A stretch of 64,000 nucleotides of DNA, taken from contig CAYYDG010000002.1 in the NCBI GenBank assembly GCA_964470555.1, forward strand, positions 81,050 through 145,049. The letters are read 5' to 3'. The first letter of the stretch is position 1. Each line of letters begins with the position of its first letter. Made by a program: the position numbers and the translations under genes. The notes beneath the pieces were generated by a model. It made no database searches and was not told where the DNA came from. It worked only from the letters and a program-made list of their open reading frames with translations. Below, one piece after another: positions 1 to 64,000 of this stretch. The DNA is from an uncultured Heliomicrobium sp. (GTDB lineage: Bacteria > Acidobacteriota > Blastocatellia > RBC074).

Positions 1-227
1 GTGGCTTTGATGATCTTGCGGTCTTCGATCTCTTTGGCCAGGTCTTCGCGTTTGAAGTTTTCCAATCGCGTCCACAATCCGACAAACGTAGCCGAAGCGA
101 GTTGGGCCTGCATTCCCGCCAGCCGTTCAACAGCGGCTGGAACTGACAGCTTTTCGCGCTTCAGCAACATTTGCCGCGCCAGCGTCGCGCGATTGAGTTC
201 ACGCAGATTCAATGTGCGAATGGCCAT
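1..227 (-). CDS. AlkZ/YcaQ-like winged-helix DNA-binding (DNA glycosylase-like, DUF1006) protein, N-terminal 75 aa only; C-terminus lies beyond the window start
   Basis: Minus-strand ATG at 227, no stop before coordinate 1. Translation MAIRTLNLRELNRATLARQMLLKREKLSVPAAVERLAGMQAQ... matches the N-terminal TLARQ.LL / QAQ pattern of AlkZ-like winged-helix proteins. It lies 4 bp downstream of the LarA-like gene stop, so it is operon-like. Not in the ORF track because it has no stop in the window. Confidence 0.45.
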   Translation of the reverse strand, partial: MAIRTLNLRELNRATLARQMLLKREKLSVPAAVERLAGMQAQLASATFVGLWTRLENFKREDLAKEIEDRKIIKA

Positions 228-230
228 AAC

Positions 231-1463
231 TTAAAACGCAATCAGCGAATCCTGCTCGTCAAACAGATTTACAGGTTTGCCGAGGATTTCGACGCGATCA
301 CGAATTTCTTCCAGCGCCGCCGCCGACACATACACTTCGCTGACGTGCAGCGTGTCTTTGATGCGAACTATTTTTTTTGGCTTGTGCGGATCGTGGCTGG
401 CGCGAATGCCCCAATCGAATGCTTGCCGGTCGTTGGCGGCGACTATCGGCAGCATGAAATGTTCATAAAAACCGCTGGTGACGCCGTTCATGTAAGTCGC
501 GTCCCAATCAATCTTGTCTCTCAACCTGCGAGTCGCCACATCCGCCAAACCTATGCCGCAAGCATTGCCGTGTGAAGCTTCGGTCAGGTCTGTGATGACT
601 ATGACTTTGACGCGCGGCGATTCGGCATCGTGTTCGCCTCGAATTCGCATGCGTCCAATGACGTTCGGATCCATGCCTGAACCGCTTATGTCTTTGCCGA
701 TCTGGTCAACGACCAGCACGTCCACATCTTCAATCGGCAAGCTGGGAATCATTTTTTTTGCTATGGCCAGCAACTGCGGTTCGCGCGTCAGAATCTGCGC
801 CGGAGTCATGGCTTCGATGATCGCAGTTTCGTCATAAGCGTTTTCGACAATGCCTACGCCGAGCAGAACTTTTCCGGTCGCCAATACGCGCTTGGCGGCT
901 TCGGGCATCAAGGTTTTCAACCCGTAGACTCCAAAGCGATGAATTTCCGACGCCAGTCGTTCTTTGCCCAATCCGATGATGCTCATTTTCATCAAACCGC
1001 TTTCGTAATCCCCGTGAAACGCCGTGTGCGGTTTGATGCGGTTGACCAGAATCACACCGTCAGATTCGTAAGCGTGTTTGTCCATAAACAGCGGTAATTC
1101 CAATCCACCGCGGTCCAGTTCGACGACTTCCATCGAAGAGCGCACCGGACAGCCCATCGCTGTTTCTGTGATGCCGTAAGACGCCAGAATTTCGCGCTGT
1201 CCTTCGCCCGTCGCTCCGCCGTGACTACCCATTGCCGGAACGATGAATGGTTCGGCTCCCTGTGCTTTGACGGCATCGGCCACCGCTTTGGTGATGCGGG
1301 CGATGTTGGCTATGCCGCGGCTGCCGGAAGCGATGGCGATTCGCGCCCCGGGTTTGAAGCGGACTTTGCCGGGATGAATTTGTTCGGCGACGGCTCGCTC
1401 GATGTCGGTGATGACCTGTCGCTCAAATTGCTGGCGGATTTTGGTGAAGAGGTAGTTGTTCAT
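231..1463 (-). CDS. LarA-like / DUF2088 (lactate racemase N-terminal domain) family protein
   Basis: 410-aa ORF. Gly-rich and His motifs (AMGSHGG, KPHTAFHGDYESG) resemble the nickel-pincer LarA family. No search was run. Confidence 0.5.
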   Translation of the reverse strand: MNNYLFTKIRQQFERQVITDIERAVAEQIHPGKVRFKPGARIAIASGSRGIANIARITKAVADAVKAQGAEPFIVPAMGSHGGATGEGQREILASYGITETAMGCPVRSSMEVVELDRGGLELPLFMDKHAYESDGVILVNRIKPHTAFHGDYESGLMKMSIIGLGKERLASEIHRFGVYGLKTLMPEAAKRVLATGKVLLGVGIVENAYDETAIIEAMTPAQILTREPQLLAIAKKMIPSLPIEDVDVLVVDQIGKDISGSGMDPNVIGRMRIRGEHDAESPRVKVIVITDLTEASHGNACGIGLADVATRRLRDKIDWDATYMNGVTSGFYEHFMLPIVAANDRQAFDWGIRASHDPHKPKKIVRIKDTLHVSEVYVSAAALEEIRDRVEILGKPVNLFDEQDSLIAF

Positions 1464-1527
1464 GTCGAGGTTTAAGAGGTAAGCGGACGTTTACAAGGTT
1501 GGTAAAGGTAGAGACAGCCCTTTTACT

Positions 1528-1761
1528 TTATGCTGCTGCAAGTTGAGACAGGCTCTCAAAATAGCGGCGGTGAGTTTGCCGCAACGCTGCTTCAGAAGCT
1601 GCCTCCAGAAGAATGACCTCATGCTCTATACCCAGACGATTCAATCTGAGTTCCATATCAAGTCGGGAACTTTCTGCTTTGTGTCGTTCAATGTCACTGA
1701 ATTTCTCGAACGTGACTATCTGACCTTCTTTGCGATTGTATTCAATTAGAAAAATCATCAC
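1528..1761 (-). CDS. small hypothetical protein, translationally coupled to the upstream RelA/SpoT-domain gene (candidate antitoxin)
   Basis: 77-aa ORF. Its start overlaps the stop of the 1758..2456 gene by 4 nt (ATGA). It shares the low-GC (about 42%) block with that gene. No recognisable domain. Confidence 0.4.
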   Translation of the reverse strand: MMIFLIEYNRKEGQIVTFEKFSDIERHKAESSRLDMELRLNRLGIEHEVILLEAASEAALRQTHRRYFESLSQLAAA

Positions 1762-2456
1762 TGTTTCCTCAGCATTTCTATGTTGTTAAGAGTGTCACGG
1801 AGTGATTCAAGCATACGCAATCTGACTAAATCCAGTTCTTCACGTAAATTCAAGTCTACTTGCGTCTCCAGTAGTTCCTCAGTGGCAATGATAGAAGATT
1901 GGTTGGTCAATACAGTTCGAGTGAATTCATCACCTCCGCCGTACTTTACCATCGGATCAAAAATGTCAGAAAATTTTTCAGATAGCTCCGCCCAAAGTTG
2001 TTGTAGCGCTGTACGAACCTGAACCTCGATCAATTTTCTGTCGTGTTTCACAACAACGTGAACAGCACGATAGCCGTGACTCGGTTGTTGGCGGCGATCA
2101 ATGATGGTTATATCTTCAAAAAGCCCACTGAGTGATTTTACGACTTCGTCTTGGCTTGTAATGTCCGCCACAATGATTCGGCAGCCTGCAATGTCTTGAA
2201 TTTGCGTCAGACGAATGCTTTCTCTGCGGAGCTTTTCGGTGATGGATGTCGTGGATTTCGCAGGACGGCCAGTCGGGGACAATGACAAGTCCTTCCTGAT
2301 TTTTTCAACGACGGATTCGTAAGCTTCAGAGTACGAACGGCGATATCGATCGAGCATTCGCAAATCATCTTCGCTGATGTTTCCTTTCTTCAGTCTGTCG
2401 CCCAGGCGATCAATTTGAGATTTCGAAATTTCTTCAGCCATATATCGTCTTTGCAA
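1758..2456 (-). CDS. RelA/SpoT-domain protein (small alarmone synthetase-like nucleotidyltransferase; possible toxSAS)
   Basis: Synthetase-domain signature ...IQDIAGCRIIV...HGYRAVHVVV...IEVQVRTALQQLWAE, with an N-terminal LGDRLKKG...LDRYR region. Low GC relative to flanks. Confidence 0.8.
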   Translation of the reverse strand: MQRRYMAEEISKSQIDRLGDRLKKGNISEDDLRMLDRYRRSYSEAYESVVEKIRKDLSLSPTGRPAKSTTSITEKLRRESIRLTQIQDIAGCRIIVADITSQDEVVKSLSGLFEDITIIDRRQQPSHGYRAVHVVVKHDRKLIEVQVRTALQQLWAELSEKFSDIFDPMVKYGGGDEFTRTVLTNQSSIIATEELLETQVDLNLREELDLVRLRMLESLRDTLNNIEMLRKQ

Positions 2457-2480
2457 GTGTCAGAAGAAGTGACATCCGGT

Positions 2481-3365
2481 TCATTTTCCGCTTCGCTCTT
2501 TCTGAAGCTGGTCGTTATAGCTCTTTTCAAACCCGGCGATGTAATTGCGAAAGCCTTCGGGATCAATAAACGGGTTGGTCTTGGGATCGGCGTTCATGCG
2601 CGCGACCTTCGCTTCCATATCGAAAAAGGGAGCATGCGGCCCCAAAAACACATCGCAGGGAAGCGATTTCAGTTTCTGAAACGATTTGGCATACGCATCG
2701 GCAATCGTCGCCCAGGTTGGGTTGTTGACCATCTTGACGCCGGGATTGATGGACATGCTGGCGGCAAAGACCACTTCGTATTTTTTGCCGTTTTCTTCAA
2801 CCGTCGTTGTCCAGGTGGTGTTGCCTTCGGTGTGTCCGGGCGTCAGATGCGCTCGCAGCGCGATGCTGCCCAGCCGAACGATTTCGCCGTCTTTGATGAT
2901 CCGATCCACTTTGACCGGTTTGAACGGATTGAGCGGATGAAAACCTTTGGTTCCGCCGCTTTCCAGCGCCAGCGCGTCCGCTGCCGAAGCAATGACCTGC
3001 GCGCCGGTGGCGGCTTTCATATCGGCGTGACCGGCGACGTGATCGAAATGCGCGTGGCTGGACAAAATCATGCGAACGTATTTCAGCTTGTAGCCCAGCG
3101 ATTCGATGTTGGCGCGAATGATCGGAGCCGATTCCTGCATGGCAGTGTCAATCAGCACGTAACCGGCAGGAGACGTAATCAGGAAACACGCCAGATTGTT
3201 CGTGCCGACATAATGGATGTTGCCGATGATGCGAAACGGCTTGAATGGTTGATTCCAAGAATCCAGCAGAGATTGTTGATCGTAAAGATTTTGAGTTTTT
3301 GCCGGAAGAGAAACGAACGCCAGACAAATGAAGACGACTGGAACGATCAGGCTGCGCCATTTCAT
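2481..3365 (-). CDS. subclass B3 metallo-beta-lactamase family protein (secreted)
   Basis: N-terminal signal peptide. HxHxDH motif (SSHAHFDHVAG) plus downstream His (TPGHTEG, GPHAPF), typical of B3 MBL-fold hydrolases. Confidence 0.75.
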   Translation of the reverse strand: MKWRSLIVPVVFICLAFVSLPAKTQNLYDQQSLLDSWNQPFKPFRIIGNIHYVGTNNLACFLITSPAGYVLIDTAMQESAPIIRANIESLGYKLKYVRMILSSHAHFDHVAGHADMKAATGAQVIASAADALALESGGTKGFHPLNPFKPVKVDRIIKDGEIVRLGSIALRAHLTPGHTEGNTTWTTTVEENGKKYEVVFAASMSINPGVKMVNNPTWATIADAYAKSFQKLKSLPCDVFLGPHAPFFDMEAKVARMNADPKTNPFIDPEGFRNYIAGFEKSYNDQLQKERSGK

Positions 3366-3508
3366 GGAGTGCTCCTTTCTGAAGCGATGACGGGTTGGAC
3401 AACGATTGAGTTTGCGGAAACGTGATTATGGATGAAGCTTACGACTCTTTTCCAGCATTTCAGATGTCGCGCGAAAAGAATTTTGGAATGAATGAAGAAC
3501 GATGAAGA

Positions 3509-3907
3509 TCAAGATTGACGACGTTGAATCAGGTCCCACAAGTTGCCGTACAAATCCTCGAAGACGGCGACCGTACCGTAAGTTTCCTCCTTCGGTTCGC
3601 GGATGAATTTGATTCCGAGCGAAATCATTTCTCGATAATCGCGCCAGAAATCGTCGGTTTGCAGAAACAGAAAAACGCGCCCGCCTGATTGGTTGCCGAT
3701 GAACTTCGCTTGTTCCGGTGTAGCGGCGCGCGCCAGGAGCAAGGTCGTTTCGCTCGATCCAGGCGGAGCGACCACGACCCAGCGTTTGTTTTGTTCGGGC
3801 TGATAAGTGTCTTCGACCAGTGTGAAATGAAGCTTCTGCGTGTAAAACGCAATCGCTTCGTCGTAATCGCGAACGACCAGTGCGATATGGGCAATGGATT
3901 GATTCAT
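3509..3907 (-). CDS. VOC family protein (glyoxalase/bleomycin-resistance fold)
   Basis: 132 aa with the typical VOC N-terminus (IAHIALVVRDYDEAIAFYTQKLHF) and C-terminal YGNLWDL. Confidence 0.8.
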   Translation of the reverse strand: MNQSIAHIALVVRDYDEAIAFYTQKLHFTLVEDTYQPEQNKRWVVVAPPGSSETTLLLARAATPEQAKFIGNQSGGRVFLFLQTDDFWRDYREMISLGIKFIREPKEETYGTVAVFEDLYGNLWDLIQRRQS

Positions 3908-3910
3908 GGT

Positions 3911-4312
3911 TTAACGAGGTTTTGCGGTTGCCAGCCCATGTCCGCCAACGGGTTCAGTCGTCGTGTTATTGCTGAATCCGGCGATCAAGGGCCGACCGCG
4001 CGTGATGGCTTGTTTGACAGAAGGCAATGACAGCGAAGCTTTATGGCTTTCCTGACTGTCCCAGACTTCAGTGATCCAGATGGCGTCGGCATCGGCGGGG
4101 TCTTTGGCTACGACGTAACTCAAACAGCCAGGCATTCCGGCAACGCCTTCCAGCAGAATCGAAATCAATTCGTCGCGTTTGCCCGCGACAGCGGTCATTT
4201 TTCCAATCAATCCGTACATCTTTTTTCCTTCCGTAAATGTATTGACAGGGAACGCTGCCACAACAGTTGTCGCTCCGGCCATCTCCAGAAAATCGCGTCT
4301 CTCAAGATTCAT
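3911..4312 (-). CDS. ABM-domain (antibiotic biosynthesis monooxygenase-like) protein with Tat signal
   Basis: N-terminal RRDFLEMAGATTVVAAF twin-arginine motif, followed by an about 95-aa ABM-like region. Confidence 0.55.
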   Translation of the reverse strand: MNLERRDFLEMAGATTVVAAFPVNTFTEGKKMYGLIGKMTAVAGKRDELISILLEGVAGMPGCLSYVVAKDPADADAIWITEVWDSQESHKASLSLPSVKQAITRGRPLIAGFSNNTTTEPVGGHGLATAKPR

Positions 4313-4395
4313 GACTTTCGTCCTTCAGTCGAATCTGAAGTTGGCGTAACAAAAGCCGGATCAAAGGGGCAATAACCGGCTGGTTGCTTTCAGGA

Positions 4396-5220
4396 TCAGA
4401 AACTGATTTCTTCAATCACATCCAGATTGAGCGTAACGCCAGTGGGAATTTCGTTGTCATCCAGTTCGCTCAAATCTCCTGGCGTTTCGCCACGTTCGCA
4501 TAATGAACGATAGGCGCAAAATCGGCAGCGACGTTCCACCGTCGTCAACTCAAAGCGTGAACTGGCCGTGATTTCCTGCAACAATGATGTCAAACGCGCC
4601 TCGGCCTGTTGCAATGTCTCCGCGGTTTGAAGAAATTCGACCGTTTCGCCGGTTTCGGCAAACCAATATACGAACCGAATTCGTTCCGGCGGAATCGGCT
4701 TGTTGCCGTTCAACCAACCGCCCGCTTTGGCCAGCACAAACGGATAGACCAGCGTCTGCATACGATTGGCCAGCCAATCCCGTTTTTGCGGGCGACCGGT
4801 TTTCCAATCCACGATCAAGACGGTTTCGTCGGCGAGTTTGGCGACGACATCGTATTTGGCCATCAACATCCATTCGCCAATCGAAGCCGTCAGCGTCAAT
4901 TCGGGATACCGTTCGGCGGGAAGGTTCGCCGTTTGCCAGTTCAAATACCGTTGCCACCAGACGCGCAATTCGTCGTCAGTAATGGTCGGCGTCAGCGTTT
5001 CCGCCGGAACGCCCAGCGCATGTTGATGCGCCAGATGATGAAACGCCTGTCCCTGTTGCTGGCCGGCTTCGTATTGCAACGCCTGCGCGGTTTCCTGCGC
5101 CGGCCAGCGCACATCAAGCAAATACCGCAATTCAAACCGGCGCGGACAATCTGCGTAATCCTGCAACGCGCTCTGGCTGAAGACGAATTCGTCAAACCGG
5201 CTGTCTTGATTATCGGACAT
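4396..5220 (-). CDS. PD-(D/E)XK nuclease family protein, Cas4/AddB-like with 4-Cys Fe-S cluster motif
   Basis: N-terminal Cys ([12 protein letters not shown]) plus C-terminal [10 protein letters not shown] (C-x2-C-x5-C), the Cas4/AddB iron-sulfur arrangement. Core ...VDWKTG...K... nuclease motif. Overlaps the upstream helicase gene stop by 11 bp. Confidence 0.75.
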
Positions 5221-7417
5221 CGTCGTGGCCTCCGTTGATTTTGGCGTTCAGGTGCGCCAGCGGACGGGCAGGGAACAGGTCGGCTTTTTTGCCCGTGTTC
5301 CAGGTGACGATCAATTCGCGTTTGGCGCGCGTGATGCCAACGTAAAGCAATCGCAAACGTTCGGAGCAATACTCTATGCGCGCTTGTTCGCTGGCTTCGC
5401 CTTCGCGGTAGGCATCGCCGGTTTTCAAGGCTTTCAACTGCGCCAGAGCTTCGGCGCTCAGATTCAAGTTGTCGCGCGCAAAGTAACCCTCGCTTTGAAA
5501 TTGGTCGTTGGCGTCCATCGAAGGGAAATCGTAATTGTTGACCGACATCAGATAGACGCGATCCCATTCCAATCCTTTGGCTTTGTGATGCGTGATGACG
5601 ACGGCCTGCCCTTTGTAGCTGGTCGGATCGAATTGGTCGTCGTCTTCGCCCAGGCCCGTGAATTTGCGATTGTTGCGAACGATCTGGCCGAGTTCGACCA
5701 CGCAATCCGGCAAACGAAATTCGGGGTTGGTTTCGACAAAGCTGCGCAAATGAACGGCGATGCTGTACGCCGTGGCGATTTCGGCGGGTTCTTTGAACAG
5801 GTCGCTGCCGATCGTCAACACCAGTTGATCAATCGGCAACAGCGCGGCGTTTTGCCATCGCTGCACACAAGCGCGAAAACGTTCCAGCGTCTCGAACTTT
5901 TCCGGTTCGCTCGACGCGTTGCGCGCATCCAGCAACCAGTCTTTGTCGCGCGGAGCCGTGAACTGTTCCACCTGTTTCAGCTTTTTCAGTTGATTGATGG
6001 CTTCGGTCATTTCCGCCGAATCGCGTTCGTCGCGCAAAAACACTGAAAAAGCCTTACTGAGTTTTCCGGCGTCGGTTGGCGAAGCCAGAAAGTCCGCCAG
6101 GTGAAAAAGCGCGCGGGCGACTTCGCGTGTGGAAGTTGTGGTTCGCAAGACTTCGACGTGCGGAATTTGCAGCGACTGCAACAACTCGCCCATCTTTGCG
6201 CCGTTGGCGTTGGTGGGCAGCAACAGCGCCACTGTGCTTTCAGGATTTTTCTGAAGCCACGCGCGAACGGATTTGGCGACGTCTTCGCGTTCTTTTTCGG
6301 AGCTTCGTCGTTCGTCGAACATGAACTTGACGTTGTTGTCAGTGTCCGGCGGGTTGTTGTCGGCAGCTTGAATAAACGGCGGAGCAAGAGGCTGTTTCGC
6401 GCGAATTTGAGCGTTCGGATGTTTCAATGACCAGCGAATCAGATGGTTTGCCGTGTCAATGATGCGTGGCGCGCTGCGTCCGCTTTCGGGCAATTCACGC
6501 GCAACCACGCCGGATTCCGTCAAAAAGTTTCGCAAGTAATCCGGGCTGGCTGTCGTGAAGGTTTCGTAAATCGCCTGGTTCGGATCGCCCACACGAACCC
6601 AGTTTCCGGCTTCACCGGCCAGTTTCCGCAAAATCTGTTCTTGCAACTGACTGCTGTCCTGCGCTTCGTCTTCCAGAATGTACGGCCAGCGATGTTGCAA
6701 CGTCGCCAGATAATCGGGCGATGCTTCCAGCACATCCAGCGCCAGACGAATCAAGTCTTGAAAATCCACTCCGCCACGATATTGCAACGCTCGTTGGTAG
6801 GATTCGTAAACGTTGACGCACATTTCCGCCAACGGCAGCGATTGCCTCGTAGCCGTAAGCTCATCGTGAAGTTCGCCCGGACGCCAGCGAAAGTCTTTGG
6901 CTTTCTGAATCACTTCCAGCGCGATGTCCGTAGCCTTTTCTCGCCACTGCCAACGCGATTTGTCTTTTGCTTGATGATCCGGACTCAAATACTCTTCCAC
7001 GCCGAATTCACGGTGTGCGCTGAACCACGCGGCGACGGCGTCGGTGATGATGGCTTTGGCTTCGAACTCATCCACGATCTGAAAATCATCCGCCAATCCG
7101 ACCAGGCCCGGTCGTTCACTGACGATGTCGTTGGCCAATCCGTGCAATGTGCGAACTCGATAGAGCGTGCCCAGATTGCCTTCGCCCAAAAAGCCGCGCA
7201 CGGTTTGATCGAATTTGCTGCGCGCGGAATTGACCAGCGTGACAATCAGAATTTGCTGGCCGCGTTGCAAATTGGCTTCGCGGACGAGCTTGGCGGCCAG
7301 CGCCGACAACGTAGTCGTTTTGCCGCTGCCCGGCACAGCCGACACACCCATCTTGCCGCCGGAGTATTCCAGCACGCGAGCCTGGCTTGGGCGCGGTTTG
7401 AAATTGAGTTCAGGCAT
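5210..7417 (-). CDS. UvrD/Rep-type superfamily I DNA helicase
   Basis: Walker [30 protein letters not shown] and [13 protein letters not shown] motifs in UvrD order. 735 aa. Confidence 0.85.
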
Positions 7418-7455
7418 TTAGGAGCAATTCATGAATAAAATTGCCAAACTGTTTT

Positions 7456-7530
7456 TACCGCAGAGGTGGCGCAGAGTTTTTTGCAGAGTCTCTGCGCTTC
7501 CTCTGCGTTCTCGGCGTCTCTGCGGTGAGA
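7456..7530. repeat. REP-like nested palindromic intergenic repeat, family 1 (CGCAGAG/CTCTGCG arms), copy A
   Basis: ccgcagagg...gcgcagag...ctctgcgc...cctctgcg...ctctgcggtgagataaaag. Related copies at 38499..38556 and 62513..62600 end in the same ctctgcggtga(R)A(R)AG. Confidence 0.6.
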
Positions 7531-7548
7531 TAAAAGAATTACATCAAT

Positions 7549-8532
7549 CTATCCCTTACTTTTTGGCTTTTCTTCGTCGTCAATCAGCTTGCACTTGTTT
7601 TTGAAGTTCATCAGCTTGGCTCTGACCAGGCCCGAAGAAGTTTTCGCTTCCAGCTTCAGCGGAATGTGCAACTTATCGTCGGTCATCCACATGGTCATCG
7701 TTCCGGGGCGGGAGAAAAGTTGTCCCGGACCAAACAGCTTCGGTTCGATTTTGATGGTTTTGACTTTGCCGCAATCGGTTTTCAGTTTTTCCGATTTGCC
7801 GACCAAGATGTCGAATTGGAAATTATCGCCGTCGTCATTGACCGGAAACCGAATCAACTGGCCTTCTTTCAGCTTTTGCAATCGCACGAAATAAAACGCC
7901 GACAGCAAGTCCAGCATGCCGTCTTCGCGCACGGCGGATTTTTCTTTCGGCGCAGTCTGTTTGTTGTTCAGATCGTTGACAGTGAATTTGACGGTTTTGT
8001 CAGCGACGTCGAACAAAGCCGTTTGCGCCAGATGCTTTTTGCCTTCCTTGAGTTCCTTGAAGCCAATGCGCGCGGAAAAATCCTGTACGTTGACCAGCGT
8101 TTCAAACCGATCTTTGACATCCACGCCGGCAATGGCGATCAACATGCCTTTGGAAATGGCTGACGCTCGCAAGCGGAAAAACTGATCTTCCGGCGCAGGT
8201 TTGAATTCGACATTCAAGCCGTTGATCGCCGGTTCGGCGGAACCGTTTCCTTCGACAGAGTTGAATTTGGCTTCGCCCAGAAATTCAAACGTGACGATGC
8301 CGACGGTCGCGTAAATCGGAAAACGCGAAAAGCGAACTTCGTATTCCAGCTTTTCGCCAATGGGAATAGGGAAGCCATTGGGAAAGCTTCGCTGCAAAGT
8401 CGCCCGTGGCAGTTTGTCTAACGGTGTCGAGGGCGACGAAGGCGCAGGCGGTTTGGCTTCTTCTTGTTGCGCCGAAGAATTGCCCGCCAGCAGCAACAGC
8501 GTTATTCCGAAAACTAAAATCAATCGCTTCAT
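7549..8532 (-). CDS. secreted hypothetical protein (signal peptide; possibly DUF3108-like)
   Basis: 327 aa. N-terminal MKRLILVFGITLLLLAGNSSAQQ signal sequence. Mostly beta-rich composition. Confidence 0.5.
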   Translation of the reverse strand: MKRLILVFGITLLLLAGNSSAQQEEAKPPAPSSPSTPLDKLPRATLQRSFPNGFPIPIGEKLEYEVRFSRFPIYATVGIVTFEFLGEAKFNSVEGNGSAEPAINGLNVEFKPAPEDQFFRLRASAISKGMLIAIAGVDVKDRFETLVNVQDFSARIGFKELKEGKKHLAQTALFDVADKTVKFTVNDLNNKQTAPKEKSAVREDGMLDLLSAFYFVRLQKLKEGQLIRFPVNDDGDNFQFDILVGKSEKLKTDCGKVKTIKIEPKLFGPGQLFSRPGTMTMWMTDDKLHIPLKLEAKTSSGLVRAKLMNFKNKCKLIDDEEKPKSKG

Positions 8533-8542
8533 AATGACAACT

Positions 8543-9115
8543 TTAGAAGACTTTGGCGGCTTTCAAAATCAAGACGACAAAGACCAGACCCAAACCGATC
8601 AACGCGCGCCATTCGCGGTGATGGTTGTACCGGTTGAAATCGAAACTGCGAACTTGGCCGGATTGATAAGGCGTCAAGCGCGGAAAAAACAGCGGCACGT
8701 TTGCCGACCAGCGCGCATACGCTTCGCCAAAGAGCGTTTGCATGTGAGCGGCTTCAGCTTGCATCACCGGCCAGTAAATCGCCAGAAAGAATGCAATCAG
8801 CCAGACGCCAATCCACCAACTGCCGCCCGCAACGGCGCAGCCCGCCGCCATCACGAAGCTGCCAAAATACAGTGGATTGCGTGTGTGCGCATACGGGCCG
8901 CTCGTTGCCAGTTCGGCGTTTTTTCGCAGATGACCGGACGCCCACGCGCGAATCAACGCTCCCGCCAAGGCCAGCGGAATCCCTACGGCCAGCGACGGCC
9001 AGCTTGGCCGCGAAAAAACGGCGAACAAAATCGCCGTCACAAATCCGATGGGCACACGCAACCGTTGCAAGGTCGCACGCCAGTTGAAATCCAGAGTTTG
9101 CTGATTTTCGTTCAT
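8543..9115 (-). CDS. isoprenylcysteine carboxyl methyltransferase (ICMT)/phospholipid methyltransferase family membrane protein
   Basis: Multi-TM protein with a [13 protein letters not shown] motif, characteristic of ICMT/PEMT-family methyltransferases. Confidence 0.7.
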
Positions 9116-10194
9116 AAATTCGCTGATAAAACTGGAAGCTCCTGCTTCTCAATTCGCAATCGTTTTGTCACCGCCTGCCACACTTGCTCGACGGGAAGCT
9201 TCATGCACGACGTGTGGCTGCAATAACGGCGATAACAATCCGTGCGGCAATCCAGATCGAAGCGTTCAACAACTACGTCGTCTTTGGCAAACGGCCCGTT
9301 TCGCCGCGCCGAAGTCGGCCCGAACAACGCCACAATCGGAGTTCCCGCCGCCGCCGCCAAGTGCATTGGGCCTGTATCTCCGCCGAGAAACAACTTCGCC
9401 CGCCGCGCCAGCGCCAAAAATTCCTTCAACGTCGAAGCCAGCGGAAAGGCCGCGCCGGTTTTGCTTTGCGCGACGACCATTTGCGCCAGCGTCAATTCGC
9501 CAGGGCCGTAAGTGATCGCCGAACGAATGCCGAATGCCTGCCACAGGCGGTCGGCAATTGCCGCGAATTCCGATGTGTGCCAGAGCTTGGTCGGCCATCC
9601 GCCTCCGGGATTCAAAATCGCCAGTGCGCCATTGTTCTGTTTCAACTGTTCGGCGGCAAATTGTTCGTCGCTGCTTTCCAGTCGGATCGGAAACTCAAAT
9701 TCGCCCGTTATGTCGCAACCCAAATGTTCGACCAGCCGCAAATTCTTCTTGATAACGTGGTCGTGGTCATCGGCGGAAACGTGTTCCGTGGTTAACCAAC
9801 GACTGGCCGATTCTCGTAACACGTCTTTGGCAAATCCGATACGGCGGGGAATGCGCGCCAGCCACGCCACCGCCGCTGATTTCAACAGCCCCTGAAAATC
9901 CAGCGCCAGATCGAATTTCGCCGCACGCAATTGCGCCAGACTGGCGTGAATTGCCGCTCTCGTTTCCGTCGCCTTCCAATTCTTCCGCCAGCCGCGCAAA
10001 TCCAGTTCGATCAATTCGTCCAGGTATGGATTGCCTTGCAGCAGTTTGGCTGCGCCGCCACGTTCAATCGCCCAACTCAGATGCGCCGCAGGCATTGCGC
10101 GCCGCAACGCCGCCAGCGCTGGCAAAGTGTGAATCACATCGCCAATGGCTCCGAGCCGGACGATCAGGATTTTTGATTGCTGTTGATGACCCAT
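9112..10194 (-). CDS. glycosyltransferase family 9 protein (ADP-heptose:LPS heptosyltransferase-like)
   Basis: N-terminus [28 protein letters not shown] is the GT9 heptosyltransferase signature. Overlaps gmhB upstream and the ICMT gene downstream, so operon-like. Confidence 0.8.
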
Positions 10195-10766
10195 CGAACT
10201 GCTTCCAATAAATTTTCGGCGACGAAATCAGGTTGCTGCGGCCAATTGTTTCGATCCTGTTCAAACTCTTCTTTGCCGTAACCGGTAAGCACCAGAACGC
10301 TGCTGCCGCCGACGGCTTGCGCCATCGCAAAATCGCGGAATCGGTCGCCTATGACGACGGACTCGGTCAAATCCAGATTGAAATCCGCTGCCGCGCGATG
10401 AAGCATTCCCGGTTTGGGCTTTCGACAATCGCACACCTGCCGATAAGGCAATTCGCCTTCAGTCGGATGATGCGGGCAGTAATAAATCGCATCCAGCCGC
10501 GCGCCTTCGCTTGCGAGTTGCGCCGTCATGTTGTCGTGAACTTCGGCCAAAAAATCTTCTGTGTAAAAACCGCGTGCGACGCCCGCCTGACTGGTGACGA
10601 CAATCGCCAGCCAGCCGGCTTCGTTGATCAGCCGCACGGATTCCGCCGCAAAGTCATACAGCCGAAACTCGTCCAGCGAGCAGACGTACCCGACTTCTTC
10701 GTTGAGCGTGCCGTCACGGTCAATGAAGATGGCTCGGCGCGGAAATGTCTGTTGCGTTGGGTTCAT
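10164..10766 (-). CDS. gmhB: D-glycero-beta-D-manno-heptose-1,7-bisphosphate 7-phosphatase (HAD-IIIA)
   Basis: [12 protein letters not shown] motif I. C-x-H-x6-C-x-C-RKP zinc motif ([25 protein letters not shown]). GDRFRD motif. Confidence 0.85.
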
Positions 10767-10829
10767 GTTTCAGTGGGCGGGATTTTACATCTTTCTGCGC
10801 AAAATTCTTGAGTATGTAGGTTGATGGAG

Positions 10830-11198
10830 TTACTCCCCACGCATAATTTCTTCAGCGCCTTCTTTCAACTCATCGGCATAAGGCTGCCTGCGTGAAGACG
10901 GCCAAATGCGCCAGATCTGAACCACAGCTTCTGAGGTTGTCGGATCGTCACCAATGCTGAAAAGTATGCGATATGTGTTGTCGTGTTTTCCGTAAATGAA
11001 TTGTCTGATTTCGACGCCCAGAAATTCGCTTTCCGCAGAAATGGGACACCGCGTAGGGAAATTTTCCAATGAAAAAACGGCTTGCATAAGACCTTCATAC
11101 CACTGACCGGCTGATTCAGGGGCGTGGTATTTGATCCAGAGGTAGGCTTCTTCGGCATCTGTCAACGCAGGCAGAGATATATCAACCCGATATGCCAT
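10830..11198 (-). CDS. type II toxin-antitoxin system RelE/ParE family toxin
   Basis: Start refined to the MAYRV Met (ATG at 11198), inside the longer 163-aa track ORF. C-terminal YRILFSIGDD...VVQIWRIW matches the ParE/RelE fold. Overlaps the upstream antitoxin ORF by 17 nt. Confidence 0.65.
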   Translation of the reverse strand: MAYRVDISLPALTDAEEAYLWIKYHAPESAGQWYEGLMQAVFSLENFPTRCPISAESEFLGVEIRQFIYGKHDNTYRILFSIGDDPTTSEAVVQIWRIWPSSRRQPYADELKEGAEEIMRGE

Positions 11199-11409
11199 GT
11201 TTTTGACGCAATTCCTCCAAGGCCTCTCTTGCCGGGCGACTTTCGCCACGTCGGAAACTTTCCATTCCTTCCTGAATCGCAGCAACTGTGGCAGCGAGTT
11301 CCAAGTCTGGCGATTCATCAATCACGATCAGGCGAACTTTTTTGCCCACCAACTCCGATGAATGGCAGATAACTTCTTCCCAAGTTCCTTCTAGAACCAA
11401 TTGCGACAT
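11182..11409 (-). CDS. type II antitoxin (ParD/Phd-like) for the adjacent ParE-like toxin
   Basis: 75 aa. C-terminal ESFRRGESRPAREALEELRQKHG, typical of ParD/RHH-type antitoxins. Immediately upstream of, and overlapping, the toxin gene. Confidence 0.6.
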   Translation of the reverse strand: MSQLVLEGTWEEVICHSSELVGKKVRLIVIDESPDLELAATVAAIQEGMESFRRGESRPAREALEELRQKHGISG

Positions 11410-11459
11410 AAAAGCCTCCTTCTAGCGGCAACTATTCTACCTGCCAGCCTGTTGTAAGG

Positions 11460-14400
11460 CTACGGCTCATAATTCAAGTTCGGCGAAAGCCAGCGTTCGA
11501 CTTCGCGCAACTCCATCGCTTTTCGCCGAGCGTAATCGGCGACTTGGTCGCGTTCGATTTTGCCCAGTGCGAAATACTTCGCTTCGGGATGCGCGAAATA
11601 CAGGCCGCTGACCGAACTGGCAGGCATCATGGCAAAGCTTTCCGTCAGTTGAATGCCTGTAAAGCGTTCGGCTTCGAGCAAGTCGAACAAGGCGCTTTTT
11701 TCGGTGTGATCGGGCTGTGCCGGATAACCCGGCGCAGGGCGAATGCCGCGATACTTTTCTTTGATCAGTTCTTCGGTGGTCAGTTTTTCCTGCTTGCCGT
11801 AGCCCCAATCTTCGCGCGCGCGTTTGTGAACCAGTTCGGCGAAAGCTTCGGCCAGCCGGTCGGCCAGGGCTTTGGCCATGATCGAATGATAATCGTCGTG
11901 GTCCCGTTCAAAGCGGGCGCATAAATCTTCCAGACCAATTCCTGTTGTAACGGCAAAAGCTCCGATGAAATCAATCCGGTTTGAATCTTTCGGCGCAATG
12001 AAATCGCTGAGCGCCTGATTGAACTGTCCCGCACGTTTTTCGGTTTGTTGGCGCAAGGTGTGGAATGTCGTCAACACGCGCGAACGCGATTCGTCGGCGT
12101 AAAGTTCAATGTCTTCGCCAACGGAATTCGCCGGCCAGAATCCGTAAATGCCATTTGCCCGCAACGCGCGACGGCTGATGATTTGTTCCAGCAGTTTTTG
12201 CCCGTCTTCATAAAGCTTGCGTGCCTGTTGGCCAATAACAGCATCATCCAAAATGCGCGGGAAAACTCCGGCCAGTTCCCATGTGTGAAAAAACGGCGAC
12301 CAATCAATGAACTGCGCGATTTCTTCCAGCCTGTAGTTTTGCAGCAATCGAGTGCCGATGAATTCCGGCTTGGCGATTTCAGTCGTTGCCCAATCAATCG
12401 GCGTGCGATTGGCGCGCGCTTGTTCAATCGTCAGCATACGGCGCTGTTCGCGGCTGGCTTCGTGGGCTTCGCGATCCTTTTGTTGCTGTGTGAGATTGTT
12501 CAATGCAAAGGTGGCGCGCGTTTCGGGATTGGACAACGCGCCGACAACGGGCACGGCGCGCGAAGCGTCCAGCACATGAACCACAGGCGGTTCGTAATGA
12601 TGGGCAATTTTGACCGCTGTATGAACCCGCGAAGTCGTCGCGCCGCCGATCAACAAGGGAATCGTGAAGCCTTCGCGCTGCATTTCCCGCGCGACGTGCT
12701 GCATTTCATCCAGCGACGGCGTAATCAATCCGCTCAAGCCCACGATGTCCACGTTGTGTTCTTTGGCCGCCGCCAAAATCTTTTCGCACGGAACCATCAC
12801 ACCCAGATCAACCACTTCGTAATTGTTGCAACCCAGAACGACGCCGACGATGTTTTTGCCTATGTCGTGAACGTCGCCTTTGACTGTGGCCATCAAGACT
12901 TTGCCTTGCGCTTTGGTTTCAGAAGTTTTTTCGGCTTCCAGGTAAGGCTGCAAATAGGCGACGGCTTTTTTCATAACACGCGCCGACTTGACCACTTGCG
13001 GCAGGAACATCTTGCCCGAACCGAACAAATCGCCGACGACATTCATTCCGGCCATCAACGGACCTTCGATGACGTTCAGCGGGCGACCGTATTTTTGCCG
13101 TGCTTCTTCAGTATCCTGGTCAATGTAATCCACAATGCCTTTGACCAGCGCGTGCGACAGGCGTTCTTCGACCGTGCCGCTGCGCCATTCGTCTTCGACA
13201 ACTTCGGCTTTACCACGTTGTTTGACCGATTCGGCAAAACTGACCAGCCGCTCGGTCGCGTCCGGTCGCCGATTGAGCAGCACGTCTTCCACCAATTCCA
13301 GCAAGTCTTTAGGGATTTCGTCGTACACAGCCAACTGCCCGGCGTTGACGATGCCCATATCCAAACCGGCTTTGATCGCGTGATACAGAAATGCCGAGTG
13401 CATGGCTTCGCGGACGGCATTGTTGCCACGGAACGAAAACGAAATGTTGCTGACGCCGCCCGATACTTTCGCGCCGGGCAGGTTTTGTTTGATCCAGCGT
13501 GTGGCTTCGATGAAATCCACGGCGTAATTGTTGTGCTCTTCTATGCCTGTGGCCACGGTCAAAATATTCGGATCGAAAATGATGTCCTGCGGCGGAAATC
13601 CGACTTCGTTGACCAGAATGCGATAGGCGCGTTCGCAGATTTCAATCCGGCGCTGGTAATTGTCCGCCTGTCCTTTCTCGTCAAAAGCCATGACAATGAC
13701 CGCCGCGCCGTACCGGCGAATCAGCCGCGCCTGTTCGATGAATTTCTCTTCGCCTTCTTTCAGGCTGATGGAATTGACAACGGCTTTGCCTTGAATGCAC
13801 TTGAGCCCGGCTTCGATGACAGACCATTTCGACGAATCCACGACAATCGGCACGCGCGCAATGTCCGGTTCGGAAGCAATCAGATTCAAAAAATGAACCA
13901 TCGCTTTTTCCGAATCCAGCATGCCTTCGTCCATGTTCAGGTCAATTAACTGCGCACCATTTTCGACTTGCTGGCGCGCCACGGCCAAAGCTTCTTCAAA
14001 CTGATTGTTCAAAATCAGCTTGGCGAATTTTGGCGAACCCGTAACGTTGGTGCGTTCACCGATGTTGACGAAATTGGTTTCCGGGCGAATGGTCAGAGCT
14101 TCTAATCCAGACAGCCGCAGGTAAGGTTCAGGCTGGGCAGGCTTGCGCGGAGCGTAACCTTTGACGGCTTTGACAATTTCACGAATGTGATCCGGCGTTG
14201 AGCCGCAACAGCCGCCTACGAAATTCAGCCATCCATTGGCAGCCCATTCCGCCAATTGCGGAGCCATCGTTTCAGGAGTTTCAGGAAAGCCGGTCGGCAG
14301 CAGCGGATTCGGCAAGCCCGCGTTTGGATATGCGCTGACATAAACCGGAGCGATGTTGGAAAGCTCTTCGATGTAAGGCCGCATTTCTTTCGGCCCCAGG

Positions 14401-15152
14401 GCGCAGTTGATGCCAATGGAAAGCAATGGCGCGTGAGCAGTGGCATTGACGTAAGCTTCGACGGTTTGGCCGCTCAAGGTGCGCCCGCTCAGGTCGGTGA
14501 TGGTGAACGACAGCATTAGCGGCAAGCTGTAGCCGATGTCTTCGTAAAGTTTCTGGACTGCGAACAATCCGGCTTTGGAATTCAGCGAATCGAAGACCGT
14601 TTCGACAATCAGCAAATCGGCTCCGCCATCAACCATGCCTTTGGCTTGTTCGTAATAAGACTCGACCAGCGCGTCGTAACTGACCGAACGAAACGCTGGA
14701 TTGTTGACATCCGGCGACAGCGAAGCCGTCTTGTTCGTCGGCCCCAGCGCTCCGGCAACGAAACGGACTTCGCCCGGATGCGCGGCCAGAAACTTGTCCA
14801 CTGCTCGCCGAGCGGCTTTGGTCGCGGCCAGGTTAAAGTCATAAGCCAGATGCGCCATCCCATAATCCGCCAGCGTCACCGATTGCGAATTGAAAGTGTT
14901 GGTTTCGATGATGTCCGCGCCCGCTTCCAGATATTGGCTATGGATTTCTTCGATGATCTGCGGCTGGGTGATCGAAAGCAGGTCGTTGTTGCCCTTCAAA
15001 TCCGAAGGCCAATCTTTGAACTGCTCGCCACGATAAGCGGCTTCGTCCAATTGGTAGCGTTGAATCATCGTCCCCATCGCGCCGTCAATGATGACGATGC
15101 GATGGCGTAGAAGGTTTTGCAGGGTAGATAAAGTATTTGAATTATTGCTCAT
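11460..15152 (-). CDS. metH: cobalamin-dependent methionine synthase
   Basis: 1230 aa with a Hcy-binding domain, pterin-binding domain, B12-binding DxHxxG region ([11 protein letters not shown]) and a C-terminal AdoMet activation domain. Confidence 0.95.
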
Positions 15153-15164
15153 CGTATCTTGGAT

Positions 15165-16118
15165 TTAGTTGTTTCGCGCCTCGTTCTGGAATAGCGCTAG
15201 CTGTTCTCTGAACTGTTCGACAGTTTTCATTGGCTTCGTTCTATGAATCATCCTATGGCAGTTCGCGCAGAGGATTGCTAGATCGTTTAGGGTCGTTTCA
15301 GTTTCAGTCTCAACTGCTGATAGCAACGCTCGATGATGTGCTTCCGCGAAATCCTCACCATACACCTGCTTGAAGTCAAAACCACAAGCTTCACAGGCCA
15401 GCTTGCCAGTTTCACTTAGCACCTTATTTTTCTTGGCTTCTACGATTTCAGGTTTTCTTTCGCGTCGCAGGTGGCTGATAAATTTCTTGCGCCCTTCAAT
15501 GACTAAAATAACCTCTTGTTCTACATCGGGGAATCGTTCAAGTTCATTAACATCAGGCAATTCAAGCTGAATTTGGATATTGTTTGTTGAGTGAGTGGTA
15601 GAGTATTCCGTCCGTGGTAGAACCTGATCTAAACACTCTTCTAGGTATTCAATCACTCCAGGCGAGTGAGCCTTTTTCCTGTTTGGAGCGAAAGGGGTTC
15701 GGCTCGCCTTTTGAAGCAGCCTATTATGTGAGTCAGCAATCTGAGGCAAAACAAGAGTAGATTTTTCCGCGTCAAAATCACAGGCAATGGAGCCTGCGAC
15801 GCTTGGATAAAATCCTTTGGTAGCGCCATTGCGCGTTTTGCGCACCTCCACCAAAGTCGGCGAGAAGACAGGTAGGCTCTCAGCGTCAGCCACTACGTGT
15901 ATCCAATCAGGCAGGATAGTTACGACTTCAATCATGCCGCAATTTAGCCGCAGAGAATCGCTATCGAGAGTGACGCCCCATCGGTGAGCGGCAAGCTGAT
16001 GCGCTATCTGGATTGAATCCGCCAGAAAATTAAGGCAATGCCACCTCACCTTTTCATCTGGTAATAGGAATTCAAATACTTCTCTGGCCACTCCTTTGTC
16101 TGTTCGGTCCAACTTCAT
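15165..16118 (-). CDS. HNH endonuclease-domain protein with uncharacterised about 230-aa N-terminal domain
   Basis: C-terminal CEACGFDF...AEAHH...LAILCANCHRMIH is the C-x2-C...HH...C-x2-CH His-Me finger. The N-terminal domain is unrecognised. GC is about 48%, below flanks. Confidence 0.65.
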   Translation of the reverse strand: MKLDRTDKGVAREVFEFLLPDEKVRWHCLNFLADSIQIAHQLAAHRWGVTLDSDSLRLNCGMIEVVTILPDWIHVVADAESLPVFSPTLVEVRKTRNGATKGFYPSVAGSIACDFDAEKSTLVLPQIADSHNRLLQKASRTPFAPNRKKAHSPGVIEYLEECLDQVLPRTEYSTTHSTNNIQIQLELPDVNELERFPDVEQEVILVIEGRKKFISHLRRERKPEIVEAKKNKVLSETGKLACEACGFDFKQVYGEDFAEAHHRALLSAVETETETTLNDLAILCANCHRMIHRTKPMKTVEQFREQLALFQNEARNN

Positions 16119-16140
16119 TTGTTTCTCACATTTGTTTTAA

Positions 16141-16859
16141 GCGGCTGCGCCGCCCGATGTGCGGAAAGGCTATGCCTTTCCGGGAAGAGCTATCTTTACT
16201 CTCAGGGCTACGCCCTGCCTGTCGGTTTGTGCCAGTTGATTTGATCCAGATCAACCAGCAACGGTTCGTTCTCCACCTCGCAACGCTGCCACATTCGGAC
16301 GCTTGACCAGCGATAATCAACCACTCGGTCAACCAATCTGGCTCGCACAGGATTCAAATGAGTGTAGTTCACTTTCTGCATAAACATGCTTTCGCTAAAA
16401 ATCTGAAACGTATTCGATTCGTGCTGCCACAACGAGTAACGATGATTCCGCTTCCAATCCTCGTGACGCAGCTTTTCCAGCGAGCTTTCGTAGTTCTTTT
16501 CTTTCAAATGCTCAATCACCCGGTGAGCCACAATGCCTTTGATGTAGCGAAGAACATCGGACGGCTTTTTGTCATGGCTATAGGCCAACAGATGCAAATG
16601 GTCGGGCATAATCACATAAGCGAACAACAAAACACCGCTGGACTCTCGCGCTTCGTCAATCGCTGCGCAGGCGATGGTTTTGATGGCGTCTTTTTGAAAG
16701 ACCGGCAGCCGGTCTTTGGCTACGGCGGTGATGTAAAGCGCCTGGCGGTCTTTTGAAATCGTAAACATCTTCAGTTTGCCGATTGGGGCATAGCCACAAA
16801 TCCATAAATCTCGCTCCCGGAAAGGCGAAGCTTTTCCGCACATCAGGCGGCAGAGCCGC
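16141..16859. mobile_element. RAYT/IS200-like Y1-transposase unit bounded by about 45-bp imperfect inverted repeats
   Basis: 16141..16185 gcggctgcgccgcccgatgtgcggaaaggctatgcctttccggga. The reverse complement of 16814..16859 is gcggctctgccgcctgatgtgcggaaaagcttcgcctttccgggag, about 39/45 identical. Each contains a ggaaaggc-nnn-gcctttcc hairpin. Confidence 0.6.
16208..16768 (-). CDS. REP-associated tyrosine transposase (RAYT) / IS200-like Y1 HUH transposase
   Basis: HUH motif YVIMPDHLHLL. C-terminal YTHLNPVRARLV...YRWSS Y1 motif. The longer track ORF (to 16843) would start inside the right inverted repeat, so the Met at MFTISK (16768) is preferred. Confidence 0.7.
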   Translation of the reverse strand: MFTISKDRQALYITAVAKDRLPVFQKDAIKTIACAAIDEARESSGVLLFAYVIMPDHLHLLAYSHDKKPSDVLRYIKGIVAHRVIEHLKEKNYESSLEKLRHEDWKRNHRYSLWQHESNTFQIFSESMFMQKVNYTHLNPVRARLVDRVVDYRWSSVRMWQRCEVENEPLLVDLDQINWHKPTGRA

Positions 16860-16868
16860 GAAGAATTC

Positions 16869-17036
16869 AGCCCCTCAATTCTTCCAACGTCCGCAAGTCG
16901 GCTTCAAAGTCGGTGAAGCCCAGATGTACGGCGACGCGCTTCAAATCGCCCACGACATCTTCCGGCAGGTTGATCGTCACGGCGGTGGTCGGGTGGTCTT
17001 TGCGCAATCTCTCTTTCAGCTTATTTATCTTCATAA
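16869..17036 (-). CDS. small ribbon-helix-helix (CopG/BrnA-like) protein, orphan
   Basis: 55-aa ORF below the track threshold: MKINKLKERLRKDHPTTAVTINLPEDVVGDLKRVAVHLGFTDFEADLRTLEELRG. The TINLPEDVV..LKRVA segment is RHH-like. Confidence 0.3.
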
Positions 17037-17037
17037 C

Positions 17038-17533
17038 CTTACACCACGCATTTGCAACCGCATTCCAACAAAATCTCGACCGGCGAAACCTGCCGCGTCA
17101 CGCCGTCGCGCCGTACGTGCAAGACCACCAAAGTGTAAGGGTCAAAAACCACCACGTCCTTGACGCCCTACGAAAGGTAAAAGCGCGGGCCGATTTCGAG
17201 GTCTTTGGCTTCGTAGCCTTTGCTGATGATTTCGATGACCGCTTCGGGCACGAGGGTGATCGCTTCGTCTTCTTCGTCCGGTTCGCGGCAGAAGATGGAA
17301 ATGTCCGGGCGTTTGAGCGAGCCGTCGGGGAAGCTGACGTAAACATCCGCCGCATGTACGCAAGCGCAGGCAGCCGGGTCGGTGGTGACAATTTCGATGC
17401 TGTGGCGAATGCGGTCAACGGCTTTCTGGTGTTTGTAGACCGGATGCGCTTCCCAAATCGGCAACCCGCCGACGATCTCCAGTCGCACGCCCAGTTCATT
17501 TGCCTGTAAAAGTCTTTGATCCATGCTTATCAC
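17038..17533 (-). pseudogene. Uma2-family (DUF820) endonuclease gene interrupted by an in-frame TAG
   Basis: The N-terminal 121 aa end ...EIGPRFYLS at an amber codon (17168-17170). The same frame continues GVKDVVVFDPYTLVVLHVRRDG... Together they form the Uma2 PE.vIE..S...D...K...Y...GV.E.W..DP pattern. Confidence 0.55.
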
Positions 17534-17560
17534 TCCTTTTCAGCAATTGATTTGCTTGTT

Positions 17561-19480
17561 TTACACACGCGGCATTCCATAACCCATCAGCCGCAGCGCC
17601 TTTCGGAACTGTTCTTCAGCGTCTGCCATCACCACCAAATGCTTTTCGCCCGCGCGCAGGCAGAGCTTTTTAATTTTTTCATGCGTGGCGACCCTTTCGG
17701 CGATTTCGGCGTCAGCGCATTCGATCAGCAACGCCGTGCCTTTGTTGATGCAGGCTTTGGCGCGTCGTTCTGTGGTGACGAAGAAGCCTTCGACGGTGTC
17801 TGGCAATTCCTGTTCGTCGCGCGCGGCCAGAAAATCGCGCAGTTCCTTGATCTGGCTTCCGCTTTCTACGGCGGACAGCGCTTTTTCCTGACTCAATCGC
17901 CAGACGGTATCGGATTCTTTTTCGGCGTAAGTTTCCAGCAGCAGAGTTTCATCGGGCGAAAGTTCGCCGCCGCTGACGTTGATCTGCAAGCTCGGCAGCA
18001 CGGTGAAGGAAGCGCTGGCTTCGATTTCAAGAGGTGTGTAGTTGTCAGTCAATTCCAGACAATATGCGCCGAGCGGCGTTAGCCGGAAATACATCAAACC
18101 GTCATAGCGGCTCAGAAAATCCAGGTCTTCGGCTCCCCACATTTTTTTGTAATCCTGTCTGGCGTTTTCGGGATCAATGTAAGCGACGTCAATCAATCCC
18201 AGCGTCGCGGCGTATTCAAACAGCAACGCCAGCAGATAACGCGCTTGCAGGATGTTCCAACCCCCTCCGTCTCCCAAATTGCCATAATTGGCGTCAACGA
18301 TGTAAAGCTTCCAAAAATCGCGCGCGACTTCAAAGTCAAAGGCGGCGGCCTGCATGAAACTGGAAAAGTCGTCGAATTTGACCCATTGGCCAATCGGGCA
18401 TTCTTTCAAGGCGTTGTTGATGACTTCGCGACGGCCTTCGACGGCAGTCAACGGATGCCCTTTGCTGTGTTGTCCTTTTATTGCGTCAACGCGGTTGAAT
18501 TCGTCCAGTAGTTTCGATTTCAGCCAGCGTTGCCAGATCGAACGCAGAGTTTCGGTGGGTTTGGCCGCCAGCGCGTTTCGACCGGCTTTGGTCAGCGCCA
18601 GTTTCTTTCCATTCAATTGAACCAGTTTGCCTGCCTGCAAAAGCAGCGGCCAGGCGAAAGCTTTGATCGGGCCGATTTCCTGTTCCCATTTGCTTTCCTT
18701 TGGTTTCCATTCGTAAAAGTCGCCGTCGCGCAAGAGCGACGTAATTTCTTTCATCGTCGTCGCAGAAGCTTGATAGGTTTTTTCGCTGACCGAGACCTTG
18801 CCTTTGTCAATCAATCGCAGCAGCGTCAGCAAATCCTGTTGCGCTGCTCGCTCGCTGTCTCGGCGGACGAGCGGAATTTGATACACCACGTCCTTGATGT
18901 TCTTCGGTTTGCCCATCAGGTAGGCGCGATTGCCATGAATCAAGGTGGTAGCTGGCGTCTCTTCGTCGAATTCGTATTCCTTTTCGATTTGTTCAATGAA
19001 TTCGGGCAATTCGGTTGACGTTTTCAACCGCAGTGGTTCCGGCTTCGGGACAAATTCGAGCAAACGAGTTTTCAAATCATCCGGCAAAACCGAATCTCCG
19101 CCTCTCCAATGTCCGCTGGCAAAAAGGAACAGTCGCAGCAGGGTCGGCGCGGCGTGATAGCTCCAATCGTAATTGTTCGTTCCAAAGTCCGGCAGTTCGC
19201 CGTATTTGGCCTTGAAGCGGGCAGGGGTGAAAATCGGACTATCTGAATAAACGGTTTCGGCAACGGCTTTTTTTTGAAGTTCATCCAGTCTGTCCCATAA
19301 CAAGCGCAGCTTTTCGCCAGATAATTCACCGATGATTGCATTGAGCAGTTCGTCTTTTCGGGTTCCGCTGGCGGCTCCAGGCAGCAAGGCTTTGAGCTTC
19401 TTCAGATCATCAACTGTGCGAATTTCCAAAGCTTCGCGAATGGTGGCGATTCGTATTTCTTGTTGTTGATATTTGGGCAT
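17561..19480 (-). CDS. hypothetical protein (639 aa) of unknown function
   Basis: Long, confidently coding ORF (codon usage, no competing frame). No catalytic motif recognised. The C-terminal about 90 aa loosely resemble a helicase-associated (XPB N-terminal-like) domain. Confidence 0.55.
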   Translation of the reverse strand: MPKYQQQEIRIATIREALEIRTVDDLKKLKALLPGAASGTRKDELLNAIIGELSGEKLRLLWDRLDELQKKAVAETVYSDSPIFTPARFKAKYGELPDFGTNNYDWSYHAAPTLLRLFLFASGHWRGGDSVLPDDLKTRLLEFVPKPEPLRLKTSTELPEFIEQIEKEYEFDEETPATTLIHGNRAYLMGKPKNIKDVVYQIPLVRRDSERAAQQDLLTLLRLIDKGKVSVSEKTYQASATTMKEITSLLRDGDFYEWKPKESKWEQEIGPIKAFAWPLLLQAGKLVQLNGKKLALTKAGRNALAAKPTETLRSIWQRWLKSKLLDEFNRVDAIKGQHSKGHPLTAVEGRREVINNALKECPIGQWVKFDDFSSFMQAAAFDFEVARDFWKLYIVDANYGNLGDGGGWNILQARYLLALLFEYAATLGLIDVAYIDPENARQDYKKMWGAEDLDFLSRYDGLMYFRLTPLGAYCLELTDNYTPLEIEASASFTVLPSLQINVSGGELSPDETLLLETYAEKESDTVWRLSQEKALSAVESGSQIKELRDFLAARDEQELPDTVEGFFVTTERRAKACINKGTALLIECADAEIAERVATHEKIKKLCLRAGEKHLVVMADAEEQFRKALRLMGYGMPRV

Positions 19481-19536
19481 CTCAGTTCTCGTCGTTTTTC
19501 AGCAGATTTGTGGGATGTTGAATCAAATGAGCGTCG

Positions 19537-20349
19537 TCAATCCAATTCTTCGCCGCAATGCGGGCAAATTTGTTTTCCGACTTTCTGGCGCTCGATTTCT
19601 TCGACAAAGCTGGCGCCCAGAATGCCTGCGGGCAGGGCGAACATGCCGACTCCGAGTACGGCGATGGCCGCCGCCAGAAATTTGCCGAGCGTGGTCACAG
19701 GATAAACGTCTCCGTAACCGACAGTCGTCAAAGTCACAATCGCCCACCACATGGCCGACGGAATGTCGGGGAATTTGTCCGGTTGAGCTTCACTTTCAGC
19801 AAAGTAAATAAACGAAGAAGCCAGAACCAGCATGACGGCCATTACCGACGCGGTAATCAGCAATTCCTCTTTTCGGCTGGTAAAGACGCGCGCCAGCATC
19901 TGCGATGTTTTGGAATACCGGCTCAGTTTGGCAAGCCGCAACAGGCGGAACAGCCTGAAGACTCGCACAAAGCGCATGTCTATCACCAGAAATTCCAGGT
20001 AAAACGGCAGAATTGCCAGCAGGTCAATGATCTGCATCGGGCGCAACGCGAACCGCAATCTGCCAGCCACTGGCCTTGCGAATTCAGGGCGGCAGACACA
20101 GGCCCAAAGTCTCAGCAGATATTCGATGGTGAAAATTGCGACGGACAAGTCTTCAAACAAGCGAAGCGGCAGGCCGTAGGAGGCTTCGACGGATTTCACC
20201 GAACCGGCAATCACCGCCACCACGTTCAAAACGATCAACGTGAACATGAACAGGTCGAAGATTCGGCTGACACGGTCGCCGGGTTTCGCAGCTTCGACGA
20301 TTTCCCAGACTCGTTGTCTGAGGTTAGAGCTTGTTTTCGCTTCTTCCAT
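19537..20349 (-). CDS. voltage-gated potassium channel (ion transport family)
   Basis: S4-like segment with regularly spaced Arg (RVFRLFRLLRLAKLSRY). K+ selectivity filter TTVGYGD. Six TM helices. C-terminal CPHCGEELD. Confidence 0.85.
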   Translation of the reverse strand: MEEAKTSSNLRQRVWEIVEAAKPGDRVSRIFDLFMFTLIVLNVVAVIAGSVKSVEASYGLPLRLFEDLSVAIFTIEYLLRLWACVCRPEFARPVAGRLRFALRPMQIIDLLAILPFYLEFLVIDMRFVRVFRLFRLLRLAKLSRYSKTSQMLARVFTSRKEELLITASVMAVMLVLASSFIYFAESEAQPDKFPDIPSAMWWAIVTLTTVGYGDVYPVTTLGKFLAAAIAVLGVGMFALPAGILGASFVEEIERQKVGKQICPHCGEELD

Positions 20350-20384
20350 CGTTTGCGCTCCAATCGAATTGTTGCGAACTTTGC

Positions 20385-22238
20385 TTATCTCAGGACTTCA
20401 AACACTTCCAGCGCGTGCGGAATCTTGCCGAAAGGAGCTGAGACTTGCACGCCCTGCACGTATTCGCGGACTTCCAACAACATTTCCTGCGCGATCTTGA
20501 CGCCTTCTTTCAATGCCGCCGCGCCGTCTTCGGCTTTGCGCATGCGTTCCAGAATCTCCGGTGGCACGCTGACGCCCGGAACTTCGTTGTTCAGAAATTC
20601 GGCGTTGCGAAAACTGGTCAATGGCCAGATGCCCGGCACAATCGGTATGCGGCAGTGTTCAATGCGTTTCAGAAAATCTTTCAACTGCTTCACGTCGAAA
20701 ACCGGTTGCGTGATGGCGTACTCGGCTCCGGCTTCGACCTTCCATTCAAAGCGGCGGATTTCGTGATCCAGATCAATCGCTCCGGGATTGACGCCTACGC
20801 CGATGACGAACGAAGTCGGTTTGCCAATCGGGTTGCCGCCCGGGTCGAGTCCGTGATTGAGCCGGTTGACCATATTCGTCAAGCCTATGGAATCAATGTC
20901 AAAGACGGCAGTCGCGTTCGGATACGGCCCCATTTTCGGAGGGTCGCCCGTGATGATCAGAAAGTTTCGCAATCCCAACCCCGCCGCGCCGAGCAAATCC
21001 GAAAGCATTCCCAGCAGATTGCGATCGCGGCAGCAATAATGCGTTACGGCTTCGATGCCGACTTGCTGTTCGATGATCAGCGAAACGGCCAAAGCTCCCA
21101 TGCGGGATTGCGCGCGCGGACCGTCGGGAACGTTGACGGCATCCACGCCGGCTTCTTTCAAACTGCGAACGCCTTTGAGCATCGCGGTCGGATCGCAGCC
21201 TTTAGGCGGAACGATTTCCACCGAAGTCACAAATTGTCCGTTCGCCAGTTTGTTGCCAAAGCGCGAACGTTCGGCCAGCGGAATTGGTTCGACTCCTGCA
21301 GATTGTTCTTCGACGGTGATGGCGCTGATGCTTCGACGACCTGGACTGACGGCGCGAACGGCGTCCACGATCAATTTGATGTGATCGGGCGTCGTTCCAC
21401 AGCAACCTCCAATGAATTTCGCTCCTGCGCTAATCATTCGCTTGGCGTACCGGGCGACGTAATCCGGGGAAGCCAGATACATCTTTCGTCCGCCGACTTC
21501 GCGTGGCAAACCGGCGTTGGGCTGAGCCGACAACCGGCGACCGGTGTGTTCGCGCATCTTTTCGATGGCTTCCAGAATAATTTGCGGCCCAACGGCGCAG
21601 TTCAATCCGATGACGTCCGCTCCGTCAGCATCCAGCCATTTGTCCAATCGTTCGGTGATCGTTTCCGCAGACGTGCCGTAAGCGGTTTCGTACTGTTCGT
21701 TGATGGTCATCTGCGCGAAGATGACTTTGTCGGTCAGTTCACGGACGGCGCGAATCGCCTGGTGCATTTCGGCCAGGTCGTGAAAGGTTTCCAGCACAAA
21801 ACAATCCACGCCGCCTTCCAGCAAGGCCGCGACCTGTTCCTTGAACAACTCCTTGGCTTCGTCAACCGAAGTCGGGCCATAAGGTTCAATGCGCACGCCG
21901 AGCGGCGAAATCGCTCCGGCGACAAAGGCGTCGTGTTGCGCAGTCTTGGTCGCTTCGCGGGCAATCTGGGCGGCCAGAATGTTGATGTCGCGCAGTTTGT
22001 CGTCCAGACCCTGAGCGGCGAGTTTCAGCCTAGACGCGCCGTAGGTGTTGGTTTCGATAATCTCGGTTCCGGCTTTGATGTATTCGCGGTGAATGTCCAG
22101 GATCAGGTCAGGGGTGGACAGATTCAATTCGTCGTAACAGCGATTGATGTACACGCCTTTGCTGTAAATCATCGTGCCCATCGCGCCGTCGAACACGCGC
22201 ACGCGGTCTTCTTGAATGAAAGCTCGAAAGTTGTCCAT
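20385..22238 (-). CDS. yitJ: bifunctional homocysteine S-methyltransferase / 5,10-methylenetetrahydrofolate reductase (YitJ-type fusion)
   Basis: N-terminal Hcy-methyltransferase domain (GAMGT...GGCCGTTP). C-terminal MTHFR TIM-barrel (ISPLG..., FAITQPVFD). 617 aa. Confidence 0.85.
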   Translation of the reverse strand: MDNFRAFIQEDRVRVFDGAMGTMIYSKGVYINRCYDELNLSTPDLILDIHREYIKAGTEIIETNTYGASRLKLAAQGLDDKLRDINILAAQIAREATKTAQHDAFVAGAISPLGVRIEPYGPTSVDEAKELFKEQVAALLEGGVDCFVLETFHDLAEMHQAIRAVRELTDKVIFAQMTINEQYETAYGTSAETITERLDKWLDADGADVIGLNCAVGPQIILEAIEKMREHTGRRLSAQPNAGLPREVGGRKMYLASPDYVARYAKRMISAGAKFIGGCCGTTPDHIKLIVDAVRAVSPGRRSISAITVEEQSAGVEPIPLAERSRFGNKLANGQFVTSVEIVPPKGCDPTAMLKGVRSLKEAGVDAVNVPDGPRAQSRMGALAVSLIIEQQVGIEAVTHYCCRDRNLLGMLSDLLGAAGLGLRNFLIITGDPPKMGPYPNATAVFDIDSIGLTNMVNRLNHGLDPGGNPIGKPTSFVIGVGVNPGAIDLDHEIRRFEWKVEAGAEYAITQPVFDVKQLKDFLKRIEHCRIPIVPGIWPLTSFRNAEFLNNEVPGVSVPPEILERMRKAEDGAAALKEGVKIAQEMLLEVREYVQGVQVSAPFGKIPHALEVFEVLR

Positions 22239-22376
22239 AAACGAAAAGCCTCGCGTTCGGAAACAACGCGAGGCTTTGCAGCAAATTTCTGGTTGGGAAA
22301 CCGGATTTCCGGTCAGGCTCTTTAGCAGTTTTTAGGGTGGAGCAATTTGCCGGAAATCGCCACGCGTCGAAGTTTT

Positions 22377-22411
22377 ATGAAAAAGCCTCGCAGCCATAAA
22401 AGCTGCGAGGC
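22377..22411 (-). terminator. rho-independent terminator downstream of tRNA-Ser
   Basis: Minus-strand gcctcgcagc-ttttatg-gctgcgaggc hairpin followed by CTTTTT. Confidence 0.6.
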
Positions 22412-22446
22412 GAAAATAGCAATGTCTAGGTATTTATCAAAACTGA

Positions 22447-22537
<91 letters not shown>

Positions 22538-22603
22538 GTAACGTTGTGCATTGTCTTCATCGAACCGCAGACTGTCAACACATCGCACAAGAAATTCCCA
22601 TAG

Positions 22604-25489
22604 TCAGCGTTTGGTTCGTTCGCCAGCTTTTTGCCGCGCTTGTTGCAATGCGCCAAAAATGGTTGCCGGTTCCGGTGGCTTTTCAGTCTGAGGTGTTTCC
22701 TGATCGGTTGAGTTAGCTGCGATCACCGGTTCTGCCGAAGCAGTTGCGGCAACAACCGGTTTAACCGGTGTGTTTTTTGATTTCGGTGCCCATTTCAGTT
22801 TTTGCAGAATCGGCAACGTTTGAGCCGTTACCAAACCTGTGTGGCGTTCCAGCGCTTCAATCAGCAACAGCAAAATTGCCGTCAGCAGCAAATACGGCGC
22901 AAGTTCGATCAAACGCGATTGACGCGGCAAATCTTTCCAGACGCCGGGAAGCTCCAAACGTTCTTTGCCGCCAGTCGCTTGAGCGAGTTTGGCCAATGCG
23001 GTTTGTCCTTCGTCGGCCTCGACCGGTTTGAATTCCGGCGAATAGGGCAGCGTCACCGGCGACAAGGTCAACGGCTGAGCGCCTGGAACTTCAATCGTAG
23101 AGAGCGCGGTTTCGCTGCCGTTGAGCGGTATAGTCAATTCCATCGTATCGGCATCTGCCCAACGCATTTCGCTTTGTTCAGAAACCGGTTTCGATCCGGC
23201 AACCCCGCGCAGCGTGGTGACTTTTGGACTGGGAGCGCGGACATCCTGTCCGTTTTCATCACGGTCAGGATCGAGGTGCAGTTGAATGACGCTGACGCCG
23301 TTTTTGACTTGCTGAGTCACCAGCATGTTGTTGGGCAGATTCGCAGTGTCTCCGGCAGTCCAGCGAGCCAGGCTGGTGAAAAAATCTCCGGCGCTGCTCC
23401 AACCGGCGATTGATCCTGTGTAATCGCCGTCGGCTTCGCCAGTGTAAGCCAACACGCGCCCGCTTCCGGCTTGCCACGAAGCCACGACCGGCGCGTTGTA
23501 TTCATCGGTTGTCACCGTCGCCAGATTCGCGTTCGGTCGCATATAACACAGGTTGTAACCGCCAATCGCTGGCAATCCGTTGAACTGTTTGCCGGTCAAT
23601 GTGACCAACCCGCCGGTGGTTTGAATCGGAGTCGTCGCTTCCAGAAAAGTGCTGCGCGCGACGACTATGGTGTCTTGAGCGAACAAACGCGGCAATTCTT
23701 CAGCGCTTTCGGTGAAGTAAATTTGTCCGTTGCCGCGGGCGGCAATGTCACGGAGCAAATACGCATCCTGATCGGATTCTTTTCCCAGACCGATGACGCT
23801 GACGGTGATGCCCGCTTGTTCGCATTGGCGGAGCAGTTCGCGGTAAGCGCCGGGTTCTTCGGAATCTGAAGCGTCGGCGAAAAGGATGATGTGTCTGGTT
23901 CCGGCTCTGGCCTTGAGCAGCATATCGGCGGCGGTTGAAAGCGCTTCGTAAACGAAAATGCCTCCGCCCTGCGAATCCACCATCAAAATGTCGCGGCGCA
24001 TTTTGGCGGCATTGCCTTCGACAGGTTTGACGTCGGCAATGATGTGCGAACTGCTGTCCACGGCAACCACGCCGAATTCATCGGTTGGCACAAGCATGTC
24101 CAACACCTGCACCGCCGCCAGGTTCGCCAAATCCATTTTGGTTCGATTGCCGCTGACCGGCGCTGACATGCTACCCGACCGATCCATCGCCACGACGATG
24201 GCCAACGAAAGTTTGCGATGTTCCTGTCGCAATTCCATTGAAACCGGTAGCAACGGTTCCAGCGGCGATTTGAAATACCCGCCTGCGCCGTAGGCATGTT
24301 TGCCGCCGGTCATCATCAAACCGGCGCCGGTTTCTTTGACCCAAGCGGACAAGGCTTCCATTCCGCGTTCAGTGACCTTGTTAGCCGAAACGTTTTCCAG
24401 CACCACGCCGGAAAATCCTGCCAGTGCATCCAGTGACCAGTCGGCGTCTTCGGGCTTTGCAGTTATGACTTTCAATCCGCCACGTTCAAGCAATTGCGAC
24501 AGCCCGGAATCTGCGCTCGAACTAAGCACCAGCAACGGACGCGGCCCTTGCACGCCGATCAGAATCTTCGCCGAGTTGTTTTCGGGAATCGGGTCTTCGC
24601 CCAGACCGGAAATTTTCAGCGCATAACGTTGCGCGCCGGGGTCTTCGGCCAGGTCGCGAAACGTCAGCCGATTCATTCCAGTGCTGACGTTGGTTTTGCC
24701 CGCCGCCAGAATTTGTCCGCCGCGTTGCAATTCAAAGGCGATTTCCTGCGACGCGGGCGATTTCACCCACGCCGTCAGCATAAAAGCTTCGCCGGGAGTG
24801 ACCGTCACGGGAGCGTCAATTTGCGCAATGGCCAAATCTCCGGCGACCGAACGTTGCAGCGAACGATAATCAATCGCCACTCCGCGCGAAGCCGCTCTCG
24901 CCGCCGCGCTTGCAGGGTCTTTGCCTGTCCAGCGTCCGTCGGAGAGCACCAAAATTTTTCCCGGCGCATCCGGTGGAATCAGCGACAGAGCTTTTTCGAC
25001 GGCGTCGTTCAGATTGGAAGCGTCGGCTTGAATTTGATTGGTGAATCCGGCGAAAGCTCCGGTTTGTGGCGAACGTTCGATGGCGGAATTCTGGCCGAAC
25101 GAAACTACGGCCAAACGGTCGTCGCTGCTCATTGCGCGTTGCACCAATTCGATAGCTTCGCGTTCGGCGGCTTCGGCATTGGCAGGCATCGAAAGACTGC
25201 GGTCGGCGACGACCACGACGGTTCCGGCTCGGCTCGGAAGTTGAATGGCCAACCCGCTCAGCGCCAGCAAAATCAACGCCAGCAATATCAACCGCGCCAC
25301 GCGCAGAAACCGCGAAACCGGTTTCCACACCCACCACGCCGCCAACAGCGGAATTGCCAGAATCAGCCAGATTGGATTGAGCAAAGTCACCATAAGAGTC
25401 GGCGCATCATTAGACGCCGCTGCCATTCGGTCAAGAGCCGAAACTGTGAGAAAAACTTTTGTAACCATATGTTGAGTTGGTTTGTCCAA
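22604..25489 (-). CDS. von Willebrand factor A domain-containing membrane protein (BatA-like)
   Basis: 961 aa. N-terminal TM helices. Two VWA-like regions with MIDAS-type motifs (VVADRSLSM; VVAMDRSGSM). A C-terminal TM helix and a low-complexity tail. Confidence 0.6.
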   Translation of the reverse strand: MDKPTQHMVTKVFLTVSALDRMAAASNDAPTLMVTLLNPIWLILAIPLLAAWWVWKPVSRFLRVARLILLALILLALSGLAIQLPSRAGTVVVVADRSLSMPANAEAAEREAIELVQRAMSSDDRLAVVSFGQNSAIERSPQTGAFAGFTNQIQADASNLNDAVEKALSLIPPDAPGKILVLSDGRWTGKDPASAAARAASRGVAIDYRSLQRSVAGDLAIAQIDAPVTVTPGEAFMLTAWVKSPASQEIAFELQRGGQILAAGKTNVSTGMNRLTFRDLAEDPGAQRYALKISGLGEDPIPENNSAKILIGVQGPRPLLVLSSSADSGLSQLLERGGLKVITAKPEDADWSLDALAGFSGVVLENVSANKVTERGMEALSAWVKETGAGLMMTGGKHAYGAGGYFKSPLEPLLPVSMELRQEHRKLSLAIVVAMDRSGSMSAPVSGNRTKMDLANLAAVQVLDMLVPTDEFGVVAVDSSSHIIADVKPVEGNAAKMRRDILMVDSQGGGIFVYEALSTAADMLLKARAGTRHIILFADASDSEEPGAYRELLRQCEQAGITVSVIGLGKESDQDAYLLRDIAARGNGQIYFTESAEELPRLFAQDTIVVARSTFLEATTPIQTTGGLVTLTGKQFNGLPAIGGYNLCYMRPNANLATVTTDEYNAPVVASWQAGSGRVLAYTGEADGDYTGSIAGWSSAGDFFTSLARWTAGDTANLPNNMLVTQQVKNGVSVIQLHLDPDRDENGQDVRAPSPKVTTLRGVAGSKPVSEQSEMRWADADTMELTIPLNGSETALSTIEVPGAQPLTLSPVTLPYSPEFKPVEADEGQTALAKLAQATGGKERLELPGVWKDLPRQSRLIELAPYLLLTAILLLLIEALERHTGLVTAQTLPILQKLKWAPKSKNTPVKPVVAATASAEPVIAANSTDQETPQTEKPPEPATIFGALQQARQKAGERTKR

Positions 25490-25613
25490 AAGTCATGTGC
25501 GAGATAGACTTCGCCCGTTGATCGTCCTGGAAATTTCTGGCAGACCGACGCTAAATCCTGGCGTCATTCAAACCGTTCCAAACAAGTTGCGTTACCTTTG
25601 AAGGGAGATTGTC

Positions 25614-26576
25614 TTGAGAAAGCTCTTCGTCGTTGTTGCCTGTCTGTTGATATTGGCGATTTGTTCGCCGAACGTTTCCATCGCTGATTCTTCGCGCGAT
25701 TACAAAGTGCTGGGCGCGGACAAAAAACGCGTCGCCATCATCAACGCCAAAGGCGAGATTGAATGGGAAGTGCCGAACCCCGACGCGCGCGAAATTCACG
25801 ACATTCAAATGCTGCCCAATGGCAATGTGCTGTTCCAGACCGGTTACACAACGGTGGTGGAAGTCAGCCGCGACAAACAGGTCGTCTGGAAACATGAGTC
25901 CAAACCCAAAGCCGGGTACGACGGCAAAGTCGAGATTCATTCGTACCAGCGATTGAAAGACGGATTGACCTTGATCGCCGAAAGCGGCAATTCGCGGCTG
26001 ATCGAAGTGGACAAGGCTGACAAGATCGTCAAAGAAATTCCGCTGACCGTCGTCAAACCGAATGCTCACCGCGACACGCGCATGGTGCGCAAACTGGACA
26101 ACGGCAATTATCTGGTTTGTCAGGAAGCCGAAGGCAAAGTCCGCGAATACGACGGCAAAGGCAAAATCGTCTGGGAATACGCGCTGGATTTGAATGGCCG
26201 TCCGCGTTCGCCCGGTCACGGAGTCGAAGGCCACGGCGTGGAAGTGTTCGGCGCGATTCGATTGAAAAACGGCAATACGATGATTGCCGGCGGAAACAAC
26301 AATCGAGTGTTTGAAGTCACGCGCGCAGGCAAAATCGTCTGGAGCATTGATCAGAAAGAATTGCCGGGCATCACCTTCGCGTGGATGACGACGCTGCAGC
26401 AATTGCCCAACGGCAATTTGATTATCGGCAACACGCACGCCGGACCGGAAAATCCGCAACTGATCGAAGTCACACGCGACAAAAAAGTCGTCTGGCAGTT
26501 CAAGGATTTCAACAATTTCGGCAATAACCTTGTTGCCGCCCAAGTGCTGGGGATCAAAGGTAAAGTGATTCGCTGA
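25614..26576 (+). CDS. secreted beta-propeller repeat protein
   Basis: Signal peptide followed by repeated ...LPNGN.L....... blades (about 6-7 repeats). Confidence 0.55.
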   Translation: MRKLFVVVACLLILAICSPNVSIADSSRDYKVLGADKKRVAIINAKGEIEWEVPNPDAREIHDIQMLPNGNVLFQTGYTTVVEVSRDKQVVWKHESKPKAGYDGKVEIHSYQRLKDGLTLIAESGNSRLIEVDKADKIVKEIPLTVVKPNAHRDTRMVRKLDNGNYLVCQEAEGKVREYDGKGKIVWEYALDLNGRPRSPGHGVEGHGVEVFGAIRLKNGNTMIAGGNNNRVFEVTRAGKIVWSIDQKELPGITFAWMTTLQQLPNGNLIIGNTHAGPENPQLIEVTRDKKVVWQFKDFNNFGNNLVAAQVLGIKGKVIR

Positions 26577-26596
26577 TTCAATTTGAGAAAACGATC

Positions 26597-28054
26597 ATGA
26601 AAAACACGCTTCCGATTATTACGCCGCAACAGATGACTCGCCGTGAATTGATCTTCAAAGCCGGAGCCGGATTTTCCGGCTTGGCGCTGAGTTCCTTGCT
26701 GGACAAAGACGGATTATTGGCGGCAACGCCAAACGCCTCGGATGCCAAAGACGTGAATCCGCTGGCTCCGAAGCCGTCGCATTTCAAAGCCAAAGCCAAA
26801 TCGGTCATCTTTCTGTTTATGTATGGCGGCCCCAGCCAGGTGGATTTGTTCGACCCGAAACCAATGTTGACCAAAAATCACGGCAAGCCGCTGCCGGATT
26901 TGGACAAGCTGGAAACCTTCAACAAAAACGGCAACCTGATGGCGTCGCCGTACAAGTTCAAAAAGTACGGGCACGGCGGCGTAGACATTTCCGAACTCTA
27001 TTCCAATCTGGGCAGCGTTGCCGATGAGTTGTGCGTGATTCGATCGCTCTATTGTCTGAGCAACAATCATTCGCCCGCGATCTTTCAGATGAACAGCGGC
27101 AACATTCGTCCCGGCAATCCGAGTTTGGGTTCATGGGTGACGTATGGCTTGGGAACGGAGAATCAAAACCTGCCCGCGTACATAGTGATGTATGACTGGC
27201 GAGGCGGTCCAATTGGCGGAGCGCCGAACTGGTCTTCGGGCTTTATGCCTGCGGCGTTTCAGGGAACTTCGTTTCGTCCTGGCTCGACGCCGATTGTGGA
27301 TTTGAATCCGCCGAAATGGGTTGATCCGCATTTGCAGCGTCAGGAAATTGACCTGATTCAGAAACTGAACCAGGAGCACCGCGAACAGCACGCTAAAAAT
27401 AGCGATCTGGATGCGCGCATCGCTTCTTATGAACTGGCTTTCCAGATGCAATCGCACGCGCCCGAAGCCGTTGACCTGAGCAAAGAATCCGATGCGACCA
27501 AAAAACTGTATGGCATCGGCGAAAAACACACAGACTTTTTCGGCAAACAGTGTCTGACAGCGCGTCGCCTGGTCGAACGCGGCGTACGCTTCATTCAGCT
27601 TTACCACGGCGGAGGCCATCAACAGGAATCCTGGGACGCGCATTTCGGCATTGACGAAAACCATCGGCTGCATTGCGCTGAAACCGATATTCCGATGACC
27701 GGTTTGATCAAAGATTTGAAAGCGCGTGGCTTGCTGGATTCGACGCTGATCGTCTGGGGCGGGGAATTTGGCCGCATGCCGATGTCGCAATCCGGCATCG
27801 GGCGCGATCACAATCATTACGGTTTCTGCATGTGGATGGCTGGCGGAGGTGTCAAAGGCGGCCAGATGATTGGTGAAACCGATGAGTTCGGCTTGAAAGC
27901 CGCTGTCGAACCCTATTCCGTTCACGACCTGCACGCGACAATCCTGCACGCCATGGGCTTGGAGCACCGCAAATTGACGTATTACTACGGCGGACGCGAA
28001 CAACGGCTGACGAACTTCGGCGGCGATCCGATTCTGAAAGTGTTTGGGGGATAG
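26597..28054 (+). CDS. DUF1501 domain-containing protein (sulfatase-like, Tat-exported)
   Basis: N-terminal RRELIFKAGAGFSGLAL Tat motif, FLFMYGGPSQVD and the C-terminal GRDHN...GGG core, as in DUF1501 proteins of Planctomycetes/Acidobacteria. Confidence 0.85.
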   Translation: MKNTLPIITPQQMTRRELIFKAGAGFSGLALSSLLDKDGLLAATPNASDAKDVNPLAPKPSHFKAKAKSVIFLFMYGGPSQVDLFDPKPMLTKNHGKPLPDLDKLETFNKNGNLMASPYKFKKYGHGGVDISELYSNLGSVADELCVIRSLYCLSNNHSPAIFQMNSGNIRPGNPSLGSWVTYGLGTENQNLPAYIVMYDWRGGPIGGAPNWSSGFMPAAFQGTSFRPGSTPIVDLNPPKWVDPHLQRQEIDLIQKLNQEHREQHAKNSDLDARIASYELAFQMQSHAPEAVDLSKESDATKKLYGIGEKHTDFFGKQCLTARRLVERGVRFIQLYHGGGHQQESWDAHFGIDENHRLHCAETDIPMTGLIKDLKARGLLDSTLIVWGGEFGRMPMSQSGIGRDHNHYGFCMWMAGGGVKGGQMIGETDEFGLKAAVEPYSVHDLHATILHAMGLEHRKLTYYYGGREQRLTNFGGDPILKVFGG

Positions 28055-28168
28055 ATACTATTTCACTCGGTATTCCCCGCGCGTGTCAGGCTATCTTTAG
28101 CTGTTCGAGGGGGCTGAATTTATGCGATGATTGGCCGAAAGTTGATTGCTGTGAGGAGAAACGCATAA

Positions 28169-28855
28169 ATGTCTGAATATCGTATTGAATACACTTCATT
28201 GAGTTCTGAATGGAAAACGACCTCTATTCTGTCGGAATTACCTGTTCCTGGAAGTAGGGGGTTTGTAACTTTAGTTGAGCGGCTTCAGCCATTCGGATTA
28301 ACGGCACAGGGAATTAGCTTACAGACTCCAACCAATAACCTGAGTGATGTCAGGCTTGATCTGGCTTTGCTTGATCCACGAGTCACTATCAGCATCGGTT
28401 ACAGTCATATTACCCTTACGACAGGCGAGATTTATGAAGGAGATGTAAATTCGATTCTACAGATTTTGCAGTCCGTATTTGGCGCAATGGCGGTAATTGA
28501 TCCAAAGATTGAAGAAGGCAAAGGGAGCACGCGTGTTAGTCTTCAACTCTCTTTGCTAGATGAACAAGTTGAGGACTTTCTAGCGCGTTATGCGAAAAAA
28601 CAGGAAGGTGACGTAACTATTACCCCCGACGCTGCTGCATTCGTCGTCAACTGCGATGAGGTTAGCCGGCAGGCACGAACCCGGATCGTTCTCGCTATGT
28701 CGCTTCATTATGCGAATGCCATCTTTTGCGAAATTACCTGGGAATACGAATCAGGCACGGTAGGAAAGCCAATAGAATTTCTCAATCAACTGGCTGATAG
28801 CGGGTTGAGCGTTCTCTCTGTGTTTGATTTACACCATTTTGAAGGAGGGAAATGA
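28169..28855 (+). CDS. hypothetical protein (cassette gene A, 228 aa)
   Basis: First ORF of a low-GC three-gene overlapping cassette. No recognisable motif. Confidence 0.55.
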   Translation: MSEYRIEYTSLSSEWKTTSILSELPVPGSRGFVTLVERLQPFGLTAQGISLQTPTNNLSDVRLDLALLDPRVTISIGYSHITLTTGEIYEGDVNSILQILQSVFGAMAVIDPKIEEGKGSTRVSLQLSLLDEQVEDFLARYAKKQEGDVTITPDAAAFVVNCDEVSRQARTRIVLAMSLHYANAIFCEITWEYESGTVGKPIEFLNQLADSGLSVLSVFDLHHFEGGK

Positions 28856-29364
28856 GTATGTTGGCAGTTATGAACTACGACCTTGCAACATTGGGGAGAC
28901 CCACATCTGTTTTGCCTCAACAGCAGCCGCACTACCAGATTGCGTCACTGAGAGCTTTCCTACCCACAGAGCGAGTCGTTGAAAACCTCACACCTCCAAG
29001 TCGCCCTTTACCCGACAAGCAGCCCAAGCAGGAAAATGGCTCTATGTTTGTAGAGTTACGCAAACAGTTCGAGTTGCGTGACGAGTCTGGCGTGCGGACA
29101 TATTTGCGCAAATATCCGTTTCTGCTCACACTACTGCTCGAAGCGAAAACTCAAGTTGTTCGCATCTTCGGCGAGGGGACAAAGGCAGTGCTTCAAATTA
29201 GTGTTGATCCGAACGATTTGTCGGCCCAGCTTTTTATAGTCATCCCTACACAGTTAAGCGCTAAAGAAGCTTTGGCGTTATTTGATCAACTTGATCAGGA
29301 GTGGTGGCTGGAGGCTACCAAAAGAGCGGATTTCCGCATGAACTTTATCCCGGAGTTTGTCTGA
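28852..29364 (+). CDS. hypothetical protein (cassette gene B, 170 aa); weak MNT-like motif
   Basis: The start overlaps the gene A stop by 4 nt (ATGA). The N-terminal about 60 aa are P/Q-rich. The C-terminal about 105 aa contain RIFGEGTKAVLQISVDPND, a weak G-x-G...D-x-N-D nucleotidyltransferase-like pattern. An alternative start at MFVEL (29044) is possible. Confidence 0.45.
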   Translation: MSMLAVMNYDLATLGRPTSVLPQQQPHYQIASLRAFLPTERVVENLTPPSRPLPDKQPKQENGSMFVELRKQFELRDESGVRTYLRKYPFLLTLLLEAKTQVVRIFGEGTKAVLQISVDPNDLSAQLFIVIPTQLSAKEALALFDQLDQEWWLEATKRADFRMNFIPEFV

Positions 29365-29747
29365 TGCCGTTCGATTGGTCTGATTACCGCCTAGTCGCTG
29401 AAAAGCTCAGTCAAAATGCAGACGAAGCATCGCTTCGATGCGCGATCAGCCGTGCTTATTACTTTGCTTATCATCAAGCGGTCAATCACCTCTTGGAACA
29501 TTTTGATTTTCTACCATCCAAAGACAAATCGCATGATGCGGTTTGGCGTGCGTTTGAGAAAAAAGGACATTCATACCGTGAAGTATGGGATAAAGGCGAC
29601 AAGTTAAAGAAATTGCGAGTTGATGCTGACTACGAGTCAGATGCGATTATTCGTGATGAAACAGCCGCCTTTTCGCTTCAATTGTCTGATCGGATTGCCG
29701 CAATTTTACAGGGCATCCATCGGCAGAAAAGTGTTCGTCCGTCCTGA
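29364..29747 (+). CDS. HEPN-like protein (Rx6H motif), cassette gene C, 128 aa
   Basis: The ATG overlaps the gene B TGA by 1 nt (TGATG). All-alpha composition. SRAYYFAYH gives R-x6-H, consistent with the HEPN Rx4-6H RNase motif. Confidence 0.5.
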   Translation: MPFDWSDYRLVAEKLSQNADEASLRCAISRAYYFAYHQAVNHLLEHFDFLPSKDKSHDAVWRAFEKKGHSYREVWDKGDKLKKLRVDADYESDAIIRDETAAFSLQLSDRIAAILQGIHRQKSVRPS

Positions 29748-29830
29748 CATATTTTCCACTTATTTCATTCAGCGGGGGAGCCTAATGTTAGAGGCTAATT
29801 GGGCGTGCCCTAATTGGGGAGGTTTTCGAA

Positions 29831-31261
29831 ATGAACTCGAACAATCGGTTGTCACGCCGTAACTTAATTTTTCGGGCTGGAGCCGGGTTTTCTGGCTTGG
29901 CGTTGGCTTCGTTGCTGGATAAAGACGGATTGCTGGCGGCGGAGCCCAATCAGCAGAAACGCGTCAATCCGTTGGCTCCAAAAGAAGGGCATTTCAAGGC
30001 CAAAGCCAAGTCGGTCATCTTCCTGTTTATGTACGGCGGCGTTAGCCACGTGGACACCTTTGATCCTAAACCGGATTTGACTCGACATCACGGCAAGCCT
30101 ATGAACAAAGGCAAGGTGGATGTCTTTTTTGGCAACCCCGGAAATTTGATGGCTTCGCCGTACAAGTTCAAAAAGTATGGGCAGTCGGGCATTGAAGTTT
30201 CGGAACTGTATCCGCACATCGCGCAAAAAGTTGATGACTTGTGTGTGGTTCGCTCGGTGTTTACGACCAGCAACAATCATTCGCCTGCGATCTTTCAGAT
30301 GAACAGCGGCAATATGCGTCCGGGAAATCCGTCGCTTGGTTCGTGGGTGACTTATGGGTTGGGCAGCGAGAATGAGAACCTTCCGGCATACATTGTGATG
30401 TACGACTGGCGAGGCGGCCCGATTGGCGGAGCGCCCAACTGGTCTTCAGGTTTTATGCCCGCGGCGTATCAAGGCACGTCGTTTCGGTCGGGTGGAACTC
30501 CGATTGCCGACTTGAATCCTCCCAAGTGGGTTGATCCGCATTTGCAGCGGCAGGAAATTGATTTCGTGCAGCGGCTCAATCAGGCGCATCAGGTTTCGCA
30601 TCCGGGGAATTCGGATTTGGATGCGCGCATCGCTTCGTATGAACTGGCCTTCCAGATGCAAACGCACGCGCCCGAAGCGATGGATTTGTCGAAAGAATCC
30701 GATGCGACCAAAAAGCTTTATGGTGTTGGCGAAAAGACTACGGATTATTTTGGCAAACAATGCTTGATCGCTCGGCGAATGGTTGAACGTGGCGTGCGGT
30801 TCATTCAGTTGTATAGCGGCGGAGGTCATCAGCAGGAATCCTGGGACGCGCATTACGGCTTGCACGAAAATCATTCGTTGCATTGCGCGGAAACCGACAA
30901 GCCGATGGCTGGATTGATTGCGGATTTGAAAGCGCGCGGCTTGCTGGATTCGACCTTGATTGTTTGGGGTGGGGAATTCGGACGCATGCCGATTTCGCAA
31001 TCCGGCATTGGGCGCGATCACAATCCGCACGGGTTCACGATGTGGTTTGCCGGTGGTGGCATCAAAGGCGGACAAGTCATAGGCGCGACGGATGAATATG
31101 GTTATAAAGCAGAAGTCGAGCCATATTCGGTTCACGATATGCACGCGACGATTTTGCACGCGCTGGGGATGGATCATCGGCGTTTGACCTATTACTACGG
31201 CGGACGGGACCAGAGATTGACGAATTTTGGCGGCGATCCCGTGTTAAAGGTGTTTGCCTGA
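29831..31261 (+). CDS. DUF1501 domain-containing protein (tandem paralog of 26597..28054)
   Basis: About 80% identical to the upstream paralog over most of its length, with the same Tat motif and core blocks. Confidence 0.85.
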   Translation: MNSNNRLSRRNLIFRAGAGFSGLALASLLDKDGLLAAEPNQQKRVNPLAPKEGHFKAKAKSVIFLFMYGGVSHVDTFDPKPDLTRHHGKPMNKGKVDVFFGNPGNLMASPYKFKKYGQSGIEVSELYPHIAQKVDDLCVVRSVFTTSNNHSPAIFQMNSGNMRPGNPSLGSWVTYGLGSENENLPAYIVMYDWRGGPIGGAPNWSSGFMPAAYQGTSFRSGGTPIADLNPPKWVDPHLQRQEIDFVQRLNQAHQVSHPGNSDLDARIASYELAFQMQTHAPEAMDLSKESDATKKLYGVGEKTTDYFGKQCLIARRMVERGVRFIQLYSGGGHQQESWDAHYGLHENHSLHCAETDKPMAGLIADLKARGLLDSTLIVWGGEFGRMPISQSGIGRDHNPHGFTMWFAGGGIKGGQVIGATDEYGYKAEVEPYSVHDMHATILHALGMDHRRLTYYYGGRDQRLTNFGGDPVLKVFA

Positions 31262-31685
31262 ATGGAAGGAGGGCTGGCTTTAACTGACCTGAGAAGAATT
31301 CCAGTCGGCCACCCCCGGCAGACCTGAAATTCTTTCCAGTCAGATTATTGCCAGCCCAAACAGAGTCTTCACACTGAAGTTTTCAGATCAGAAGTCTCTC
31401 AACATCAAGTGACATATAACAGCAAAAATGTTTCATGATAAAGTAAAAAAAAGTTCGATTTGGCCGCTTTTCCGACTGTAGTGTGGGAAAAGAGCGGGGA
31501 AAATACCAGGAATCCACTCTTTCGGTTAGGTGAAGAGTCAATTGGTGAATTCCAGAGACACATTGAAAAGGTATTTCAGAGGAAACCAAAGCCGCTACTT
31601 GAACTTTAGCGAGTGCTTTGCTAACCTCACGCCTCAAATTTCGGCAAGAACAAACATATAACTTCGGAGGCAAGAAGGATTTGTA

Positions 31686-31955
31686 ATGGCTTTAGCAAAA
31701 GAAGCTAAATCAGGCATCATCACGCAGTACAAGGTTCACGGGACTGACACCGGATCACCGGAAGTTCAAGTGGCGTTGTTGACAACCCGCATCACTGAAC
31801 TGACTGAGCACTTCAAAACTCATAAAAAAGATAACCATTCACGTCGCGGCCTGCTGAAATTGGTCAGCCAACGCCGCAGTCTGCTGGATTATTTGAAGCG
31901 CAAAGACATCAACCGGTATCACGAGTTGATCAATCGTCTCGGATTGAGAAAGTAA
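31686..31955 (+). CDS. rpsO: 30S ribosomal protein S15
   Basis: 89 aa, ...[46 protein letters not shown]... Canonical S15. Confidence 0.95.
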
Positions 31956-31970
31956 CTGTTGAATAGTTTG

Positions 31971-31999
31971 CGGCGTCTCGCGCTGAGACGCCGTTTTTG
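31971..31999 (+). terminator. rho-independent terminator/attenuator after rpsO
   Basis: cggcgtctc-gcgc-tgagacgccg followed by TTTTTGTT. Confidence 0.7.
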
Positions 32000-32389
32000 T
32001 TGTGCAGCCGAACGTGACGGCACGTGCTTCCTAAAAAGTCTGGGTTCATTTTTGAAGTCCGACTAGCCCAAAGGCCTACAAGGGAAGACGAATGATTTCA
32101 TCCGAATCCCAACTTTTTCGGATGCCCTCAGCGCCTTCATCAATTCATGGCTGCCCGAATATCTGGGGTTGCCCATTGTGACAGACGGTTCTGATATTTC
32201 CGCCAGGAATCACAAGTTTAATTCCATATCGAAAAGCCGCAGCGCAGATTCGTGACGCTCATCACGAACTTCGCGCTTGCGGCTTATTGTCTTTGCAGTG
32301 GTTGGTGGTTGAGTAAAGATTGCTTGAGTCCCGGAAGAAACCGACACTCATCTGCCGCCATTGCCGTTGTTAAGAGGAGAGATAACAAG

Positions 32390-34573
32390 ATGTTTTTGAA
32401 ACAAGCCATCAATTTAGGAGGTCGGGAAATTTCGATTGAAACCGGCCGTATCGCAAAACAGGCTGATGGAGCGGTATTGGTTCAACAGGGTGAAACTGTT
32501 GTGTTGGTGACGGCAGTTTCCGCGCGCAAGGCCAGAGAAGGGGCTGATTTTTTTCCGCTCACTGTTGATTACAGAGAATACGGTTATGCTGCCGGACGAA
32601 TTCCCGGCGGTTATTTCAAACGCGAAGGCCGCCCGACCGAAAAGGAAATTCTGACCTGCCGTTTGACAGATCGCCCGATTCGCCCGCTGTTCCCAGAAGG
32701 TTATCAGCATGAAACACAGATCATTTCTATGGTCATGTCCGCCGATGAAGAAAACGAACCGGACGTACTTTCGATCACAGGGGCTTCTGCGGCGCTGTAC
32801 CTGTCGGACATTCCGTTTCACAACCCGATTGCCGGAGTTCGCGTTGGTTTGGTTGAAGGCAAATACGTCGTCAATCCGACATACGAACAGCAGGGCGCTT
32901 CATTGCTCAATCTGATTGTCGCCGGCAGCGAAGAAGCCATTGTGATGGTCGAAGCGGGCGCCAAGGAAGTCAGCGAAGAAGTCATGCTCGAAGCCTTGAT
33001 GTTCGCCCACGGCGAAATCAAAAAGCTGTGCCAGTTGCAGCGTTCTATGTTTGAAGCACTCGGCATCAAAAAGCGTGAATTCCAGCCCAAGCCGGTCAAC
33101 GAAACTCTGCTGCGCGAAATTGCCGAAAAATACACTGGCGAAATGCGCGAAGCTCTGAATGTGCAGAACAAATCCAAGATCGAAAGTTACACCGCGATTG
33201 ACGACCTGAAAAAGAAAGTCGTCGAAGGTTATCCCGAAGATCAACCGGCGGTTCGCGCTGAAGCCGGAGTGTTGTTCGATCATCTGAAAGAAGCCATCTT
33301 CCGTGACGACATTTTGAACAATCGTCGCCGACCGGATGGACGCCGATTTTCTGAAATTCGTCCCATTACCATCGAAGCCGGTTGGTTGCCGCGCACTCAC
33401 GGTTCGTCGCTGTTCACGCGCGGGGAAACTCAAGCGGTGGTGACGGCGACGCTCGGTACTTCGCAGGACGTGCAGTACGTTGACAGTCTGGAAAGCGGAG
33501 AATTCAAGCGACGCTTCATGCTCAATTACAACTTCCCGCCGTTTTCGGTCGGTGAAACCGGTCGAACCGGCAGCCCTGGTCGCCGCGAAATCGGGCACGG
33601 AGCGTTGGCGCATCGTGCGTTGGAAGCCGTTGTTCCAGGCGAAGAAGAATGGCCGTATGTCGTTCGTGTGGTTTCGGACATCACTGAATCTAACGGTTCG
33701 TCTTCGATGGCGACGGTTTGCGGGGGCTGTCTGGCAATGATGGATGCCGGAGTTCCGCTCAAAGCTCCGGTGGCTGGTGTGGCGATGGGGCTGGTGATGG
33801 AAGAAAAGAAATTCGCCATCCTGACCGACATCGCCGGCGCTGAAGATCATTACGGGGACATGGATTTCAAAGTCGCTGGCACGCGCAATGGCATTACGGC
33901 GTTGCAGATGGACATCAAGGTGACGGGATTGAATCCGCAGATTCTGGCCGACGCGCTGGATCAGGCGAAAAAAGGACGACTGTTCATTTTGGACAAGATG
34001 GAAGAAGTCCTGCCAGAACCGCGCAAGGAAATCAGCAAGTACGCGCCACGAATCATGACCTTGCAGATCAACCCCGACAAGATTCGTGACGTCATTGGCC
34101 CGGGCGGCAAGATGATCAAATCCATCGTCGAACGCACGGGAGCGAAAATTGACGTGGAAGATTCCGGGCGCATCTCAATCGCCACTGCCAACGGCGAAGC
34201 CGGCGAAATGGCCATGCAGATCATCCGCGATCTGACAGCCGAAGCCGAAATCGGCAAGACCTATCTCGGCACGGTTTCGCGCATCGTGGATTTCGGAGCG
34301 TTTGTCGAAATCATGCCTGGTCTGGACGGATTGCTGCACGTTTCGGAAATCGCCGATTATCGTGTGCGCGACGTGCGCGACGAACTGGAAGAAGGCCAGC
34401 AAATAATGGTCAAGTGCATAGGCATCGAAGGCAACAAGATTCGTCTGAGCCGCAAGGCTTTGCTCAATGAAGGCAAAGGCGGAGGCAATGAAAGCCGTGG
34501 CGAAGGGCGAGGTGAAGGAAGAGGCGAAGGCAGAAGCAGAAGTCGCCGACCGCCTCAGAACGACGAAGACTAA
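32390..34573 (+). CDS. pnp: polyribonucleotide nucleotidyltransferase (PNPase)
   Basis: Start refined to ATG 32390 (RBS aggagag). Two RNase PH domains, KH and S1 domains. The upstream extension in the track ORF is untranslated leader. There is a C-terminal RGEG-repeat tail. Confidence 0.95.
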   Translation: MFLKQAINLGGREISIETGRIAKQADGAVLVQQGETVVLVTAVSARKAREGADFFPLTVDYREYGYAAGRIPGGYFKREGRPTEKEILTCRLTDRPIRPLFPEGYQHETQIISMVMSADEENEPDVLSITGASAALYLSDIPFHNPIAGVRVGLVEGKYVVNPTYEQQGASLLNLIVAGSEEAIVMVEAGAKEVSEEVMLEALMFAHGEIKKLCQLQRSMFEALGIKKREFQPKPVNETLLREIAEKYTGEMREALNVQNKSKIESYTAIDDLKKKVVEGYPEDQPAVRAEAGVLFDHLKEAIFRDDILNNRRRPDGRRFSEIRPITIEAGWLPRTHGSSLFTRGETQAVVTATLGTSQDVQYVDSLESGEFKRRFMLNYNFPPFSVGETGRTGSPGRREIGHGALAHRALEAVVPGEEEWPYVVRVVSDITESNGSSSMATVCGGCLAMMDAGVPLKAPVAGVAMGLVMEEKKFAILTDIAGAEDHYGDMDFKVAGTRNGITALQMDIKVTGLNPQILADALDQAKKGRLFILDKMEEVLPEPRKEISKYAPRIMTLQINPDKIRDVIGPGGKMIKSIVERTGAKIDVEDSGRISIATANGEAGEMAMQIIRDLTAEAEIGKTYLGTVSRIVDFGAFVEIMPGLDGLLHVSEIADYRVRDVRDELEEGQQIMVKCIGIEGNKIRLSRKALLNEGKGGGNESRGEGRGEGRGEGRSRSRRPPQNDED

Positions 34574-34585
34574 ACGCTTCAACTG

Positions 34586-34620
34586 GTGGCGGCTGACGAT
34601 CAGCCGCCACTTACTTTTTC
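34586..34620 (+). terminator. rho-independent terminator after pnp
   Basis: gtggcggctga-cgat-cagccgccac followed by TTACTTTTTC. Confidence 0.65.
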
Positions 34621-34633
34621 AGCAGGAGATTTC

Positions 34634-35707
34634 ATGCGAATCATCACCAGTCTTATTCTGATTATCTGTGCCGCGACTGGCGGTTATGTCTTTTTCTCAA
34701 ACGAAACCGGCTCGAATGCGCTGGCTCAACCCGCCCAGGAATTGAAAGACCCGCGCGAAAAACATCTGGCCAACATCAAACAACTCACCTTTGAAGGCGA
34801 AAACGCCGAAGCTTATTTTTCGCTCGACGGAAAAAAATTGATCTTTCAACGGGCAGTGAAGGGCGATGGGTGCGATCAAATTTTTTCGATGAACCTGGAT
34901 GGGTCGGATATGAAAATGCTGTCCAACGGTGAAGGCAAAACGACTTGTGCATACTTCACACCGAACGGCAAAAACATCGTTTACGCTTCGACCTTTAAGG
35001 CTGACCCGATCTGTCCGCCGAAGCCGGATATGTCAAAGGGTTATGTCTGGGCGCTCTTTCCGGGTTTTGACATCTTTCGCGCAAACGCGGATGGTTCGCG
35101 CCTGGTGCAATTGACGAAAACCGCCCGGTATGATGCCGAAGCCACAATCAGGCGAGATGGCACGATTGTCTTCACCAGTCTGCGCGACGGCGATCTGGAC
35201 ATTTACACTATGGACAAAAACGGCAGGAACGTGAAGCGGTTGACCAACGAGCTTGGCTACGACGGCGGCCCGTTCTGGAGCTACGATGGCAAGTTGATCG
35301 TCTATCGCGCGCATCATCCGCAAACCGACGCCGAAAAAGCCGATTATCTGGCTTTGCTGAAAGAAGATATGATTCGCCCCAGCAAGTTGGACTTGTGGGT
35401 GATGAATCCCGATGGGTCGAACAAACGCCGCGTCACCAACAACGGCAAAGCCAACTTTGCGCCGTTTTTCTTTTTGAACAACAAACGAATTCTGTTTTCG
35501 TCGAACCTCGACGATCCGCGCGGTCGCAACTTCGAGATTTACGCGATCAACGTTGACGGAACCGATCAGGAACGCATCACTTTCAATGACACCTTCGATG
35601 GGTTTCCGATGTTTTCGCCGGACGGCAAGAAGCTGGTGTTCTGTTCCAATCGCAACGCGACGAAGCCAGGAGACACCAATGTTTTCATCGCCGATTGGGT
35701 GGAATAA
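34634..35707 (+). CDS. PD40/TolB-like beta-propeller repeat protein (membrane-anchored or secreted)
   Basis: Start at MRIITSLILIICAATGGYVFF, after the pnp terminator. Repeated DGS/DGK...V/IY... WD40-like PD40 blades. Confidence 0.7.
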   Translation: MRIITSLILIICAATGGYVFFSNETGSNALAQPAQELKDPREKHLANIKQLTFEGENAEAYFSLDGKKLIFQRAVKGDGCDQIFSMNLDGSDMKMLSNGEGKTTCAYFTPNGKNIVYASTFKADPICPPKPDMSKGYVWALFPGFDIFRANADGSRLVQLTKTARYDAEATIRRDGTIVFTSLRDGDLDIYTMDKNGRNVKRLTNELGYDGGPFWSYDGKLIVYRAHHPQTDAEKADYLALLKEDMIRPSKLDLWVMNPDGSNKRRVTNNGKANFAPFFFLNNKRILFSSNLDDPRGRNFEIYAINVDGTDQERITFNDTFDGFPMFSPDGKKLVFCSNRNATKPGDTNVFIADWVE

Positions 35708-35761
35708 ATCCACGCAAAGCGACAAAACATCGCTTGAGATGTAAACCGCGAAAGTATGGAG

Positions 35762-35816
35762 AAAACGGAATTAGCGAAGATGGTTGATTTAATCTCTCCG
35801 CGAATTCCGTTTTTTC
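35762..35816 (+). terminator. hairpin with 11-bp perfect stem + T-tract downstream of TolB-like gene
   Basis: aaaacggaatt ...30 nt... aattccgtttt followed by TTCC. The loop is long for a canonical terminator. Confidence 0.4.
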
Positions 35817-35908
35817 CATTTATTCCGTATTCTTCCTTCGTCTTCCAAAAATACAACGTTTGTCGAAGAGGCGAGGCCTGAGTCGCTTAAGCCTCTTGAG
35901 GGAAATTT

Positions 35909-37378
35909 ATGACCAACCGAACAATAGCAGTCGCATTGCTGAGTTTGTTGATCGGATTCAGTTTTTGCGCGTTGGGAGCCGATGATTGGATGCGGTTTCG
36001 AGGTCCGAATGGAACCGGCGTTTCGTCGGAAACCAATTTGCCGACGGACTTCGGCCCGGACAAAAGCGTGGTTTGGAAAACCGCTTTGCCTCCGGGGCAT
36101 TCATCGCCGGTGCTGGCGCGCACTCGGATTTTCGTGACGGCGCATGATGGCGACAAAAAATCCGGCAAGCTGTTGGTTATCGCGCTCGACCGTAAAACCG
36201 GAAAAGAGATTTGGCGGCGTGAAGTTCCGCGCACGAAAACCGGGCGACTGGAAAACGTCAATGGCCCGGCTTCGGCCAGTCCAGTGACGGACGGCGAAAA
36301 CGTCTTTGCCTACTTTCAGGACTTCGGATTGATCTCCTTCAGCGCCGCTGGCAAAGAACGTTGGCGATTGCCGATCGAAGCGCCGAACATTTTTTACGGC
36401 TACGGCGCTTCGCCGATTCTGGTGGATGACAAAGTGATTCTGCCTGTGGATCAGGATGGCGGCGCGTATCTGTTGGCCGTCAACAAAAACACCGGCAAAC
36501 AAGTCTGGAAAATTGATCGCCCCGAAGTCATTTCCGGTTATTCGACGCCGATGATTTATCAGCCTAAAACGGGCGCGAAGCAATTGGTTTTGCCGGAATC
36601 GTTTCAGGTTTCGGCCTACTCGGTTGCCGACGGCAAGCGCGTTTGGTGGGTTCGTGGTCTGGCTTGCGAAATGAAGTCGGTGGCCAGTTATGACAACGAA
36701 TACCTGTACATCAACGGCTGGGGCTTTCCGCTGAACCAACCCGGCAAACAAATTCCCACCGTCAGCTTTGAAGAAGGGCTGAAACGCTATGACGCAAACA
36801 AGGACGGTTTTGTCGGACGAGACGAGATCAAGAAATTGGACCCGCCCAGTCAAATGGACAATGTGCTTCATCCGAATTACGGCTTCGACGCGTTTGATCT
36901 GAACCGCGACGCCAAACTGGATGCCAAAGACTGGGAAGTTTTCCGCTCGATGATGTCTTCGGAAAATGGATTGTTATCCATTAAGCTCGGCGGGCAAGGC
37001 GATATGACCGCCACGGCAGTTCGCTGGAAGTATCAACGTCCTGTGCCCCAAGTGCCATCCACGTTGCTCTATCAAGGCACGCTGTTTATGGTCAATGACA
37101 GCGGCATTCTGATTTCCTTCGATCCGGCGACCGGCAACGTCATCAAGCAAGGCCGGTTGAAAGGTGCGATTGACAAATACTTCGCCTCGCCGGTCGGAGC
37201 CGATGGCAAAGTTTATCTGATCAGCCAGGACGGAACTGTTTCGGTCGTCAAAGCGACGGGCGAATGGGATGTGCTGGCGGTCAATGCTTTGGGAGATGAA
37301 GTCTTCGCCACGCCGGCCATCGCCGACGGCAAGCTGTACGTTCGTACGAAAGGCATGCTTTATTGCTTCGGCAAATGA
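35909..37378 (+). CDS. PQQ-like (BamB-type) beta-propeller repeat protein with EF-hand-like insert
   Basis: Signal peptide. Repeated PQQ-like blades (VFA...G.LY...). An internal DANKDGFVGRDE canonical EF-hand loop plus DLNRDAKLDAKD. Confidence 0.7.
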   Translation: MTNRTIAVALLSLLIGFSFCALGADDWMRFRGPNGTGVSSETNLPTDFGPDKSVVWKTALPPGHSSPVLARTRIFVTAHDGDKKSGKLLVIALDRKTGKEIWRREVPRTKTGRLENVNGPASASPVTDGENVFAYFQDFGLISFSAAGKERWRLPIEAPNIFYGYGASPILVDDKVILPVDQDGGAYLLAVNKNTGKQVWKIDRPEVISGYSTPMIYQPKTGAKQLVLPESFQVSAYSVADGKRVWWVRGLACEMKSVASYDNEYLYINGWGFPLNQPGKQIPTVSFEEGLKRYDANKDGFVGRDEIKKLDPPSQMDNVLHPNYGFDAFDLNRDAKLDAKDWEVFRSMMSSENGLLSIKLGGQGDMTATAVRWKYQRPVPQVPSTLLYQGTLFMVNDSGILISFDPATGNVIKQGRLKGAIDKYFASPVGADGKVYLISQDGTVSVVKATGEWDVLAVNALGDEVFATPAIADGKLYVRTKGMLYCFGK

Positions 37379-37435
37379 CGCGCGTCGTGGCTGAAAAAAC
37401 GGCTGTGATAGAATCCACAGTAGGAGGTACTCAAA

Positions 37436-37618
37436 ATGGAAGATATTTTTGATTCGGAACTCAGCGCTGAAAAAAAGGCAGAGATCGTTCAGGAGTGCGA
37501 CAAATACTTGAAGGCGATAGACAGCATTTTTAAGCAGATGGAAAAGGACGAACAAGATATTGAGCGTCTTAATGCTGAAACCAGAGCGATGCTCAATCAA
37601 ATGCGAGAGGCCGCTTGA
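37436..37618 (+). CDS. small coiled-coil hypothetical protein (60 aa)
   Basis: Low-GC (about 42%) ORF, highly charged and helical. Translationally coupled (ATGA) to the next ORF. Confidence 0.35.
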   Translation: MEDIFDSELSAEKKAEIVQECDKYLKAIDSIFKQMEKDEQDIERLNAETRAMLNQMREAA

Positions 37619-37899
37619 TGTGGCAGACCCTCTTAAACCTAATCAAGCTGGCTTTCACCTTTGCAGAGAAGCTGCAAAAGATTGATGCGACGCTGAAGGA
37701 GCATAGCCAGAGCATACGGGACCTTACCGCTAACCAACAGCGGTTGCAGTTTGAATTTTTGTTGCAGAAAGAGCGAGACGCTCACGAGCGTGAGAAAGAG
37801 AAGTTACAGCTTGAAATCAAACAGTTACGTGAAGAGCGGGAAAATGCTGAGCAGCGCCGTTTGCCGCCCCATTCTGACAAAAAAGCGCAAGAGGAATGA
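37615..37899 (+). CDS. small hypothetical protein with hydrophobic N-terminus and coiled-coil (94 aa)
   Basis: MMWQTLLNLIKLAFTFA hydrophobic start, followed by a K/E/R-rich coiled-coil. Confidence 0.35.
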   Translation: MMWQTLLNLIKLAFTFAEKLQKIDATLKEHSQSIRDLTANQQRLQFEFLLQKERDAHEREKEKLQLEIKQLREERENAEQRRLPPHSDKKAQEE

Positions 37900-37951
37900 G
37901 TAGTTTCATTTTTCGCTCTCACCATCAAATCAACCAAACGGAAAAACATTT

Positions 37952-38443
37952 ATGACCAAGGAGAAATCAACTTCTATGACGTGGGCAATCTTTGCAATTG
38001 GCGCGGCTCTTTCGTGGGGCATTTACGGTGCGATGTTGCATCAGGGGCAGATGGAGCTTGGTTCGCCCGCTCAACGTGGTTTGCGCGCGCTGTTGTGCGT
38101 AGGTCTCGCGTACTTTTTGATTGGCGTCATCGTTCCGGTCGCCGGATTGGCTTCGCAAGGGCAGTTGAAGTGGGAAGGATTCAGTTCCAAAGGCGCTACG
38201 CTGGCCACCATTGCGGGCGCGTTGGGAGCGATTGGCGCGGCGTGCATCATCTGGGCGTTCAAATCCGGCGGAGTTCCGAATTACGTCATGCCGCTGGTAT
38301 TTGGCGGCGCTCCGGTGATTAACGTGCTGGTGACTATGTATTTGCATCCGCCGAAATCGGCGGTCAATCCGTTGCTGTATGTCGGCATGCTGCTGGTTGT
38401 GTTGGGCGCGAGTCTGGTGTTGTATTTCAGGCCGCAGTCATGA
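37952..38443 (+). CDS. small integral membrane protein (4 TM, DMT/EamA-like half-size)
   Basis: 163 aa with four hydrophobic helices. Confidence 0.5.
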   Translation: MTKEKSTSMTWAIFAIGAALSWGIYGAMLHQGQMELGSPAQRGLRALLCVGLAYFLIGVIVPVAGLASQGQLKWEGFSSKGATLATIAGALGAIGAACIIWAFKSGGVPNYVMPLVFGGAPVINVLVTMYLHPPKSAVNPLLYVGMLLVVLGASLVLYFRPQS

Positions 38444-38498
38444 GTATTGCGGCGACAAGAAAACGCTAGATCGATTTTCAGTTGTCTGTATGGTTTGG

Positions 38499-38556
38499 CC
38501 ACAGAGACTCAGAGAAGGACTCAGAAACCTCTGCGTCTCCGTGCTTCGGTGGCAAA
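38499..38556. repeat. REP-like repeat family 1, degenerate copy B (opposite orientation)
   Basis: The reverse complement contains ccaccgaagcacggagacgcagaggtttctgag, related to copy C tcaccgctgagacgcagagtttcgcagaggtttcg. Confidence 0.4.
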
Positions 38557-38640
38557 ACACCTACACTGAAGTGAAATACGATCTAGTTCAACACGTATCG
38601 CCCACCTGCATCAGGTCTGGCTTGCATCGGAGGTATTACG

Positions 38641-39534
38641 ATGACAACACCCAAAAGACAGTTTGGCGAATTCGATCCGGTCGAAAGGCACGATAATGTG
38701 CCAATGGTTTTTCAGCGATTGGCGCATTGGGATGGCGTCAAGGTTTCGCATTACCGTGTGAAGCCCGGCCAGGTTCCTGAGCGCACTCACAAAAACCATG
38801 AAGTGTTTATCCCGCTTGCCGGTTCCGTCACTATCAAAGGCAGAGAAGAAGACGGCGTCCCACCGGTGCGTCGCCGACAAGTTGGAGAAATCAGCGTCAC
38901 GCCAGCGGGCATAAGTTATTCGGCGCATTGGGAAGAGGAACTCGAATCGTTGACGGTTTCTCTGACCGAAGATTTCCTGAAACGCGCGACGATTGATTTC
39001 GAAGCCAATCGCAACGCTCGCATTGTGCTGACTTGCGGGCCACAAGACGCGCTGGTGCGTTCCATCGGACAGGCCCTGGCGAACGAACTCGATGCGGAAA
39101 TGCCAACCGGCAAGTTGTACGCCGAATCGCTGGTCAATACTCTGGCCGTGCATCTGTTGCGTCATTATTCAACCGACAGTTTGATTGCCGATCTGCAATT
39201 CGGCGGATTGCCTGCACACAAATTGCGGCGCGTGACCGAGTTTGTAGAAGAGAATCTGCATCAAGACCTGTCGCTGGCCGAACTGGCTCAGGTAGCGGAA
39301 CTCAGCCCGTTTCATTTCGCTCGTTCGTTCAAACAGGCGACGGGAATTACGCCGATTCAATTTTTGACTCAACGCAGAGTGGAACAGGCCAAACAGCTTT
39401 TACTCAAAGACGATCTGCCAATTGTCGAAATCGGCTTTCGCGTGGGGTTCAAAAATCAAAGCCACTTCACCACGCTGTTTCGTCGCTTGACGGCGATGAC
39501 GCCGAAATCATACCGGTTGGCAGCGCAGCGCTGA
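38641..39534 (+). CDS. AraC family transcriptional regulator (cupin + HTH)
   Basis: N-terminal cupin-like sensor. C-terminal AraC HTH (LSLAELAQVAELSPFHFARSFKQATGITPIQFLTQRRVEQAKQLL). Confidence 0.9.
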   Translation: MTTPKRQFGEFDPVERHDNVPMVFQRLAHWDGVKVSHYRVKPGQVPERTHKNHEVFIPLAGSVTIKGREEDGVPPVRRRQVGEISVTPAGISYSAHWEEELESLTVSLTEDFLKRATIDFEANRNARIVLTCGPQDALVRSIGQALANELDAEMPTGKLYAESLVNTLAVHLLRHYSTDSLIADLQFGGLPAHKLRRVTEFVEENLHQDLSLAELAQVAELSPFHFARSFKQATGITPIQFLTQRRVEQAKQLLLKDDLPIVEIGFRVGFKNQSHFTTLFRRLTAMTPKSYRLAAQR

Positions 39535-39677
39535 TCTCCTCGGTTTTCAATCAGAATTCAGCAAGATCACAACAAAGACGGCAAGCAGCGAAAAGAACTG
39601 CCTGCCGTCTTTGTTTTACCTTCTTCGTGTCGGATTTTCACAGACAGCATAACAACAATTTCCACGAAGGAGGGAAC

Positions 39678-40400
39678 ATGCGAAATCGAATCATTGCAGT
39701 CACAGCTTTTCTGGTTTTGCTCGTGTCAGGGCTGGCGTCGGTTACCAGAGCCAACGACATCGAACAGGCGTTTGAACGTGGTAACGAAGCGTTTCGGTTG
39801 AGCGCTTACGAACGCGCAATTTTTGAATACCGACTTGCGCTGAACTGGCCGGGACAACACGAAGCGCGCGCTCATTACAACATCGGCGTCTGTCATCACA
39901 AACTCGGGCGATTGACTGAAGCCGTCGTCGAATACCGCAAGGCGATCAAAGGTCAATCGGGCAAATACCCGCTGGCTTCCTACGCATTGGGAATTGCGCT
40001 GCAATCGTTGCGAAAACATGACGAAGCGCGCGCGGCATTCGCGCAGGCCGTCGAAAGTTCTGGCGGCAAACACGCAGAAGCTTTGTTTGAACTTGGACTG
40101 TACGCCCAAGCCAATGGCGAGCTACAAACAGCGGCAGAGTATTACCAGCGTTCGATCAAACAATCGAAACATTCGACTCCGGCTTCACACAACAATCTGG
40201 GTGTGATTCTGGCGTTGTTCGGACAAACGGACGATGCGGTTCGAGAATTTGAAATCGCAATGGTGGTCTCGCGCGGCAAGTTCGATGAAGCGCGGCACAA
40301 TCTCTCACTTTGCCATCGGTTCAGGACAACGAAAGCTTCGATGCTGATTGCAGACTTGAAAACAGCAGACAATCCGGCTCGACTGACTGTTGCAAACTAA
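39678..40400 (+). CDS. tetratricopeptide repeat (TPR) protein, secreted
   Basis: Start at ATG 39678 (RBS aaggaggg) with a signal peptide. About 5 TPR-like A..Y..A repeats. The longer track ORF from 39033 has an Arg-rich, non-protein-like N-terminus. Confidence 0.7.
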   Translation: MRNRIIAVTAFLVLLVSGLASVTRANDIEQAFERGNEAFRLSAYERAIFEYRLALNWPGQHEARAHYNIGVCHHKLGRLTEAVVEYRKAIKGQSGKYPLASYALGIALQSLRKHDEARAAFAQAVESSGGKHAEALFELGLYAQANGELQTAAEYYQRSIKQSKHSTPASHNNLGVILALFGQTDDAVREFEIAMVVSRGKFDEARHNLSLCHRFRTTKASMLIADLKTADNPARLTVAN

Positions 40401-40430
40401 AGGCGAGAATCGAATATAGGCAATTGCAGG

Positions 40431-40468
40431 CGGCGTAAAGTCTTGTGCTAGACTACGCCGCCTTTTCG
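40431..40468 (+). terminator. rho-independent terminator after TPR gene
   Basis: gcggcgta-...-tacgccgcc hairpin followed by TTTTCGC. Confidence 0.6.
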
Positions 40469-40502
40469 CAATCATCCAAACATCAGTTCAGGAGTCACAC
40501 TC

Positions 40503-41045
40503 ATGACGTTTCATACTATTGCCGACATTCTGTCGGAAAACGAACGCTCGCACGAACGATTGATCGCCGGAATTTCCGGCATCAATGACGCGCAGGCGAA
40601 TTTTCGGCCATCAGCAGACGAATGGACGATTGCTGAAATCGTCGAGCATTTGAACATCGTCAATGGAGGCTTTCTTCGCATTACCTCCAAGCTGCTCAAA
40701 CAGGCGGAAGCCAATCCGAAACCGGCACCGGCGGATTTGAATTTGGGCGGCGTAATCGTTGATGCCGACGGCAATCCGGCGCCGAAGTTTCAAGCGCCGG
40801 AAATGGTTCGTCCGAAAGGCGGAGTCGCGATTGCGAATGCCATCGCCGGTTTGGAAACGACCCTGGCAGGGTTTGCGGAGCTTCAATCGCGGCTGGAAGC
40901 AGTGGATTTGTCCGGGCAGAGTTTTCCGCATCCGGTTGCCGGATCGCTCAGCGCCTATCAATGGATGATTTTGCTGGCCGAACATTCCGACCGTCATTTG
41001 GGACAGATCGGTCGCATCAAAGCGGCGGATGGTTTTCCGGTTTAA
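40503..41045 (+). CDS. DinB/YfiT-family (DinB_2) metal-dependent protein
   Basis: WTIAEIVEHL and C-terminal His-containing helices (HSDRHLGQI), typical of the DinB_2 four-helix bundle. Confidence 0.7.
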   Translation: MTFHTIADILSENERSHERLIAGISGINDAQANFRPSADEWTIAEIVEHLNIVNGGFLRITSKLLKQAEANPKPAPADLNLGGVIVDADGNPAPKFQAPEMVRPKGGVAIANAIAGLETTLAGFAELQSRLEAVDLSGQSFPHPVAGSLSAYQWMILLAEHSDRHLGQIGRIKAADGFPV

Positions 41046-41054
41046 TCGCAGAAG

Positions 41055-43202
41055 TTATTTTGACTGATCGGCGTTCAAGCTGCGTAACAACAAGTCAAAA
41101 ATTACTCTCAACTCGCCTTCGCGTTCATTGCCGCGTTCGTCAAATTTGCTGTATCCGACAAAGACTTTTCGGCGACAGCGTTTCAGCAATCCGGTGACCA
41201 CGCGCAGCAAAATATCCCGCGAAGTTTGTTGTTCGTGAATTTCCGTCCAGATTTGGCCGAGCGGCCATTGGCGACTCAGCACGTAAGGCTGTGTGAGCGG
41301 TTGCTGCAATCGCCGCGTCCATGCTGGGCTGTCAATGTTCAGCCAGAATTGATACTCCGCCGGTTGGTTGCTGAGCAAAAACGTGTACGCCGGAGCTATC
41401 AACACAGCATTCGGCGACTTCTTCCAATCCTTCGGTTCGTATTGATCGGCCAGAATTCCCGCATCCACCATTCGCACATACTCCTGACCGCTGTCGGTTT
41501 CCGGTTCGATCTGGCTGAGCGTCTGGCGAAATGCGCGTGACGAATCAATCAGATTGGCGATGATGCGCGCTTCGTCAAAGGCTTCCTGTTCGGCGCTGCG
41601 TCTTTTGGGCAAATGAAAACCGAAGCCCTTTTGCGAAAGCACTTCACCAAACAACCGGCTGAAAAATAAATCTATTGGTTCGCCTGCCGACGCTTTGTAC
41701 GTTTCCAGCCAATCTACCAGCTTGTCGAATCGTTCGCCGAAAATTTCGGAAATGCGTTGGCGCATTTCGGGATTTTTGGTGACTTCGCGGAAGGGAAGCA
41801 GTTTGCCGCCGACAAAGCGCATTTCGCCGAGCAACGTCGCACGCGCCAAATCCATTTCGGAAATGACGCTCAGCAGCATTTGAATCACGTCGAACTTTTT
41901 GACTTGATGCTGCGGTTCGATTTGCCAATTGGTATGGGCCAGTTTGGCCAGCGTGACCAGCGCGCGCACTGCGGGTTCGGCGTGCAGCGGACGCGAAGGC
42001 CGCAAGGTGTAGGTCGTTATGCCTTTTTCTTCCAACCGAGACACGAGCGAAAACCGTAACGAATCGCTCAGCAGCGGAGCCAGAATCACAATCTGATTTT
42101 GTTTGACGCCTTCGTCGTGAATCAGCCGCGCGACGGATTCGGCCACCCAATCCACCATCTGCGTGTGAAAGCGACTGTGCGAAGAGGGCGTGAACTCAAA
42201 CGCTGCGCGCGCGTCCGCTTTGGATTTCGGCTCAGGTTCATCCGTCATGATTTCGCGCAATTCGGCCAACAAAGCCTGAACAGGAGGCGACATGACGCGC
42301 GTCGTTTCCAGTTCATGACGCACATCGCAAACTTCGGCCAATTCCCGCGCGCTGGTTTCGTCCGCGCCGAGGAAACGACGATAGCTGGCGTCCTTGTCAA
42401 AAATCACCATCGCCGATTGGCAAACCGTCAGCCAATCGCGTAGCAATTCGTGCGTGACCGGCGTGTCTTCTTCGATGTTGTCGGCGATGACGTGTTGGTA
42501 ACGGCGTGTCAGATATGCGCGCGCCACGTCGTGTCGCCACAAATGATTGGCGAACAACGACACCTGCAACGAAAAATCCAGCAAACGATTTTCAACGCAA
42601 TACTGACGAAAGAGATTGGCGCAGACTTGCGCGTCTTCAAAAATGTGCAGCCGTTCGGCATCGCCCGGCAACGCGGTTTTCAACCGTTCGGCAATCGAAG
42701 TGTGCGGAAACCCGACCAGAGACGATTTGTTCAGGTTGTCGGCCAGTTGGCTGAATAACCGGGCGCGCGCGATGGTCACGCTGTTGAAATAATCCTTCTG
42801 CTCGATTTCGGGTTCGAGCAGTTTGAACATCAGATACTGAATCAGTTCAGACGATAGAAATCTGGGATGGCGAAACGGATCGTCCTGGCTAAGTTCTTCA
42901 GCAATCAGCGGCCAAAACAAACTGACAATTTGATGCGACAAACTGCCGAGCGTGGCAATGGTGACTTCGGCGCCGGCTCGGCGACGAGGATTGCGAATTT
43001 CCGCCAGGTAAGGCAGCGCCAGTCGTTTTTGCGGAACCAGCACCAGGATCGAATGCGCCGACACGTCGGATTCGAGCAAATGTCGCAATCGCCGCACGCC
43101 GATTGTGGTTTTGCCAGTGCCCGCCACGCCGCTCAAAAAAATTTTGGCGTCGAGCGGCAAACCGACAATCTCTTCCTGTTTTTTCGTGAGTCGAATACTC
43201 AT
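41055..43202 (-). CDS. UvrD-like superfamily I helicase family protein (divergent)
   Basis: N-terminal LTKKQEEIV...FLSGVAGTGKTTIGVRRLRHLL matches the UvrD N-terminus and Walker A. 715 aa. Later motifs are divergent (RVVTGLLKRCRRKVFVGY in place of VGITRA). Confidence 0.55.
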   Translation of the reverse strand: MSIRLTKKQEEIVGLPLDAKIFLSGVAGTGKTTIGVRRLRHLLESDVSAHSILVLVPQKRLALPYLAEIRNPRRRAGAEVTIATLGSLSHQIVSLFWPLIAEELSQDDPFRHPRFLSSELIQYLMFKLLEPEIEQKDYFNSVTIARARLFSQLADNLNKSSLVGFPHTSIAERLKTALPGDAERLHIFEDAQVCANLFRQYCVENRLLDFSLQVSLFANHLWRHDVARAYLTRRYQHVIADNIEEDTPVTHELLRDWLTVCQSAMVIFDKDASYRRFLGADETSARELAEVCDVRHELETTRVMSPPVQALLAELREIMTDEPEPKSKADARAAFEFTPSSHSRFHTQMVDWVAESVARLIHDEGVKQNQIVILAPLLSDSLRFSLVSRLEEKGITTYTLRPSRPLHAEPAVRALVTLAKLAHTNWQIEPQHQVKKFDVIQMLLSVISEMDLARATLLGEMRFVGGKLLPFREVTKNPEMRQRISEIFGERFDKLVDWLETYKASAGEPIDLFFSRLFGEVLSQKGFGFHLPKRRSAEQEAFDEARIIANLIDSSRAFRQTLSQIEPETDSGQEYVRMVDAGILADQYEPKDWKKSPNAVLIAPAYTFLLSNQPAEYQFWLNIDSPAWTRRLQQPLTQPYVLSRQWPLGQIWTEIHEQQTSRDILLRVVTGLLKRCRRKVFVGYSKFDERGNEREGELRVIFDLLLRSLNADQSK

Positions 43203-43300
43203 TCAAATTTCAATGGCTGTGGAGAAATCGGAACCACAAAATGCACAAACGGGGCGGAGGTTTTGTGTCTTTTGTGCTTTTTGTGGTTTCTTTTTTCTGT

Positions 43301-43937
43301 TTAGAAGCCACGGTGCCGATTGACCATCGCCACAGCTTCTGTGGCCAATCGTTTTACTTCAGCAAAATCGCCCGCTTCGAACAATTCCGGTTTGACCATC
43401 CAGCTTCCGCCGCAGGCTACGACTTGCGGCAGCGCCAGATACTGGCCGATGTTTTTCGCATCAATGCCGCCGGTGGGAATGAAGCGAACTTGTCTGTACG
43501 GAGCGCAGATCGCTTTCAGAAAGTTCACGCCGCCCGCCGGTTCTGCCGGGAAAAATTTCAACACGTCCACGCCTTTGGACAGATTCAGTTCGACTTCGCT
43601 GGGAGTGCAAACTCCGGGAAAGATTGTTACGCCTTTGGCCAGACAAAACTCCACCGTCGTCGGATTGGTTCCGGGCGAAACGATGAACTGCGCTCCGGCA
43701 TCCATCGCCCGTTGAGCTTGTTCCGTCGTCAGCACCGTTCCGGCTCCGAGCAGTAGGTCGGGAAATCGTTTGCTGATTTGCTCAATCGCTTCTGCCGCCG
43801 CCGCCGTGCGAAAGGTGATTTCCGCGCAAGGCAATCCGCCCGCGAGCAGGCTTTCCGCCAGCGGCAACGCGTGTTCCAGTTTGGGAAGCGCGACGACAGG
43901 AATGATGCCGAGTTTCCGCGCGCGTTCGACGATGCTC
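43301..43937 (-). CDS. eda: KDPG / 4-hydroxy-2-oxoglutarate aldolase
   Basis: Near-colinear with E. coli Eda (GIIPVV...LE..LP...AGGL...E.TFRT..A...I, GAGTVL, FKFFPAE..GG, RF.PTGGI). A probable TTG start at 43937 gives 212 aa. The track ORF extends to ATG 44020. Confidence 0.85.
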
Positions 43938-44043
43938 AAGTTTGCGACTCCAAAAAAAGAATTTGGGAAAGGAAAGGCATCATAGGGGAAGCCCGCATTT
44001 GCGACAAGAAGCGATTCCACCAGCGTCGGCTATAATCCGCTCT

Positions 44044-44994
44044 ATGACCAACGATTCATTCACGATCATCAAACCGGTCAGGCTCAACGCGGGCGATACT
44101 GTTGCCGTCGTCGCTCCGGCCAGCAATCTGAAAGCGGATTATCTGGCGCGCGGCGTTGCCGAACTGGAACGGCTGGGCTTTCGCGTCAAACATCGCGCGG
44201 ACATTCTGGACAAAGCGCGTTACACGGCGGGCAGCGACCAGCGTCGCGCGGACGAATTGATGGAAGCCTTCGCCGATCCCGAAATTAAAGCCGTATGGGC
44301 GGCGCGCGGAGGTTACGGTGTGATGCGGTTGTTGCCGTTGCTGGACGAAGTCGTGTTGCGCGCCAATCCGAAAGTCCTGATCGGGTACAGCGATCTGACT
44401 GCATTGCATTTGTATCTCTATCGGCGATTCGGTTGGGTGACGTTTCACGGCCCGATGGCCGCGAAAGATTTGGCTTCAGGCGAAGAGCATTACGACCGCA
44501 AAACCTTGCTGGCGGCGCTGATGCAAGCTCAGCCAATGGGCGAACTCAAATCGTCGAAAACTGAAATGCTGCATAGAGGCTCAGGCCAGCCGGTCAGCGG
44601 GCGATTGCTGGGCGGATGTTTGTCGCTGATTGCCGCGATGATGGGAACGCCAGACGAATTGGATACGCGCGGAGCTATTTTGTTTCTGGAAGACACCGGC
44701 ACGCGGCCTTACGCGATTGACCGAATGTTGCAGCAACTGCGGCTGGCAGGGAAATTCGATGAAGTTCGCGGAATCGTGTTTGGCGAAATGACGGATTGCG
44801 CGCAGCACGCGGATCAGGGCTATTCGATTCAGGATGTTCTGGCGGAATGCACGGCTGATTTGGGAGTGCCTGTGATGTTCGGATTGCCGAGCGGTCACAG
44901 TCCGAAAGGAAATTTGACCTTGCCGCTCGGCGTGACGGCGACGCTGGAGGCCAAGCGCTGTGTGTTAAGTATTGATGAAGCTTCAGTCCGGTAA
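44044..44994 (+). CDS. LD-carboxypeptidase (S66 family, muramoyl-tetrapeptide carboxypeptidase)
   Basis: Start at MTNDSF (ATG 44044). [20 protein letters not shown] and C-terminal His-containing blocks, typical of LdcA. Confidence 0.85.
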
Positions 44995-45000
44995 ACAAAT

Positions 45001-45038
45001 GGGAGATAGGGAAACCATCAACAGCCTCTCTATCTCCC
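45001..45038. terminator. bidirectional hairpin between convergent genes
   Basis: gggagatag-...-ctatctccc, a 9-bp perfect stem between the ldcA-like gene (+) and the 45066 gene (-). Confidence 0.4.
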
Positions 45039-45065
45039 ATCTTCGGAGTTCTATTTCCCAAAGGG

Positions 45066-46130
45066 TTACCAGCGAATCACAACTTTGAACGAGCCTTTGT
45101 TATCGCGCACGAAATCGTCGTTGATGCCCAGCCACAAACGGCCATATTCGCCAGGTTCCGAAGATGGATTGCCTTGCGGGCCAATTAAGACAAAATTGGA
45201 GTCGCGGCCATCACGATAACGAATCTTGCCGATCAATGCGCCTACTCCGGCTTCAGGGACTGGATAAGTTGAAGTGCGGACTTTGGCGTTCTGGTTGCCT
45301 TCGGGGCGGGCATAGGCGCGATTGCCGATTTCGATTTCGCCTTCTGCCGTGATCTCGAATGTCATGTTTGGTTCGACATCAATGCCAGTGTCTGTCCATT
45401 GTTGAGTTGCCAAAACCATGACGGTTTTTTCCTTGCCTTGTCGCGGGTAGCCGCTGTTACCGCTGATGTCGCCGCGATAATTGCGATCCACCGATACCGT
45501 CACGCGAAAGTTTCCGCGAGCATTGGCGGTTTCCCAATGGTTGACGGTGAAATACAGCATGCCGTCGTTTTCGGCGACAAACTCGACTCCGCGTCCGATG
45601 AAAACCGGCGGTGAATTCACGTCCTGACCAATGGCGGCAATCAATGCGCCGTCGTTGGCATCCGGCATCGGAGCGTCAGGATCGCGACGGCCATTCAATC
45701 CATCGGGGCCGGTTTGGGTGCGACCTTCCAGCGTGACCGTTCCGGTCGCTTCGACATGCACCAGGTTGCCGCGGGCGACCTGAATGTTGGAGCGAATCCA
45801 TTTTTCTTCCAATTGAACATTGAAGGCCGGGAATCTTTCCCATTGTGTGTTGCCGGCGCCGGGTTGATTGTTATCGCGCGATGGCGGGCCGGGACGACCC
45901 GGATCCGGTTGATTGCTTGCAACTGTGTCGCGTTCGATGACAAGTCGGTCTACTTCCGTCGGACGGAACCTCAGCCGGTTTCCGTTGGTCAGTTCAAAAG
46001 TGAATTGACCATTTTCAAAACCAACGAACGTACCTTTCAACACGCTGCCATTTTTCAAATAGAGCGTGTCTGCCAGCGCAACGCCCGCCAGCAAAGTGAT
46101 CAAAGCAAGAATCGCTAAAATTTTTCGCAT
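45066..46130 (-). CDS. secreted hypothetical protein
   Basis: Start at [20 protein letters not shown] (ATG 46130) with a signal peptide. Beta-rich. The upstream in-frame extension in the track is unlikely. Confidence 0.5.
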
Positions 46131-46313
46131 AGCTTTTCGTTTCGTCGTCGGTGAATTTGGTTTGCACGAACGACGAGACACCTCCTGTTGATTGGTTGAA
46201 CTCACTTTTTGTGGGAAAAGCGGTCGCAGTATAGCACGCGCCTTTGAGTTTCAACGGCTCGGCAAATAAACTCCGCGTCTGTCGTCATACCTCAAATTAT
46301 TTTCGGAGACCGG

Positions 46314-47408
46314 ATGAACAAAAGCAGATTCTTACAGGGCAAACGCATTGCGCCGACGCCCATCACCAAAGACACCACGCTGGTGCAACTGATCGAAACA
46401 ACGTTTCAGGCTTACAACGCCGCACGATTGCGCGAAGGCGCGCAGTTGTTTGCCGAACGCATGCTCGGCGAAGACGTGACCGTCGGGTTGACGTTGACCG
46501 GCGCATTGACGCCCGCGGGCTTGGGCATTTCAACGATCATTCCATTGATCGAAGCCGGGTTTGTGGATTGGATCATTTCCACCGGAGCCAACCTTTACCA
46601 CGACACGCATTTCGGTTTGGGGTTGGCCATGCATCGCGGCAACGCGCAAATCAGCGACGTGACTTTGCGCGAAGAAGGCGTCGTTCGCATTTACGACATC
46701 TTTTTCGATTACGAAGTGCTGCTTTCGACCGACGCCTTTTTCCGCGAAATCATCCGCGCCCCGGAGTTCCAGCGTGAAATGTCCACCGCCGAATTTCACT
46801 ACCTGTGCGGTAAATACGTCGCTGAACGCGAGCGCGTGCTGGGCCTGAAAAATCAATCTGTCTTGTCAGCGGCGTACACGCACGGAGTTCCTGTGTACAC
46901 GTCTTCGCCGGGCGATAGCTCCATTGGCATGAACGTCGCCGCGATGGAATTGCAGGGCGGCAAACTGCGCCTGAATCCGTCTGCTGACGTGAATGAAACG
47001 GCTGCCATCGTTCTATCTGCCAAGCGTGGCGGAGGGAAATCTGCCATCTTCATTGCGGGAGGCGGCAGCCCGAAAAACTTCGCGTTGCAAACCGAACCGC
47101 AGATTCAGGAAGTGCTCGGCATCGAAGAAAAAGGCCACGATTTCTTTTTGCAGATTACCGATGCCCGCCCAGACACCGGCGGGTTGAGCGGCGCGACGCC
47201 CAGCGAAGCCGTCAGTTGGGGCAAAATTGATCCTGACCAATTGCCCGGCACGGTGGTGTGTTATGTGGATTCGACGGTTGCCTTGCCGCTGATTACCGCT
47301 TACGCCATGGCCAAACACGAACCGCGCCCGCTGAAACGGTTGTATGATCGCCGCGACGAGATGATGAACTTGCTCAAGAGCGAGTATGAAAAATCAGAGC
47401 GGAAATAA
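46314..47408 (+). CDS. deoxyhypusine synthase family protein
   Basis: [11 protein letters not shown] and GGGSPKNF Rossmann-like blocks, characteristic of the DHS/homospermidine-synthase-like family. Confidence 0.75.
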
Positions 47409-47997
47409 GAATGCTGCGCAATCGTTTTCGCTGCCGGATGCCGAAGTCGCGTTGTTTTCGGAATTCTTTTCGCCGGCAGAAAGCGATCAGTTGTTCGCCA
47501 GGTTGTTGGCGAACACGCAATGGGGACAGGGCGAGATCAAACTATATGGCAAGTTTCATCCTGAACCTCGTTTGACTGCCTGGCACGGCGACGAAGGCAA
47601 GCAGTACAGCTATTCCGGGTTGACGTTGCATCCGTTGCCGTGGACGGAAACCTTGCTGACGATCAAAACGCGCGTGGACGAAGCGGCGGGTGTGACGTTC
47701 AACAGCGTGCTTTTGAATCTTTACCGCGACGGACGAGACAGCAACGGATGGCATCAGGATAACGAACCCGAATTGGGGCGGAATCCCGTCATTGCTTCGG
47801 TCAGTTTGGGTGCGACGCGCCGGTTTCAGATGCGCCACAAACGACGCGCGGATTTGCCCCGGTTGGATATTGATCTGGAACACGGCAGTTTGTTGCTGAT
47901 GGCCGGACCGACGCAGCATTTCTGGCAGCATCAAATTCCCAAAACGGCCAAACCCGTGGGACAACGAATCAATCTTACGTTTCGAGTGATTGGCTGA
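47386..47997 (+). CDS. alkB: alpha-ketoglutarate-dependent dioxygenase AlkB (2OG-Fe(II) oxygenase)
   Basis: [19 protein letters not shown]...H (HxD...H triad) and R.NLTFR. Overlaps the DHS-like gene by 23 nt. Confidence 0.8.
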
Positions 47998-50125
47998 TTC
48001 TGCAACTTTCAATCTGATCGCAGACTTCCTGAACATAATGACTCTGCTGACGGCCACGTCTTGTTCGCTGTTTATGTTGGCTCCGCCTGCCGCCTCGCCT
48101 CCTGTTTTATTGCCTTATGACATTTTGAAGCTGGTCGGTTTTGCCACCGGAGCGGCGCTGCATCTGTATCTGTGCTGGATGATTCTGAACCGTTACGGCA
48201 TTCGTCAGGTCGAACGTTCGTTGCTGGGATTGGGTGGCAGCATAGGGTTGTGGCATCTGGGAAACTTTGCCGGGACGATTCACCAGATGTTGTTCGAAGA
48301 CGCGCGGGCGTTGTGGTGGTTGCGGCTGGCGGATTCGTTGGCTTATGTCGCGTTGGCGTTTTTGCCTCCGACGCTGGCTCACGCGCATCTGAGAATCTGG
48401 GGGTGGTTTGACAACCGCGCGCCGCAACGAATTTTCAGACCGTTGATTGTGATGGGTTATGTTCCGCTGGTTTCGTTACCGTGGGTATTGGTCAAATTAT
48501 GGAGCGAACCATACCAGCCGCCGATGGAAAAGCTGGCGCTGTTGCTACTGCCTTTCATTTTGTGGATCGTGTTTGTGTTTGGCGAATGCGCGGCGATTGA
48601 TTGGCGGTTGTCGCGCGTTTGGCAGTCGGCGCGTGAACGGCGTTTTTTTGAAGTCTTCGGCGCGACGCTGGCGGGCATCGGCGCCTTGTTTTTGCTGACG
48701 TATGTGTTCGGCGCGCGGCATTGGCCGGGAATTGGCAAGTATTTCGATCTGATCGCCAAACTGTCTTCGCTCGCGCCGACGGCAATCGTGGCTTATTACA
48801 TTTACCGTTATCGCTATTTGGAACTCGTCATTCGGCAAAGCTTCGTGTATGCAGTGCTGGCCGTCATCGTCCTGATGGTTTATCTGTACGGCATCCGGCG
48901 ATTTGGCCTTGCGCTGCAAGCGCGGTATGAACTGCGCGCTGATGTGGTCGAAGCGTTGTTGATTCTGGTGGTGCTGGTTTTGGCCGCGCCGTTGCGCCGA
49001 GCGGTCGAACATTACCTGAAAAAACTGTTCACCACAGAAGTCGGTTTGTACCGTGATCTGGTGGCGCAAGTCGGAGCGGAAGCGTCGAGTTACGGCGAAT
49101 TGGCGCATTTCATCGTTTTCGCTGAACGCCGTTTGCGCGAAGCGTTGTCGCTGGATGAAGTCAAAATCGTCGCTGTAACTCACGCCAACGCCGACGAAGC
49201 TGAAGCCTGTCGCGCAGCCGAAGCCGGGCAGTTGACAGAAATCGAACAGATGCCCTTGCTGGAACCGTTGCACGCGCTGGCGTGTTATCCGCTCTGGCGC
49301 GAAGGCCGCGTGGTTGGATTGATGATTGTGCGCGGCAATCCGCAATTGCTGACATCGGAAAAACGCGAAGTGCTGGCTGTGCTGGCCGGGCACATCGCCG
49401 TCGCGGTGGAAAACTGCCAGTTGCTGGAAGAAAAAGTTAAGCTCGAACGCGAACTTGCCGAACGCGAACGTCTGGCTTCGCTCGGACAAATGGCTGCGAC
49501 CGTCGCGCACGAAGTCAAGAACCCCTTGTCGGCGATCAAATCCATCACGCAGGTCATGCGCGAAGACGAACTGGTCAGCCGCGAATACGCCCGGGATCTG
49601 GATTTAATCACCGGCGAAGTGGATCGGTTGAATCGCAGCGTTTCGCAGTTGCTCAGCTTTTCTCGGCCATCCGCGGTTGCCGCCGCGCCCGCCAGCTTGA
49701 GCGAAATTGTCGAAAGCGTATTGACGCTGACGCGCGCCGAAGCCGAACAGCGATTGGTGAAAATCAGCGTTGATCTGAAAGCCGATCCGCAATTCGACGG
49801 CGAACGAACCGCTGCGTTGAAAGAGGTTTTGCTCAACCTGACGCTCAACGCCGTGCAGGCCATCAACGCCGAAGGCGAAGTCCGAATCGAAAGCGAAAAG
49901 TCCGACGACAAACTGCGAATTTCCGTCACTGACAACGGCGCAGGCATCGCCGCCGACCAGCGGGAAAAAATCTTCGAGCCGTTTTTTACCACCAAACAGC
50001 GCGGAACCGGATTGGGCTTGGCGATTGTCGCGCGGCGCGTGCGCGAATTGGGCGGCGATGTTTCTGTCGTCAGCCCAATCACCGAAAATCGTGGCACAAA
50101 GTTTGTTGTAAGTTTGCCGCTGTGA
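47990..50125 (+). CDS. sensor histidine kinase with N-terminal multi-TM sensor domain
   Basis: About 7 N-terminal TM helices. HisKA H-box (ASLGQMAATVAHEVKNPLSAIKSI). HATPase_c N/G boxes (LNLTLNAVQA, DNGAGI, GTGLGLAIV). The 47990 start is TTG. An ATG at 48038 is an alternative. Confidence 0.85.
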   Translation: MADSATFNLIADFLNIMTLLTATSCSLFMLAPPAASPPVLLPYDILKLVGFATGAALHLYLCWMILNRYGIRQVERSLLGLGGSIGLWHLGNFAGTIHQMLFEDARALWWLRLADSLAYVALAFLPPTLAHAHLRIWGWFDNRAPQRIFRPLIVMGYVPLVSLPWVLVKLWSEPYQPPMEKLALLLLPFILWIVFVFGECAAIDWRLSRVWQSARERRFFEVFGATLAGIGALFLLTYVFGARHWPGIGKYFDLIAKLSSLAPTAIVAYYIYRYRYLELVIRQSFVYAVLAVIVLMVYLYGIRRFGLALQARYELRADVVEALLILVVLVLAAPLRRAVEHYLKKLFTTEVGLYRDLVAQVGAEASSYGELAHFIVFAERRLREALSLDEVKIVAVTHANADEAEACRAAEAGQLTEIEQMPLLEPLHALACYPLWREGRVVGLMIVRGNPQLLTSEKREVLAVLAGHIAVAVENCQLLEEKVKLERELAERERLASLGQMAATVAHEVKNPLSAIKSITQVMREDELVSREYARDLDLITGEVDRLNRSVSQLLSFSRPSAVAAAPASLSEIVESVLTLTRAEAEQRLVKISVDLKADPQFDGERTAALKEVLLNLTLNAVQAINAEGEVRIESEKSDDKLRISVTDNGAGIAADQREKIFEPFFTTKQRGTGLGLAIVARRVRELGGDVSVVSPITENRGTKFVVSLPL

Positions 50126-50170
50126 TTTATTGGCGGCGCGAAAGCGAAAAAGGAGGCTTCGCGCTTTTCT

Positions 50171-50203
50171 TACCGCAGGCGAGACGCCTGCGTTCCCAGC
50201 GTG
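50171..50203. repeat. REP-like repeat family 2 (GCAGGCG-nGA-CGCCTGCG-YTCCCAGC), copy 1
   Basis: taccgcaggcgagacgcctgcgttcccagcgtg. Similar copies at 51695..51733 (inverted) and 51775..51812. Confidence 0.55.
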
Positions 50204-50212
50204 AAGGTTTTT

Positions 50213-51685
50213 ATGTCCGAAGCAAAAATTTTAATCGTGGATGACGAAGAAGCGGCGCGCTACGGAATGGCGCGCGCGCTGAAAAATTACACCGTCACCG
50301 AAGTCGGCAGTGTCGCCGAAGCGCGCAAGGCAATCGCTGCTTCCAAACCGGACTTGATGCTGCTCGACATCAATTTGCCGGGTGTCAGTGGCTTGGATTA
50401 TCTGCGCGAACTCAATGCTGGCGAAGACGCTCCGCCGGTGGTCATGATTACCGCGCACGGAAACGAACGCACCGCCGTCGAAGCGATCAAATCCGGCGCT
50501 TACGATTATCTGGCCAAGCCATTTGAAGTGGACGAACTGCGACTGGTAGTCAAAAACGCTCTGGAAGCCGTCGGGCTGCGTCAGGAAAACCGACGATTGA
50601 AAGCCGAACTGAAAGCTGCGCGTGGCGTGGGCGATTTGCTGGGATCGAGCGATGCCATGCGGCGAATTTACGATTTGATCCAGAAAGTTTCTGCGACAGA
50701 TGTGACCGTCCTGATTCACGGTGAATCGGGAACCGGCAAAGAATTGGTCGCGCGCGCCATCCACGAACAATCCGCCCAGCGTTCAGGAGGAGGGCGAAGC
50801 GGCGAATTCGTGGCCATGAATTGCGCCGCCTTGCCAAGCGAATTGATCGAATCGGAACTCTTCGGCCACGAAAAAGGCGCGTTCACCGGAGCCGCCACTC
50901 AGCGCAAAGGCAAATTCGAGCAAGCCAACGGCGGCACGATCTTTTTGGACGAAATCGGCGATATGGGTTTGAACACTCAAGCCAAGCTCTTGCGCGTGCT
51001 GGAAGAACGCACCGTTGAACGCTTGGGTGGTTCGCACGCCATTCCGGTGGACGTTCGCGTCATCAGCGCCACCAATCGCGATTTGGCCAAAGCCGTTGCC
51101 GAAGAAAAATTCCGCAGCGATTTGTATTACCGCTTGCGGGTTGTGCAAATGGATTTGCCGCCGTTGCGCGAACGCCGCGAAGACATCCCTTTGCTGGCCG
51201 AAAGCTTTTTGCAGACCTACGCCAAACGCTACGGGCTGAATTGCACGGAAATCAGTGCCGAAGCCATGAAGCGATTGGTCGCGTTTGACTGGCCGGGCAA
51301 CGTCCGTGAATTGCGCAACGCCATCGAACGCAGCATTGTGCTGGCCGACGGCAAATCGTTGAAAGCCGAAGACCTGCCCGCCGAGATTTCCGCCAAACCC
51401 GAAGCCGCCAAAGCTGCTGTGACGTTTCAACGAACAACGCCGACTTCGACCGACGAAGAATCGGCGAATCTTCAAATTCCTTTCCTCGACGATTTCCGCG
51501 AAGCTCGCCGTGAATTCGAGCGCGCTTACATCGAACGCTGCCTGATTGAAACCGGCGGCAATGTCACGCGCGCGGCGGAAAAGGTCGGCATGCACCGCCA
51601 AAGCCTCCAACAAAAACTGAAAGATTTGGGGCTTATGCGCCGTTACGTGCTCAGCGATGAAGCGCAAGATTCTGATGACGAGTGA
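50213..51685 (+). CDS. sigma-54-dependent Fis-family response regulator (NtrC-like)
   Basis: Receiver domain (LIVDDEE...D...K). AAA+ sigma-54 activator ([14 protein letters not shown], ...ELRN). C-terminal Fis HTH. Start at ATG 50213. The track begins at an upstream GTG. Confidence 0.9.
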
Positions 51686-51694
51686 AAGATTCTC

Positions 51695-51733
51695 CTGACA
51701 AGCTGGGAGCGCGAGCGTTCTCGCCTGCGCTGG
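51695..51733. repeat. REP-like repeat family 2, copy 2 (inverted relative to copy 3)
   Basis: ctgacaagctgggagcgcgagcgttctcgcctgcgctgg. Forms an inverted pair with 51775..51812. Confidence 0.55.
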
Positions 51734-51774
51734 TTCCTCAATCCACCTTTTCTTCCAAATCGCGAATTCACATC

Positions 51775-51812
51775 ACTTGCAGGCGGGACGCCTGCGCTCC
51801 CAGCTTGTGGCA
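51775..51812. repeat. REP-like repeat family 2, copy 3
   Basis: cacttgcaggcgggacgcctgcgctcccagcttgtggc. Confidence 0.55.
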
Positions 51813-51822
51813 TCTGCCTTGC
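51808..51822 (+). promoter_or_regulatory. possible sigma-54 (-24/-12) promoter
   Basis: TGGCAT-ctgcc-TTGCT has the correct GG/GC spacing. It lies immediately downstream of the sigma-54 activator gene and about 135 bp upstream of small membrane-protein ORFs. It overlaps a REP copy. Confidence 0.3.
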
Positions 51823-51957
51823 TCTAACCCCTTCCGCAACCGTTGAGGACTTGAAAACTTGCGCTGGGTTCGCTGTCATCCGGTTAATGTATGGCTGCTG
51901 CGGTGATGGCGATTCGGCGCAAGGATTTTTGTCCCGCCAATTTCATTCGGAGACTTT

Positions 51958-52155
51958 ATGGCCATCCTGCTTTGCTTCAGTAATCAAACTTCGACTCTGC
52001 TTTGCGGGTTTGCTGCAATGGACTCCTTGATTGATACATTTGTCCTTTTGTTTGCGTTTGCAGGCTTGTTCGTGTTGGGCATTGTTATGGCTGTGGTGGC
52101 CCTTTATAGGCGTCGTTTTCGGTCAAAAGGGTCCAAGCCGATTTCCATCTTTTGA
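51958..52155 (+). CDS. small hypothetical membrane protein (65 aa)
   Basis: Single TM helix (LLFAFAGLFVLGIVMAVVALY). Weakly supported. Confidence 0.3.
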   Translation: MAILLCFSNQTSTLLCGFAAMDSLIDTFVLLFAFAGLFVLGIVMAVVALYRRRFRSKGSKPISIF

Positions 52156-52255
52156 AGAGATTTTTCAGGGACATAAGCTGGCGGACATCGGTAAACGCAC
52201 GCTGGTTTATTCCGCGCCGAAATGGTGAAGGGGAGGAAGTTGAGGAACCTGGATC

Positions 52256-52522
52256 ATGAAATCTGTAACGACATTTCTGAAAAGTGTGACTCTGAGTATG
52301 CTTGCCGGGGCTGTCTTGGGTTGGTTTATGGGAATCGGCTTCTATGAATTGGTTTCCGTTCCTCAGGCTGAAAAAATGAATCCGATGGAAAGGGAATCTT
52401 TTCTCTGTATGGCAGGGCAGGCTCCCCTTGCCTTTTCGCTCTTGGGAATCATTTTGGGAATGGTATTTGGATCAGGCTTAGCAGGCGGAATTGTGATTCG
52501 TGACAAGCAGATGAAAAATTGA
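52256..52522 (+). CDS. small hypothetical membrane protein (88 aa, 2 TM)
   Basis: Two hydrophobic helices. Ends 4 nt before the next gene. Confidence 0.35.
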   Translation: MKSVTTFLKSVTLSMLAGAVLGWFMGIGFYELVSVPQAEKMNPMERESFLCMAGQAPLAFSLLGIILGMVFGSGLAGGIVIRDKQMKN

Positions 52523-52525
52523 GCG

Positions 52526-53962
52526 ATGAAAAAGCAGCTTATCTTACCAGCGTACTTTTTGTTGTGTTGCTTATTCCTTCCACTTTGGTCGTGGCTGGAC
52601 CAACCTCCGAACAGAAATTCAGCGATAACGCGCCGACTCGTTCTGGTGCTGGACGGAGTTCCTTACGAAACGATTGCCGAGTTGAAAGTCGAAGGGCATT
52701 TCAGTCGTTTCAAGCAACCGGCGCGAATGGTTTCGACCTTTCCTTCGCTGACGAATCCTTCGATGGTGGAAATTCTGCATCACGACGATTCGCCTGGGTA
52801 CGAGGACCACTTTTACGACCGCGAGCGCAATCGGTTGCTGGGCACGATTCAGGATCGGTTGCAGGGACAGAAGTTCATCGCCGGGACGTTTCGCCAGACT
52901 TTCGATTATCACGCCGATGCGTTCAAAGGCGCGTTGGGTTACGTGGCCGCTCCGATTGGAACGGCGACGTTGGCGCAGATTGATCTGATGGAATTGCGGC
53001 ACGCCTTTCGGGAATCCGACGCGCCGTTGTTTGTCGGTTACATTGGCGAAACCGATTCGCTGGCGCATCTGGGCGGCAAAGAGCATTTGAAAACCTTTCT
53101 GCAAACCGTTGATCGCACGATGGAGGAATTGATCGCCGAAGCCACGGCAAGCGGCGGCCATCTGGAAGTTGAAATGTTTTCCGATCACGGCAACCGTTAC
53201 GACACTTACAAGAACGTCAAACTGAACGACGCGCTGGCAGAAGCGGGTTTTGTCACTGAAAAGACCGTCAAAGACGAACGCAGCGTAGTGTTGCCCAAAC
53301 ACGGTCTGGTTGGAGTTTCAATGCTGTTCACGCAACCGCAAAATCGCGCGCGCGTTGCCGAAGTCTGCGCAGTTACGACTGGCGTGGATTTCGCTGTTTA
53401 CAGGTCAGACGAAAACACGATTGAACTCATCAGTCGGCGTGGACGCGCTCGCGTACTGAAGAACGGCGAGCGGTTCAAGTACGAAGACTTGAGGGGCGAT
53501 CCGCTCAAACTGGCGAGCGTTATCGAAACGATGAAAGCCAACGGCGCGATGAATGTTGATGGCTTTGCTTCGGCTGACGATTGGTTCGCGGCAACGCTCA
53601 ATCACAGCTACGTTGACCCGCCGCGGCGGTTGTTCGACGGATTCACCAAACACATCAAAACGCGCGCCGACGTGATTGTCAGTTACGAAGACGGTTATCT
53701 GCTTGGCAGTCCAATGTTGACGTTTCTGGCTGAAATGCGAGCGACGCACGGCAATTTGCTGCGCGGCGAAACCGAAGGTTTTGCGATGTCCACGCGGCAG
53801 GAACTTGGCGCAGCGGTTCGCGGTTATGAACTCAATCAATTGTTCACGCTGGATCAACGAACGAAGGTTGGCGGCCATTTCAGCGGAAACGGCCATTGCC
53901 AGCTAGGCCCTGCGCTGGCGCAGCATGTGCTCCAATCTGCCCGTACACACTCTCAGCCTTGA
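52526..53962 (+). CDS. alkaline phosphatase superfamily protein (type I phosphodiesterase/nucleotide pyrophosphatase-like)
   Basis: Signal/TM N-terminus. Metal-site blocks LVLVLDGVPYE, GETDSLAHLGG and FSDHG. Confidence 0.7.
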   Translation: MKKQLILPAYFLLCCLFLPLWSWLDQPPNRNSAITRRLVLVLDGVPYETIAELKVEGHFSRFKQPARMVSTFPSLTNPSMVEILHHDDSPGYEDHFYDRERNRLLGTIQDRLQGQKFIAGTFRQTFDYHADAFKGALGYVAAPIGTATLAQIDLMELRHAFRESDAPLFVGYIGETDSLAHLGGKEHLKTFLQTVDRTMEELIAEATASGGHLEVEMFSDHGNRYDTYKNVKLNDALAEAGFVTEKTVKDERSVVLPKHGLVGVSMLFTQPQNRARVAEVCAVTTGVDFAVYRSDENTIELISRRGRARVLKNGERFKYEDLRGDPLKLASVIETMKANGAMNVDGFASADDWFAATLNHSYVDPPRRLFDGFTKHIKTRADVIVSYEDGYLLGSPMLTFLAEMRATHGNLLRGETEGFAMSTRQELGAAVRGYELNQLFTLDQRTKVGGHFSGNGHCQLGPALAQHVLQSARTHSQP

Positions 53963-53988
53963 GCTAAATCGAAGCAGAAAACTTTGAA

Positions 53989-54118
53989 GCAGGATGAACA
54001 TGATTTTTTTCAGGATGAACAAGATTCAAACCTGACCGAAATCTTGCCGGAATTGAGCATCGTATAAATCCTGCCGCAAATCCTGGTCATCCTGTTTTGA
54101 AAGGTTGTCTCAATCCTG
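53989..54118. repeat. array of CAGGATGAACA / ATCCTG hexamer-containing repeats (candidate regulator binding sites)
   Basis: Two direct CAGGATGAACA copies (53989, 54011), then four ATCCTG on the same strand (54068, 54080, 54089, 54113), within 130 bp upstream of the M48-like/FHA gene. Confidence 0.4.
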
Positions 54119-54181
54119 CTTGTTTTGATTTAGTGAACTCAGATTTGCCCATTGATTTCTGAAACTTGTTGATGGCTACTT

Positions 54182-55639
54182 TTGATGGATGGCGCTGCTC
54201 GTCGTAACATTGCCTTCGATCTGAAATGCTCGTCGGTTGAACGAGCAAGCAACATGACATCAACAGGTTATCCAGCTATGGCAAGCGAAGTCGTTTCGGC
54301 ACAATCCATCAAACTGCGCCATTACCGATACACAGGCGAATTGCTGTCGCTGTTTTTGACCTTTTTGCTGTTGAGCGGGCTGTATGCGCTGGCGGCGATT
54401 TTCTTTCCCGAAAGCTGGACGACGACCTTGAAAGCGTTGCTGATTACGCTGGCGGGATTGGCGGTTTATGTGTTCAGCGTCAAACTGCAACAACGCGCGG
54501 CTTTCGGCACGCTGGTGCGCGTCAGCCCGCGACAGTTTTCTGAACTATACGAACTGGCGCTGGTTGCCGCTGAACGGTTGTCCAGTCCGCCGATTGCGGT
54601 ATACGTCAAACGGTCGTCGGAGATGAACATTTACACGCTCGGATTGTGGCAACGCCCGATCATCGTTCTGACTTCGTCGCTGGTGGATCAGATGGAACCG
54701 GACAATCTGCAATTTTTCATCGGGCGCGAAATCGGCCACATCCAGGCGGGGCACACCTGGTTGAGAACGTTGCTGAAACCGCTTGGCGCTGATGTTCCTG
54801 TGATAGGGAAATTGCTGAACAGCTTTATTTTCGGCGACTGGATCAATCGGACGGAATTCACGGCGGATCGCGCAGGGTTCATCGCCTGTCAATCGCTGAC
54901 TTCGGCGGTCAGCACAATGCTGAAATTCGGCGTTGGCGTTCGATTGTATGAAAAACTCGACATCCGTGAATTTCTGGAACAGATCAACGATGTTCGCAAC
55001 GTCAGCGGCCATCTGACCGAAATCGTCGCTGAAATGCCATATCTGACACAGCGCATTCGCTCGCTTGTCAGATTTGCGTTATCGGAACGGTATAAACCAT
55101 TCGCGTCGGCAAAACGCGGCCAAACTCAGATTTTGAAAGCGATGCCGGAAGCCTTTGTGTCTTCGAACCTGCGTTTGGACGAATTGGAGCTTCCGTCGCA
55201 GACGAAACACGCATCGGGGAAAAGCAGGCCGACTGATAATGTTCGTTCAGTCGTTTCGTCGGATGGCGGCGAAGACGAACAAATCACAATCGCTGATTTG
55301 ACGCTGGACGATCTGGATGTCGTCAATGCCTTTGATCCGCGAATGTTGCTGATTCGCGTCAGCGATTCGGCGGAATTTCAATTGCGAAGCTTGCGTACCT
55401 GCATCGGGCGAAATCAGGACAACGACATAGTGCTCGATCACGACCGCATCAGCCGGCATCACGCCGAAATCGTCTGCGAAAATCAAACGCTGAAAATTCT
55501 GGATAAAGGCAGTCGAAACGGTGTCTGGGTAAACGGCCAGCGAGTGAAAGACACGACGGAATTGAAATCAGGCGACAAACTTCGCATCGGGAAACAGGAA
55601 TTCAAATTGATCGTCAGGGAGAATGGAGAAACACAATGA
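54182..55639 (+). CDS. membrane protein with M48-like peptidase domain and C-terminal FHA domain
   Basis: TM helices. An REIGHIQAGH zinc-peptidase-like block (degenerate HExxH). C-terminal FHA (LRTCIGRNQDNDIVLDHDRISRHHAEI...NGVWVNGQRV). Start uncertain (54182 / 54255 / 54272). Confidence 0.6.
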   Translation: MMDGAARRNIAFDLKCSSVERASNMTSTGYPAMASEVVSAQSIKLRHYRYTGELLSLFLTFLLLSGLYALAAIFFPESWTTTLKALLITLAGLAVYVFSVKLQQRAAFGTLVRVSPRQFSELYELALVAAERLSSPPIAVYVKRSSEMNIYTLGLWQRPIIVLTSSLVDQMEPDNLQFFIGREIGHIQAGHTWLRTLLKPLGADVPVIGKLLNSFIFGDWINRTEFTADRAGFIACQSLTSAVSTMLKFGVGVRLYEKLDIREFLEQINDVRNVSGHLTEIVAEMPYLTQRIRSLVRFALSERYKPFASAKRGQTQILKAMPEAFVSSNLRLDELELPSQTKHASGKSRPTDNVRSVVSSDGGEDEQITIADLTLDDLDVVNAFDPRMLLIRVSDSAEFQLRSLRTCIGRNQDNDIVLDHDRISRHHAEIVCENQTLKILDKGSRNGVWVNGQRVKDTTELKSGDKLRIGKQEFKLIVRENGETQ

Positions 55640-56241
55640 CCGCAACACAGCCGTGTCAGGAAAATGAAATGCAAACCAAAATTCGCCGGATGGCGGATGA
55701 AAGTCTGGAGGTCAAGCGACGTTTTTTTGACCGTTCCAGCGCCGAAGTCGCCGAAGCTGCGCGACTCATCATTGCCGCGATGCGCGCGGGCGGGAAATTG
55801 CTGATTTTCGGCAATGGCGGTTCGGCAGCCGACGCGCAACACATTGCCGCCGAATTGGCTTTTCGTATGGGGCGCGACCGGCAAGCTTTGCCGGCAATCG
55901 CATTGACCACGGATTCGTCGTTGCTGACAGCCATCAGCAACGACAAGCATTTTAACTTTGTTTTCGCCCGACAGATTCAGGCGCTGGGTCGCAAGGGCGA
56001 TGTCGTGCTGGCGATTTCGACCAGCGGCAATTCGCCCAACGTCGTTGAAGCCGTCAAGCAAGCTCGCGCGTTGGAAATGACCACCATCGGTTTGCTGGGA
56101 AATTCCGGCGGCGAATTGGCAACGCTGGTTGATTTGCCGCTGATCGTTCCACACCACGAAACCCCGCGCATTCAGGAAGTCCACATTGCAATCAGCCACA
56201 TCATCTGCGAACTGGTCGAAGACGAACTGTGCCCGGTTTGA
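55636..56241 (+). CDS. gmhA: D-sedoheptulose-7-phosphate isomerase (SIS domain)
   Basis: SIS-domain blocks (LLIFGNGGSAADAQHIAAE, VVLAISTSGNS). Size 201 aa. Heptose-pathway context (gmhB and GT9 elsewhere in the window). A DiaA-like alternative cannot be excluded. Confidence 0.75.
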   Translation: MTATQPCQENEMQTKIRRMADESLEVKRRFFDRSSAEVAEAARLIIAAMRAGGKLLIFGNGGSAADAQHIAAELAFRMGRDRQALPAIALTTDSSLLTAISNDKHFNFVFARQIQALGRKGDVVLAISTSGNSPNVVEAVKQARALEMTTIGLLGNSGGELATLVDLPLIVPHHETPRIQEVHIAISHIICELVEDELCPV

Positions 56242-57221
56242 AAAATATGTCTATTTACAACTTCGATCCCATTGAGTTTTCGCGCATCGCCACGTACTCG
56301 TTGTTCGACCGACCGAGTAAAGTGACGGTGCGCGATTTTGCTGTTCCGCTGACGGACGAACAGGCTTTGGCGACTGCGGCATTGCTTGATTCGTTGCCGA
56401 ACATTCTGGCTGCGCAAAGTTTGCGAGCGGTTGTCGCCGCCATCATCGAAGCCAGAGCCAAAGGCCGCGCGATTATCTGGGGATTCGGCGGGCACGTCAT
56501 CAAAACCGGATTGGCTCCGATCTTGATTGATTTGATGCGACGCGGTTTCGTCACGGCGTTGGCGACCAATGGTTCCGGCGTGATTCACGATTTTGAAATT
56601 GCGCTGGCCGGTTGGACTTCGGAAGACGTAGACAGTGCGCTTGGTTCCGGCGCGTTCGGAATGGCCGAAGAAACCGGACGATTGCTGAACGAAGCGATTA
56701 AACGCGGCTCTACCGACAATCTCGGCATTGGCGAATCTGTTGGCCGCATGTTGGTTGAAGCCAACCCGCAGCACGGCGATGTTTCGCTGCTGCACGAAGC
56801 TTACAAGCTCAAAATTCCCGTCACGGCTCACGTGACCATCGGCACGGACATCATTCACATTCATCCGCACGCCGACGGAGCAGCCATCGGCGCGGCCAGC
56901 TATCACGATTTCAAACTCCTCACAGCGATTGTGAGCGAACTCGACGGCGGAGGCGTGTACTTAAATCTGGGTTCCGCCGTGACGCTACCCGAAATCTTTT
57001 TGAAAGCCGTCACCGTCGTTCGCAATCTTGGCCATTCGCTGACAGATTTCACCACGGCCAATTTCGACTTCCTTCAACAATATCGCCCGACGACCAACGT
57101 CGTTCGCCGCCCCGTTGCCAACGGCGCAGGCAAAGGTTATAGCATCACAGGCCATCACGAATTGATGATTCCATTGCTGGCGGCTGCCATCAGGTGTCAG
57201 GAAGCAGTTGGTAGGTTGTAG
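56229..57221 (+). CDS. hypothetical protein (Rossmann-like; weak deoxyhypusine-synthase-like blocks)
   Basis: 330 aa. GFGGHVIKTG...TNGSGVIHDFE resembles the [12 protein letters not shown] block. Overlaps gmhA by 13 nt. Confidence 0.4.
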   Translation: MPGLKNMSIYNFDPIEFSRIATYSLFDRPSKVTVRDFAVPLTDEQALATAALLDSLPNILAAQSLRAVVAAIIEARAKGRAIIWGFGGHVIKTGLAPILIDLMRRGFVTALATNGSGVIHDFEIALAGWTSEDVDSALGSGAFGMAEETGRLLNEAIKRGSTDNLGIGESVGRMLVEANPQHGDVSLLHEAYKLKIPVTAHVTIGTDIIHIHPHADGAAIGAASYHDFKLLTAIVSELDGGGVYLNLGSAVTLPEIFLKAVTVVRNLGHSLTDFTTANFDFLQQYRPTTNVVRRPVANGAGKGYSITGHHELMIPLLAAAIRCQEAVGRL

Positions 57222-57309
57222 TTGTCAGTTGATGGTTGTCAGTTGATAATCGCGTCTCATTTCTGAAATCTGAAACCTGTCGCCTACGACCTGTAACCTA
57301 CAACCTAAA

Positions 57310-58086
57310 ATGATTGAACTAGCCATCAGAGCCGCGCGCGAAGCCGGAGCGATCCTTCAGGATTTTGCGGCCAGCGGTTTTCGCATCGAACACAAAGGAC
57401 GCATCAACCTGGTCACTGAAGCCGATCTGGCCAGTGAACGCCACATCAAAGAACTCATCGCCGCGCATTACCCAACGCACAAGATTCTGGCCGAAGAAAG
57501 CGGAGCCAGCGCGCACGAATCCGATGAATATACCTGGATCATTGATCCGCTGGATGGCACGACCAACTTTTCGCATGGGTATCCGTGTTACGCCGTTTCG
57601 ATAGGAATTGAGCACAAAGGCCAATCCATCGCCGGAGTGATTTACGATCCGACGCGCGACGAGCTGTTTGCCGCTGAACGCGGCGCGGGCGCAACGCTCA
57701 ACGGAGAAAAAATTCGCGTTTCGGAAATTGACAGCTTGGAGCGCGCGCTGCTCGTCTCCGGCTTTCCGTATGACGTGCGCGAACGTATGAACGATTACCT
57801 GCCTGCCTGGGAAGCGTTTCTGCGTCACGCGCAGGCTGTTCGCCGATTGGGAGCCGCCGCAATTGACATGGCTTATGTAGCCTGCGGGCGGATGGAAGGC
57901 TTCTGGGAAAAAGGATTGAATGCCTGGGACGTGGCCGCCGGTTGGGTCATCATCGAAGAAGCCGGTGGCCGTGTCACGAAACTGGATGGCTCGGCCTTCG
58001 ACAATCATTCGTCGAGTTTACTTTGCACCAACGGCAAAATTCATGATGAGATGCTGACAGTGATAGATTCTTTACGCACATTGTAA
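57310..58086 (+). CDS. inositol monophosphatase family protein (SuhB-like)
   Basis: EE..DLVT..D, WIIDPLDGTTNF and WDVAAG motifs. Confidence 0.9.
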   Translation: MIELAIRAAREAGAILQDFAASGFRIEHKGRINLVTEADLASERHIKELIAAHYPTHKILAEESGASAHESDEYTWIIDPLDGTTNFSHGYPCYAVSIGIEHKGQSIAGVIYDPTRDELFAAERGAGATLNGEKIRVSEIDSLERALLVSGFPYDVRERMNDYLPAWEAFLRHAQAVRRLGAAAIDMAYVACGRMEGFWEKGLNAWDVAAGWVIIEEAGGRVTKLDGSAFDNHSSSLLCTNGKIHDEMLTVIDSLRTL

Positions 58087-58151
58087 CCGGTTGGCAAGCT
58101 TGCTTTTGTCAATCTGCGGAAAAATCCAGGCTCAGGTCAGGAGGCGCTTGA

Positions 58152-58361
58152 ATGAAAAGAAGAGTGATTATTTACCCAGGCGAGGATGGCTATCTGGTTG
58201 CTGAAGTTCCCAGTCTGCCCGGATGCGTCAGCCAGGGAACGACGCGCGACGAAGCATTGTCGAACATTCGTGAAGCAATTGCGTTGCACATTGAAGTTTT
58301 GCTGGAACGCGGCGAGATTGTGCCGAAAGATCAGGTCGAGATGGTGGAGATCGCTGCGTGA
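58152..58361 (+). CDS. hicB: type II toxin-antitoxin system HicB family antitoxin
   Basis: 69 aa, YPGEDGYLVAEVPSLPGCVSQGTTRDEALSNIREAI, the UPF0150/HicB fold. Overlaps hicA by GTGA. Confidence 0.8.
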   Translation: MKRRVIIYPGEDGYLVAEVPSLPGCVSQGTTRDEALSNIREAIALHIEVLLERGEIVPKDQVEMVEIAA

Positions 58362-58579
58362 ATAGATTGCCAGCCATTTCCGGGGCTGAATGCGTTCGCG
58401 TGTTGGAAAAAGCAGGTTTTGTTGTCTATCGGCAACGCGGCAGTCATATCACGATGGTGAGGGCTGATCCATTTGCGCAAACCACAATTCCAAATCACCA
58501 AGAGTTGGACAGAAGCACTTTACGCGCAATCATCCGCCAGACTGGCTTAACGGTTGATGAATTTGTCGCGTTGCTCTGA
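58358..58579 (+). CDS. hicA: type II toxin-antitoxin system HicA family toxin (mRNA interferase)
   Basis: 73 aa with LEKAGFVVYRQRGSHITM...GL, the YcfA/HicA pattern. GTG start. Confidence 0.8.
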   Translation: MNRLPAISGAECVRVLEKAGFVVYRQRGSHITMVRADPFAQTTIPNHQELDRSTLRAIIRQTGLTVDEFVALL

Positions 58580-58599
58580 CTTGAACATAGGTTTCTCTC

Positions 58600-59937
58600 T
58601 TGTACCGATCTAAAACTTCTCAATTCGCTCGCAAATTGAATCTGTTCGACGCCACGATGATTGTTATCAGTGGCATCATCGGTTCCGGCATCTTCATCAA
58701 TCCATACATCGTTGCCCAAAAAGTTGGCACGCCGTTTCTGATTCTGGCAGTCTGGATTGCTGGCGGAATCTTTGCGCTGGCCGGAGCCTTCGTCTTTGCC
58801 GAACTCAGCACGGTCATGCCGAAAGTCGGTGGGCAATACGCTTTCTTCCGTGAAGCTTTTCATCCGTTGGTGGCGTTTCTGCACGGTTGGTCATTGATGT
58901 TCATCATTCAGTCGGGTGCAACGGCGGGCGTAGCCGTTGCGTTCGCCAAATACCTGCAACCGCTGTTCGGATTCGGCAATGAATTGGTGACGCCCGTGGC
59001 AATTGCCATTTTGCTGGGCTTGGCTGGATTTCACGCGCTGGGCATCAAACCCGGAGCGATTCTGATCAACGTCATCACCTTCGGCAAAACGCTGGCCATC
59101 GCGGCGCTGATTGTCGGAGCGTTTTTGCTGACCAAAGAATCAGGCATTACCTTCGAACCGTTGAAGCCGCCGGAATTGAAAAACTTCGGCTTGCTGTCGG
59201 CGTTTTTTGCCGGATTGGTTCCAACGATGTTTTCGTATGGTGGCTGGCAAAACCTGAATTTCGTTTCCGAAGAAGTGCGCGATCCGCTCAGAAATCTGCC
59301 GCGCGCCATTTTGATCGGTGTGTTGTGCGTGATTGTGGTGTATGTCAGCGCGAACGTCGCCTATGTTCACGTGCTGGGAGCCGAAGCCTTGGCCGCGACG
59401 GAAACCCCTGCGGCTGACGTTGCCGCAAAACTTGCTGGGCCATTTGGCCAGAAAGCCATCAGCTTTTTGATCGTCGTTTCGACCTTCGGCTTTATGAATT
59501 TGGCGCTGCTGTCGGCTCCGCGCGTGTATTACGCGATGGGGGCGGATGGCGTGTTCTTCAAATCCGTTGGCAAACTCAGTCCGCGCTTTCAAACTCCTGC
59601 AGTGGCGATTCTGCTGCAAGGCGTTTTAGCCGCCGGGTTTGCCATCTCGAACCGCTACGACGAACTGGTTGGGTATGCGGTGTTTGCCGACTGGATTTTC
59701 TTCGCCTTGGCCGGAGCGGCGCTGATGGTCTTTCGTCGCACGATGCCGGATGCTCCGCGCCCGCAGCCGGTTCCGTTGTATCCATTGACGCCAATCCTTT
59801 TCATCCTGTTTGGACTGGGAATCGTCTTCAATACTTTTGTGACGGACTGGAAAAATGCGCGTATTGGCGCGTTGATCATTGCGACGGGAATTCCAGTTTT
59901 CTATTTGTGGAAACGGAGCAAATCTGAACAAAGTTAA
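58600..59937 (+). CDS. APC-family amino acid permease
   Basis: 12 TM. N-terminal LFDATMIVISGIIGSGIFINP signature. Confidence 0.9.
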   Translation: MYRSKTSQFARKLNLFDATMIVISGIIGSGIFINPYIVAQKVGTPFLILAVWIAGGIFALAGAFVFAELSTVMPKVGGQYAFFREAFHPLVAFLHGWSLMFIIQSGATAGVAVAFAKYLQPLFGFGNELVTPVAIAILLGLAGFHALGIKPGAILINVITFGKTLAIAALIVGAFLLTKESGITFEPLKPPELKNFGLLSAFFAGLVPTMFSYGGWQNLNFVSEEVRDPLRNLPRAILIGVLCVIVVYVSANVAYVHVLGAEALAATETPAADVAAKLAGPFGQKAISFLIVVSTFGFMNLALLSAPRVYYAMGADGVFFKSVGKLSPRFQTPAVAILLQGVLAAGFAISNRYDELVGYAVFADWIFFALAGAALMVFRRTMPDAPRPQPVPLYPLTPILFILFGLGIVFNTFVTDWKNARIGALIIATGIPVFYLWKRSKSEQS

Positions 59938-60433
59938 GCGCAAAGTTGCAGAAACGCTGATCAAGTCCGTCTTAGCAAACGATTTGTCTGGTCTTGAGTT
60001 GTTGCTGAGCGAAAGGGTTGATTTGAATTCAACCGACGATCATGGCGTAACAGCATTAATGATTGCGGCAGGGCGAGGAAAGCTGGAGCTTGTGCGACTG
60101 CTTTTGACCAGTGGAGCGGACGTCAACATTCAGGATTTCCAGGGCAAGTGGCCGTCGGCTGGCAAAACTGCGTTGATGTTTGCGGCGACTGGCGGTCATA
60201 CCGAAATTGCGAAAATGTTGATTGCAAATGGCGCAAATGTGGATGCTAAAGACAATGAAGGCGAGACAGCGTTGATGCAAGCTGCATTCAATGGTCAGAT
60301 CGCGATTGTCGAGTTACTACTTACAGCCGGAGCCAGCGTGAATTTGCAGAATTCAGAGGGAGAAACCGCTGCGACTTTGGCTGAGAACATTGGCCAAGTC
60401 AGGATTAGCGAGTTACTGAAAAGGGGATCATGA
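59879..60433 (+). CDS. ankyrin repeat protein
   Basis: Four to five ANK repeats (G.TALM.AA..G....V.LLL..GA.VN). The true start is probably downstream of 59879, possibly non-ATG, near the permease stop. Confidence 0.7.
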   Translation: MRREFQFSICGNGANLNKVKRKVAETLIKSVLANDLSGLELLLSERVDLNSTDDHGVTALMIAAGRGKLELVRLLLTSGADVNIQDFQGKWPSAGKTALMFAATGGHTEIAKMLIANGANVDAKDNEGETALMQAAFNGQIAIVELLLTAGASVNLQNSEGETAATLAENIGQVRISELLKRGS

Positions 60434-61509
60434 AAAACAGCGTTTACATGACCTGGGCGAAGTATCACGCTTCGGCTCGGTACAATCTGGCGAACAGCGG
60501 AATTCTCGGTTGCGACTTGAACGATCTGACGATCACGCTCGATGACGTTGCGATTAACGGTCCGAATCACGAAGGGTACGCGCCGTTGAAAGAAGCCATT
60601 GCGGCAAAGTATGGCGTGACGCCGGAGAATGTTGTTCCGGCGCAGGGAACTTCGATGGCGAATTTTCTGGCGATGGCGACCGTCGTCCAACGCGGTGACG
60701 AAGTGTTGATCGAACAGCCGACGTACGAACCGATGCTGGCGGCGCTTGGCTATTTGGGCGCGGAGGTCAAACGATTTTCGCGCAGCTTCGAGAACGGCTA
60801 TCAAATTGATCTTGGTGAATTGCAGCGGCTGATTTCGCCGCGAACCAAATTGATCGTCATCACCAGCCCGCACAATCCCAGCGGAGTGGCCATCAAAAAT
60901 TTTGCGTTGAAGCAGATTGGCGAACTGGCTGAAGCTGTCGGCGCTCGCGTGTTGGTGGACGAAGTTTACCGCGACATCTTGTTCGAAGAAGCCGAAGCTT
61001 GCGCGGCAACGCTTGGCGATCAATTTCTGACGACCAGCAGTTTGACGAAAAGTTACGGTTTGAGCGGATTGCGCTGCGGTTGGATTTTGTGTGCGCCGGA
61101 ATTGGCGGAGCGAATGCGGCGGTTGAATGATTTGTTTGGCGCGGTGGGTTCCGTTCCCAGCGATACCTTGTCTGTTGCGGCATTCCGGCAACTGGATCGG
61201 CTGGAAACGCGCACGCGAGCAATGATCGAATCGAATACCAAATTGGTTCATGGTTTTTTGCGCGAACACCAAGACCTGCTGGAATGCGTTGTGCCGTCGC
61301 GTTCGATGATTGTTTTTCCGCGACTGAAAAATCATCAGGACGCACAGTTATTGCACGACCGGTTGCGACAATTGGAAACTTCAATCGTGCCGGGAAAATT
61401 CTTTGAATCGCCGCGACATTTCCGGCTGGGCTTTGCCGTCAAGCCGGAAGATGTTGAAATCGGGCTGCAAAATTTGTCGAAAATGTTGCGCAGCCTGATT
61501 GATTGTTGA
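60430..61509 (+). CDS. pyridoxal phosphate-dependent aminotransferase (class I/II)
   Basis: SPHNPSG and SLTKSYGLSGLRCGW (PLP-Lys) blocks. Confidence 0.85.
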   Translation: MKNSVYMTWAKYHASARYNLANSGILGCDLNDLTITLDDVAINGPNHEGYAPLKEAIAAKYGVTPENVVPAQGTSMANFLAMATVVQRGDEVLIEQPTYEPMLAALGYLGAEVKRFSRSFENGYQIDLGELQRLISPRTKLIVITSPHNPSGVAIKNFALKQIGELAEAVGARVLVDEVYRDILFEEAEACAATLGDQFLTTSSLTKSYGLSGLRCGWILCAPELAERMRRLNDLFGAVGSVPSDTLSVAAFRQLDRLETRTRAMIESNTKLVHGFLREHQDLLECVVPSRSMIVFPRLKNHQDAQLLHDRLRQLETSIVPGKFFESPRHFRLGFAVKPEDVEIGLQNLSKMLRSLIDC

Positions 61510-61553
61510 GCGAGTCAGCGTTGCGTGCGGCGACAGGTGGATGGAAAAACATA

Positions 61554-62423
61554 ATGTCCTCAATCGAACTCAAAACAATTGGCGTCGTTGTCGGGCCTCA
61601 GAAAACCGAAGCCTGGCAATTGGCGAGTCAACTTGGCGAATGGTGTCAAACGCGCGGAATGCTGATGAAGCTGCGCGCGAACGCAGAAGTGGCTGGCTTT
61701 GAATCGCTGGACGAACACGATGGCGAGCTTGCGGAAGACGTTGACCTGATTGTTTCGCTGGGCGGCGATGGAACTATGCTCAGCGTAGCGCGATATGTCG
61801 GGACGCGGCAGGTTCCGGTGCTGGGCGTCAATCTGGGATCGTTGGGTTATCTGACCGAATTCACCAAAGAAGAATTGTTTTCGGCGCTGGAAGAATTGCG
61901 CGAAGGCAGTTTTGATCTAGACCGGCGAATGCTGTTGGATGTGCGGCTGACGCGAGGGGGGGAAATCATTGCTTCGCAGCGTGCGCTCAACGAAGCGGTG
62001 GTCAATTTCGGGTCGCCGGTGCGAATGGTTGAACTGGAATGCCTCATCAACGGCATGTTTGTGAACAGTTTTCGCGCCGACGGGATGATTCTGGCGACGC
62101 CTACAGGTTCGACGGCGTATTCGCTTTCTGCCGGAGGCCCGATTGTGCATCCCGGCATGTCGGCTATTTTGTTGACGCCGATTTGTCCGCACACGTTATC
62201 GAATCGCCCTGTGGTCGTACCCGGCGAAAGCGTGGTGGATTTGATTTTTCCTGCCGGCAACGACGGCGTGATGCTGACGGTGGATGGACAGGTGCAAGTC
62301 GCGTTGCAGCCCGGCGATCAGATTACGGTGTTGCGCAGCCAGACGACTTTCGATTTGATTCGTCCGACGAATCGAAATTACTTTGAAGTGTTGCGGCGAA
62401 AATTGAAATGGGGAACCAGATAA
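61554..62423 (+). CDS. nadK: NAD(+) kinase
   Basis: GGDGTML motif, NE..V and DG...TPTGSTAYS..AGGP blocks. Start at MSSIELK (ATG 61554). Confidence 0.9.
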   Translation: MSSIELKTIGVVVGPQKTEAWQLASQLGEWCQTRGMLMKLRANAEVAGFESLDEHDGELAEDVDLIVSLGGDGTMLSVARYVGTRQVPVLGVNLGSLGYLTEFTKEELFSALEELREGSFDLDRRMLLDVRLTRGGEIIASQRALNEAVVNFGSPVRMVELECLINGMFVNSFRADGMILATPTGSTAYSLSAGGPIVHPGMSAILLTPICPHTLSNRPVVVPGESVVDLIFPAGNDGVMLTVDGQVQVALQPGDQITVLRSQTTFDLIRPTNRNYFEVLRRKLKWGTR

Positions 62424-62512
62424 AACAATGAATTCAGAATGATGAACTGATGTTACGCACGCAGTTTTTTAGTAAGCCGCTTGACACTGATATTGCACTT
62501 TAGAATTCCTCG

Positions 62513-62600
62513 TTCACCGCTGAGACGCAGAGTTTCGCAGAGGTTTCGCAGAGGCTGTTCTCCGCGTCTCCTCTGCGCTCTTTGCGCCTCTGCGGTGAAA
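62513..62600. repeat. REP-like nested palindromic repeat family 1, copy C
   Basis: tcaccgctgagacgcagagtttcgcagaggtttcgcagagg...gcgtctcctctgcgctctttgcgcctctgcggtgaaagag. The outer arms tcaccgc...gcggtga and inner arms gagacgc/gcgtctc pair. Confidence 0.6.
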
Positions 62601-62745
62601 GAGCCTGTCTTTATTGGCGATTATCGAGTCAAACATCTTCACAAAACTTTGGGTGCGTAACGTGAGTGATGAATTCTCTCGTTGAAGATTCGGTTGTTTC
62701 TTCAATTCTTCCTTCTACTTTTATCCTTCCGAATTTGGAGGAAAG

Positions 62746-63477
62746 ATGCTTTTTCCAATCGGTGACGACAATTCCGAACGGCATTCCACGCCTGTGGTGA
62801 CGTACGCCCTGATCGGCGTCAACGTGCTGTTTTTCATCTATCAGTACCTGAACCCGGCGTTCACGTATGGATACAGTTATATCCCGGCGGAAATTGCCAG
62901 TGGGCGCGATCTGGTGGGAACGTTCACGGTCGGCGGCGGGCGAGTTGAATTACTCCCGGGCCCCGTGCCGATTTACCTGACGTTGTTGTTTGCGATGTTC
63001 ATGCACGGCGACCTGATGCACATCGGCGGCAACATGCTCTACCTTTGGATTTTCGGCGACAACGTCGAAGACCGCATGGGGAAAACGCGATTTCTGATTT
63101 TCTATTTGCTGTGCGGATTGTTGGCCAGCGCCGCGCAGATCGTCGTCAAACCGGATTCGGTGATTCCGAATCTGGGAGCGTCGGGCGCGATTGCAGGTGT
63201 GCTGGGCGGGTATCTGGTTCTGTTTCCGCACCAGGCTGTGCGCGTGTTGATGTGGGGACGCATCACGGAAGTGCCCGCGATTCTGGCCATAGGGTTGTGG
63301 GGAGTGATGCAGTTTCTGGGCGGATTTGGGCAACTGTCGGCTCGCGGCGATAGCGGCGGCGTCGCATATATGGCGCACGTCGGAGGTTTTGTCGCTGGAA
63401 TCGCGCTGGTTTTCTTTTTCCGCGACAACAATCGTCAACCACGTCAACCTATTCGTCCTGCACGTCAATATAGATGA
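62746..63477 (+). CDS. rhomboid family intramembrane serine protease
   Basis: Six TM. GASGAIAGVLGGY (GxSG catalytic Ser) and downstream His in AHVGGFVAG. Confidence 0.85.
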   Translation: MLFPIGDDNSERHSTPVVTYALIGVNVLFFIYQYLNPAFTYGYSYIPAEIASGRDLVGTFTVGGGRVELLPGPVPIYLTLLFAMFMHGDLMHIGGNMLYLWIFGDNVEDRMGKTRFLIFYLLCGLLASAAQIVVKPDSVIPNLGASGAIAGVLGGYLVLFPHQAVRVLMWGRITEVPAILAIGLWGVMQFLGGFGQLSARGDSGGVAYMAHVGGFVAGIALVFFFRDNNRQPRQPIRPARQYR

Positions 63478-63483
63478 ATGGCG

Positions 63484-64000
63484 ATAGTTTGAGATGAACG
63501 AAAACTACAAGCTGATTACCGATGCCGCTGACATACCGCAAATCGCCGACGATCTGCGCGCGCAGTCGGTGATTGGTTTGGACACTGAAACGACCGGGCT
63601 TGATCCGCACACGTCCAAATTGCGATTGCTGCAATTGGCCACACCCGATGCCAGCTACATTCTGGATTGCTTTCGTCTGTTACCCGAACAGCTTGCGCCG
63701 TTGCGCGAATTGATCTCCGCCGAACAACCAACCAAGATCGCTCACAACGCCAAATTCGACGGCAAGTTTTTGCTCAAGCATCTGGGCTGGCGGTTGACTG
63801 GAATCTTCGACACGTATCTGGCCAGCGTGCTGATTGCCGCGGGCGATGAAAATACGCGACACGGATTGGAGCCGGTAGTCAGCCGGTTTCTGAATCAGCA
63901 ACTCAACAAAGACGCGCAACTCAGCAACTGGGGGGGCGAATTGACGCGCAATCAGTTGGAATATGCCGCGCGCGACGCTCAGGTGTTGTTGCCGTTGCGC
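63484..64000 (+). CDS. rnd: ribonuclease D (DEDDy 3'-5' exonuclease), N-terminal part; continues beyond window end
   Basis: Exo I GLDTET, Exo II HNAKFD and Exo III YAARDA motifs. No stop before 64000. Confidence 0.8.

Follow-up and report, generated by a model that had tools for sequence, protein, structure and literature searches.

A bicistronic gene pair from an uncultured acidobacterium as a putative tRNA-targeting toxin-antitoxin module of the PhRel/CapRel clade of toxSAS

Introduction

Among the toxin-antitoxin (TA) systems based on toxic small alarmone synthetases (toxSAS) that have been characterised to date, that of Mycobacterium phage Phrann consists of the toxin PhRel (gp29) and of gp30, which neutralises it (PMC7229694), and a role in phage defence has been described both for Phrann gp29/gp30 and for the fused CapRels (PMC7229694, PMC9712102). 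PhRel and CapRel are specific inhibitors of translation, and FaRel2 and PhRel2 pyrophosphorylate the CCA end of tRNA (bioRxiv 2021.04.30.441581); tRNAs are likewise pyrophosphorylated by CapRelSJ46 (PMC9712102), and PhRel binds tRNA with a Kd of 825 nM (PMC11782079). In CapRelSJ46, the adenine site is blocked by a YXXY motif (PMC9712102), and inhibition of split CapRel and of PhRel is predicted to occur via the donor site (PMC11782079). The antitoxin of unfused CapRel is homologous to that of PhRel (PMC7229694, PMC9712102). Acidobacteria and Planctomycetes are already among the phyla with translation-targeting toxSAS in published work.

Here, a two-gene locus is described from a window of 64,000 nucleotides, the whole stretch of DNA analysed, derived from an uncultured member of the Acidobacteriota (contig CAYYDG010000002.1). 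The initial annotation had proposed a toxSAS-antitoxin-like module, and this proposal was supported by a gp29-like toxin (E 5e-21) and a gp30-like partner (E 2.4e-9), found paired in 77/77 loci. Together, the sequence comparisons suggest, with a probability of about 0.8, that the two genes make up an unfused, bicistronic TA module of type II, belonging to the PhRel/CapRel clade of toxSAS and with tRNA as its putative target.

Organization of the gene pair and its genomic context

The coordinates of the two genes, of their alternative starts and of the junction between them are given in Table 1. In the public gene calls, the end of the toxin gene and the start of the antitoxin gene fall on the same base. 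The stop/start overlap reported initially is therefore real in that the genes do overlap, but it is not a plain ATGA, the first TGA of a TGATGA junction being the genuine stop. The GAGGA motif preceding the antitoxin start would permit strong, coupled translation of the antitoxin; the 39-nt spacer that leads up to the toxin gene contains no comparable motif. The small open reading frame is not a chance ORF, since it has 115 word-indexed homologs and 1217 homologous representatives of 50%-identity clusters at E<=1e-3.

Table 1. Features of the gene pair and its junction (positions in the window).
Feature	Position	Strand	Remarks
Putative toxSAS toxin gene	1758..2441	(-)	227 aa from ATG 2441; public gene calls and identical database protein P0001
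Toxin long ORF	1758..2456	(-)	232 aa from TTG 2456
Antitoxin gene	1528..1758	(-)	76 aa from ATG 1758; identical to P0121
Antitoxin long ORF	1528..1761	(-)	77 aa from GTG 1761
Gene junction G-TGA-TGA	1755..1761	(-)	coding strand reads caG TGA TGA ttt
Toxin stop (first TGA)	1760-1758	(-)	
Antitoxin ATG	1758-1756	(-)	1-nt overlap with toxin stop
Alternative antitoxin GTG	1761-1759	(-)	4-nt GTGA overlap
Second in-frame TGA at junction	1757-1755	(-)	
GAGGA Shine-Dalgarno-like motif	1766..1770	(-)	within toxin 3' end; 7 nt 5' of antitoxin ATG
39-nt spacer	2442..2480	(-)	between stop of metallo-beta-lactamase-fold (MBL) gene (TGA 2483-2481) and toxin ATG

The pair has a GC content of 45.0%, compared with 53.7% in the 4-kb flanks and 53.2% in the whole window, and GC dips to 41-45% in 400-nt windows over the pair; the contrast with the neighbouring genes noted at the outset thus holds, but the figure of about 42% then given for the block was slightly low. 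The upstream neighbour is a metallo-beta-lactamase-fold (MBL) gene, and a Lar_N-like gene also adjoins the pair. A promoter and terminator scan of positions 1300-3600 did not exceed shuffled sequence in its number of sites and placed none ahead of the toxin gene; no consensus promoter was detected in the 39-nt spacer, and the only two sigma-70-like matches, 3454-3425 and 2162-2135, fall upstream of the MBL gene and within the toxin gene, respectively. A 34-nt imperfect direct repeat (1568-1601 and 2477-2510, 74% identical), considered as an insertion scar, was attributed to chance, as 8/100 shuffles gave an equal score. No phage, integrase or defence-island genes occur within about 7 kb of the pair. 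A flanking UvrD-like helicase and PD-(D/E)XK nuclease give only generic, partial GajB and Cas4 matches in PADLOC, too little for a defence island to be called. The pair sits singly in an acidobacterial chromosome, among housekeeping genes.

The toxin

The toxin consists of an N-terminal helical region, a RelA_SpoT (toxSYNTH) domain and a C-terminal helical hairpin. RelA_SpoT is the sole Pfam domain (PF04607, E 4.9e-16, residues 66-157), with no HD hydrolase, TGS or ACT domain found in Pfam, and the catalytic residues R59, K62, D83, R88, Y124, E139 and Q141 are invariant in the toxin family, in agreement with the initial description of a complete synthetase signature without hydrolase or regulatory domains. 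In the alignment, R88 corresponds to R116 of CapRel, and Y124, the G-loop tyrosine, to Y155 of CapRel and Y143 of PhRel.

Over its length, the toxin shares 31% identity with Phrann gp29 across 91% of the sequence (pairwise BLASTP E 5e-21), and gp29 is the top match in the phage collection (tblastn E 5e-14). The toxin family HMM gives 86 bits for gp29 and 43 bits for CapRelSJ46. The PADLOC profile PDC-S33 (fused CapRel), for which a literature search with the term 'PDC-S33' found no paper, matches the toxin with 109 bits (E 7.7e-32) over positions 4-246 of 349, that is, over the N-terminal 70% of the profile, CapRelSJ46 itself scoring 290 bits over the full profile length. In Foldseek comparison of the AF2 model (pLDDT 89.3) with the PDB, query coverage is highest for CapRel (TMq 0.65-0.67 over 239-240 columns; 9erv_A, the best-covering match, 0.67 over 240), whereas RelQ and RelP reach TMq 0.46-0.57 over about 193 columns.

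A comparison with housekeeping enzymes of the RelP/RelQ type, suggested at the outset as a check, did not overturn the toxSAS assignment: the NCBIfam equivalog for RelQ (YjbM; NF053588, GTPPhKinYjbM) gives 34.6 bits against a cutoff of 320, and RelQ alignments are confined to the catalytic core (residues 62-161). Similarity of the core was rejected as a means of separating the toxin from RelQ, since the core alone is about equally close to RelQ and to gp29 (55.8 bits and 36% identity for Bacillus subtilis RelQ, 60.8 bits for gp29 and 43.5 for CapRelSJ46). Assignment to the clade accordingly depends on the two terminal regions of the protein, on PDC-S33 and on the partner gene.

The antitoxin

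The initial annotation had seen no recognisable family in the small partner, and indeed no Pfam or NCBIfam family was found, including any HD or SAH domain; it is nevertheless a homolog of gp30 (ATphRel), with further matches to phrog_22117 in PHROGs (E 1e-9) and to the C-terminal positions 265-332 of PDC-S33 (E 1.9e-4). Its family profile aligns with gp30 with a probability of 96.2% (hhalign E 2.4e-9), the family HMM detects gp30 at E 2e-11, and direct BLASTP comparison gives 32% identity over the full length (E 1e-4). In Corynebacterium phage IME1320_01 and in a Pasteurella phage, the antitoxin matches an ORF directly downstream of a SAS gene. Homology of the partner to gp30/ATphRel, and to the antitoxin domain at the C-terminus of fused CapRel, makes the pair a probable member of an already characterised toxSAS clade and no new pairing. 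At an identity to gp29 of only about 31%, it could carry either the PhRel or the CapRel subfamily label.

The AF2 model of the antitoxin (pLDDT 92.1) has a beta-beta-alpha-beta-alpha topology, and this predicted arrangement of three strands, a helix between strands 2 and 3 and a C-terminal helix matches that of the CapRel pseudo-ZFD (PMC9712102). A Foldseek search of the model against the PDB gave nothing significant (the CapRel chains, ranked second and fifth, have E values near 2), and the structural homology of the antitoxin therefore rests on topology and sequence. The profile match to the C-terminal domain of CapRelSJ46 is weak (hhalign E 0.0095, probability 4%; HMM 7.4 bits).

Towards its C-terminal end, the protein has a T-H-R-R-Y-F motif at residues 62-67, in which T62, H63, R65, Y66 and F67 are invariant among 52 sequences (motif entropy 0.12 bits). 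HRRYF aligns with YPNYF of CapRelSJ46 and THSRYF of gp30, the first residue of the motif being His and not Tyr in the antitoxin, as it also is in gp30. Entropy stays at 0.1-0.6 bits across beta1, beta3, helix 2 and HRRYF but reaches 1.6-1.9 bits across beta2, helix 1 and tail, a pattern of sequence conservation that fits a constant neutralising face combined with a variable sensing face.

Conservation and distribution of the pair

Conservation of the small ORF downstream of SAS homologs, also proposed initially as a check, was confirmed across 80 fetched loci, 77 of which are informative in having sequence beyond the SAS stop: in 77/77, representing about ten phyla, the SAS gene is followed immediately by an antitoxin gene of the same orientation. 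The genes overlap in 53 of the 77 (28 by 17 nt, 20 by 4 nt and 4 by 1 nt) and are separated by 0-30 nt in 19. In 76/76 loci the pair is poorer in GC than the sequence around it, the mean difference being 9.7 points, and such constantly low GC is as expected for a horizontally mobile module. Neighbouring genes differ between genomes, and neither a conserved third gene nor a conserved chromosomal position was found in the window and three other genomes. The two genes are thus inherited strictly as a pair, in unrelated contexts and in many phyla.

The sole syntenic relative among the 80 loci (L009) contains the pair, with 72-75% amino-acid identity as against 87-88% for the flanks, and none of the 80 loci is an empty site in which the MBL and Lar_N-like genes directly adjoin each other. 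More than 3000 SAS homologs were found at E<=1e-5; the 120 listed are 198-312 aa long with RelA_SpoT as sole recorded domain. A scan with the GYRAVH pattern gave 244 relatives among 185,579 species (one genome each), in a patchy distribution. The modules form a large bipartite family found mostly in soil bacteria.

Proposed mode of action and alternative explanations

From what is known of its characterised relatives, the toxin would pyrophosphorylate the 3'-CCA of tRNA, and the modification would block aminoacylation and so halt translation. tRNA is put forward as the probable substrate by clade alone, since the literature gives no clear sequence signature for tRNA-targeting toxSAS (bioRxiv 2021.04.30.441581). 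The antitoxin, again as in the relatives, would bind the toxin in trans and may insert its beta3-helix2-H63xxY66-F segment, the counterpart of the CapRel YXXY, into the ATP (pyrophosphate-donor) site, and the gene overlap together with a good Shine-Dalgarno motif for the antitoxin alone could keep the antitoxin in excess. More speculatively, beta2, helix 1 and the tail, which form the variable face of the antitoxin, might bind a phage protein during infection; the toxin would then be freed and the infection aborted, by analogy with CapRelSJ46, and a phage protein would be the probable trigger. It is possible, at somewhat less than even odds, that the family acts as an in-trans CapRel-type sensor whose hypervariable beta2/helix-1 face binds a phage structural protein directly, which would draw the antitoxin away from the toxin and so release tRNA pyrophosphorylation. 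The conservation pattern, the faster divergence than the flanks and the homology to a sensor domain allow such a sensor, but do not demonstrate it.

The same module could instead work as a selfish addiction or stress module of the PhRel type that senses no phage, being activated by proteolysis of a labile antitoxin or by transcriptional imbalance. Such a role would suit the lack of prophage or defence-island context in the window and in three other genomes, as well as the low GC and scattered phyletic distribution, which fit any selfish mobile module, and the literature names no trigger for the unfused PhRel systems, Phrann included. On the other hand, defence against phages is an activity of Phrann gp29/gp30 and of the fused CapRels. 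Moreover, a compact, well-folded structure is predicted for the antitoxin (pLDDT 92), unlike a disordered, proteolysis-prone antitoxin, and the variable positions are grouped on a single set of its structural elements, as they are in the sensor domain of CapRel. The pair has also diverged faster than its flanks in the sole syntenic relative, and an addiction module is regarded as rather unlikely, though it is the likeliest of the alternatives.

Other explanations concern the reaction catalysed. A toxSAS resembling FaRel or Tas1 would overproduce (pp)pApp or (p)ppGpp, acting by ATP depletion or an alarmone flood, with the small protein as its inhibitor. The generic alarmone-synthetase core, as near to RelQ as to gp29, would be compatible with it, as would a protein that is not markedly basic (pI 5.8 overall, 7.9 for the core), and the published enzymes have no signature separating tRNA-targeting from nucleotide-targeting members (bioRxiv 2021.04.30.441581). 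It is nonetheless improbable: PhRel gp29 and CapRel, the two validated full-length relatives, act specifically on translation, and the fold of Tas1 matches poorly (TMq 0.36, rank 19). Furthermore, the nucleotide-targeting enzymes FaRel and Tas1 have Tis1-like proteins or SAH hydrolases that neutralise them at the acceptor site, whereas donor-site block by pZFD-type antitoxins is associated with tRNA-targeting enzymes (PMC11782079), and it is a pZFD/ATphRel-type partner that the window toxin has. Least probable by far is a housekeeping RelQ/RelP-type SAS making (p)ppGpp for stress signalling next to an unrelated or regulatory small ORF. RelQ and RelP are indeed the top matches among PDB sequences (phmmer places RelQ, E 7e-9, above CapRelSJ46, E 6e-4), the core is 36% identical to that of RelQ, and the JGI annotation of homologs is 'putative GTP pyrophosphokinase'; but the RelQ equivalog score is far under its cutoff (34.6 bits vs 320), and RelQ alignment stops at the core while gp29 and PDC-S33 align over the full length. 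A housekeeping role would also sit poorly with strict coupling to a gp30-type antitoxin in 77/77 loci, with anomalous GC in 76/76 and no conserved chromosomal position, and with a patchy distribution of 244 relatives among 185,579 species.

Implications

With the locus read as a PhRel/CapRel-type module, the public labels 'hypothetical protein' and 'putative GTP pyrophosphokinase' can be replaced by a predicted tRNA pyrophosphokinase toxin and a pseudo-zinc-finger antitoxin. Among uncultured Acidobacteriota and in about ten further phyla, unfused PhRel/CapRel pairs are abundant and their architecture is strictly conserved. None of this alters current views of toxSAS biology; its practical value lies in better annotation and in the varied natural antitoxins with which the triggering of bipartite toxSAS can be studied. 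Should the family prove to be an in-trans sensor, it would offer a tractable model for the triggering of unfused PhRel-type TA systems that does not involve antitoxin proteolysis, and would address a question left by the Phrann and CapRel papers.

Comparison with known systems

RelQ and RelP share the catalytic fold and motifs of the window toxin, with 36% identity in the core, but they have no cognate antitoxin and their expression is not toxic, whereas the window toxin has a gp30-type partner, and at both of its ends it aligns with toxSAS but not with RelQ. FaRel2-ATfaRel2 of Coprobacillus sp. D7 is bipartite like the window pair, and FaRel2 is translation-targeting. ATfaRel2 is a small folded pZFD-like protein in which a YXXY 3-10 helix blocks the ATP donor site (PMC11782079), a precedent for neutralisation in trans. 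FaRel2 is, however, a much weaker fold match to the window toxin (8pu3_C, rank 28, TMq 0.42), and ATfaRel2 is a circular permutant of the CapRel-type domain (PMC11782079), in another toxSAS clade. Unfused CapRel-ATcapRel of Mycobacterium sp. AB308, compared by its published description, has the same two-gene layout (PMC7229694, PMC9712102).

In relation to fused CapRel, the window toxin and antitoxin map to consecutive parts of PDC-S33 (4-246 and 265-332 of 349), the CapRel structure also covers the C-terminal 'anchor' helices of the toxin model, and the predicted antitoxin topology equals that of the CapRel pseudo-ZFD. Fused CapRel is a single polypeptide, whereas the window pair comprises two, in separate reading frames with a TGA stop between them; the antitoxin therefore has to neutralise in trans, and for activation the two proteins would have to dissociate, in place of a hinge motion. 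The neutralisation motif is HxxY in the window antitoxin and YxxY in CapRel. Classification as a single-gene fused CapRel (PDC-S33) was thus rejected on account of the TGA stop and frame change; the window pair would work like CapRel without being a fused CapRel.

The Phrann PhRel-ATphRel pair is phage-borne and that of the window chromosomal in an acidobacterium, with no prophage context; gp29 has 292 aa as against 227 aa for the window toxin, whose C-terminal helical region is shorter, and the Phrann genes lie 7 nt apart, whereas those of the window overlap. Both are bicistronic, with the toxin first and an antitoxin of 71-76 aa directly downstream, both antitoxins share FLIE(Y/F)xR...L(K/R)xTHxRYF, and Phrann gp29-gp30 is the closest characterised system for both proteins of the window pair.

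Organization of the gene pair

The two ORFs described in the initial annotation were confirmed, although strand, start codon, junction and GC value each needed a minor correction. On the coding strand the junction reads caG-TGA-TGA-ttt, in which the toxin ends at the first TGA; the antitoxin ATG has its A in common with this stop and runs into another in-frame TGA. The genes therefore overlap, although not as the simple ATGA first proposed. A GAGGA motif is located 7 nt 5' of the antitoxin ATG, and no motif of this type was found in the 39-nt spacer 5' of the toxin ATG. The GC content of the pair is 45.0% versus 53.7% for the 4-kb flanks, that is, below its surroundings as claimed but higher than the 42% originally given. 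RelA_SpoT was the sole Pfam domain in the toxin (E 4.9e-16), and the same search found no HD, TGS or ACT domain, in agreement with the predicted lack of hydrolase and regulatory domains. An imperfect direct repeat of 34 nt (74% identity; 1568-1601 and 2477-2510, 909 nt apart) occurs just 5' of the toxin gene and again within the antitoxin gene, towards its 3' end; it was dismissed as a chance occurrence, 8 of 100 shuffles having scored as high.

Coordinates of the gene pair and neighbouring genes in the window.
Feature	Position	Strand	Remarks
Toxin ORF, long form	1758..2456	-	232 aa, TTG start
Toxin gene, public gene calls	1758..2441	-	ATG at 2441; 227 aa, identical to database protein P0001
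Antitoxin ORF, long form	1528..1761	-	77 aa, GTG start
Antitoxin gene, more probable form	1528..1758	-	ATG start; 76 aa, identical to database protein P0121
UvrD-family helicase	5210-7417	-	735 aa; overlaps nuclease gene by 11 nt
PD-(D/E)XK / Cas4-like nuclease	4396-5220	-	274 aa; ~2 kb upstream of the pair, same strand
410-aa gene	231-1463	-	Immediately downstream of antitoxin; Lar_N 23.0 vs 23.3 bits, DUF362 22.3 vs 24 (just under Pfam cutoffs)
tRNA-Ser (GCT)	22445-22538	-	Sole RNA gene detected in the 64-kb window

Among the neighbouring genes, the helicase and nuclease gave only partial GajB-like matches in PADLOC (best 148 bits, N-terminal half) together with weak Cas4 matches, and their role could lie either in repair, as a helicase-nuclease, or in defence. 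The 410-aa protein, which has no Pfam matches on record in public gene calls, is predicted to be a divergent member of the lactate-racemase-N/DUF362 group. No other Rfam family reached the gathering score in the 64-kb window.

Structure and placement of the toxin

The catalytic residues R59/K62, D83, R88, Y124, E139 and Q141 are all invariant across the family and align with those of characterised enzymes, with R59/K62 representing the RxxK version of the RxK motif, R88 corresponding to CapRel R116, and Y124 to CapRel Y155 and PhRel Y143, the latter being the G-loop tyrosine required for toxicity (PMC7229694). The AlphaFold2 model (pLDDT 89.3, pTM 0.84) consists of a synthetase core flanked by helices at the N-terminus and a helical hairpin at the C-terminus. 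In Foldseek searches against the PDB, CapRel (9erv_A, 7ztb) covered the model most widely (TMq 0.65-0.67, 239-240 columns), whereas RelQ and RelP covered the core only (TMq 0.46-0.57, ~193 columns) and FaRel2 and Tas1 were poorer matches.

Neither RelP nor RelQ, the housekeeping enzymes, is toxic (PMC7229694). A caveat to separating the SAS from this type concerns its catalytic core: taken alone, it is as close to Bacillus subtilis RelQ as to gp29, the PhRel toxin of Mycobacterium phage Phrann (55.8 and 60.8 bits, respectively), and CapRelSJ46, the fused CapRel of Salmonella phage SJ46, is more distant (43.5 bits). Because the core does not discriminate, placement in the PhRel/CapRel clade rests on the parts outside the core, for which gp29 and CapRel, but not RelQ, give alignments, on the PADLOC profile PDC-S33 and on the partner gene. 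A housekeeping role is nevertheless very unlikely in view of the failed NCBIfam RelQ equivalog model (34.6 bits vs a cutoff of 320), the obligate antitoxin partner, the anomalous GC content and the patchy distribution.

PDC-S33 (349 positions) was matched at positions 4-246 by the 232-aa protein (E 7.7e-32) and at positions 265-332 by the 77-aa protein (E 1.9e-4). As CapRelSJ46 spans the profile end to end (290 bits), PDC-S33 represents the fused CapRel family, and since both window proteins match this one profile, the pair is a split version of that family. The best toxin match in the phage collection (tblastn) was gp29 (31% identity, 91% of the query, E 5e-14; pairwise E 5e-21), which the toxin-family HMM scored at 86 bits vs 43 bits for CapRelSJ46; these scores lean towards a PhRel rather than a CapRel label.

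Identity of the antitoxin

The small partner, initially described as having no recognisable family, matches, in addition to PDC-S33, the Phrann antitoxin gp30 (ATphRel), a 71-aa protein encoded right after gp29. The two proteins are 32% identical over their full length (E 1e-4), and gp30 was recovered with a profile of 52 small-protein sequences (hhalign probability 96.2%, E 2.4e-9) and an HMM of 115 (E 2e-11). The two have in common an N-terminal FLIE(Y/F)xR and, near the C-terminus, L(R/K)xTHxRYF, with FFLVR and LKKAYPNYF as the counterparts in CapRelSJ46. The partner can therefore be assigned to a known family, one missing from Pfam and NCBIfam. Matches were also obtained in Corynebacterium phage IME1320_01 and a Pasteurella phage, in each case to the ORF immediately 3' of the SAS gene. 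In Pasteurella phage PMP-GADVASU-IND (KY203335.1; locus L007), an intact 287-codon SAS frame (L007 1234-2094), unannotated in the GenBank record, lies directly 5' of, and overlaps, an annotated small ORF (L007 2024-2278) whose true start is probably ~60 nt 3' of the annotated one.

The AlphaFold2 model of the antitoxin (pLDDT 92.1) comprises strands 2-8 and 13-20, helix 22-42, strand 47-52 and helix 56-62, followed by HRRYF, which is the published topology of the CapRel pseudo-zinc-finger domain (pseudo-ZFD; PMC9712102). Foldseek returned no significant match for this model (CapRel chains at ranks 2 and 5, E ~2), and the structural link to CapRel is therefore topological only. Conservation of the antitoxin is strongly bipartite, with low entropy (0.1-0.6 bits) in β1, β3, helix 2 and HRRYF and high entropy (1.6-1.9 bits) in β2, helix 1, the loop and the tail. 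In the family representatives P0264 (244 aa), P0305 (267 aa), P0350 (244 aa) and P0268-P0270 (169-176 aa), the 76-aa domain is N-terminal in a longer protein; these may be gene-call run-ons, or the domain may be fused to further C-terminal domains that could be alternative sensors.

Distribution and mobility

Searching a single genome from each species with the pattern (P/A)(S/H)(H/S)GYRA(V/M)H(V/L) gave 244 relatives, the best 80 of which were taken further. These 80 came from Acidobacteriota (Pyrinomonadaceae, Blastocatellia, Thermoanaerobaculia and Terriglobia), Nitrospirae, Delta-, Beta- and Gammaproteobacteria, Gemmatimonadota, Chloroflexi, Elusimicrobia, Planctomycetota, Omnitrophota and Methylomirabilota. 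A small-protein homolog (E 1e-26 to 1e-40) was found directly 3' of the SAS gene on the same strand at 77 of the 80 loci, the contig ending at the SAS stop in the other three, so that the small ORF was retained wherever sequence extended beyond that stop (77/77). The junction was an overlap in 53 of these loci and a gap of 0-30 nt in 19, and GC content was below that of the flanks in 76/76 loci (mean difference 9.7 points).

Among the loci compared, flanking genes were common only to the nearest genome, Acidobacteria MAG RBC074 (locus L009; pair at L009 4001-4908), in which the flank proteins (MBL-fold, glyoxalase and Lar_N-like) are 87-88% identical to those of the window, compared with 72% for the toxin and 75% for the antitoxin; the pair at 1528-2441 has either diverged faster than its neighbours or been exchanged. 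In three other genomes its neighbours were housekeeping genes unrelated from one genome to the next; no third gene was conserved, and neither phage nor integrase genes were seen. The window and its source contig present the same picture. Taken together, this is the behaviour of a self-contained unit of two genes that moves horizontally. In the deltaproteobacterial MAG MFD02242.bin.2.64, the pair was present on two contigs (L058 and L059), which agree in gene coordinates and in the scores of both proteins. Loci L037, L041 and L046 belong to MAGs that carry the labels Enterobacteriaceae, Heliobacteriaceae and Klebsiella pneumoniae, yet their toxins have 59-67% identity to the acidobacterial protein; mis-binning of these contigs is likely.

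Proposed function and comparison with known toxSAS systems

The results support the toxSAS-antitoxin-like module of the initial annotation and sharpen it to an unfused PhRel/CapRel-type module, with the 'orphan' partner as a putative ATphRel/pseudo-ZFD antitoxin. Judged by its residues, the toxin is a catalytically intact toxSYNTH enzyme with a gp30-type partner in an obligate, overlapping pairing, and the composition and distribution of the pair are those of a mobile module; its assignment as a toxin-antitoxin system is considered highly probable (about 0.8). Both gp29/gp30 and Mycobacterium CapRel/ATcapRel were validated as toxin-antitoxin pairs (Jimmy et al. 2020, PMC7229694). PhRel, CapRel, FaRel2 and PhRel2 specifically inhibit translation, and pyrophosphorylation of the tRNA 3'-CCA was demonstrated for FaRel2 and PhRel2 (Kurata et al., bioRxiv 2021.04.30.441581). 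The freed toxin domain of CapRelSJ46 also pyrophosphorylates tRNAs (PMC9712102), and PhRel binds tRNA with a Kd of 825 nM (PMC11782079).

By analogy, tRNA is the probable substrate of the window toxin, which when free would use ATP to pyrophosphorylate uncharged tRNA at its 3' adenosine; this modification would stop translation. A nucleotide-targeting toxin like FaRel/Tas1 is possible but disfavoured by the antitoxin type and by the clade to which its closest validated homologs belong. The antitoxin of the PhRel/CapRel-type module would bind the toxin in trans, its HxxY-F segment occupying the ATP-adenine pocket between R59 and R88, and overlapping translation together with a good SD for the antitoxin only may favour antitoxin excess. 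It is conceivable that a phage protein docking on the variable antitoxin face would release the toxin and lead to abortive infection; such direct phage sensing is proposed tentatively, at even odds or somewhat less. A toxin-antitoxin module without a defence role, consistent with the lack of a defence-island or prophage context, is a less likely alternative.

Acidobacteria and Planctomycetes are already among the reported sources of translation-targeting toxSAS subfamilies, and the phylum-level distribution of such modules is already in the literature; the main value of this work is annotation, and the large natural series of bipartite variants provides material on how unfused toxSAS systems are triggered. 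The unfused state is usual for PhRel and actinobacterial CapRel, whereas in the fused CapRelSJ46 the C-terminal pseudo-zinc-finger domain acts as both antitoxin and phage-capsid sensor, its YXXY motif blocking the ATP site (Zhang et al. 2022, PMC9712102). The conserved part of the window antitoxin is the counterpart of the CapRel residues V338, L339, A341, A351, Y352 and Y355, mutation of which renders CapRel constitutively toxic (PMC9712102), and its variable part is the counterpart of the region of CapRel that binds the capsid protein.

Follow-up and report, generated by a model that had tools for sequence, protein, structure and literature searches.

A Three-Gene Cassette with an AF0298-Type HEPN Protein as a Candidate Tripartite Toxin–Antitoxin-Like Module

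In a 64,000-nucleotide stretch of DNA (hereafter the window) of an uncultured Acidobacteriota genome, three tightly packed, co-directional genes, termed A, B and C, form a cassette that may constitute a tripartite toxin–antitoxin (TA)-like, possibly abortive-infection, module. The last gene encodes a protein assigned to the HEPN superfamily, the middle gene a small acidic partner, and the first gene a larger acidic protein that also heads cassettes of other composition. We propose that the module follows the logic of toxin–antitoxin–chaperone (TAC) systems, with a non-SecB-like third component, a reading to which we give somewhat less than an even chance.

Organization and Composition of the Cassette

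Gene A (28169-28855, forward strand) appears in the list of open reading frames with 228 aa, gene B (28852-29364, forward strand) encodes 170 aa, or 168 aa if translation begins at 28858, and gene C (29364-29747, forward strand) encodes 127 aa corresponding to a HEPN-domain protein and putative RNase toxin. These sizes agree with those in a first-pass annotation of the sequence for A and, allowing for the choice of start codon, for B, whereas C had been listed with 128 aa. We assign 127 aa to C because 30 of 30 homologs begin with MPFDW, which leaves a longer form from a GTG start at 29301 unsupported. The same annotation reported overlaps at both junctions. The TGATG between B and C is present, but the ATGA between A and B requires that B start at 28852. 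The alternative ATG at 28858 yields a protein of 168 aa, the length of a 100% identical public record (P0032, whose cluster also contains P0055, GenBank MDX2041012.1), and B homologs use the corresponding start (MLAVM...). Moreover, a GGAGG sequence (28844-28848) lies 9 nt before the ATG at 28858, versus 3 nt before the start at 28852. From the record, the homolog starts and this spacing, a 2-nt gap between A and B is no less likely than an overlap, and 28858 is likely to be the true start of B.

The cassette has a GC content of 46.5%, compared with a window mean of 53.2% (SD 2.2% for segments of equal length), and its ~1.6 kb represent the lowest-GC stretch of the window (0.24th percentile). 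GC3 values are 41, 53 and 41% for A, B and C, versus 65 and 61% in the flanking genes, and the GC content of the cassette is below that of the flanks in 12 of 12 related loci tested. The block is compositionally deviant in the direction first described, but the size of the contrast had been overstated, at 40-47% versus 58%.

No Rfam family matches the region 27500-30300, and a search for promoters and terminators gave neither a sigma-70-like promoter nor an enrichment of terminator-like sites. The leader does include a conserved 15-mer, TTTATGCGATGATTG (28119..28133, forward strand), whose 12-mer core, ATGCGATGATTG, begins 47 nt ahead of the first start codon. This 12-mer (one variant is ATGTGATGATTG) lies precisely at -47 relative to the first gene in three loci that carry the full triad, namely the window, L001 and L006, and a further triad locus, L002, carries GTGCGATGATTG as its counterpart. 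It is also present at -47 in the pair-only loci L011, L013, L014, L018 and L019, and the loci that share it at this position have unrelated genomic contexts. The element is a candidate promoter or operator of the module.

Gene C and the AF0298-Type HEPN Proteins

Identification of the last protein as HEPN, made initially from a short motif, is upheld by profile comparisons. C aligns with Pfam HEPN (PF05168) over the full length of the model but weakly, with residues 17-114 matching profile positions 17-113 of 117 at an E value of 0.0086 and a score of 16.7 bits, under the gathering cut-off of 22 bits. The match to PADLOC HEPN_IX has an E value of 0.011. When a profile built from 31 C homologs is compared with the PDB, it matches solved HEPN chains over ~90 residues, with E values of 2.2e-6 for 9xbd and 1.2e-5 for 9xbc, which is a Y-to-F form of 9xbd. 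The family profile gives a non-significant E value of 0.16 with AF0298 (2hsb), and JGI labels C homologs UPF0332. By sequence, C belongs to the HEPN superfamily and is of the AF0298/UPF0332 (HEPN-T) type, and its predicted four-helix up-down bundle fold derives solely from the alignment to the solved chains.

The motif that drew attention to C, SRAYYFAYH (residues 29-37), is conserved in C homologs. Its interpretation as a catalytic R30-x6-H37 does not stand, since the segment lies in helix 2, where AF0298 has T in place of the Arg and 9xbd has Y in place of the His. At the canonical HEPN position, C reads L-R85-V-D-A-D89-Y90 with an invariant Arg and no His, and an Rx4-6H motif is absent from this helix-3/4 position in C homologs. 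Residues E21 (29424-29426), R25 (29436-29438), H57 (29532-29534), R85 and D89 do not vary among the 31 sequences compared, and Y90 is nearly invariant (R85 to Y90, 29616-29633; all codons on the forward strand).

AF0298-like HEPN-T proteins keep the motif Arg and lose the His, often in favor of D. N-terminal to the motif they carry another, strongly conserved His, and their helix 2 has Ex3[KR] (PMC3710099). The upstream His has been proposed as the one that these proteins use instead (PMC3710099). When C is compared with this published description, R85, D89, H57 and E21/R25 provide each of these features, with H57 as the putative counterpart of the AF0298 His at an offset of 4 residues in the HMM alignment. 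C aligns with proteins of this type (2hsb; 9xbd/9xbc) over ~90 residues and also shares with them a helix-2 S(R/T)AYY motif and LR-x3-DY at the canonical position. It differs from these proteins in that the similarity is distant (sub-threshold in Pfam, non-significant for 2hsb) and in that its partner is not an MNT. We know of no AF0298-type HEPN protein demonstrated to be toxic or to act as an RNase. For this reason, and with no His at the canonical position, C may lack catalytic activity.

Gene B Encodes a Two-Part Partner Protein

B comprises a Pro/Gln-rich N-terminal extension (residues 1-64; 28852..29043, forward strand) that is predicted to be disordered, followed by a core (residues 65-170; 29044..29364, forward strand) made of an unannotated conserved domain and a C-terminal tail, RADFRMNFIPEFV (29326-29361, forward strand), that is conserved in homologs. 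In the predicted structure, residues 1-58 have pLDDT values below 50. The tail is conserved yet likewise of low pLDDT, which fits a segment that folds on binding. Identity between triads is 17-50% in the extension, and 63-74% in the core among four closely related triads. Judged from its homologs, the core is an unannotated family of ~105 aa, with a median pI of 4.65 versus 7.9 for C.

A segment of B, FGEGT...VDPND, had been likened to the pattern of minimal nucleotidyltransferases. The segment is present and conserved in homologs, as are G107, D119 and D122, but B has neither the nucleotidyltransferase fold, with its alpha-beta-alpha-beta-beta core, nor a signature of the PF01909 type (G[SG]...DxD), and we abandon this assignment. 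We propose instead that B is an antitoxin that neutralizes C, and that its extension may be a docking or instability element that makes B dependent on A. The B protein of L010 has an unrelated N-terminal domain; an RHH domain considered for it was rejected for want of Pfam support.

Gene A Belongs to an Acidic Protein Family

The first protein had been described as devoid of recognizable motifs, and it indeed falls into no recognized family. Attempts to annotate it by way of 65 A relatives gave no match from Pfam, NCBIfam, PADLOC or the PDB, and A has no similarity to SecB by sequence or by fold, such that the SecB-like third component typical of TAC is not found here. RnlA and LsoA toxins combine TBP-like domains and a HEPN domain in one chain, and the scores of A against them are non-significant. 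The predicted structure of A is of moderate confidence (pLDDT 66).

The family of ~230-aa proteins to which A belongs (111 clusters at 50% identity) is unannotated and uniformly acidic; all 65 members analyzed are strongly acidic, with a median pI of 4.95. S178 is conserved in 100% of the family, His at position 126 in 83% and Asp60 in 86-95%. The clade of the window has Gln at 126, and a universally conserved catalytic set is absent from the family. A is proposed to be an accessory component, whether chaperone, adaptor or sensor, that would act on the extension of B. Because A also precedes third genes that are not HEPN, any link between A and HEPN proteins is not obligatory.

Conservation and Co-occurrence of the Three Genes

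The earlier suggestion that the three genes belong together is borne out by conservation of A-B-C as a unit in at least five distinct genomic contexts. Species genomes added just two more triads, both in ~95% identical Acidobacteriota MAGs. Among 35 independent metagenomic loci found through B (30-58% identity), 31 carry a C-like HEPN gene 0-11 nt downstream of B on the same strand, and all C homologs examined have B upstream. Thus, B and C form the core pair, with the conserved two-gene arrangement that a type II TA pair would have. The order of an acidic B followed by a neutral-to-basic C, with overlapping stop and start codons, is a polarity typical of TA pairs, and the two genes look like an antitoxin and its toxin. 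In one lineage, C is frameshifted and B is intact (L043, L044 and L046; L045 shows the first C fragment alone), and orphan B genes occur in L019, L031, L034 and L040.

A heads a same-strand three-gene cassette in 9 of 9 contexts sampled, with the third gene not seen at P0064. It precedes B and a HEPN gene in the window, L001, L002, L006 and L053, and also stands beside a B-like neighbor (P0171) at P0064. In L054 and L055, A is instead followed by genes for a DUF5678 protein and a retropepsin-like protein, and in L056 by an unannotated pair. The presence of A in front of at least three unrelated types of gene pair suggests that it may be a swappable controller.

The middle proteins of cassettes with A have long, disordered N-terminal extensions of 70-105 aa, whereas in loci without A the median is 34 aa at most (Mann-Whitney p=0.028), a correlation that is modest and rests on uncertain start codons, given that long N-terminal regions are possible in the pair-only B reading frames of L023, L030, L038, L039 and L050 and that L010 has its own N-terminal domain. 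Two loci, L013 and L014, are syntenic with L001 (DUF1501 ... DinB, adh_short) and lack both A and the extension. Their 5' leader is the same as in the triads, with the 12-mer at -47, and an A-like N-terminus is kept (MHDLIEYATPSSE versus MPDYRIEYATLSTE; z up to 6.7). The synteny, leader and A-like N-terminus suggest that in-frame deletions took out A along with the extension. Loci of the L011/L017-L019 type also seem to have lost the two together.

Across triads, divergence of A correlates with that of the B core (Spearman 0.76, p=0.01). Between the window and L001, identity is 73% for A and 74% for the B core versus 89% for the neighboring DUF1501 protein. The cassette is distributed patchily in many unrelated contexts; IS1 fragments adjoin L002-L005, and an OLD-family nuclease gene adjoins L056. 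An origin from mobile elements was considered and rejected, as no plasmid relatives of A, B or A-like proteins and no B in viral contigs were found. Since the module was not found on plasmids or, in the case of B, in viral contigs, a defense role is suggested by analogy only. Literature searches on UPF0332 with HEPN, DUF5678, 9XBD and retropepsin with antitoxin returned nothing useful.

A Possible Mechanism and Its Alternatives

In the mechanism that we propose, C would most likely act as a metal-independent RNase toxin whose active site pairs H57 with R85, aided by E21/R25 and D89/Y90. B, as the antitoxin of a new family, would bind and block C through its folded acidic core and especially its unfolded tail. 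A, a presumably non-enzymatic acidic accessory, would act on the disordered N-terminal extension of B to stabilize or license the antitoxin, much as SecB-like chaperones do by way of the ChAD extension in TAC. If A were titrated away or lost, for instance under stress or through a phage protein, the failure of B would set C free.

In TAC systems, the third protein makes a TA pair conditional and can serve as a phage sensor. To our knowledge, such a role has so far been tied to SecB homologs. The cassette resembles TAC systems such as HigBA-SecB(TA) and CmdTAC in having three genes, in the joining of its third component to unrelated pairs, and in an extra disordered segment that the antitoxin appears to carry only alongside that component. 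TAC provides a precedent for exchanging the third component and for an addiction extension, and segment-less variants do without the third component in both cases, by apparent natural deletion here and by engineering in TAC (PMC5105189; bioRxiv 10.1101/2024.02.24.581848). However, the third component of TAC is SecB-like and encoded last, and the extension is C-terminal, whereas A is not SecB-like, is encoded first, and would bind an N-terminal extension.

The position of A as the first gene calls to mind omega-epsilon-zeta and PaaR-PaaA-ParE, in which a third component likewise precedes antitoxin and toxin. The first genes of these systems encode small basic DNA-binding repressors. Were A such a transcriptional regulator of its operon, it would autoregulate, perhaps through the 12-mer at -47, because B has no DNA-binding domain. 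We consider this quite unlikely: A is 228 aa long and, like its entire family, strongly acidic; no HTH, RHH or other DNA-binding Pfam match occurs in the family; and the putative RHH domain of L010 lacks Pfam support. Furthermore, the 12-mer is kept in pair-only loci, and hence A is not needed to read it. It is equally improbable, in our estimate, that A is an enzyme or second effector, such as a Ser-His-Asp-type hydrolase in most family members, which would give the cassette two effectors or allow A to modify B or C. The conservation of S178, His126 and Asp60 in most of the family could speak for such a role, but the Gln at 126 in the window clade and the lack of any significant family or fold match speak against it, and the swapped downstream partners suit an adaptor better than a substrate-specific enzyme.

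For the B–C pair, HepT/MntA (type VII TA) provides a second comparison, sharing a HEPN gene with a small, overlapping upstream partner and a Tyr beside the motif Arg. On this model, B would be a degenerate minimal nucleotidyltransferase that AMPylates C at Tyr90, next to the motif Arg, with A as an extra partner. The spacing of FGE-x10-DPND is like that of hG[GS]-x9-13-DxD, with G107, D119 and D122 conserved; Tyr90 is nearly invariant and directly follows the motif; the existence of 9xbc as a Y-to-F form of the related 9xbd hints that the Tyr matters; and HEPN-T proteins are classically paired with MNT proteins (PMC3710099). Nevertheless, B has no nucleotidyltransferase fold or signature, C lacks Rx4-6H, and the cassette has an additional first gene. 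We regard this model as very improbable. A further view, which we also find unlikely, is that there is no toxin system at all, and that C is an inactive HEPN protein that binds nucleic acids or nucleotides within an ordinary AT-rich, housekeeping-type operon. The missing canonical His, the sub-threshold Pfam score (16.7 versus 22 bits), the lack of mobile or defense neighbors of the window copy and the stable position after DUF1501 among relatives would all be accommodated. Such an operon is harder to reconcile with the patchy spread through unrelated contexts, some beside IS1 fragments (L002-L005) or an OLD-family nuclease gene (L056), with divergence faster than that of the DUF1501 neighbor, with consistently low GC, with pseudogenized C and orphan B copies, or with a C family in which none of the polar residues at the alternative AF0298-type site varies.

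On the TAC-like reading, a broader and more doubtful generalization can be entertained. The A family might define a new, SecB-independent class of tripartite TA or defense systems in which a first-encoded, swappable acidic protein of ~230 aa acts on the disordered N-terminal extensions of various antitoxins (B-type, DUF5678-type and others) to control them, and this protein might also be the sensor that releases the toxin. Separately, among HEPN-T toxin pairs, B–C might be the first whose protein-binding antitoxin is not an MNT. If the A family does fill this role, "chaperone addiction" would have been invented twice, independently, and three-component antitoxin control with interchangeable "warheads" would prove to be a general design principle. 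An addiction tag and its matching controller would become available as new modular parts, and the A, B core and DUF5678/retropepsin-like pair families would gain a first functional handle. The B–C pair would also allow the RNase activity of an AF0298-type HEPN protein without the canonical His to be put to the test.

Flanking Genes

No mobility gene adjoins the cassette in the window, and neither mobile nor defense genes flank this copy. As first described, it sits between two DUF1501 genes of about 80% identity. Both lie outside the module on the forward strand and are full-length, the upstream gene at 26597..28054 (Pfam E about 3e-154) and the downstream paralog at 29831..31261 (Pfam E about 1.5e-159), with 79% identity to each other. 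The proposed insertion between tandem paralogs is incidental, because L001 and L013 have an ortholog of the upstream gene (89% identical) before the cassette and no second DUF1501 paralog 3' of it. The position of the cassette after a DUF1501 gene is stable among relatives.

A compact three-gene cassette between DUF1501 genes

Three co-directional open reading frames on the forward strand, gene A (28169-28855, 228 aa), gene B (28852-29364, 170 aa) and gene C (29364-29747), lie between two full-length DUF1501 genes that are 79% identical to each other, largely as the first-pass annotation had described. C comprises 127 aa, rather than the 128 reported there, when counted from the ATG common to all homologs; a longer listed form of 148 aa begins at a GTG within B. 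The overlap of the B stop with the C start (TGATG) is as first described, and the proposed ATGA overlap of A and B depends on the choice of ATG for B, existing only if B starts at 28852. The ATG at 28858 is used by homologs (MLAVM...) and by the public 168-aa form (record P0032; P0055, GenBank MDX2041012.1, is in the same cluster), and is better spaced than its rival from a GGAGG at 28844-28848. Under either start, the genes are packed for coupled translation. Public records sharing the three proteins are labelled as an Acidobacteriota MAG, with all three annotated 'hypothetical'.

The cassette has a GC content of 46.5%, whereas the window as a whole averages 53.2% (SD 2.2% across equal-length windows), and it is the lowest-GC stretch of its length within the 64 kb. 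GC3 is 41, 53 and 41% in A, B and C versus 65 and 61% in the flanking genes, and the low GC recurs in 12 of 12 related loci tested. The compositional contrast noted at first reading is therefore real in direction and was exaggerated in size. Of the earlier proposal of a module acquired between paralogs, the compositional part stands, in that base composition favours a foreign origin or fast evolution. The site itself, by contrast, is no recent insertion: in two related loci, L001 and L013, the cassette is already preceded by the ortholog (89% identity) of the upstream DUF1501 gene. Both loci lack the downstream paralog, which shares no more than 75-77% identity with their DUF1501 genes. No integrase, transposase or flanking repeat is found at the cassette site in the window. 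IS1-family transposase fragments (InsA zinc ribbon and DDE_Tnp_IS1) abut the three genes in L002-L005; in three of these contigs they are on the opposite strand and overlap the 3' end of C (L002 4026-4750; L004 1948-2672; L005 1663-2387).

Two ORFs located 3' of the second DUF1501 gene in the window (31686-31955 and 32252-34573) presumably encode, judging from their translations, ribosomal protein S15 (rpsO) and polynucleotide phosphorylase (pnp), which would be ordinary core-genome context.

Gene C encodes a HEPN protein without the canonical motif His

The Pfam HEPN profile gives a nearly end-to-end but weak match to C (E 0.0086; 16.7 bits, cut-off 22), and PADLOC HEPN_IX matches at E 0.011. 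A family profile built on 31 homologs (alignment A1) matches a solved 'HEPN domain-containing protein' (9xbd, E 2e-6; 9xbc, E 1e-5) and, at a non-significant level, the UPF0332 protein AF0298 (2hsb, E 0.16), and several homologs carry the JGI label 'UPF0332 family'. These matches uphold the original HEPN call and not the ground on which it was made. R30...H37 (SRAYYFAYH), initially read as the catalytic motif, was rejected as the active site: it sits in helix 2, and its Arg is Thr in AF0298 and its His is Tyr in 9xbd. The canonical motif position is instead L-R85-V-D-A-D89-Y90, in which Arg and Asp are invariant and the His is absent.

Such a pattern has precedent. A comprehensive HEPN survey (PMC3710099) describes HEPN-T/PF05168 proteins of the AF0298 type that have lost the motif His, often with Asp in its place; a second strongly conserved His N-terminal to the motif is proposed to rebuild the site, and helix 2 carries an Ex3[KR] motif. 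C shares the His loss, the motif Asp, an upstream His and the Ex3[KR], with H57, E21-x3-R25, R85 and D89 invariant in its family. C thus adds a member to an established HEPN subfamily, and the fit to the AF0298-type pattern makes it a plausible, though not proven, RNase.

B and C form the core pair

Conservation of B is confined to its C-terminal ~105 aa (alignments A2 and A4). AF2 models this core confidently (pLDDT 82-91) as three helices, a beta-hairpin and a long helix, and predicts disorder for the N-terminal 58 residues and for the last 12, which are nonetheless highly conserved (RADFRMNFIPEFV). B and its relatives have no match in Pfam, NCBIfam or PADLOC, nor does the B-family profile match any PDB sequence.

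The first-pass annotation had likened the partner of the HEPN protein to a minimal nucleotidyltransferase (MNT), on the basis of a weak G-x-G...D-x-N-D pattern in B. This pattern is conserved and its spacing does resemble the nucleotidyltransferase signature. Because its predicted topology lacks the beta1-GS-alpha2-beta2 unit, however, B appears not to be an MNT on the features tested. The conserved Tyr90 of C speaks for a HEPN–MNT system, as does the existence of a Y-to-F structure (9xbc) for the related protein 9xbd, but with the tests on B going against it we assign this model only a small probability. We regard B–C as a HEPN-T pair in which the non-MNT partner falls outside all annotated families.

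Scanning JGI metagenomes with a degenerate pattern of the B core yielded 35 loci (30-58% identity). In 31 of these a C-like HEPN gene follows B by 0-11 nt on the same strand, and none carries gene A. Since B is also upstream of every C homolog whose context was fetched, the pair constitutes the core unit. Type II-like toxin–antitoxin (TA) systems usually combine an acidic first and a basic second gene, overlapping frames, orphan antitoxins, broken toxins and varied contexts. Here the median pI is 4.65 for the core of the small first protein and 7.9 for the neutral-to-basic second, the reading frames overlap, B copies stand alone in L019, L031, L034 and L040, and B–C pairs are found in many unrelated genomic contexts. 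In one lineage with intact B, a frameshift near codon 33 divides the C-like gene into two overlapping frames (L043 3508-3856; L044 3817-4165; L046 3623-3971; in L045 only the first fragment, 1707-1802, was detected), consistent with inactivation of a toxin. In our subjective judgment, B–C is quite probably a TA-like pair.

Two loci with intact C retain only the last ~45 conserved residues of B, comprising the long helix and tail, behind an unrelated N-terminus (L008 4771-5001; L009 249-479). This region of B may be sufficient for function.

Gene A heads several unrelated gene pairs

A word-indexed search with A recovered only 5 close relatives; a HMMER search across the full set of 1.84 billion representatives recovered 111 clusters at E<=1e-3, 77 of them at E<=1e-10. 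Members are almost all 200-250 aa and uniformly acidic (median pI 4.95, maximum 5.88). The first reading found no recognisable motif in this protein, and indeed 65 members gave no match in Pfam, NCBIfam, PADLOC or the PDB. AF2 produces a moderate alpha/beta model (pLDDT 66, pTM 0.68) ordered alpha-beta4-alpha / beta-alpha-beta4-alpha; a BFVD search returned nothing, and no internal repeat was detected in the sequence. What is conserved is mainly structural, namely an LPxPG..F..L...L.P.G motif and an invariant S178.

All 9 independent contexts recovered show A leading a compact cassette of three genes in the same direction. It precedes B and a HEPN gene in the window together with two MAGs that match it at ~95% identity (L015, L016), in L001, in L002-L005, in L006/L007 and in the much diverged L053 (where A, the B core and C share 35%, 26% and 45% identity with their window counterparts), so that the triad is conserved as a unit elsewhere, as the three-component proposal had implied. 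A public A homolog, P0064, likewise neighbours a B-like protein, P0171. Compared with these two, the 420-aa record P0179 has a frameshift towards the 3' end of A that places A-like and B-like sequence in one reading frame. The fusion may be natural, which would support physical interaction, or may reflect a sequencing error.

Elsewhere the partners differ. In L054 (4693-5740) and L055 (4693-5759), A is followed by a 209-215-aa protein with DUF5678 at its C-terminal end (E 2e-9 to 5e-9), preceded by a stretch resembling an AbrB/SpoVT-type segment, and then by a retropepsin-like protein (Asp_protease_2 match below cut-off, E 2e-4); these two genes may be an undescribed TA-like pair. In L056/L057 the partners are unannotated proteins of 242 and 142 aa. 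OLD-family ATPase/TOPRIM genes are typical of defence loci, and one (AAA_21/AAA_15 ATPase with OLD-like TOPRIM) lies directly upstream of the latter cassettes (L056 2147-3790; L057 1353-2996). A is thus a modular first component placed before at least three unrelated two-gene units. Its family is sizeable and entirely unannotated, and the gene neighbourhoods suggest that TA-like pairs can be joined by a third component of a new type.

Apparent loss of A together with the B extension

B carries 70-105 residues ahead of its core where A is present and a median of 34 where it is absent (Mann-Whitney p=0.028), the latter an upper bound because the first ATG was taken as the start. The extension is disordered, Pro/Gln/Ser-rich and, at 17-50% identity, weakly conserved. 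On visual inspection, its N-terminal part repeatedly shows a loose hydrophobic-Gly...Pro stretch.

L013/L014 are syntenic with L001 (DUF1501, cassette, small gene, DinB, adh_short), and their cassette consists only of a 131-aa B and C. Their 5' leader aligns with the triad leader and carries the 12-mer ATGCGATGATTG precisely at position -47 relative to the first start codon, as do the window (28122-28133), L001, L006, L018 and L019; single-base variants occur in L002 (GTGCGATGATTG) and L011 (ATGTGATGATTG). The spacing of this 12-15-mer, (TTT)ATGCGATGATTG at 28119-28133 of the window, stays at 47 nt both in front of A and in front of a short B. The element, probably a promoter or operator, includes a mini-ORF-like ATG-CGA-TGA. 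A 7-bp inverted repeat in the window (TTATGCG...CGCATAA, 28120-28126 / 28162-28168) brackets the Shine-Dalgarno region of A; its 3' arm adjoins the A start codon and is not conserved in L001, so that it may be due to chance.

The short-B N-termini (MHDLIEYATPSSE, MHSYRAEQTTLET) resemble that of A (MPDYRIEYATLSTE), collinear from Met1 (z 3-6.7 versus shuffles). On the simplest reading, the pair-only loci of this clade would derive from at least two independent in-frame deletions, each leaving the initial 12-25 codons of A fused to the B core, with A and the extension lost at once; an insertion scenario is a possible alternative.

A proposed tripartite mechanism

Our functional proposals derive from sequence, context and analogy. 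C would act as an RNase toxin using H57 and R85, and B would neutralize it by binding, probably through its conserved C-terminal helix and tail, the only part of B retained beside intact C in L008. A might serve as an accessory factor, binding the N-terminal extension and stabilizing or licensing the antitoxin, in which case whatever titrates A would trigger the response. This role for A is tentative, and we consider it somewhat less than probable.

Toxin–antitoxin–chaperone (TAC) systems offer an analogy. Their SecB-like chaperone recognizes an addiction extension (ChAD) that is absent from chaperone-independent antitoxins, and the chaperone–ChAD pair is transferable to other TA systems (PMC5105189); the chaperone also doubles as a phage sensor that can be recombined with other TA 'warheads' (bioRxiv 10.1101/2024.02.24.581848). 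The cassette is proposed to be similar in all three respects: extension recognition, transferability, and a sensor role with recombinable partners. Unlike in TAC, however, A does not resemble SecB, its gene comes first and the B extension is N-terminal, so the cassette may work like a TAC system without being a member of that family. It is best read as a tripartite-TA-like system. The literature and libraries searched contain no description of the A family, the B family or the B–C pair, an absence that is not proof of novelty.

Other roles can be imagined for A. Conservation of Asp60, His126 and Ser178 in most family members (alignment A6, window numbering) makes these residues a possible candidate triad, with position 126 being His in 83% of members and Gln in the window clade, and it is possible on this account that A is an enzyme or second effector. 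An omega-like repressor is disfavoured by the acidity of A, by its lack of DNA-binding domains and by the fact that loci lacking A keep the -47 element. That the three genes form a non-toxic housekeeping operon is similarly disfavoured, given their patchy distribution, fast divergence and low GC, as well as the pseudogenised C and orphan B copies.

Two loci show further variation around B. In the pair-only locus L010 (4357-4460), B bears an unrelated N-terminal segment, MTVQVEIKAETAAKLQAIAASLRLSLDGYLERF, that resembles a ribbon-helix-helix DNA-binding domain but has no Pfam match. In L034 (about 4330-5000), the orphan B is followed by sequence whose translations presumably represent a DUF433-type small protein and a PIN-like protein; if so, this locus would be a small TA island.
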